Assembly (NCBI GenBank): GCA_003144275.1
Contig: NJBF01000076.1
Coordinates: 1 to 9,019, forward strand
Reading direction: 5' to 3'
DNA length: 9,019 nucleotides
DNA from: Candidatus Heimdallarchaeota archaeon B3_Heim
Lineage (GTDB): Archaea > Asgardarchaeota > Heimdallarchaeia > Hodarchaeales > Hodarchaeaceae
The notes below the pieces were generated by a model. The model was not told the DNA's origin, made no database searches, and worked only from the letters and a program-made list of their open reading frames with translations. How positions within the stretch are numbered: position 1 is the first letter of the stretch; every line of letters starts with the position of its first letter. The position numbers and the translations under genes are program-made. This document shows, piece by piece, positions 1-9,019 of this stretch.

Positions 1-200
1 TGGTCTAAATGTTTTTCGAACTCACTAGAAGCGATATTCTTAAGATTCTCTTTATCTACTATTTTCTGAAGTGCGATAACCCAAGCGTCATTACTATTGA
101 CAAACACGCCATCTAAATCGAATAAGATTGCTTTGTATCCTTTGAATGATGAAAAACGGGGAATTTGATTGTATTTTTGGAGATCGTAGATCATATTCAT
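1..200 (-). CDS. HAD-superfamily hydrolase/phosphatase, N-terminal part (runs off the left edge)
   Basis: Not in the ORF track. Manual translation from ATG at 200 (alternative ATG at 194) gives MNMIYDLQKYNQIPRFSSFKGYKAILFDLDGVFVNSNDAWVIALQKIVDKENLKNIASSEFEKHLD. It contains HAD motif I (hhhDxDG, DLDG at 119-108) followed by a cap-type helix. An in-frame TGA lies shortly upstream of the start. Confidence 0.85.
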   Translation of the reverse strand, partial: MNMIYDLQKYNQIPRFSSFKGYKAILFDLDGVFVNSNDAWVIALQKIVDKENLKNIASSEFEKHLD

Positions 201-372
201 CACTGAGATGGTGGAACTCTGTTCTCAAACTGGATATTCTCTTAAGTAGATGCTTTTTTGATAATTTATAGATCCCATCCGTTCTGAAAGACTTACCCGA
301 ATAGGAGGGTTAGGAACAATGATTCCAAATCATTTTTGGAGATGTTCTGAAATAAGCAAACTATTGTATTCC

Positions 373-1041
373 TCAAATTAAGCTTTGTATATCCTCAATC
401 GCTGCAGAGGTAATCCAGCTTACCTTTGTATACACTTTGCGAATCATAAGATTCTTATCAATCAACATACTTAGCCAGGAATGAATTAGAATACTTGGTT
501 CGGTTTCATTTTCATGTGACACTTTATAGGAAATGGTATTATTATTATCAGTAACATTAGCTAATTCTTCAAGTTCATTTGTATATGACAGGACCCCATA
601 GTCATCAACCACATGGCGTATGGTAGCTAAGTCATATGCTGTGAGAAATTGCCACCCTGTAAAGTTGACACCATAAGATAAGGCGTAGTTTTTTAATACT
701 GAGGGAGTGTCAAACAAAGGATCTAATGTAATACAAATAAGCATAACGTCCCTACCGAATGAAGAACCAAAAGCCGTCTGAATCTTTGTGAATTCATAAG
801 TCATCAAATCACAAAAATCATCGGTACAACTAGTATAAATAAATCCAAGCATTATGACCTTTCCTGAGAACTGTTGCAACGTAACTGTTTCATTATCCTG
901 ATTTATCAATGTAAAATCAGGAGCAGGTTTAATATTAGGAAGCATTTGATTCTGACTCAAGGGATAAAGCACGAATGCTGTGCCTACTCCTGCTAAAATC
1001 ATAATACTGATCGCCATTCCAACAATCGTGCTTTGTTCCAT
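373..1041 (-). CDS. sco: SCO1/SenC-family copper chaperone for CuA assembly
   Basis: Single N-terminal TM anchor, then APDFTLINQD and GKVIMLGFIYTSC-x4-C, ITLDPxxDTPxVLKxYA, WxFLT, and the conserved distal His in ILIHS. It lies directly downstream of the cox genes. Confidence 0.93.
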   Translation of the reverse strand: MEQSTIVGMAISIMILAGVGTAFVLYPLSQNQMLPNIKPAPDFTLINQDNETVTLQQFSGKVIMLGFIYTSCTDDFCDLMTYEFTKIQTAFGSSFGRDVMLICITLDPLFDTPSVLKNYALSYGVNFTGWQFLTAYDLATIRHVVDDYGVLSYTNELEELANVTDNNNTISYKVSHENETEPSILIHSWLSMLIDKNLMIRKVYTKVSWITSAAIEDIQSLI

Positions 1042-1072
1042 AGATAAGATCCTCGTTTACATTCTATACGTC

Positions 1073-1423
1073 TTAAATTCCACATAAATAGACAATTGTA
1101 CCCAAGGCTGGAATCATAACCACGGGTAAAGCGATGAACATGGGAATTCCAAACATTACTCCATATACAACCTTGGGGTTTTCTTGGTACTTAATACCCA
1201 TAAAGAAAGCAGCTACCAAATATACTTTCAATAAAGCCAGAGTAATAAGTGCTAAATTAATATATCCTTCCACATTTGCACCTTCTCCAGCTATTTCAGA
1301 GATAAATCCAATATTTAATTCTAAAATCGTTAATAATCCCAATGTAAGAAATACAATAAAATAAGGGCGTTTGACATACTCATGAGAATTTACAGTTTCT
1401 ATTTGTGTTGCCATTTTTACCAT
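1073..1423 (-). CDS. coxD: Prokaryotic cytochrome c oxidase subunit IV family protein (CtaF/CyoD-like)
   Basis: 116 aa with 3 TM helices. The pattern YxxVFxxLxxLTxLE...LAxxKxxLVxxxFMx(I/L)K matches COX4_pro. It starts 18 nt after the subunit I stop. Confidence 0.8.
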   Translation of the reverse strand: MVKMATQIETVNSHEYVKRPYFIVFLTLGLLTILELNIGFISEIAGEGANVEGYINLALITLALLKVYLVAAFFMGIKYQENPKVVYGVMFGIPMFIALPVVMIPALGTIVYLCGI

Positions 1424-1441
1424 CTCTTATAATTTCATTAT

Positions 1442-2977
1442 CTATACTGTGGGAAGTTCATCAATAGCCAGATTAAACGGATCATCACCTGCTGGTGGAC
1501 CCTTCCGGATGCTATAAATCATATTAATTACGAAAATGACTCCTGAAATAAACATTATATATGCCCCAACCGTTGCTAGGAAGTTCCAAAAAGCTAAGAC
1601 ATCAACGTTGCTAAAGGTTGAGTAATCAAAATACCTTCGAGGCATTCCATGCATCCCTGCGATCATCATAGAATTGAAGGTCGTCAAGAACCCAATAATC
1701 CACATGAAACAATGAACCCATGCAAGATTACGATGGTACATTTTGCCAGTCATTTCAGGGAAATAGTTATAGAAAGCACCAATAAGAGCAGTGAGAGCCC
1801 CACCTAAGATAATCATGTGAAAATGACCAACAACAAAAGCTGTATCATGTACAATGATATCGACTGGAACTATGTTCAACCATACTCCAGTAAGCCCCCC
1901 AATTACAAAACCAATAATAAAACCAAAAGGAAATACAATTGGTACCTCCAACTTGATCCTGCCTCCCCACATGGTCAGCAACCAGTTGAACGTTTTAATT
2001 CCAGAAGGAACAGCGATAAGCGAGGTTATTATGGAAAAAAGTGTTGTAGTAAATGCATCAGTTGCTGCACCATAGAGAGTATATTGGTGATGACCCCAAA
2101 CGAGAAATCCGAGGAAAGTAATGACCATCAATGATACTACCATCGATTTGTATCCAAATATCTCATTACGTGAGAACTTCTGTACCATCAGTGATGTTAA
2201 ACCCATGGCTGGTAGAATCATAATATATACAGCGGGATGGGAATAACTCCAGAATACGTGTTGCCATAGGAACGATCCCACACCAAAACCAACTGCTGAA
2301 AAGAAAGCGGTATCAAGAATGCGGTCAGATAGTAGAAGTGCTAATCCAGTTGTAATTAAAGGAGTTGCACATAATTGAATGATTGAAGTAGCCACAATGG
2401 ACCAACTAAATAAGTCAAGTTTTCCCCAGGTTAGCCCAGGTTTACGCATGGATGCTATGGTCATGATAAAATTGATAGCTGAAACTAAAGAAGATACTCC
2501 TGCGAGTAATACACCGATAATCCACATATCTACACCCACACCCCAAAGTTCTGCACTCAACGGTGTGTATAATGTCCAGCCTACAGATGATTGGGCAAAA
2601 AAGATTAGAAATCCAGCTGGTATCAATAACCAGAATGCCGCATTATTCCATCGCGGCCAGTACATATCAGGAGCTCCAATTAATTTCGGTATAAGATAAT
2701 TCCCAAAACCTGCTCCTAAGGGAAAAATCACCATGAAAATCATAATTGTTCCATGAGCAGTAAAAATAATTGAATATAATTCAGCATCGACTATTGTAGC
2801 ACCTGGAAATGCCAATTCTGTTCTCAGAATTAATGCTAAGATACCACCAATAAATACACTTATGATGGCTAAGACTATGTATAGAATTCCAATTTCGGCG
2901 TGATTTGTTGTTCCAATCAGGGTTCTCCAATTTTTATAGAAAGGGGGATGTGTTGTTTCTGTAATTTTTCTCACCAA
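1442..2977 (-). CDS. coxA: Heme-copper oxidase subunit I, A-family, A2 subtype (aa3-like cytochrome c oxidase)
   Basis: All six metal-ligand His are present: H75 (TAHG), H247 (YSHPAVY, with cross-link Tyr251), H296/H297 (WGHH) and H385/H387 (GHFH). D-channel D104/N111/N112, K-channel K328, HDT, GMPRRY and GWTLYTPL are also present. Start is TTG at 2977 or GTG at 2974. Confidence 0.98.
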   Translation of the reverse strand: MVRKITETTHPPFYKNWRTLIGTTNHAEIGILYIVLAIISVFIGGILALILRTELAFPGATIVDAELYSIIFTAHGTIMIFMVIFPLGAGFGNYLIPKLIGAPDMYWPRWNNAAFWLLIPAGFLIFFAQSSVGWTLYTPLSAELWGVGVDMWIIGVLLAGVSSLVSAINFIMTIASMRKPGLTWGKLDLFSWSIVATSIIQLCATPLITTGLALLLSDRILDTAFFSAVGFGVGSFLWQHVFWSYSHPAVYIMILPAMGLTSLMVQKFSRNEIFGYKSMVVSLMVITFLGFLVWGHHQYTLYGAATDAFTTTLFSIITSLIAVPSGIKTFNWLLTMWGGRIKLEVPIVFPFGFIIGFVIGGLTGVWLNIVPVDIIVHDTAFVVGHFHMIILGGALTALIGAFYNYFPEMTGKMYHRNLAWVHCFMWIIGFLTTFNSMMIAGMHGMPRRYFDYSTFSNVDVLAFWNFLATVGAYIMFISGVIFVINMIYSIRKGPPAGDDPFNLAIDELPTV

Positions 2978-2989
2978 ATCAATGTTTAA

Positions 2990-3652
2990 TTATTTTACGA
3001 CGATTTTTGCTTCCATAGAATAGTGCCCAAATCCACAATATTCAGCACAGTGTACCTCATATGTACCTGGAATAGGTACCTGTAAGTAAATAATATTATA
3101 TCTTCCTGGAACCATATCCAGCTTAATACTCAGTTCATGTGCGTAGAAAGAGTGAATGACATCAATAGATGTGATATTAAACATGTATATTTTGTTAACT
3201 TCTATATGAACGATATCTACACTACGAGAACCATTTTCTCTAACAAATGTGAAATTATATTGATACGCAATGACCAAAATTTCTTCATCATAGTCCTCTC
3301 GTTCACTGAAATACGAAGTAGTCGCAGGTAAACTGGCAACAAATAAGGATAATACGATGACTGTCGCAAATATGACCCATCCTATTTCTAAGCGCATTTC
3401 ATTTTGGATTTTTTTTCGAACAGTCTTATTTCCTTCCCTGAATCGAAATACAATATAAATTAGCATTCCAAATACGAGTGATGCAATAAATATCGAAACC
3501 AATATGACCAATGTTAATAGAAACTCAATTTGTGGGGTATATGTGGAATCTGTGGGAGAAGCTCTGGTGGAAATAACATGCTCAACCATGAATAACCCGA
3601 ATATCAAACTACCCAATGAGATTTTATATTTACGTTTCATATTAATTTTCAC
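2990..3652 (-). CDS. coxB: Cytochrome c oxidase subunit II with CuA site and no fused cytochrome c
   Basis: Signal-like N-terminus, two TM helices with the K-channel entry Glu (LEIGW), DVIHSF, and CuA motif CAEYCGFGHYSM (H167, C202, E204, C206, H210, M213). No CxxCH. The true start is probably ATG at 3640. Confidence 0.97.
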   Translation of the reverse strand: MKINMKRKYKISLGSLIFGLFMVEHVISTRASPTDSTYTPQIEFLLTLVILVSIFIASLVFGMLIYIVFRFREGNKTVRKKIQNEMRLEIGWVIFATVIVLSLFVASLPATTSYFSEREDYDEEILVIAYQYNFTFVRENGSRSVDIVHIEVNKIYMFNITSIDVIHSFYAHELSIKLDMVPGRYNIIYLQVPIPGTYEVHCAEYCGFGHYSMEAKIVVK

Positions 3653-3653
3653 C
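3649..3653 (-). promoter_or_regulatory. Shine-Dalgarno-like GGTGA for coxB
   Basis: The minus strand reads GGGTGA-aaattaat-ATG, so GGTGA sits 8 nt before ATG 3640. GGTGA is a common archaeal RBS core. It overlaps the GTG chosen as start by the ORF track. Confidence 0.55.
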
Positions 3654-3668
3654 CATTCTACTTCTCTT

Positions 3669-5120
3669 CTATATTAAATAAACCAGTGTAAACAGAACGA
3701 TCCACACTAAATCGACAAAGTGCCAATAGAGTCCAACTAACTCTAATCCCGCATGGTTTTCTTTTGTAAACCCACCTTGATGAGCTCTAAGTGTAGTAAA
3801 TATAACTAGAAGGACTCCAAAGAACACGTGCGCCCCATGAAGCCCTGTTTGCACATAAAAAGTTGACCCAAACAAATTGGTTGTGGGAGTAAAGTGGTGG
3901 CCAAATAACTCTAAATACTCTGATACTTGAATACTAAGGAAAAGGCTTCCTAATCCAGCAGTTGCTAAAAGATAATTACGGGATATTTTTTGGTTACCTT
4001 GTTTTATTGCATCCACTGATTTTACCATCGTGAAACTGCTGATAATTAAGATAAATGTATTTACTGCCGTTAAAGGAATATTCAAGATTTGGCTTTGATC
4101 TGGCCATTCAGCGCCAGAAGCAACACGAAGCCCGAAAGACGTCCCAATAATCATAGAAAACAAGATCACTTCACTACCTAGGAACAACCACACCCATCCT
4201 TCCTTCGGCCTTTTGAAGAGCTTTTGGGTGAATGTTTCGTTGAAAATAAATGCCAGCAGGAGAATGAAGAATGTCCAGAAAAACCCAAATGCTGCCAATA
4301 CATTATCATCGGTAAAATTTATGATTGCTGCGGCGACAAGTACTGTGCCAAGAGCTAAAGCTGCAGGCCAGAGAGTAACTTCATGTTCTTCATGTGACCC
4401 CTCTCCAGGTGGTTCTATATGTGGTGGCTTTTTGGAAAAACCAGCAAAAACTGTTAGAAATACTATGGCTAATGTTCCAACAAGAACTATTGGTGTTAAT
4501 GCCCCCTCCATTGTTCCACCTGGTAGCATTTCCCCCATTATTGGGATATCTGTGATCAAAGTTCCCCCATAAACGCGGAGTGCTCCCGCTCCTGACACTA
4601 ATGTTAAGAGAAGGTACCCTAAAATTTGACTAAGAATATACACGATCCAAAATAAATAGTGTTGACTGAAGAATCGTTCTTTTCTATAGCTGACGAAATA
4701 TATACGCAATGCTATAGCAAAAAGGAAGTAAGAGGTACCGATTATGGCCCAAATGACCTTATATCCTAAAATTGTACTGAGACTTGCTTCTGATATCCCT
4801 GCAGCTAAATTATCAAAATTAATATATCCAATACCGACATTTCCAGAAGCATCTAAAAATCCAGCTACTCCTGCGACAGCTAACGTCACAATTCCGTAGA
4901 TAAGGAACATAAATGCAACAAATTCAAATTTATCAGCGTAAGTTCGGCATGTACGTTGATCCATAAGTTCTCTTCCCCGAAAAACTTTTTTCACCTTTTT
5001 GCGATTGAAAAAGTCTGTTCTCTCAAATGCAGCAACTATAATTGCTACAAGGAATGTGAATACGCTCAATGCCAAATTAGCGATATGAAAATGTAAGACT
5101 ATTGGATGTAATTCAGCCAT
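3669..5120 (-). CDS. coxC: Cytochrome c oxidase subunit III (full 7-TM form) fused C-terminally to a ~230 aa 5-TM DUF2231-like domain
   Basis: The C-terminal half has TLWP (W251), FLGSEVILF, LNIPLTAVNTFILIISS, QVSEY, TGLHGAHV and YWHFVDLVW, all COX3 motifs. The N-terminal half has LHPIVLHFHIA, AGVAGFLDA and SGAGALRVYGG, resembling DUF2231 (HPxxVHFPI...GGxLVY). COX3 is certain; the DUF2231 assignment is moderate. Confidence 0.9.
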   Translation of the reverse strand: MAELHPIVLHFHIANLALSVFTFLVAIIVAAFERTDFFNRKKVKKVFRGRELMDQRTCRTYADKFEFVAFMFLIYGIVTLAVAGVAGFLDASGNVGIGYINFDNLAAGISEASLSTILGYKVIWAIIGTSYFLFAIALRIYFVSYRKERFFSQHYLFWIVYILSQILGYLLLTLVSGAGALRVYGGTLITDIPIMGEMLPGGTMEGALTPIVLVGTLAIVFLTVFAGFSKKPPHIEPPGEGSHEEHEVTLWPAALALGTVLVAAAIINFTDDNVLAAFGFFWTFFILLLAFIFNETFTQKLFKRPKEGWVWLFLGSEVILFSMIIGTSFGLRVASGAEWPDQSQILNIPLTAVNTFILIISSFTMVKSVDAIKQGNQKISRNYLLATAGLGSLFLSIQVSEYLELFGHHFTPTTNLFGSTFYVQTGLHGAHVFFGVLLVIFTTLRAHQGGFTKENHAGLELVGLYWHFVDLVWIVLFTLVYLI

Positions 5121-5908
5121 TATAGATCACCAGTTTTTAGATCATAATCAGTCTTCGGAGGGCGCCCTTTACTATCTACATAGATTAACAAACCAGTTAA
5201 GGTTACGAAAAAGGCCAAGGCTAATATAAACGCTTGACTGAAATCATATTTCAAGATACTAGCGCCTTTTAAATTCCAGAAAATCGTTCCTCGACTCACA
5301 CCTGCATGCTGATCCAAGAAATTGTCTGTGGTCCCATATGCCCAGATTATTGTAATTTCTCCCACTAATGGAATGGTATTATCATAATCAGTATCTGATG
5401 TAACAATATTCCGTTCAAATTCAATAATAGTTGTTTGGTCACTTTCGCTCCCATTAAAAGCGAGAATATTGTCTTGTCCACCTAATTCAGTATCGGGTGG
5501 ATGGGGACCGTAGTCCCCAATACTAAAAGCATCTATCATACTAACCGTACCATTAGAACTAATCCACCCAAAATACATATCAGCATCCTTCATTCTGACA
5601 GATGGATCTATACCAATTGCTACCCACCCAGTAGTTTGTACTTCCATTGCAATAAAGATTGTATTTTCATCTGTAGCTTGCCAATGAAGGATAAAATTGT
5701 CTTCATCAATACTTTGCTTATTTGAATACTCTCCATGATTGATAACGCCATCCAGCACACTCTCAGATAATTTATTTGGCGTTGCTTGTATAGAAACAAC
5801 TGTAGAAGTAATCATTAACATAAACACCAAAAAATGTAACATTTGTCTATAATTCGTATTTATTCGTAATTTGGTACCATGTAGCTTGTTCATTGCAGAA
5901 ATCTCCAT
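5120..5908 (-). CDS. Secreted, C-terminally membrane-anchored DOMON-domain protein, putative heme b (Met/His) binding
   Basis: Signal peptide ending ...VSIQA, then LHW, GWVAIG, M106-KDADMYFGW, EFER, IIWAYG and H201, then a C-terminal TM helix (AFILALAFFVTLTGLLIYV). Its TAA overlaps the coxC ATG by 1 nt (TAATG at 5122-5118). Confidence 0.88.
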   Translation of the reverse strand: MEISAMNKLHGTKLRINTNYRQMLHFLVFMLMITSTVVSIQATPNKLSESVLDGVINHGEYSNKQSIDEDNFILHWQATDENTIFIAMEVQTTGWVAIGIDPSVRMKDADMYFGWISSNGTVSMIDAFSIGDYGPHPPDTELGGQDNILAFNGSESDQTTIIEFERNIVTSDTDYDNTIPLVGEITIIWAYGTTDNFLDQHAGVSRGTIFWNLKGASILKYDFSQAFILALAFFVTLTGLLIYVDSKGRPPKTDYDLKTGDL

Positions 5909-5950
5909 CGGGGGTTATATTTTTGGTGCAGAGGACGAAAAAATCATCAT

Positions 5951-5963
5951 TTGTTATTAACAA
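5951..5963. promoter_or_regulatory. Perfect 6-1-6 palindrome TTGTTA-T-TAACAA, candidate operator upstream of the cox operon
   Basis: Seen directly, 43 nt upstream of the DOMON ATG. Related half-sites are TTGTGA (5968-5973) and TTGTTA (5987-5992). Function is inferred. Confidence 0.4.
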
Positions 5964-5999
5964 TCGTTTGTGAAATTCGAATAAGATTGTTACTTCTAT

Positions 6000-6016
6000 T
6001 TATTTAAGAGTTTCTT
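6000..6016 (-). promoter_or_regulatory. Candidate archaeal BRE/TATA promoter of the cox operon
   Basis: The minus strand reads AAGAAACTC-TTAAATAA, a purine-rich BRE-like run directly before a TATA-like box, about 90 nt upstream of ATG 5908. The intergenic region is AT-rich, so chance matches are possible. Confidence 0.35.
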
Positions 6017-6343
6017 ATGAATTTACACACAATTCCAGATTATCTCTATATAATTTGGACCAGACTCAAATCTACCTCTAACTCAGTTAATATCTCTAAT
6101 TATCTCACAGAGATTAATTACTTATGGAATTGTTTGTATTCTGCAATTTATGCTTATTTTCTATTAGCGTTTCATATTTCTTAGATTACGACAATGTAAA
6201 TGTCCCCAATTGACATCTTTTAAGGAACATTCATTTATTTCTCTATCTTCATAAAAGCTAGATTAATAATATATTATACTTAATACTATCTTAAACTTCA
6301 GTAGGATATTTCAAACTACAAGAAAGATAAGCTGGCTCTAAAA

Positions 6344-7501
6344 ATGAGTGAACAGAAGCATAGTAACCAATTCCATTCTAGTAACTATGCCATTTTCTTT
6401 CATGATCTTCAAGGAAAAATCCTTGATATTGACCAAAAGGGATTAGAGCTTTTTGGATACACAAAAGCAGAGATTTTTAATTTAAAAATTTCTGATCTAC
6501 ATCCTCCCGAATTTCTTGAAGAATCGAAACGAGCATTTGATACGATCACAAAAATGGGGTATGTAGATTTTGAGATTGACTTTCTGAAAAAGGGTGGTGA
6601 AGTATTTTCTGCAGAAGCCTCCTCAAGAATATTTGATATTAGCGGGGAAAAGGTTATTCAAGGTATTGTACGAGATATCACAGAACAAAAAAGAGTGAAA
6701 GAAACATTACGAGCATCAGAAGAAAAATATCGAACCCTTCTCGAAAATATAGAAGATAGTTATTATGAGGTAGATCTAGCTGGTAATTTTACCTTTTTCA
6801 ACAAAAATTTGCCCAAGATTTTGGGATACACTGAAAAAGAAATCATGGGAATGAATTATAGACAATACTGTAGTGAATCAGTCGCTATACAGGTATTAAA
6901 GGCATTCAATGACGTATACGTAACAGGAAAACCAGTAAAAGAGTTTGAACTGAAATTTATTAACAGAGATGGTGCAACAAGGTATTCAGAGGTGTCTATA
7001 TCTCTCATACTTGACTCTTCAAGAAAAAAAAATGGATTCAGAGGGATAATTCGTGAGACTTCTGAACGAAGAAGAGCTGAAATTGCATTACAGGAAGCTA
7101 AAGAAAAATATCAAATGCTCATTAATAAAATGGAGGAAGGGGTTGTATTAGAGGATTCCCAAGGTTTCTTCACCTTCACTAATCCCCAAGTAACGAGCCT
7201 ATTAGGATACGAAGAAGAAGAATTAATCGGTAGGCACTGGTCAGATTTTATTTCACCTGAATCTTTGGAAATGGTTAAAAGTGAGACGGCTAAACGAAAG
7301 GAAGGCTTCAGTAGTAGATATGAGACAGTAGCATTAGGAAAAAATGGCAAACGAATACCGATAATAGTAACTGCAACTCCTATTCATTCCAAGAAAGATG
7401 ATTTTGAAGGTGTCTTAGTAGTTTTCACTGATATCTCAAAACTGAAAAATGTCTCAAAGTTTCAAAAAAAAATCATCCAAAAACAGTTTGAAAGTTCCTG
7501 A
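6344..7501 (+). CDS. Triple PAS/PAC sensor protein, probably the truncated N-terminal part of a sensor kinase or similar
   Basis: Three PAS repeats (LFGYT..EI, ILGYTEKEIMG, LLGYEEEELIG), each ending in a PAC motif (IVRDITEQK, IIRETSERR, VFTDISKLK). The first two are joined by SEEKYRTLLE/AKEKYQMLIN linkers. There is no HisKA, GGDEF or REC domain, and the last ~17 residues are not linker-like. Confidence 0.9.
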   Translation: MSEQKHSNQFHSSNYAIFFHDLQGKILDIDQKGLELFGYTKAEIFNLKISDLHPPEFLEESKRAFDTITKMGYVDFEIDFLKKGGEVFSAEASSRIFDISGEKVIQGIVRDITEQKRVKETLRASEEKYRTLLENIEDSYYEVDLAGNFTFFNKNLPKILGYTEKEIMGMNYRQYCSESVAIQVLKAFNDVYVTGKPVKEFELKFINRDGATRYSEVSISLILDSSRKKNGFRGIIRETSERRRAEIALQEAKEKYQMLINKMEEGVVLEDSQGFFTFTNPQVTSLLGYEEEELIGRHWSDFISPESLEMVKSETAKRKEGFSSRYETVALGKNGKRIPIIVTATPIHSKKDDFEGVLVVFTDISKLKNVSKFQKKIIQKQFESS

Positions 7502-7664
7502 CTCTAAATTTGAAAACATATTAAAATTGGCCCAGAGGCTGCTAATCCATGGTTGAAATATTATTATCGTCTGGTTGGGCACAATAATATAGGTCTAAAA
7601 CACGGATAAGGAATAGGCCTATTGGAATAAATTGCCCGGTTAAGGACGATAGTATAAGCCTAAA

Positions 7665-7752
7665 ATGAGAATAAAGAATAGGTAATGAGGATAAAGAATA
7701 GGTTTATTATGAGAATAAAGAATAGGTAATGAGGATAAAGAATAGGTTTATT
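7665..7752. repeat. Perfect 44-bp tandem duplication built from four ATGAG(A/G)ATAAAGAATAGGT subunits
   Basis: ATGAGAATAAAGAATAGGTA-ATGAGGATAAAGAATAGGTTTATT occurs twice (7665-7708, 7709-7752). A degenerate copy, GGATAAGGAATAGG, lies at 7604-7617. Confidence 0.97.
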
Positions 7753-7882
7753 ATAATGAGGGTTATATCTGAATATGGTCAATAGGTCGTATTTGAAGTC
7801 TGTATGTCGGATAAATAATAGTCACGTGATAATGTGAATCCAGATGTTTCAAGATTAGTTGATGAAACGAAGTTTATAGTCG

Positions 7883-7904
7883 ATCAAATCCACCTGGATT
7901 TGAT
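7883..7904. repeat. 10-bp perfect inverted repeat ATCAAATCCA-CC-TGGATTTGAT
   Basis: Read directly from the sequence; the arms are exact reverse complements. Confidence 0.95.
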
Positions 7905-8138
7905 GAGATGGATTCATTGAAACCTTCACTGCACTGGGAGGATAATTTGATAAACCTCAGGCACCTAGTAGCACTAATGGTATTTTATAATCACCAAAGA
8001 GTTTTGGAGGAATAAATGTCCGACTTTTCTTATGTGTCGTTTCTAGATTATTGATCTTCTCTTCCCTCCTCCCGGCACACAGGATAAGCCAGGTATCAAA
8101 GGAGAAACTACTAAACAGGAGTTAGGGCGACCTCTAGT

Positions 8139-8157
8139 GTCGATGATTAGCATCGAC
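8139..8157. repeat. Hairpin GTCGATG-ATTAG-CATCGAC
   Basis: 7-bp perfect stem with a 5-nt loop, about 30 nt inside the putative LTR start. Confidence 0.9.
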
Positions 8158-8187
8158 GGGTAATTCTAATTGAATTGCGGCGCAATA

Positions 8188-8221
8188 TATGCCCCAAGTT
8201 TTTTAAAACGTGACCTCACGT
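8188..8221 (-). other. Candidate polypurine-tract region with upstream hairpin
   Basis: The minus strand reads ACGTGAGGTCACGT-TTTAAAAAACTTGGGGCAT(A), immediately before TATTGCG. The hairpin / A-T run / G-tract layout resembles Ty3/gypsy 3' ends, but the tract is short and interrupted by pyrimidines. Confidence 0.45.
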
Positions 8222-8399
8222 AAAAATAAAATATAAAATAGAATTATATAACTAGTAATAATAAATAAAAGGGTAACATGTACATATAAAAAAATATCAA
8301 TATATATATGTTTATAAGATTTGGAGAGAAAGAAGAAAGTTTAGAGAAAAATTCACACTTTACGTATAGAAATAGTATTTTTATAAACGGAATAATATT
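8222..8399 (-). other. Very AT-rich 3' non-coding region
   Basis: Hand count gives 31 G+C in 180 nt over 8221-8400 (~17%). It is T-rich on the minus strand and lies directly after the ORF stop. Confidence 0.75.
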
Positions 8400-9019
8400 T
8401 TATAATGTAGGGTTTAAAACGCGCGAATGAATAGTAATTTCTTTAGTTGAAGGATCTTGTAACACTGCGACTATGTCTCTGTCTTCTGGAAAAGTTACAT
8501 TCAAGGCACTAGCCGCATTCATAGCGTCAGTAGCTGATATATGTAAAGGGTCCCCAGCACGTAGCCGAAGGTATTTACAAGTTATTTCCTCGTCCGAAGA
8601 AGTTGATGATGACGGAGGTGTTGGAAGGCGTCGTTTAGGACGTCTAGTCGAAGGTTGTTTCTTAGAGGGTGGACGATTTGAGTTGATTATTGGTATGAGC
8701 GGCGATAATCGTTTTGGAGGCTTACGTTGTCGGGAAGAACGACGAAGGACTGTTGGTTCTTCAAGACCCGACAGTGATTCGGCTTTGGACGCCGAGTGAA
8801 CTTTCAACACTGGCGGAGGAGTATCCGCAAGTGTCAGGTTCGGAGGTGAATGAGAACCTTGTGAAGGGATAGATTCCACAACAGGGATGCCCGACAACTT
8901 TGGCAAGTTGATATCACGTGGCGCTGGAACAGGATCAGTAATCTGATGGTGATGTTGTATGGTTGGTTGATCCGGAGATAAATTCATCTTACATCCATCC
9001 GGGTGTAGTTCCACTGCAT
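8400..9019 (-). CDS. C-terminal part of a larger eukaryote-type ORF, probably a retrotransposon Pol/integrase tail (runs off the right edge)
   Basis: The frame stays open upstream of the GTG called as start (GCA-GTG-GAA), so it is 5'-partial. It is Pro/Ser/Arg-rich and looks disordered, contains LRRSSRQRKPPKRL, and ends in a ~60 aa folded-looking segment. GC is ~46% by hand count (275/600), higher than the cox genes. Confidence 0.6.
   Translation of the reverse strand, partial: AVELHPDGCKMNLSPDQPTIQHHHQITDPVPAPRDINLPKLSGIPVVESIPSQGSHSPPNLTLADTPPPVLKVHSASKAESLSGLEEPTVLRRSSRQRKPPKRLSPLIPIINSNRPPSKKQPSTRRPKRRLPTPPSSSTSSDEEITCKYLRLRAGDPLHISATDAMNAASALNVTFPEDRDIVAVLQDPSTKEITIHSRVLNPTL

Follow-up and report, generated by a model that had tools for sequence, protein, structure and literature searches.

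A terminal oxidase operon of Hodarchaeales with a DOMON protein and an extended subunit III as a candidate built-in electron-entry module

The window analysed here (9,019 nt) was the entire contig of a Hodarchaeales MAG and carried six co-oriented ORFs on the minus strand. The DOMON protein gene (262 aa, PF03351) was located at 5120..5908 (-) and was followed by a fused gene of 483 aa at 5120-3669 (-), which comprised an extra N-terminal 5-TM domain (aa 1-245, 4386..5120 (-)), a remote relative of DUF2231, and the COX3-type subunit III (CoxC) part with seven TM helices (aa 246-483 and the stop codon, 3669..4385 (-)). The remaining genes encoded subunit II (CoxB; 2990..3652 (-); TIGR02866, PF00116 and PF02790), subunit I (CoxA; 1442..2977 (-); PF00115 and TIGR02891), a small CoxD-like subunit IV of 116 aa (1073..1423 (-); PF03626) and a Sco/SenC-type copper chaperone (373..1041 (-); PF02630). 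The stop codon of the DOMON gene and the start codon of the fused gene overlapped as TAATG while the following junctions were gaps of 16, 12, 18 and 31 nt. A sequence scan of the six operon proteins for CxxCH found none. Gene order, small gaps, TAATG coupling and absence of CxxCH were thus as described in the original prediction. Based on composition and sequence, an AT-rich intergenic region (approximately 31% GC, 5909..6343) between the operon and a divergent PAS gene was presumed to be the promoter region of the operon.

The oxidase subunits were identified by profile searches. In the fused gene, COX3 (PF00510) matched residues 310-482 with an E value of 2e-24, the NCBIfam profiles CtaE, CyoC and QoxC also matched, and the orthologue at locus L001 covered COX3 profile positions 12-255. 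CoxA showed E values of 8e-137 with PF00115 and 1e-158 with TIGR02891, and it was the sole COX1 gene in the genome. Its signature YSHPAVY (aa 245-251) conforms to YSHPxVY in place of a Glu-containing motif, which we take to mark the A2 subtype of the A-family, and by this motif the enzyme was assigned as an A2-type A-family haem-copper oxygen reductase. The CoxD-like protein matched PF03626 with an E value of 9e-7 (29.6 bits, cut-off 28.9) and Sco matched PF02630 with an E value of 4e-20. The Sco motif was C-x4-C (CTDDFC, aa 72-77, nt 811-828) together with His187, where CxxxC is expected for Sco/SenC, and this variant was kept at loci L001 and L002. CoxB (TIGR02866, E 3e-40) had a complete CuA site formed by H167, C202, C206, H210 and M213 (loop at nt 3014-3052), a motif conserved in relatives. 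However, the electron-entry motif of CoxB was YQYNF (aa 130-134, nt 3251-3265) and contained no Trp. CoxB proteins of DOMON-type operons showed AYQYNFTF, with QYNF where QWYW is usual, while the Trp was kept in CoxB of the DOMON-less operons of G070 and G078. The restriction of the Trp loss to DOMON-type operons suggests a changed electron donor.

The DOMON protein matched PF03351 with an E value of 3e-27 (95.6 bits, cut-off 32.7). It consisted of an N-terminal signal or anchor helix, a beta-sandwich (aa 69-192, nt 5333-5704) and a conserved C-terminal TM helix (aa 225-246, nt 5171-5236), and it contained no Cys. Candidate haem-b ligands were Met106 (nt 5591-5593) and His201 (nt 5306-5308). 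In an alignment of 19 DOMON relatives, some of which were fused to cytochrome b561, Met106 was invariant and His201 was conserved in at least 90%. An AF2 model of the protein reached a pLDDT of 81, and Foldseek matched it with the DOMON domain of dopamine beta-hydroxylase (E 1.5e-6) and with the cytochrome domains of cellobiose dehydrogenase (CDH) and pyranose dehydrogenase (E 1e-5 to 1e-3). Matches to CBM9 were obtained as well. With its invariant Met and conserved His, the domain is more likely to bind haem than sugar, and it most likely holds a single haem b with Met106 and His201 as the ligands. A DOMON domain of the Met/His haem-b type had been proposed beforehand, and both the residue pair and the predicted CDH-cytochrome fold agreed with it. 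The DOMON subfamily was common in strict anaerobes without oxidases, and 74 of its 80 closest loci lacked both cox genes and the extra domain. This distribution indicated a general module that was recruited here and not an oxidase-specific part.

For the extra domain of the fused gene, a search of 1.84 billion representative proteins yielded only 19 relatives. An AF2 model of the domain (pLDDT 84, pTM 0.78) had five long helices, and the distribution of K and R in the sequence predicted an outside-in topology. His5 (nt 5106-5108), His10 (nt 5091-5093) and Lys121 (nt 4758-4760) were invariant and, together with a D90-A-S-G motif, were all placed on the predicted outer face. The original prediction had labelled the domain DUF2231-like. 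Searched directly, PF09990 gave an E value of 0.39 and 11.2 bits, below the cut-off of 26.4, and the label held through an intermediate: the profile of the extra domain aligned with 166-aa Asgard proteins (hhalign probability 99%, E 1e-18), which in turn matched PF09990 over the full length with an E value of 8e-5 and 23.1 bits, still under the same threshold. An N-terminal HP-x3-HF(H/P)I motif was also present as in DUF2231. The domain was therefore regarded as a remote DUF2231 relative by a transitive link and not as a demonstrated member. A split CYBDOM-like transmembrane wire, which had also been proposed, was not upheld. A profile search of the extra domain for PF03188 (b561) gave no match, the four-His pattern was absent, and a b561-type dihaem bundle was rejected. 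Since only two His residues (His5 and His10) were invariant and both were on helix 1 at the outer face, a transmembrane dihaem wire of the CYBDOM type was not indicated. By structure comparison, b561 (4o6y) scored Z 8.6, no better than unrelated bundles, and the fold was a generic four-helix bundle whose best Z of 11 is below the level meaningful for helical bundles. No known quinol-site signature was recognised in the domain.

Stand-alone relatives of the extra domain were regularly preceded by a gene for a membrane-anchored redox protein of the outer face. The preceding gene encoded a DOMON protein at one locus, a cupredoxin (PF00127, E 5e-7) at another and a monohaem cytochrome c with CxxCH or CX4CH at two more. 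In family f31 (34 genomes with the domain), a monohaem cytochrome c was found upstream in all 10 sampled loci that had an upstream gene on the fetched DNA, and a gene for an HdrD-like FeS protein was found downstream of the domain gene.

The DOMON protein (residues 44-262) and the extra domain were modelled together and gave an ipSAE of 0.71, compared to 0.00 for the best control, among controls that may not be membrane proteins. Of 80 solved complexes, 58 attained this value, as did two of 110 mismatched pairs, counts which apply only roughly here because custom alignments and a riding haem were used for the model. Contact agreement between runs was at least 81% and the partner pLDDT was at least 74. 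In the modelled interface, DOMON helix 220-248 packed against TM3, TM5 and an outer-face helix (109-114) in a consistent topology. The confident part of this interface was helix packing only and did not place the beta-sandwich relative to CuA. The C-terminal helix of the DOMON protein is thus predicted to dock on the N-terminal extra domain of the fused CoxC, which supports the proposed combination of these two parts.

All genomes compared were MAGs. The identical six-gene order was found at L001 and L002, and DOMON followed by the fused gene, and by CoxB where the contig extended that far, was found in seven genomes. Overall, a neighbourhood survey for DOMON and N-terminally extended coxC showed that the operon begins with both in at least eight members of the genus, which bore out their expected conservation, and operons that start with DOMON and the fused gene, in this order, were also present in other Heimdall-group MAGs. 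The recurrence of the same layout in several genomes indicated that it was not due to chance. The oxidase was carried by 12 of the 22 genus genomes (nine by a full COX1 match). In two of the same genus, G069 and G070, the operon was coxB-A-C-D with no DOMON gene, and cytochrome b was missing as well, so that a missing complex III by itself does not indicate DOMON.

One other role was considered for these proteins. The DOMON protein and the DUF2231-like domain may be a metal-handling accessory off the catalytic path, for instance an outer-face cupric reductase giving Cu(I) for CuA/CuB assembly with Sco. CYBDOM proteins of eukaryotes are reductases of Fe(III) and Cu(II) (PMC10784544), Sco is encoded in the same operon and the His-rich motifs of the outer face could bind copper. 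However, fusion to subunit III implies a permanent 1:1 presence, which would be unusual for an assembly factor. In addition, relatives of the domain have cytochrome c plus an HdrD-like FeS protein, or cupredoxin, as partners, which are electron-chain contexts, and the entry Trp of CoxB was lost specifically in DOMON-type operons. This role was considered unlikely.

The source genome (94% complete, 103 contigs) was searched with profiles for other electron donors. No Rieske protein of complex III, PF00033 cytochrome b or NrfD was found in it, nor PF00127 (plastocyanin-type) or SoxE blue copper proteins, nor class-I cytochrome c or PF13442. A bc1-type cytochrome b was found in none of the 22 genus genomes by a search that was positive in Sulfolobus and Haloferax controls. 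Rieske matches in the genus were VanA-type oxygenases of 336 aa or small proteins of ferredoxin size. CxxCH occurred in only 37 ORFs of the source genome and none of these resembled a secreted small cytochrome. The genome did encode CcmC, CcmE and CcmF, and beside the Ccm genes one pentahaem (five-CxxCH) cytochrome c with an N-terminal membrane anchor. The suggested bypass of soluble cytochrome c and possibly complex III was supported by the lack of Rieske, cytochrome b, blue copper and class-I cytochrome c, but the genome was not free of c-type cytochromes altogether. A cytochrome bd oxidase gene was present and implied a quinone pool.

These searches bear on two further explanations. In the first, a small donor of the usual kind, cytochrome c or cupredoxin, perhaps with complex III, was missed in the MAGs or is too divergent, and the DOMON protein is a non-redox surface or sugar-binding domain. 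The incompleteness and fragmentation of the genome leave room for this, sugar binding is possible for DOMON-superfamily domains such as the CBM9 matches, and qcrABC is reported for some Hodarchaeales MAGs by Appler et al. (bioRxiv 10.1101/2024.07.04.601786). It was nevertheless judged very unlikely given the uniform lack of cytochrome b in the genus beside positive controls, the CxxCH ORFs without a small secreted cytochrome and the Met and His residues, which fit haem better than sugar. In the second, the DOMON protein donates to CuA and receives its electrons from a c-type cytochrome, for example the pentahaem protein, while the extra domain is a mere docking scaffold without redox or quinol chemistry. 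The Ccm system and the anchored cytochrome, the lack of a cofactor-binding signature in the extra domain and an interface of pure helix packing speak for this reading. However, the pentahaem protein was present in 18 of the 22 genus genomes, including at least five (G058, G060, G066, G074 and G075) without an oxidase gene or a fused-domain match, and was therefore not linked to the oxidase. A scaffold also leaves unexplained why His5, His10 and Lys121 of the outer face are invariant in very distant relatives. This second explanation was held to be rather unlikely.

With moderate confidence, the locus is interpreted as an oxidase operon with a built-in electron-entry module, in which electrons would pass from the DOMON haem to CuA. 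As the genus lacks complex III, the DOMON protein and the extra domain probably feed electrons to the oxidase. The secreted DOMON domain would carry one haem b on the outer face and would be tethered by its own C-terminal helix to the five-helix DUF2231-related domain on subunit III, so that a one-electron carrier may be held permanently beside CuA of subunit II and replace a soluble cytochrome c or blue copper protein. The fusion of the extra domain to a structural subunit implies that it is a stoichiometric and permanent part of the enzyme. It would take electrons from the membrane quinol pool and pass them to the DOMON haem, and the complex would in effect be a quinol oxidase that still uses CuA. 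The quinol pool is the most likely electron source for DOMON, given the lack of complex III in the genus and the polar cluster of His5, His10, Asp90 and Lys121 at the outer surface, although this is less certain than the built-in entry module itself. More tentatively, it is possible that the DUF2231-related domain is an unrecognised quinol-oxidising redox module with an outer-face His/Asp/Lys site that serves any tethered one-electron carrier and so does, in minimal form, the work of complex III together with cytochrome c. Fused to subunit III and combined with a DOMON haem b, it would make the CuA oxidase of Hodarchaeales a self-contained quinol oxidase, and its partners in other Asgard archaea would be HdrD-like proteins, cytochrome c and cupredoxin.

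In the current view, Hodarchaeales are the archaea most closely related to eukaryotes, and their O2 respiration matters for models of eukaryogenesis. In published reconstructions the chain is mitochondrion-like (complex III, cytochrome c and complex IV). Its first two parts were not found in this genus, and the oxidase operon supplies candidate input parts of its own. If the interpretation is correct, it would be a new route for feeding a CuA oxidase and the first function for a DUF2231-type membrane family. Both the DOMON protein and the extra domain are small and could be expressed.

The original prediction knew of no described oxidase with this layout, but DOMON neighbours of Complex IV operons in Hodarchaeales and Kariarchaeaceae were already noted in Appler et al. 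2024 (bioRxiv 10.1101/2024.07.04.601786). In the scheme of that study, the oxidase receives its electrons from complex III and cytochrome c, which differs from the proposal made here. A search of its text found no mention of a DUF2231-like domain on CoxC, a genus without cytochrome b, the Trp loss in CoxB or other carriers paired with the membrane domain. The residues and fold of the DOMON protein, the identity of the extra domain, its carrier pairing, the predicted docking, the missing cytochrome b and the Trp loss are new findings.

Among known systems, CYBDOM proteins such as Arabidopsis HYP1 (PMC10784544) are similar in having an outer-face DOMON domain with a Met/His haem-b site and a helical membrane partner, and the spacing of Met106 and His201 is comparable to that of M90 and H174 in HYP1. 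Some prokaryotic DOMON relatives were likewise fused to PF03188 b561. Unlike in CYBDOM, the helical partner here does not belong to the b561 family, DOMON and membrane domain are on separate chains and the likely acceptor is CuA of the oxidase instead of Fe(III) or Cu(II) chelates. Haem-b domains of the CDH type are mobile carriers that pass single electrons to the copper centre of LPMO. The cytochrome domains of cellobiose and pyranose dehydrogenase (4qi3, 1d7c and 6jt6) share the beta-sandwich fold of the DOMON protein, which had no detectable sequence similarity to them. They belong to secreted fungal flavoenzymes, whereas the domain here is tethered to the membrane and encoded in the operon of a respiratory oxidase. 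Pfam DUF2231 (PF09990) comprises uncharacterised 4-TM proteins with an HPxxxHFP motif and shares the four-helix core with the extra domain, which differs in its fusion to CoxC and in two additional helices, a fifth one and one inserted at the outer face. Finally, archaea usually use carriers other than cytochrome c, and built-in or dedicated donors occur in caa3 oxidases (cytochrome c fused to subunit II), in the ACIII-aa3 supercomplex and in the SoxM and SoxABCD oxidases of Sulfolobus with sulfocyanin and CbsAB. A donor built into or attached to a CuA oxidase makes a diffusible carrier unnecessary. Compared to these systems, the operon described here has no NrfD, Rieske or cytochrome b partner, and its carrier would be a DOMON haem b attached through the extra domain on subunit III.

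Contig C92 (9,019 bp, a complete contig) is the window and belongs to a MAG of 3.95 Mb with 94% completeness. Its closest relatives carry the labels Candidatus Hodarchaeota or Hodarchaeales. The oxidase operon lies on the minus strand and consists of a DOMON gene (5908-5120), a gene for a 483-aa fusion of an unknown five-TM domain with subunit III (5120-3669), CoxB (3652-2990), CoxA (2977-1442), CoxD (1423-1073) and Sco (1041-373). The DOMON and fusion genes overlap at TAATG and the remaining gaps are 16, 12, 18 and 31 nt, while sequence inspection found no CxxCH in any of the six proteins; the tightly packed layout lacking CxxCH, as originally predicted, was therefore correct. The CuA site was complete in CoxB. 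CoxA, the only COX1 of the source genome, contained YSHPAVY, which is the A2-type signature of haem-copper oxidases. In Sco, a C-x4-C (CTDDFC, aa 72-77, window 811-828) replaced the canonical CxxxC and His187 was kept; the variant recurred as CEDDLC and CTDDLC in two Hodarchaeota MAG loci, L001 and L002.

Divergent from the operon, a 385-aa protein with three PAS domains and no output domain (6344-7501, plus strand) is possibly an O2 or redox sensor. In L001 and L002 this place is taken by unknown genes or an RHH_8 regulator, and the PAS protein was not kept there. The upstream genes of these two loci (bPH, RHH regulator and unknowns) were rejected as operon parts because they were not conserved. 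An ORF rich in Pro, Ser and Arg, about 205 aa long (8400-9017, minus strand), ran off the contig end with no Pfam match, and GC there rose to 0.40 compared to about 0.35 elsewhere. Among sequencing data sets, no RNA set was listed as containing the oxidase operon, and the DNA sets listed for it had small word shares.

The two Hodarchaeota MAGs matched the operon in all six genes and in their order, with DOMON identities of 60-65%. A search of 400 Asgard genomes with the extra-domain profile identified the fused form of about 480 aa in G057, G061, G062, G064, G071, G072 and G076, and in all seven the fused gene was preceded by DOMON and followed by CoxB wherever the contig continued. The survey of DOMON and N-terminally extended coxC neighbourhoods thus bore out their conservation together. 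In one-genome-per-species data, the fused gene and cox genes accompanied 6 of the 80 closest DOMON loci, all six from Heimdall-group Asgards. Two genomes of the own genus, G069 and G070, had another operon type, coxB-coxA-coxC-coxD, with an unfused 277-aa CoxC and no DOMON. At 2 kb past coxD in G070 (L058, 11800-12702), a membrane-anchored EB_dh-like protein of the DOMON superfamily was found (PF09459, E 1.6e-7, slightly below the cut-off). In three other Heimdall-group MAGs (L065, L066, L068) a CydB-like gene with the cytochrome bd subunit II motif WDGNEVWL was located immediately upstream of the DOMON-cox operon, so that two oxidases are clustered.

The 262-aa DOMON protein matched PF03351 with 95.6 bits, and its AF2 model (pLDDT 81) resembled the dopamine beta-hydroxylase DOMON as well as the cytochrome domains that carry haem b in cellobiose and pyranose dehydrogenases; when PDB sequences were searched with the profile of the DOMON, no useful match came up. 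Of the candidate haem-b ligands, Met106 was invariant and His201 at least 90% conserved among 19 relatives, several of which were fused to cytochrome b561. For the CYBDOM protein HYP1, M90 and H174 are the proposed ligands (PMC10784544). The N-terminus of the protein was signal-like, and a TM helix at the C-terminus was unusually highly conserved among cox-linked copies. The subfamily was common in strict anaerobes (Methanothrix, Thermoplasmatota, Spirochaetota and Dehalococcoidia), in which small His-bearing membrane proteins often came after DOMON. This distribution makes the DOMON a general outer-face module that this lineage recruited to its oxidase. His-bearing membrane proteins of 82-120 aa also followed DOMON relatives in Chloroflexota and Thermococcaceae (L092, L101, L104, L107; L105, L118, L138) and are possible minimal haem-b partners. 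A second, 266-aa DOMON paralogue of the source genome (C85:3937-4737, L009) kept the Met/His pair and had a TauE/SafE exporter and a pyridine-nucleotide disulfide oxidoreductase as neighbours, with no oxidase adjoining. The DOMON at L003 belongs to a 1741-aa protein from a different archaeon and had no bearing on the operon.

Residues 1-245 of the fused protein, the extra domain, had no significant Pfam match, the best being DUF2231 at E 0.39. Only 19 relatives were present among 1.84 billion representative proteins, and a profile search with their alignment returned only 5 proteins. The profile did match 166-aa Asgard proteins (hhalign probability 99%) which in turn matched PF09990 along the whole length of that Pfam profile (E 8e-5); the label "DUF2231-like" consequently held transitively but not by direct match. 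In the AF2 model (pLDDT 84), five long helices were accompanied by a short one at the outer face. The K/R distribution puts the N-terminus on the outer side, in keeping with a subunit III that starts N-in. His5, His10, Gly76, Gly87, Ala91, Lys121 and Gly179 were invariant, with the polar ones clustered at the predicted outer face. The four-His pattern was absent from the alignment, and the transmembrane "split CYBDOM" wire of the original prediction was therefore unsupported. Structural searches found nothing at E ≤0.001 in the PDB with Foldseek, only generic helical bundles among 48,161 chains with VIA-align (best Z 11) and TM ≤0.46 in the ESM Atlas. As subunit III chains were among the fold matches, an origin by subunit III duplication was tested; hhalign against the CoxC part showed no relation.

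Where the extra domain had stand-alone relatives, the gene just before them coded for a membrane-anchored redox protein of the outer face, which differed in kind between loci: L034 (G078) had a DOMON, L013 a plastocyanin-type cupredoxin, and L011, L014 and family f31 a monohaem cytochrome c. In f31, an Asgard family with the domain in 34 genomes, the cytochrome (CxxCH or CX4CH) was found at 10 of 10 sampled loci with the upstream gene on the fetched DNA. The exceptions were G069, G070 and G060, where the copies had an MFS transporter or a protein with Ig domains as neighbour. The 300-315-aa proteins encoded upstream in families f5 and f6 were only weakly DOMON-like (hhalign E 0.0018, probability 15%). 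At the level of gene neighbourhoods, this pattern argues for the domain as the membrane partner of tethered one-electron carriers. In f5 and f6 (L028-L033), the 300-315-aa secreted protein and a LanC-like protein flanked the stand-alone gene. The f31 loci (L035-L045) formed a conserved three-gene unit of an Ig-like, C-terminally anchored monohaem cytochrome c, a 166-aa DUF2231-like protein and, after it, a cytoplasmic 392-aa HdrD-like protein with CCG domains and 4Fe-4S clusters, which seems to be a so far undescribed trans-membrane redox unit. MqnA/D (PF02621), looked for as a quinone test, had no match in f31 but equally none in the own genus, so that its absence from f31 does not count against a quinol site.

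Complex prediction with DOMON 44-262 and extra domain 1-250, to which a haem was added, gave an ipSAE of 0.71 compared to 0.00 for the best control. In a calibration run without custom alignments or ligands, 58 of 80 solved complexes attained this mark, as did 2 of 110 mismatched pairs. The runs shared at least 81% of contacts, with partner pLDDT of at least 74. Confident contacts joined DOMON helix 220-248 to TM3 (119-146), TM5 (216-230) and helix 109-114, and the predicted helix arrangement was parallel and topologically consistent. The model supports, and does not show, that DOMON binds the extra domain. The confident docking covers the helices, and the haem, being unscored, carries no information on ligands.

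In all DOMON-type operons, CoxB had QYNF (once QYYF), and hence no Trp, where the canonical electron-entry motif QWYW aligns; in G070 and G078, whose operons have no DOMON, a Trp was kept. In Paracoccus the electron-entry Trp is Trp121. As a correlation across aligned sequences, this loss fits a changed donor. Beside such a motif change, a cupric reductase or assembly role for DOMON and the extra domain appears rather improbable.

No Rieske, bc1-type cytochrome b, NrfD, plastocyanin-type or SoxE-type copper protein or class-I cytochrome c was found in the source genome, and the absence of NrfD implies no ACIII. Conventional donors could have been missed in a MAG that falls short of complete, but the same searches gave matches in archaeal controls, and cytochrome b occurred in 5 of 83 genomes of the class and none of 22 in the own genus; we regard missed donors as very unlikely. 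Twelve genomes of the genus were oxidase-bearing, nine with a full COX1 and three with the operon at contig ends or no scored COX1 match. The 336-aa Rieske matches of the genus were VanA-type oxygenases and were rejected as part of complex III. An expected freedom from c-type cytochrome machinery did not hold: CcmC, CcmE, CcmF and one anchored five-haem cytochrome c were present. A c-type cytochrome could accordingly be the upstream donor, with the extra domain a mere scaffold. The five-haem protein occurred in 18 of 22 genomes of the genus, at least five of them with no oxidase gene or fused-domain match, and is thus not specifically linked to the oxidase; this alternative seems unlikely. The 474-aa five-CxxCH protein, the sole multihaem cytochrome found in the source genome, is membrane-anchored and adjoins CcmE, CcmF and a GH-like 794-aa protein (C58:6605-13501, L008).

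Overall, we lean modestly towards an oxidase with a built-in entry module, in which the extra domain of subunit III would serve as tether for the DOMON haem b, which would donate electrons to CuA. The source genome encodes cytochrome bd and therefore has a quinol pool. Quinol would be the most likely electron source, passing electrons through the outer-face polar site of the extra domain to DOMON, although this weakest step is tentative and somewhat doubtful.

The fused protein is annotated by NCBI as plain subunit III. The searched literature contained no fusion of a DUF2231-related domain to subunit III, modular pairing of such a domain with different carriers, absence of cytochrome b across the genus, CoxB motif change or predicted DOMON docking on the extra domain. 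The DOMON neighbourhood of the oxidase operon is already present in Appler et al. 2024 (bioRxiv 10.1101/2024.07.04.601786).

Follow-up and report, generated by a model that had tools for sequence, protein, structure and literature searches.

A DOMON-domain protein is a candidate haem-b electron donor to the CuA oxidase of a Hodarchaeales archaeon

Introduction

How electrons reach the haem-copper oxidase of Hodarchaeales bears directly on whether these archaea respire O2. A recent study from the Imachi lab found no discernible electron route to Cox in Hodarchaeales and on that ground argues against O2 respiration, while granting that proteins not yet characterised could provide one (10.1101/2025.02.26.640444). 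The window analysed here, a contig stretch of 9,019 nucleotides from Candidatus Heimdallarchaeota archaeon B3_Heim (NJBF01000076.1), carries an oxidase operon headed by a gene for a DOMON-domain protein, and raises the question of whether that protein could be the missing donor. The DOMON/oxidase gene neighbourhood was already mentioned, in one clause, by Appler et al. 2024; beyond that work, no paper that we found connects a DOMON protein with a haem-copper oxidase.

Results

Gene and operon layout

The DOMON gene (5120..5908, minus strand) is a real open reading frame of 262 codons from the ATG at 5908, with 435 nt of non-coding DNA on its 5' side. The true start is probably M6 (ATG 5893-5891, minus strand; 257 residues), because most orthologues begin MN(K/R) and a TATA-like box, AAAAATATAA (5915..5924, minus strand), lies ~26 nt 5' of that codon in archaeal promoter geometry, a spacing that makes a leaderless transcript possible. 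If M6 is the start, the residue numbers used here, which count from the ATG at 5908, drop by 5.

As the initial annotation held, this is the lead gene of the oxidase operon, the first of six tightly clustered minus-strand genes in the order DOMON-COX3-COX2-COX1-COX4-SCO1. Its stop codon shares one base with the start codon of subunit III (TAATG, 5118..5122, minus strand), an arrangement that indicates translational coupling. Subunit III is a fusion in which a helical membrane domain of ~240 residues (4401..5120, minus strand; weakly DUF2231-like, with H5, H10, D90-A91 and K121 conserved) precedes a linker and the COX3 part in the same reading frame (3669..4400, minus strand; PF00510 over residues 310-482). 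The remaining genes, on the same strand, encode CoxII (2990..3652), without a fused cytochrome c; an A2-type CoxI (YSHPAVY; 1442..2977) that has the motifs bearing the His ligands of haem and CuB; subunit IV (1073..1423; profile match to COX4_pro); and a SCO1/SenC-like copper chaperone (373..1041), which closes the operon. Rfam and tRNA scans of the window returned no matches.

This gene order is conserved down to ~50% identity, and the DOMON gene lies immediately 5' of an extended subunit III in 8/8 genomes. Read from the genes alone, first position in a same-strand cluster, the TAATG overlap and this invariant synteny are what co-transcription and stoichiometric synthesis with the oxidase would predict. 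No DOMON was found at the oxidase loci read in other Heimdallarchaeia, and all eight DOMON-type operons come from one GTDB genus, so the co-occurrence of DOMON and subunit III extension, the altered CuA entry residue described below and the lack of cupredoxins may all have been inherited once, not acquired in independent events.

Domain, fold and membrane topology

The profile search called for by the initial annotation gave a match to PF03351 at E 3.3e-27 and 95.6 bits (cut-off 32.7) over model positions 2-124 of 124, confirmed on the genome, and places the DOMON core at residues 69-192 (5333..5704, minus strand). PF03351 is the only domain in the chain; it lacks the cytochrome b561 domain that would make it a CYBDOM protein, and PF09459 (EB_dh) gave no match at E <= 0.01. 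An N-terminal hydrophobic segment, residues 24-42 (5783..5839, minus strand), ends with SIQA ahead of a T and overlaps a helix in the AF2 model (18-34). It was first described as a signal peptide; by hydropathy it is either that, cleaved, or a signal anchor, both of which fit and both of which would leave the DOMON domain facing outwards. At the other end, the proposed anchor is borne out by a hydrophobic helix at residues 225-244 (5177..5236, minus strand; KD mean up to 2.48) directly followed by a basic cytoplasmic tail, DSKGRPPK (5153..5176, minus strand), which is conserved at 64% identity. The helix is better conserved than the domain that it would hold, with mean pairwise identities among homologues of 71% for the helix, 65% for the core and 31% for the signal segment. 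By the sequence rules of topology the domain therefore lies on the same face of the membrane as CuA, in agreement with the original proposal. No Heimdall-CTERM or PGF-CTERM sorting signal was detected in residues 210-262. The genome's DOMON paralogue, P0090, has a Heimdall-CTERM-type sorting tail (NF045529, E 7.8e-5; 22.9 bits, below the cut-off of 24).

Upstream of the core, the motif DGVINHGEY (residues 53-61; 5726..5752, minus strand) is kept almost without exception, with G54 and E60 in 30/30 homologues and D53 and Y61 in 29/30. It had been read as a strand; the motif stands, but DSSP on the AF2 model assigns no strand to residues 53-61. The model as a whole has a pLDDT of 82.7, lower (77-82) in the loop that carries H201. 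In structural alignments with VIA-align, its best single match is the DOMON domain of DBH (4zel; Z 15.3, rmsd 2.4, 142 residues aligned), with which it shares a beta-sandwich fold. Haem-b DOMONs follow, namely the CDH cytochrome domain (Z 13.2-13.3, rmsd 2.9, 155-156 aligned), EBDH gamma (Z 13.2), PDH cytochrome b (Z 12.9) and NxrC (Z 12.4), whereas the sugar-binding CBM9 reaches only Z 8.8.

Candidate haem ligands

Ligand conservation was counted in 30 homologues of the protein and in 84 domain copies of its subfamily. Both residues singled out by the initial annotation proved to be correctly placed. M106, a putative axial ligand (5591..5593, minus strand), sits in the VRMKDADM loop and is present in 30/30 homologues and 82/84 domain copies; the putative second axial ligand, H201 (5306..5308, minus strand), follows IIWAYGTTDNFLDQ and is present in 29/30 homologues and 83/83 domain copies. 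The M106 loop is acidic: D110 is invariant (84/84 domain copies), and D101 and D108 also flank the Met. The two residues are 95 apart, which compares with a spacing of 84 in HYP1 (PMC10784544). In CG8399 the corresponding Met and His are 93 apart.

When residues 40-215 of the model are aligned to CDH 1-175, M106 and H201 fall within ~2 residues of CDH Met65 and His163, which we take to be the axial ligands in 1D7C; this mapping is by aligned ranges only, because sequence and profile searches of PDB sequences returned nothing relevant. A conserved Met and a conserved His thus occupy both axial-ligand loops, which is the mark of the haem-b DOMON class. Neither sugar-binding DOMONs nor DBH have the pair (PMC10691727), in line with the earlier statement that it distinguishes haem-binding from sugar-binding members. 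The fold, too, is closer to the haem-b DOMONs than to CBM9. The protein keeps the haem-b ligand pair, which suggests that it binds haem.

A second histidine, H136 in a GPHPPD motif (5501..5503, minus strand), was overlooked in the initial annotation and is as invariant as H201 (29/30 homologues, 83/83 domain copies). It could be the true ligand in place of one of the pair, a further ligand, or a residue of a different metal site.

CuA and the electron donors encoded in the genome

All CuA ligands of CoxII are intact (H167 and C202-x-E-x-C-x3-H-x2-M, the latter at 3049-3014). The electron-entry Trp of A-type subunit II is replaced by Tyr (Y132; 3257..3259, minus strand), and the same substitution is found in 7/7 DOMON-type operons, whereas Trp is retained in 6/6 others. 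In the 94%-complete genome, PF00034, PF13442, PF00127, PF00355, PF00033 and PF03188 had no match, so that no class-I cytochrome c, cupredoxin, Rieske protein or cytochrome b was detected and no cytochrome b561 (PF03188) rose above the cut-off. Neither cupredoxins nor class-I cytochromes c occur across 22 genomes of the genus, including two that carry the other operon type. Across the class, a cupredoxin is found in 7 genomes and a class-I cytochrome c in 1, all in lineages outside the genus, and the oxidase operons read in those lineages have no DOMON. The genome does encode one pentahaem c-type cytochrome together with c-maturation genes, and this cytochrome may be an alternative electron donor to the oxidase.

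A preprint reports that a Hodarchaeales CyoABCD, which may or may not be of the DOMON type and was expressed without a DOMON protein, showed activity as a ubiquinol oxidase but not with horse cytochrome c; the assay used E. coli membranes containing native quinol oxidases, as the authors note (10.1101/2025.11.07.685452).

The subunit III extension and its predicted contact with DOMON

The extension is a rare four-helix N-terminal membrane domain with conserved His, Asp and Lys. Its only Pfam match is a weak one to DUF2231 (E 0.2), a family for which our literature search returned a single mention, in a cysteine-annotation database paper that is silent on function. Fold searches of the ESM Atlas and PDB gave nothing more specific than helical bundles of a generic kind (best Z 10.5) and clusters without a name, and alignments to the bundle of COX3 itself, cytochrome bd, b561 and a designed di-haem binder gave Z 8.3-9.1, below the level that is meaningful for helical bundles. 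Stand-alone homologues have uninformative gene neighbours (an MFS transporter, TetR, PRPP synthase and a PALP enzyme).

A complex of extension residues 1-300, haem and DOMON residues 43-262 was predicted with a median ipSAE of 0.59 (runs 0.59, 0.81 and 0.58) against 0.01 for the best control, a weak pass of a mark reached by 58/80 solved complexes and 2/110 mismatched pairs; among these passes, only 7 of the 80 solved complexes and both mismatches scored 0.60 or below. Half or more of the contacts (at least 50%) recur between runs, and the partner pLDDT is 74 or higher.

The subfamily beyond the oxidase operon

Relatives at 40-55% identity are fused to cytochrome b561, either singly or with 5-7 tandem DOMONs, and archaeal members are among them. 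None of the 27 hits to longer proteins is a fusion to an oxidase subunit; they consist of b561 fusions and of arrays of several DOMONs. Methanogens that lack any oxidase have members of the subfamily as well, for example Methanogenium marinum, where the gene stands alone, so the DOMON fold is not specific to oxidases.

Discussion

A haem-b donor to CuA

We consider the DOMON protein the best candidate for the protein that supplies electrons to the Hodarchaeales oxidase, and put the probability that it is a haem-b electron-input subunit reducing CuA at roughly 0.55. This reading is favoured because of the conserved ligands, the fold matches, the b561 fusions in the subfamily, the translationally coupled operon position, the intact CuA site with its altered entry residue and the lack of a detectable canonical donor in the genome. 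The protein would be an extracytoplasmic b-type cytochrome with its iron held by M106 and H201, anchored by its conserved C-terminal helix as a dedicated accessory subunit of the A2-type, CuA-containing oxidase. Made together with the extended subunit III, it would probably sit on the extra four-helix domain and pass single electrons from its haem to CuA of subunit II, taking the role filled elsewhere by cytochrome c, a fused c domain (caa3) or a blue copper protein. Its own electrons might come from quinol through the subunit III extension, or from an outside donor such as the pentahaem cytochrome. The sequences themselves show what the domain is, that its ligands are conserved, its topology by sequence rules, and the structure and conservation of the operon; that the protein binds haem, associates with the oxidase and passes electrons in this direction, and where those electrons originate, we infer by computation.

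A more specific version, in which DOMON and the four-helix domain form a self-contained input module that draws electrons from quinol in the membrane, or from some other donor there, and relays them by way of the DOMON haem to CuA, is put forward only tentatively.

Several known systems resemble the proposed one. The cytochrome domains of CDH and pyranose dehydrogenase (1D7B/1D7C, 4QI3 and 6JT6) share the DOMON-type beta-sandwich (Z 12.6-13.3) and carry Met and His in equivalent loops at similar spacing, although neither they nor any other PDB chain matches the Asgard protein at the sequence level. The fungal cytochrome is an extracytoplasmic domain with one haem b that delivers single electrons to a copper enzyme, LPMO, much as proposed here; it is tethered to a flavodehydrogenase, whereas the Asgard DOMON has its own transmembrane helix, an oxidase operon and CuA, not LPMO, as its proposed acceptor. 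EBDH gamma (2IVF_C), NxrC (7B04_C) and the Pfam family EB_dh are DOMON-superfamily haem-b wires for electron entry to or exit from respiratory enzymes. These type II DMSO-reductase-family gamma subunits use Met/Lys ligation, and they partner molybdoenzymes, not haem-copper oxidases. The fused cytochrome c of caa3, sulfocyanin and halocyanin share the proposed job and the side of the membrane, but their folds are unrelated, and they hold haem c or type-1 copper where the Asgard protein is predicted to bind non-covalent haem b in a beta-sandwich. Elsewhere in the Heimdallarchaeia the oxidase comes with a cupredoxin gene; in G043:C376, for example, the two share a contig and a strand. The CYBDOM/AIR12 proteins (HYP1, CRR and SDR2/CG8399) share the Pfam DOMON domain, outward orientation and membrane anchoring, as well as a Met in an acidic loop with a downstream His (PMC10691727, PMC10784544), and archaeal members of the Asgard protein's own subfamily carry the same b561 fusion. 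The Asgard protein itself lacks b561, its apparent membrane partner being the unrelated four-helix domain on subunit III, and its proposed acceptor is the oxidase instead of Fe(III) or Cu(II).

Alternative readings

Kinship with CYBDOM proteins, which reduce ferric and cupric substrates (PMC10784544), raises the prospect of an outward haem-b metalloreductase that would not feed CuA in turnover but would act on an external substrate such as Fe(III) or Cu(II), in the latter case supplying the Sco-like chaperone with Cu(I) for the assembly of CuA/CuB. The Sco-like gene at the end of the operon fits this, as do the occurrence of the subfamily in organisms without oxidases and the likeness of D101, D108 and D110 around the Met to the SxDxxMGxD pocket of CG8399, a suggested metal site (PMC10691727). 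Such an enzyme would need an electron source just as the CuA donor does, the altered CuA entry residue would go unexplained, and first position, translational coupling and a highly conserved transmembrane helix are more readily reconciled with a stoichiometric subunit than with an assembly factor; we regard the metalloreductase role as quite unlikely. A different possibility, also unlikely, is that the oxidase works in practice as a quinol oxidase, with electrons entering through the membrane, perhaps by way of the subunit III extension, and with DOMON left to a peripheral task: structure, protection, sensing, or electron uptake from extracellular donors or the pentahaem cytochrome. The ubiquinol activity of the DOMON-free CyoABCD points this way, and so do the conserved His, Asp and Lys of the membrane bundle and the weak predicted docking of DOMON on it. 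Against it, CoxII has every CuA ligand, whereas the established A-family quinol oxidases (CyoA/QoxA) have lost CuA, and the supporting assay is clouded by the host's own quinol oxidases and concerns an operon that may not be of the DOMON type.

That the closest structural neighbour, the DBH DOMON, is haem-free could mean that the Asgard protein also lacks haem and is a surface ligand-binding or adhesion domain, or binds another metal through M106, H136 and H201; the conserved Met, two His and Asp residues would suit a copper site too, and homologues are encoded in a Methanogenium genome, a group usually described as lacking cytochromes. We judge this improbable, as the Met/His pair that is invariant here is missing from DBH and sugar-binding DOMONs (PMC10691727), fusion to cytochrome b561 makes sense only with a redox cofactor, and the CBM9 matches are far weaker. 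The initial annotation had grouped electron donor with haem carrier or chaperone. The donor role is now the best supported of these, on computational evidence, and we found nothing in favour of the other two beyond the operon position and a predicted haem pocket. Haem O and A are synthesised within the membrane, and their insertion proceeds from there or from the cytoplasm (CtaA/CtaB/Surf1), so an outward-facing beta-sandwich is on the wrong side to deliver haem to subunit I; six-coordinate Met/His ligation is typical of electron carriers and not of transfer proteins, and the b561 fusions likewise indicate electron transfer. A chaperone for the oxidase, rejected on topology, is thus very improbable.

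Significance and related observations

If the DOMON protein does donate electrons to CuA, it offers a concrete, cloneable candidate for the missing route to Cox and makes the question testable. Among DOMON cytochromes it would probably be the first with a demonstrated role in serving a haem-copper oxidase, and it would tie the DOMON/b561 redox module, typical of eukaryotes, to archaeal respiration. Should the full input module exist as well, a CuA oxidase in Hodarchaeales would run without complex III, cytochrome c or a blue copper protein, and the module would be both a prokaryotic parallel to the logic of eukaryotic CYBDOM proteins, in the archaea most closely related to eukaryotes, and the piece that has been missing from the dispute over O2 respiration by Hodarchaeales.

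A search of sequencing runs found no RNA run and one marine-sediment DNA run (share 0.19). In the same genus, EB_dh proteins with the same layout as the DOMON protein, a signal and a C-terminal transmembrane helix, lie 2-5 kb from the other type of oxidase operon.

A DOMON gene heads a CuA oxidase operon

The source genome comprises 3.95 Mb in 103 contigs and is 94% complete; the window is its entire 9,019-bp contig C92. ORF and Pfam reading of the window places six closely packed genes on the minus strand, encoding the DOMON protein (5908-5120, PF03351), a 483-aa subunit III that matches PF00510 on residues 310-482 only (5120-3669), CoxII (3652-2990), CoxI (2977-1442), subunit IV (1423-1073) and a SCO1-like protein (1041-373). 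The DOMON and subunit III genes overlap at TAATG, which holds the stop codon of the first and the start codon of the second. CoxI carries the motifs bearing the haem and CuB histidine ligands and contains YSHPAVY, the mark of the A2 subtype. The CuA ligand set is complete in CoxII (H167, then C202-A-E-Y-C-G-F-G-H-Y-S-M), and the chain stops seven residues past this motif and is therefore without a fused cytochrome c. The Sco-like protein has CTDDFC (CxxxxC; 811-828, minus strand) as against the canonical copper motif CxxxC, a spacing also found in two Sco-like orthologues (CSDEFC and CTDDLC). A divergently transcribed three-PAS protein without an output domain (6344-7501, plus strand) lies 435 nt from the operon and is possibly an oxygen or redox sensor for it. 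The contig end (7502-9019), which may be chimeric, consists of ~900 ORF-free nucleotides and then a 204-aa Pro/Ser/Arg-rich ORF of higher GC (8400-9014, minus strand); a Pfam search with this ORF gave no match, and Rfam and tRNA scans of the window found nothing.

The DOMON protein is assigned by sequence to the haem-binding class

The initial annotation described a surface-anchored, haem-binding DOMON protein, and each element that it listed lies where it was placed in the 5908-5120 ORF. Translation puts M106 at codon 5593-5591 and H201 at 5308-5306, hydropathy marks an N-terminal hydrophobic segment at residues 24-42, and the C-terminal helix spans residues 225-244, followed by the tail DSKGRPPK. 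One feature stands in part: the DG..EY motif is present as DGVINHGEY, but the AF2 model has no strand call for that stretch. Numbering is from ATG 5908; M6 (5893-5891) is more likely to be the true start, because most orthologues start there and a TATA-like box lies ~26 nt upstream. By the positive-inside rule, the domain is predicted to face outwards, the side on which the CuA domain also lies, as annotated.

The protein belongs to the DOMON family (PF03351 HMM search, E 3.3e-27), with its nearest homologues in Hodarchaeales (Asgard) MAGs; a PDB sequence search gave no match. [quoted passage not shown] Model residues 40-215 align to CDH 1-175, and M106 and H201 therefore fall within ~2 residues of CDH Met65 and His163, the haem ligands of that domain. 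Across 30 aligned homologues, M106, G54, E60 and D110 never vary, and 29 of the 30 retain H201; H136, missed by the initial annotation, lies within an invariant GPHPPD motif and is as conserved as H201. M106 occupies the loop D-P-S-V-R-M-K-D-A-D, 95 residues from H201. The literature bears out the Met/His pair as a signature, conserved in haem-binding DOMONs and missing in sugar-binding ones and DBH (PMC10691727); the Met of animal CYBDOMs (DOMON plus cytochrome b561) lies within an acidic SxDxxMGxD loop (PMC10691727), and the ligands of HYP1 are M90 and H174 (PMC10784544). By sequence criteria, the protein is placed in the haem-binding DOMON class. It is a member of neither the CYBDOM nor the EB_dh family.

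Operon distribution and canonical electron donors

The order DOMON-COX3-COX2-COX1-COX4-SCO1 recurs on further Hodarchaeales contigs, down to ~50% DOMON identity. With the subunit III protein as query against 83 Heimdallarchaeia genomes, the full-length form with its ~240-residue N-terminal extension was found in 8/83, all from one GTDB genus and all eight with a DOMON gene immediately upstream. In the remaining genomes with an oxidase, the arrangement is COX2-COX1-COX3-COX4 or includes a COX1/3 fusion, and DOMON is absent at the oxidase loci read from them.

Cytochrome c passes electrons to a subunit II Trp in A-type oxidases, and CoxII Tyr132 (3257-3259, minus strand) occupies this position. 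Tyr is found there in 7/7 DOMON-type operons, in the context (Y/Q)-(Q/K)-Y, and Trp is kept in 6/6 other Heimdallarchaeial operons. The source genome (94% complete) gave no match to class-I cytochrome c (PF00034, PF13442), plastocyanin-type cupredoxin (PF00127), Rieske (PF00355), cytochrome b (PF00033) or b561. Genes for c-type maturation are present. A single multihaem c-type cytochrome was found in this genome, a 474-aa pentahaem protein (contig C58, 12077-13501, minus strand; locus L015, 6078-7502) with five CXXCH motifs and a signal-like N-terminus, encoded near a Cytochrom_C_asm gene; it may be an extracellular electron carrier.

Class-wide, cupredoxins occur in 7/83 genomes and class-I cytochrome c in 1/83, all in outside lineages and none in the 22 genomes of the source genus. 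DOMON is absent from the oxidase operons read in those lineages, in which one cupredoxin gene shares contig and strand with the oxidase. This complementary pattern fits donor replacement; all DOMON-type operons are in one genus, so it may reflect a single evolutionary event. Two same-genus genomes with the other operon type likewise lack cupredoxin and class-I cytochrome c and have EB_dh-family proteins (DOMON-superfamily, haem-b) that share the signal-plus-TM layout of the DOMON protein and are encoded downstream of the oxidase, at a distance of 2-5 kb. At locus L053 of G061, a genome of this genus, two EB_dh (PF09459) proteins (12800-13702, plus strand; 15685-16623, minus strand) have a signal peptide and a C-terminal TM anchor and are encoded downstream of an oxidase operon of the other, DOMON-less type, 2-5 kb away.

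Subunit III extension and membrane anchor

The extension (4401-5120, minus strand) belongs to a very small family: a search of 1.84 billion proteins gave 17 cluster representatives, most of them stand-alone proteins of 220-260 aa. Its only family match is a weak one to Pfam DUF2231 (E 0.2), and fold searches with its model, a helical bundle, found no convincing structural relative. The conserved residues (H5, H10, F11, D90-A91 and K121) are predicted by topology to cluster at the outer membrane face. Complex prediction of extension, haem and DOMON gave a median ipSAE of 0.59 (runs 0.59, 0.81 and 0.58; best control 0.01), with at least 50% of contacts common between runs and partner pLDDT of at least 74. 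The pass mark is met by 58/80 solved complexes and 2/110 mismatched pairs, and passes at ipSAE ≤0.60 comprise only 7 of the 80 solved complexes plus both passing mismatches. By itself the prediction weakly supports an extension-DOMON contact; with gene coupling and co-occurrence as a prior, it is counted as mild support.

Among oxidase-linked DOMON orthologues, identity is 71% in the TM helix, 65% in the domain and 31% in the signal segment. A second DOMON protein in the source genome (contig C85, 3937-4737, minus strand; locus L017) shares 47% identity, keeps the Met and both His, and adjoins a TauE/SafE exporter and a flavoprotein (pyridine-nucleotide) disulfide oxidoreductase; its C-terminus is a Thr-rich linker and then a Heimdall-CTERM-like sorting tail. 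Given the helix conservation and this different tail, the oxidase-linked anchor looks like a specific packing helix rather than a generic tether.

Proposed function and alternatives

The DOMON protein would be a membrane-anchored haem-b cytochrome that, working with the novel subunit III domain, serves the CuA oxidase as a dedicated electron-input subunit, which we consider the most likely reading (probability about 0.55). A cultivation preprint on Hodarchaeales reported neither a mechanism to channel electrons into Cox nor any cytochrome c, cytochrome f or blue copper protein, and conceded that proteins not yet characterised might take on this task (10.1101/2025.02.26.640444). The oxidase might instead be quinol-fed, with DOMON in a side role: recombinant Hodarchaeales CyoABCD made without a DOMON protein reportedly used ubiquinol and not horse cytochrome c (10.1101/2025.11.07.685452). 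This arrangement seems unlikely, and marginally more so is an outward metalloreductase for copper delivery, in an operon that also encodes a SCO1-like protein. A non-haem domain is less probable again; the top structural match, DBH, lacks the Met/His pair retained here. Service as a haem chaperone appears very improbable.

The operon neighbourhood is already in print, mentioned by Appler et al. in one clause without analysis; beyond that study, a literature search found no paper tying DOMON to a haem-copper oxidase. The proposed role of the DOMON protein offers a concrete, testable answer to a live question, that of oxygen use by eukaryotes' closest relatives.

Archaeal relatives with cytochrome b561 domains

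Many archaeal proteins of the same subfamily (40-55% identity) consist of one DOMON plus a cytochrome b561 membrane domain, mostly from Thermoplasmatota MAGs, and others carry a tandem array of five to seven DOMONs on a single b561 domain; no DOMON-oxidase subunit fusion was found among the homologues checked. Across 84 domain copies, M106 is retained in 82/84 (Lys in 2), H136 and H201 each in 83/83 and D110 in 84/84. These architectures lend separate support to the haem-binding assignment. Each tandem DOMON would carry a redox cofactor, because a chain on a di-haem transmembrane cytochrome would otherwise be senseless. Ten such Thermoplasmatota MAG proteins (P0063-P0072; 1,063-1,471 aa) have 5-7 tandem DOMONs that retain Met, His and His in nearly all copies, with a cytochrome b561 domain in most (6/10 by Pfam), and these arrays look like an extracellular electron wire of b-haems.

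Follow-up and report, generated by a model that had tools for sequence, protein, structure and literature searches.

The 9,019-nucleotide window analysed here, which is the entire contig C92 of bin G000, is very probably an inter-genome chimera: sequence comparison with related genomes suggests that archaeal DNA was misjoined to unrelated DNA inside a coding sequence. Both homology to congeners and host-like composition are lost abruptly within the contig, and the interrupted gene continues elsewhere in the same assembly, on contig C72. The bin comprises 103 contigs and 3.95 Mb, and is 94% complete and 3.9% contaminated. Overlaps of 127 nt between contig ends point to a short-read de Bruijn assembly.

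The archaeal part of the contig carries a cytochrome oxidase operon that includes SCO and DOMON genes (373-5908) and, further on, the start of a PAS gene at 6344 on the plus strand. Synteny of this DOMON-oxidase operon with G003 extends over 375-6040. In G013, the closest congener, homology begins at 5898 with the same divergent promoter region, which is then followed by a glutaminyl-tRNA synthetase gene; the operon itself was not found in this genome, which is 91% complete. The possibility that the oxidase operon is misplaced was considered and rejected, since the stretch syntenic with G003 overlaps the match to G013. A non-coding repeat of about 70 nt, REP- or MITE-like and dispersed, lies between the HAD and SCO genes (279-348), with at least 13 related copies in bin G000 and 20 in G013.

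The join falls within the PAS gene. Positions 6344-7452 of the plus strand hold the 5' part of an archaeal PAS sensor-kinase-type gene, 369 codons with three PAS domains, and the coding sequence is interrupted there. Nucleotide identity to G013 is 93% over 5898-7452 and ends abruptly at 7452, while the orthologues in four congeners (G013, G007, G019 and G010) extend 246 to 252 codons beyond the break. Alignment to these four genomes places the junction at 7449-7453, a position uncertain by 3 nt because of the TGT at 7450-7452, and a homology-free composition change point at about 7396 agrees with it. The ORF called for the gene runs through 16 foreign codons past the junction to a stop at 7501. 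In G013 the full protein has 616 aa, of which residues 248-612 align to the sensor kinase AtoS, below the family cut-off. From these alignments, the gene in the window is cut at codon 369-370; the 385-aa 'PAS-only' protein from contig C92 is a truncated artefact whose last 16 residues are foreign. The original prediction had a retrotransposon end physically joined to a respiratory locus. A join is indeed there, but in the assembled contig only, and the archaeal partner is the truncated PAS gene, 1.5 kb from the oxidase operon. The 7-mer TCTCAAA occurs on both sides of the junction (7434-7440 and 7452-7458) and may, as a microhomology, have helped the join to form. The junction shows neither an attachment-site repeat nor a terminal repeat.

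The other half of the gene, the missing 3' 217 codons, starts at base 13222 of contig C72 (13,223 nt), at the very end of that contig. This half has 82% protein identity to G013 and is followed by 5 kb of gene order conserved with that genome; the end of C72 that carries it holds no foreign or element DNA. In G013 the two halves are separated by 88 nt, and these 88 nt are absent from the G000 assembly. Both halves are free of stops, with dN/dS values of 0.22 and 0.23. The C72 half may come from a second strain in the bin, because it is more diverged from G013 than the window half is (dS of 0.43 versus 0.18). Most likely, on the evidence of the alignments, C72 is nonetheless the true continuation of the PAS gene of the window, presumably from the same strain. 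The split gene looks like the outcome of a hole in coverage at which one side was extended in error. We suggest that archaeal coverage dropped out inside the sensor-kinase gene and that unrelated DNA of the same sample was added to the open end at 7449-7452, either by the assembler or by way of a chimeric library fragment. The PAS gene in the cell would run through the approximately 88 unassembled bases into the end of C72.

By its composition and its absent homology, the block beyond the junction (7453-9019) is foreign DNA. Under a fifth-order Markov model of the host it has a z-score of -3.5, in the bottom 0.65% of windows, and five windows over the archaeal part of the contig have normal scores under the same model. 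For host codon use, the ORF of the block ranks in the lowest 2.5%. An animal-versus-host classifier, valid for the whole block only (its background consists of 1500-nt windows, and short-segment scores were discarded), places the block only in the top 5.6%. The CpG observed/expected ratio is 1.01, against 0.06-0.57 in the other animal-type pieces of the assembly, so the donor may be another organism than that of these pieces. The block is single-copy in the bin. Searches of 23 genomes from the order, of contig collections (metagenomes, viruses and genomes), of the ESM Atlas and of Rfam returned no match; phages and plasmids gave only three AT-rich matches of 40-136 nt. Its 205-aa ORF has no Pfam or NCBIfam match and no homologue among 1.84 billion representatives, where it is a singleton present on contig C92 alone. 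Sea-urchin mucin repeats were considered as homologues and rejected as low-complexity composition matches. A single-sequence structure model of the last 66 aa is poor (pLDDT 59), and the best fold match, at Z 3.7, is not informative.

What is this foreign DNA? It is most likely eukaryotic, and we lean towards reading it as the 3' end of an LTR retrotransposon, probably of Gypsy type, an assignment that is plausible if unproven. An ORF tail, a T-rich stretch, a hairpin and an A6-CTT-G4 tract had been described in this order on the minus strand, and all of them are present. The 3' end of the ORF occupies 8400-9017 and is open at its 5' side to the contig end; it is rich in proline (14.6%) and serine (12.2%). 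After its stop codon comes a T-rich non-coding stretch (8205-8399), with a short hairpin of ACGTG/CACGT core (8200-8226) and a polypurine-tract-like, although not purely purine, A6-CTT-G4 tract (8192-8204), all on the minus strand. The segment after the G-tract (7559-8187, minus strand) has no long ORF and is a candidate single LTR with putative ends. Between it and the junction lie 106 nt of A-run-rich, non-archaeal DNA (7453-7558), which are not homologous to the archaeal continuation and have no other copy in the bin; they may be donor chromosome that flanked the element. As a Gypsy-type 3' end, the block would comprise an integrase tail, a UTR, a polypurine tract, a 3' LTR and some 100 nt of its own flank.

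A stop-free frame of 205 codons has a P-value of 0.002 in simulations, the hairpin (-10 kcal/mol, z-score -2.8) is equalled in stability by 2 of 200 shuffles, and tracts of the A6-CTT-G4 type are rare in bin G000, at 0.034 per kb. The promoter and polyadenylation signals ascribed to the LTR-like segment are likewise in place, with a TATAAA at 7989 and AATAAA at 7752 and 7708 of the minus strand, but they remain at chance level: a TATAWA followed by an AATAAA occurs in 18% of shuffles and in 13% of ordinary 629-nt windows of the bin, and both AATAAA hexamers fall inside a 44-nt exact tandem duplication (7665-7754), of which a decayed third copy lies at 7586-7629. The proposed LTR ends read TATT...AATA, with seven inverted pairs of at least 5 nt seen against nine expected. 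The TGG at 7549 has no tRNA-like complement after it, and 7453-7558 contains no tRNA-type primer site.

The ORF carries the basic motif RRSSRQRKPP at aa 92-101 (8744-8715). Basic tails of the form RRSxRxR(K/R)PP had been put forward as common at the C-termini of Ty3/gypsy and Ty1/copia integrases. We found no paper or database entry for this motif; the Gypsy tails compared here are similarly Pro/Ser-rich and end in arginine, but do not contain it. None of 3,269 host ORFs has a comparable motif, and a back-translated scan for it returned GC-rich chance matches, none of them near a retroelement domain.

The block resembles a Ty3/Gypsy 3' end in its Pro/Ser-rich ORF tail with a basic motif, its UTR, its G-run and its non-coding portion of LTR size. 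It differs in having no integrase core, SH3 domain or chromodomain in its 205 aa, in the roughly 100 residues that follow the basic motif (with a C-terminal segment of 65 aa), in lacking TG...CA ends and in occurring as one copy. The contig ends at 9019, and no RT, RNase H or integrase domain was found in the residues present. A second copy of 7559-8187 was searched for in bin G000 and not found, nor does any other contig of the bin continue the ORF beyond 9019; the upstream part of the element would lie outside the assembly. Neither the contig nor the bin yielded a significant terminal repeat or a target-site duplication for the block.

Given a chimera, the block could also stem from an ordinary eukaryotic gene, as its final exon and 3' region, or belong to another class of repeat. 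This is a serious possibility, if one we tend to doubt: the missing pol domain, second LTR and terminal repeat agree with it, as do promoter and polyadenylation motifs at chance level and the failure to find a homologue among so many representatives although Gypsy proteins are well covered there. On the other hand, a Gypsy 3' end fits the succession of long ORF tail, T-rich UTR, A-run and G-run, and 630-nt non-coding block with a tandem repeat. In control elements, too, a G-run stands just before the LTR, and their integrase tails are Pro/Ser-rich, bear Arg motifs and end in arginine. High-copy elements are, moreover, the kind of eukaryotic DNA that assembles in metagenomes, as contigs C13 and C40 in bin G000 illustrate.

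Could the block instead be part of the archaeal chromosome? A prokaryotic mobile element or virus fragment, made of an orphan gene and a repeat-rich non-coding region and truly integrated, would accord with the lack of any eukaryotic homologue found and with CpG that is not depleted, and ORF-free runs of more than 1 kb do occur in bin G000. We nevertheless consider it very unlikely, in view of the absence of matches in viral contigs and prokaryote genomes, and in phages and plasmids beyond the short AT-rich ones, of the Pro/Ser-rich, disordered ORF with a basic motif foreign to the host ORFs, and of a junction devoid of attachment-site or terminal repeats; the 88-nt hole would also be left unexplained. 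An LTR retrotransposon truly present in the chromosome would have to be a recent insertion into the PAS kinase gene, with a 3' LTR ending in CA at 7450 and an assembly that broke twice, once within the element and once shortly before its other end. On the minus strand, positions 7453-7450 do read GACA, which falls inside the 3-nt range of the junction; if the insertion were very recent, dN/dS would not have shifted, and C72 stops short of the site, so that its far side is not seen. However, a junction commonly has a TG within a few bases of it, and an end at 7450 has no inverted-repeat match, beyond TG, to starts on the G-tract side. An integrase links the LTR end to host DNA with nothing in between, and its reaction leaves a target duplication of 4-6 nt, from which 88 missing bases are not expected. 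The original prediction set the left boundary of the element at 7559, whereas congener alignments show that non-archaeal DNA begins at 7450-7453, about 106 nt outside that proposed LTR end; with the 7559 boundary, the join was not made by integration, because these 106 nt of non-archaeal DNA intervene.

The wider survey argues in the same direction. Among 301 Asgard genomes, three have Gypsy integrase zinc domains, in every case on stand-alone contigs of 4-7 kb with only retroelement ORFs, and a second mid-gene join with animal-type DNA exists in the same assembly, on contig C93. We thus regard a resident retrotransposon as extremely improbable, and residence in an Asgard host, as entertained in the original prediction, is not supported. 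Its prior in favour of contamination or misassembly is, by contrast, well supported by the mid-gene break, the gene half on C72, contigs C13 and C40, and the join on C93.

Contigs C13 and C40 are stand-alone Gypsy elements of the Gmr1 type, in which the integrase precedes the RT (PMC8220671); here it precedes RT and RNase H, and neither contig carries a prokaryotic gene. C13 includes a SCAN domain, and its pol is 88% identical to more than 100 copies on long (megabase) gene-poor contigs; two contigs with such copies belong to one ENA assembly, ERZ25072999. Both C13 and C40 are mis-binned into the archaeal genome and, coming from the same sample and bin as the window, are evidence of assembled animal retroelement DNA. 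Neither was retained as the upstream part of the element in the block: the domain order differs, with a pol that ends in RNase H, the LTR ends are TGTTA...TAACA, and no sequence is shared. A reverse transcriptase on C2 was also rejected as a relative of the block. This 417-aa stand-alone RT sits among prokaryotic genes, beside a resolvase and a restriction-type helicase.

In contig C93, homology to two congeners ends at 1062, mid-frame, inside a gene for an M48 (HtpX-like) peptidase that has 65 more residues in G013 than at the break. The portion on the other side of the break, C93:1-1061, is CpG-depleted, with an observed/expected ratio near 0.1. Since the archaeal neighbourhood of C93 resumes about 300 nt on, at C35:16264, contig C35 may also be a chimera. 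Animal DNA was thus present in the sample, and joins of this kind arose in the assembly in at least two cases (C92 and C93). Elsewhere in the bin, C90:1-1387 is ORF-free and CpG-depleted (0.22) and is joined to bacterial-type toxin-antitoxin-like genes. The small contigs C2, C77, C81 and C98 have bacterial-type genes or abrupt GC steps and are likely to be further mis-binned or chimeric material. Two more Asgard bins contain stand-alone Gypsy and BEL/Pao retrotransposon contigs of 4.4-6.4 kb with only retroelement ORFs (G135:C306, C188 and C137; G188:C513 and C519).

Chimeric contigs arising from misassembly, along with non-redundant contamination, are defined for metagenome-assembled genomes in the GUNC study, which describes misassembly as rare relative to mis-binning (PMC8201837). 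Contig C92 resembles that type of chimerism in that two sources meet in one contig, invisibly to marker-gene scores, in a bin that also holds mis-binned foreign contigs. It differs from the GUNC cases in its donor, probably a eukaryote, of which only a single orphan ORF would be visible to a gene-lineage tool, and bin G000 departs from the GUNC expectation with at least two cases of misassembly. LTR/Gypsy-like repeats in archaeal assemblies also recall the 'eukaryotic-like transposons' described in archaea, repeats labelled LTR/Gypsy by similarity that often overlap IS3/IS481 elements; the accessible part of that report describes neither a complete LTR retrotransposon residing in an archaeon nor any enrichment among Asgard genomes (PMC13343696).

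A resident insertion, if true, would represent the first case of an LTR retrotransposon in a prokaryote. The join is instead very likely an artefact, and is to be taken as a warning on data quality rather than as archaeal biology. Bin G000 passes marker-gene filters, yet it holds entire contigs of animal-type retrotransposons, and some of its archaeal genes are fused to foreign DNA. Where eukaryote-like genes are claimed for Asgard genomes, their position at contig ends, synteny in congeners and read support should be checked.
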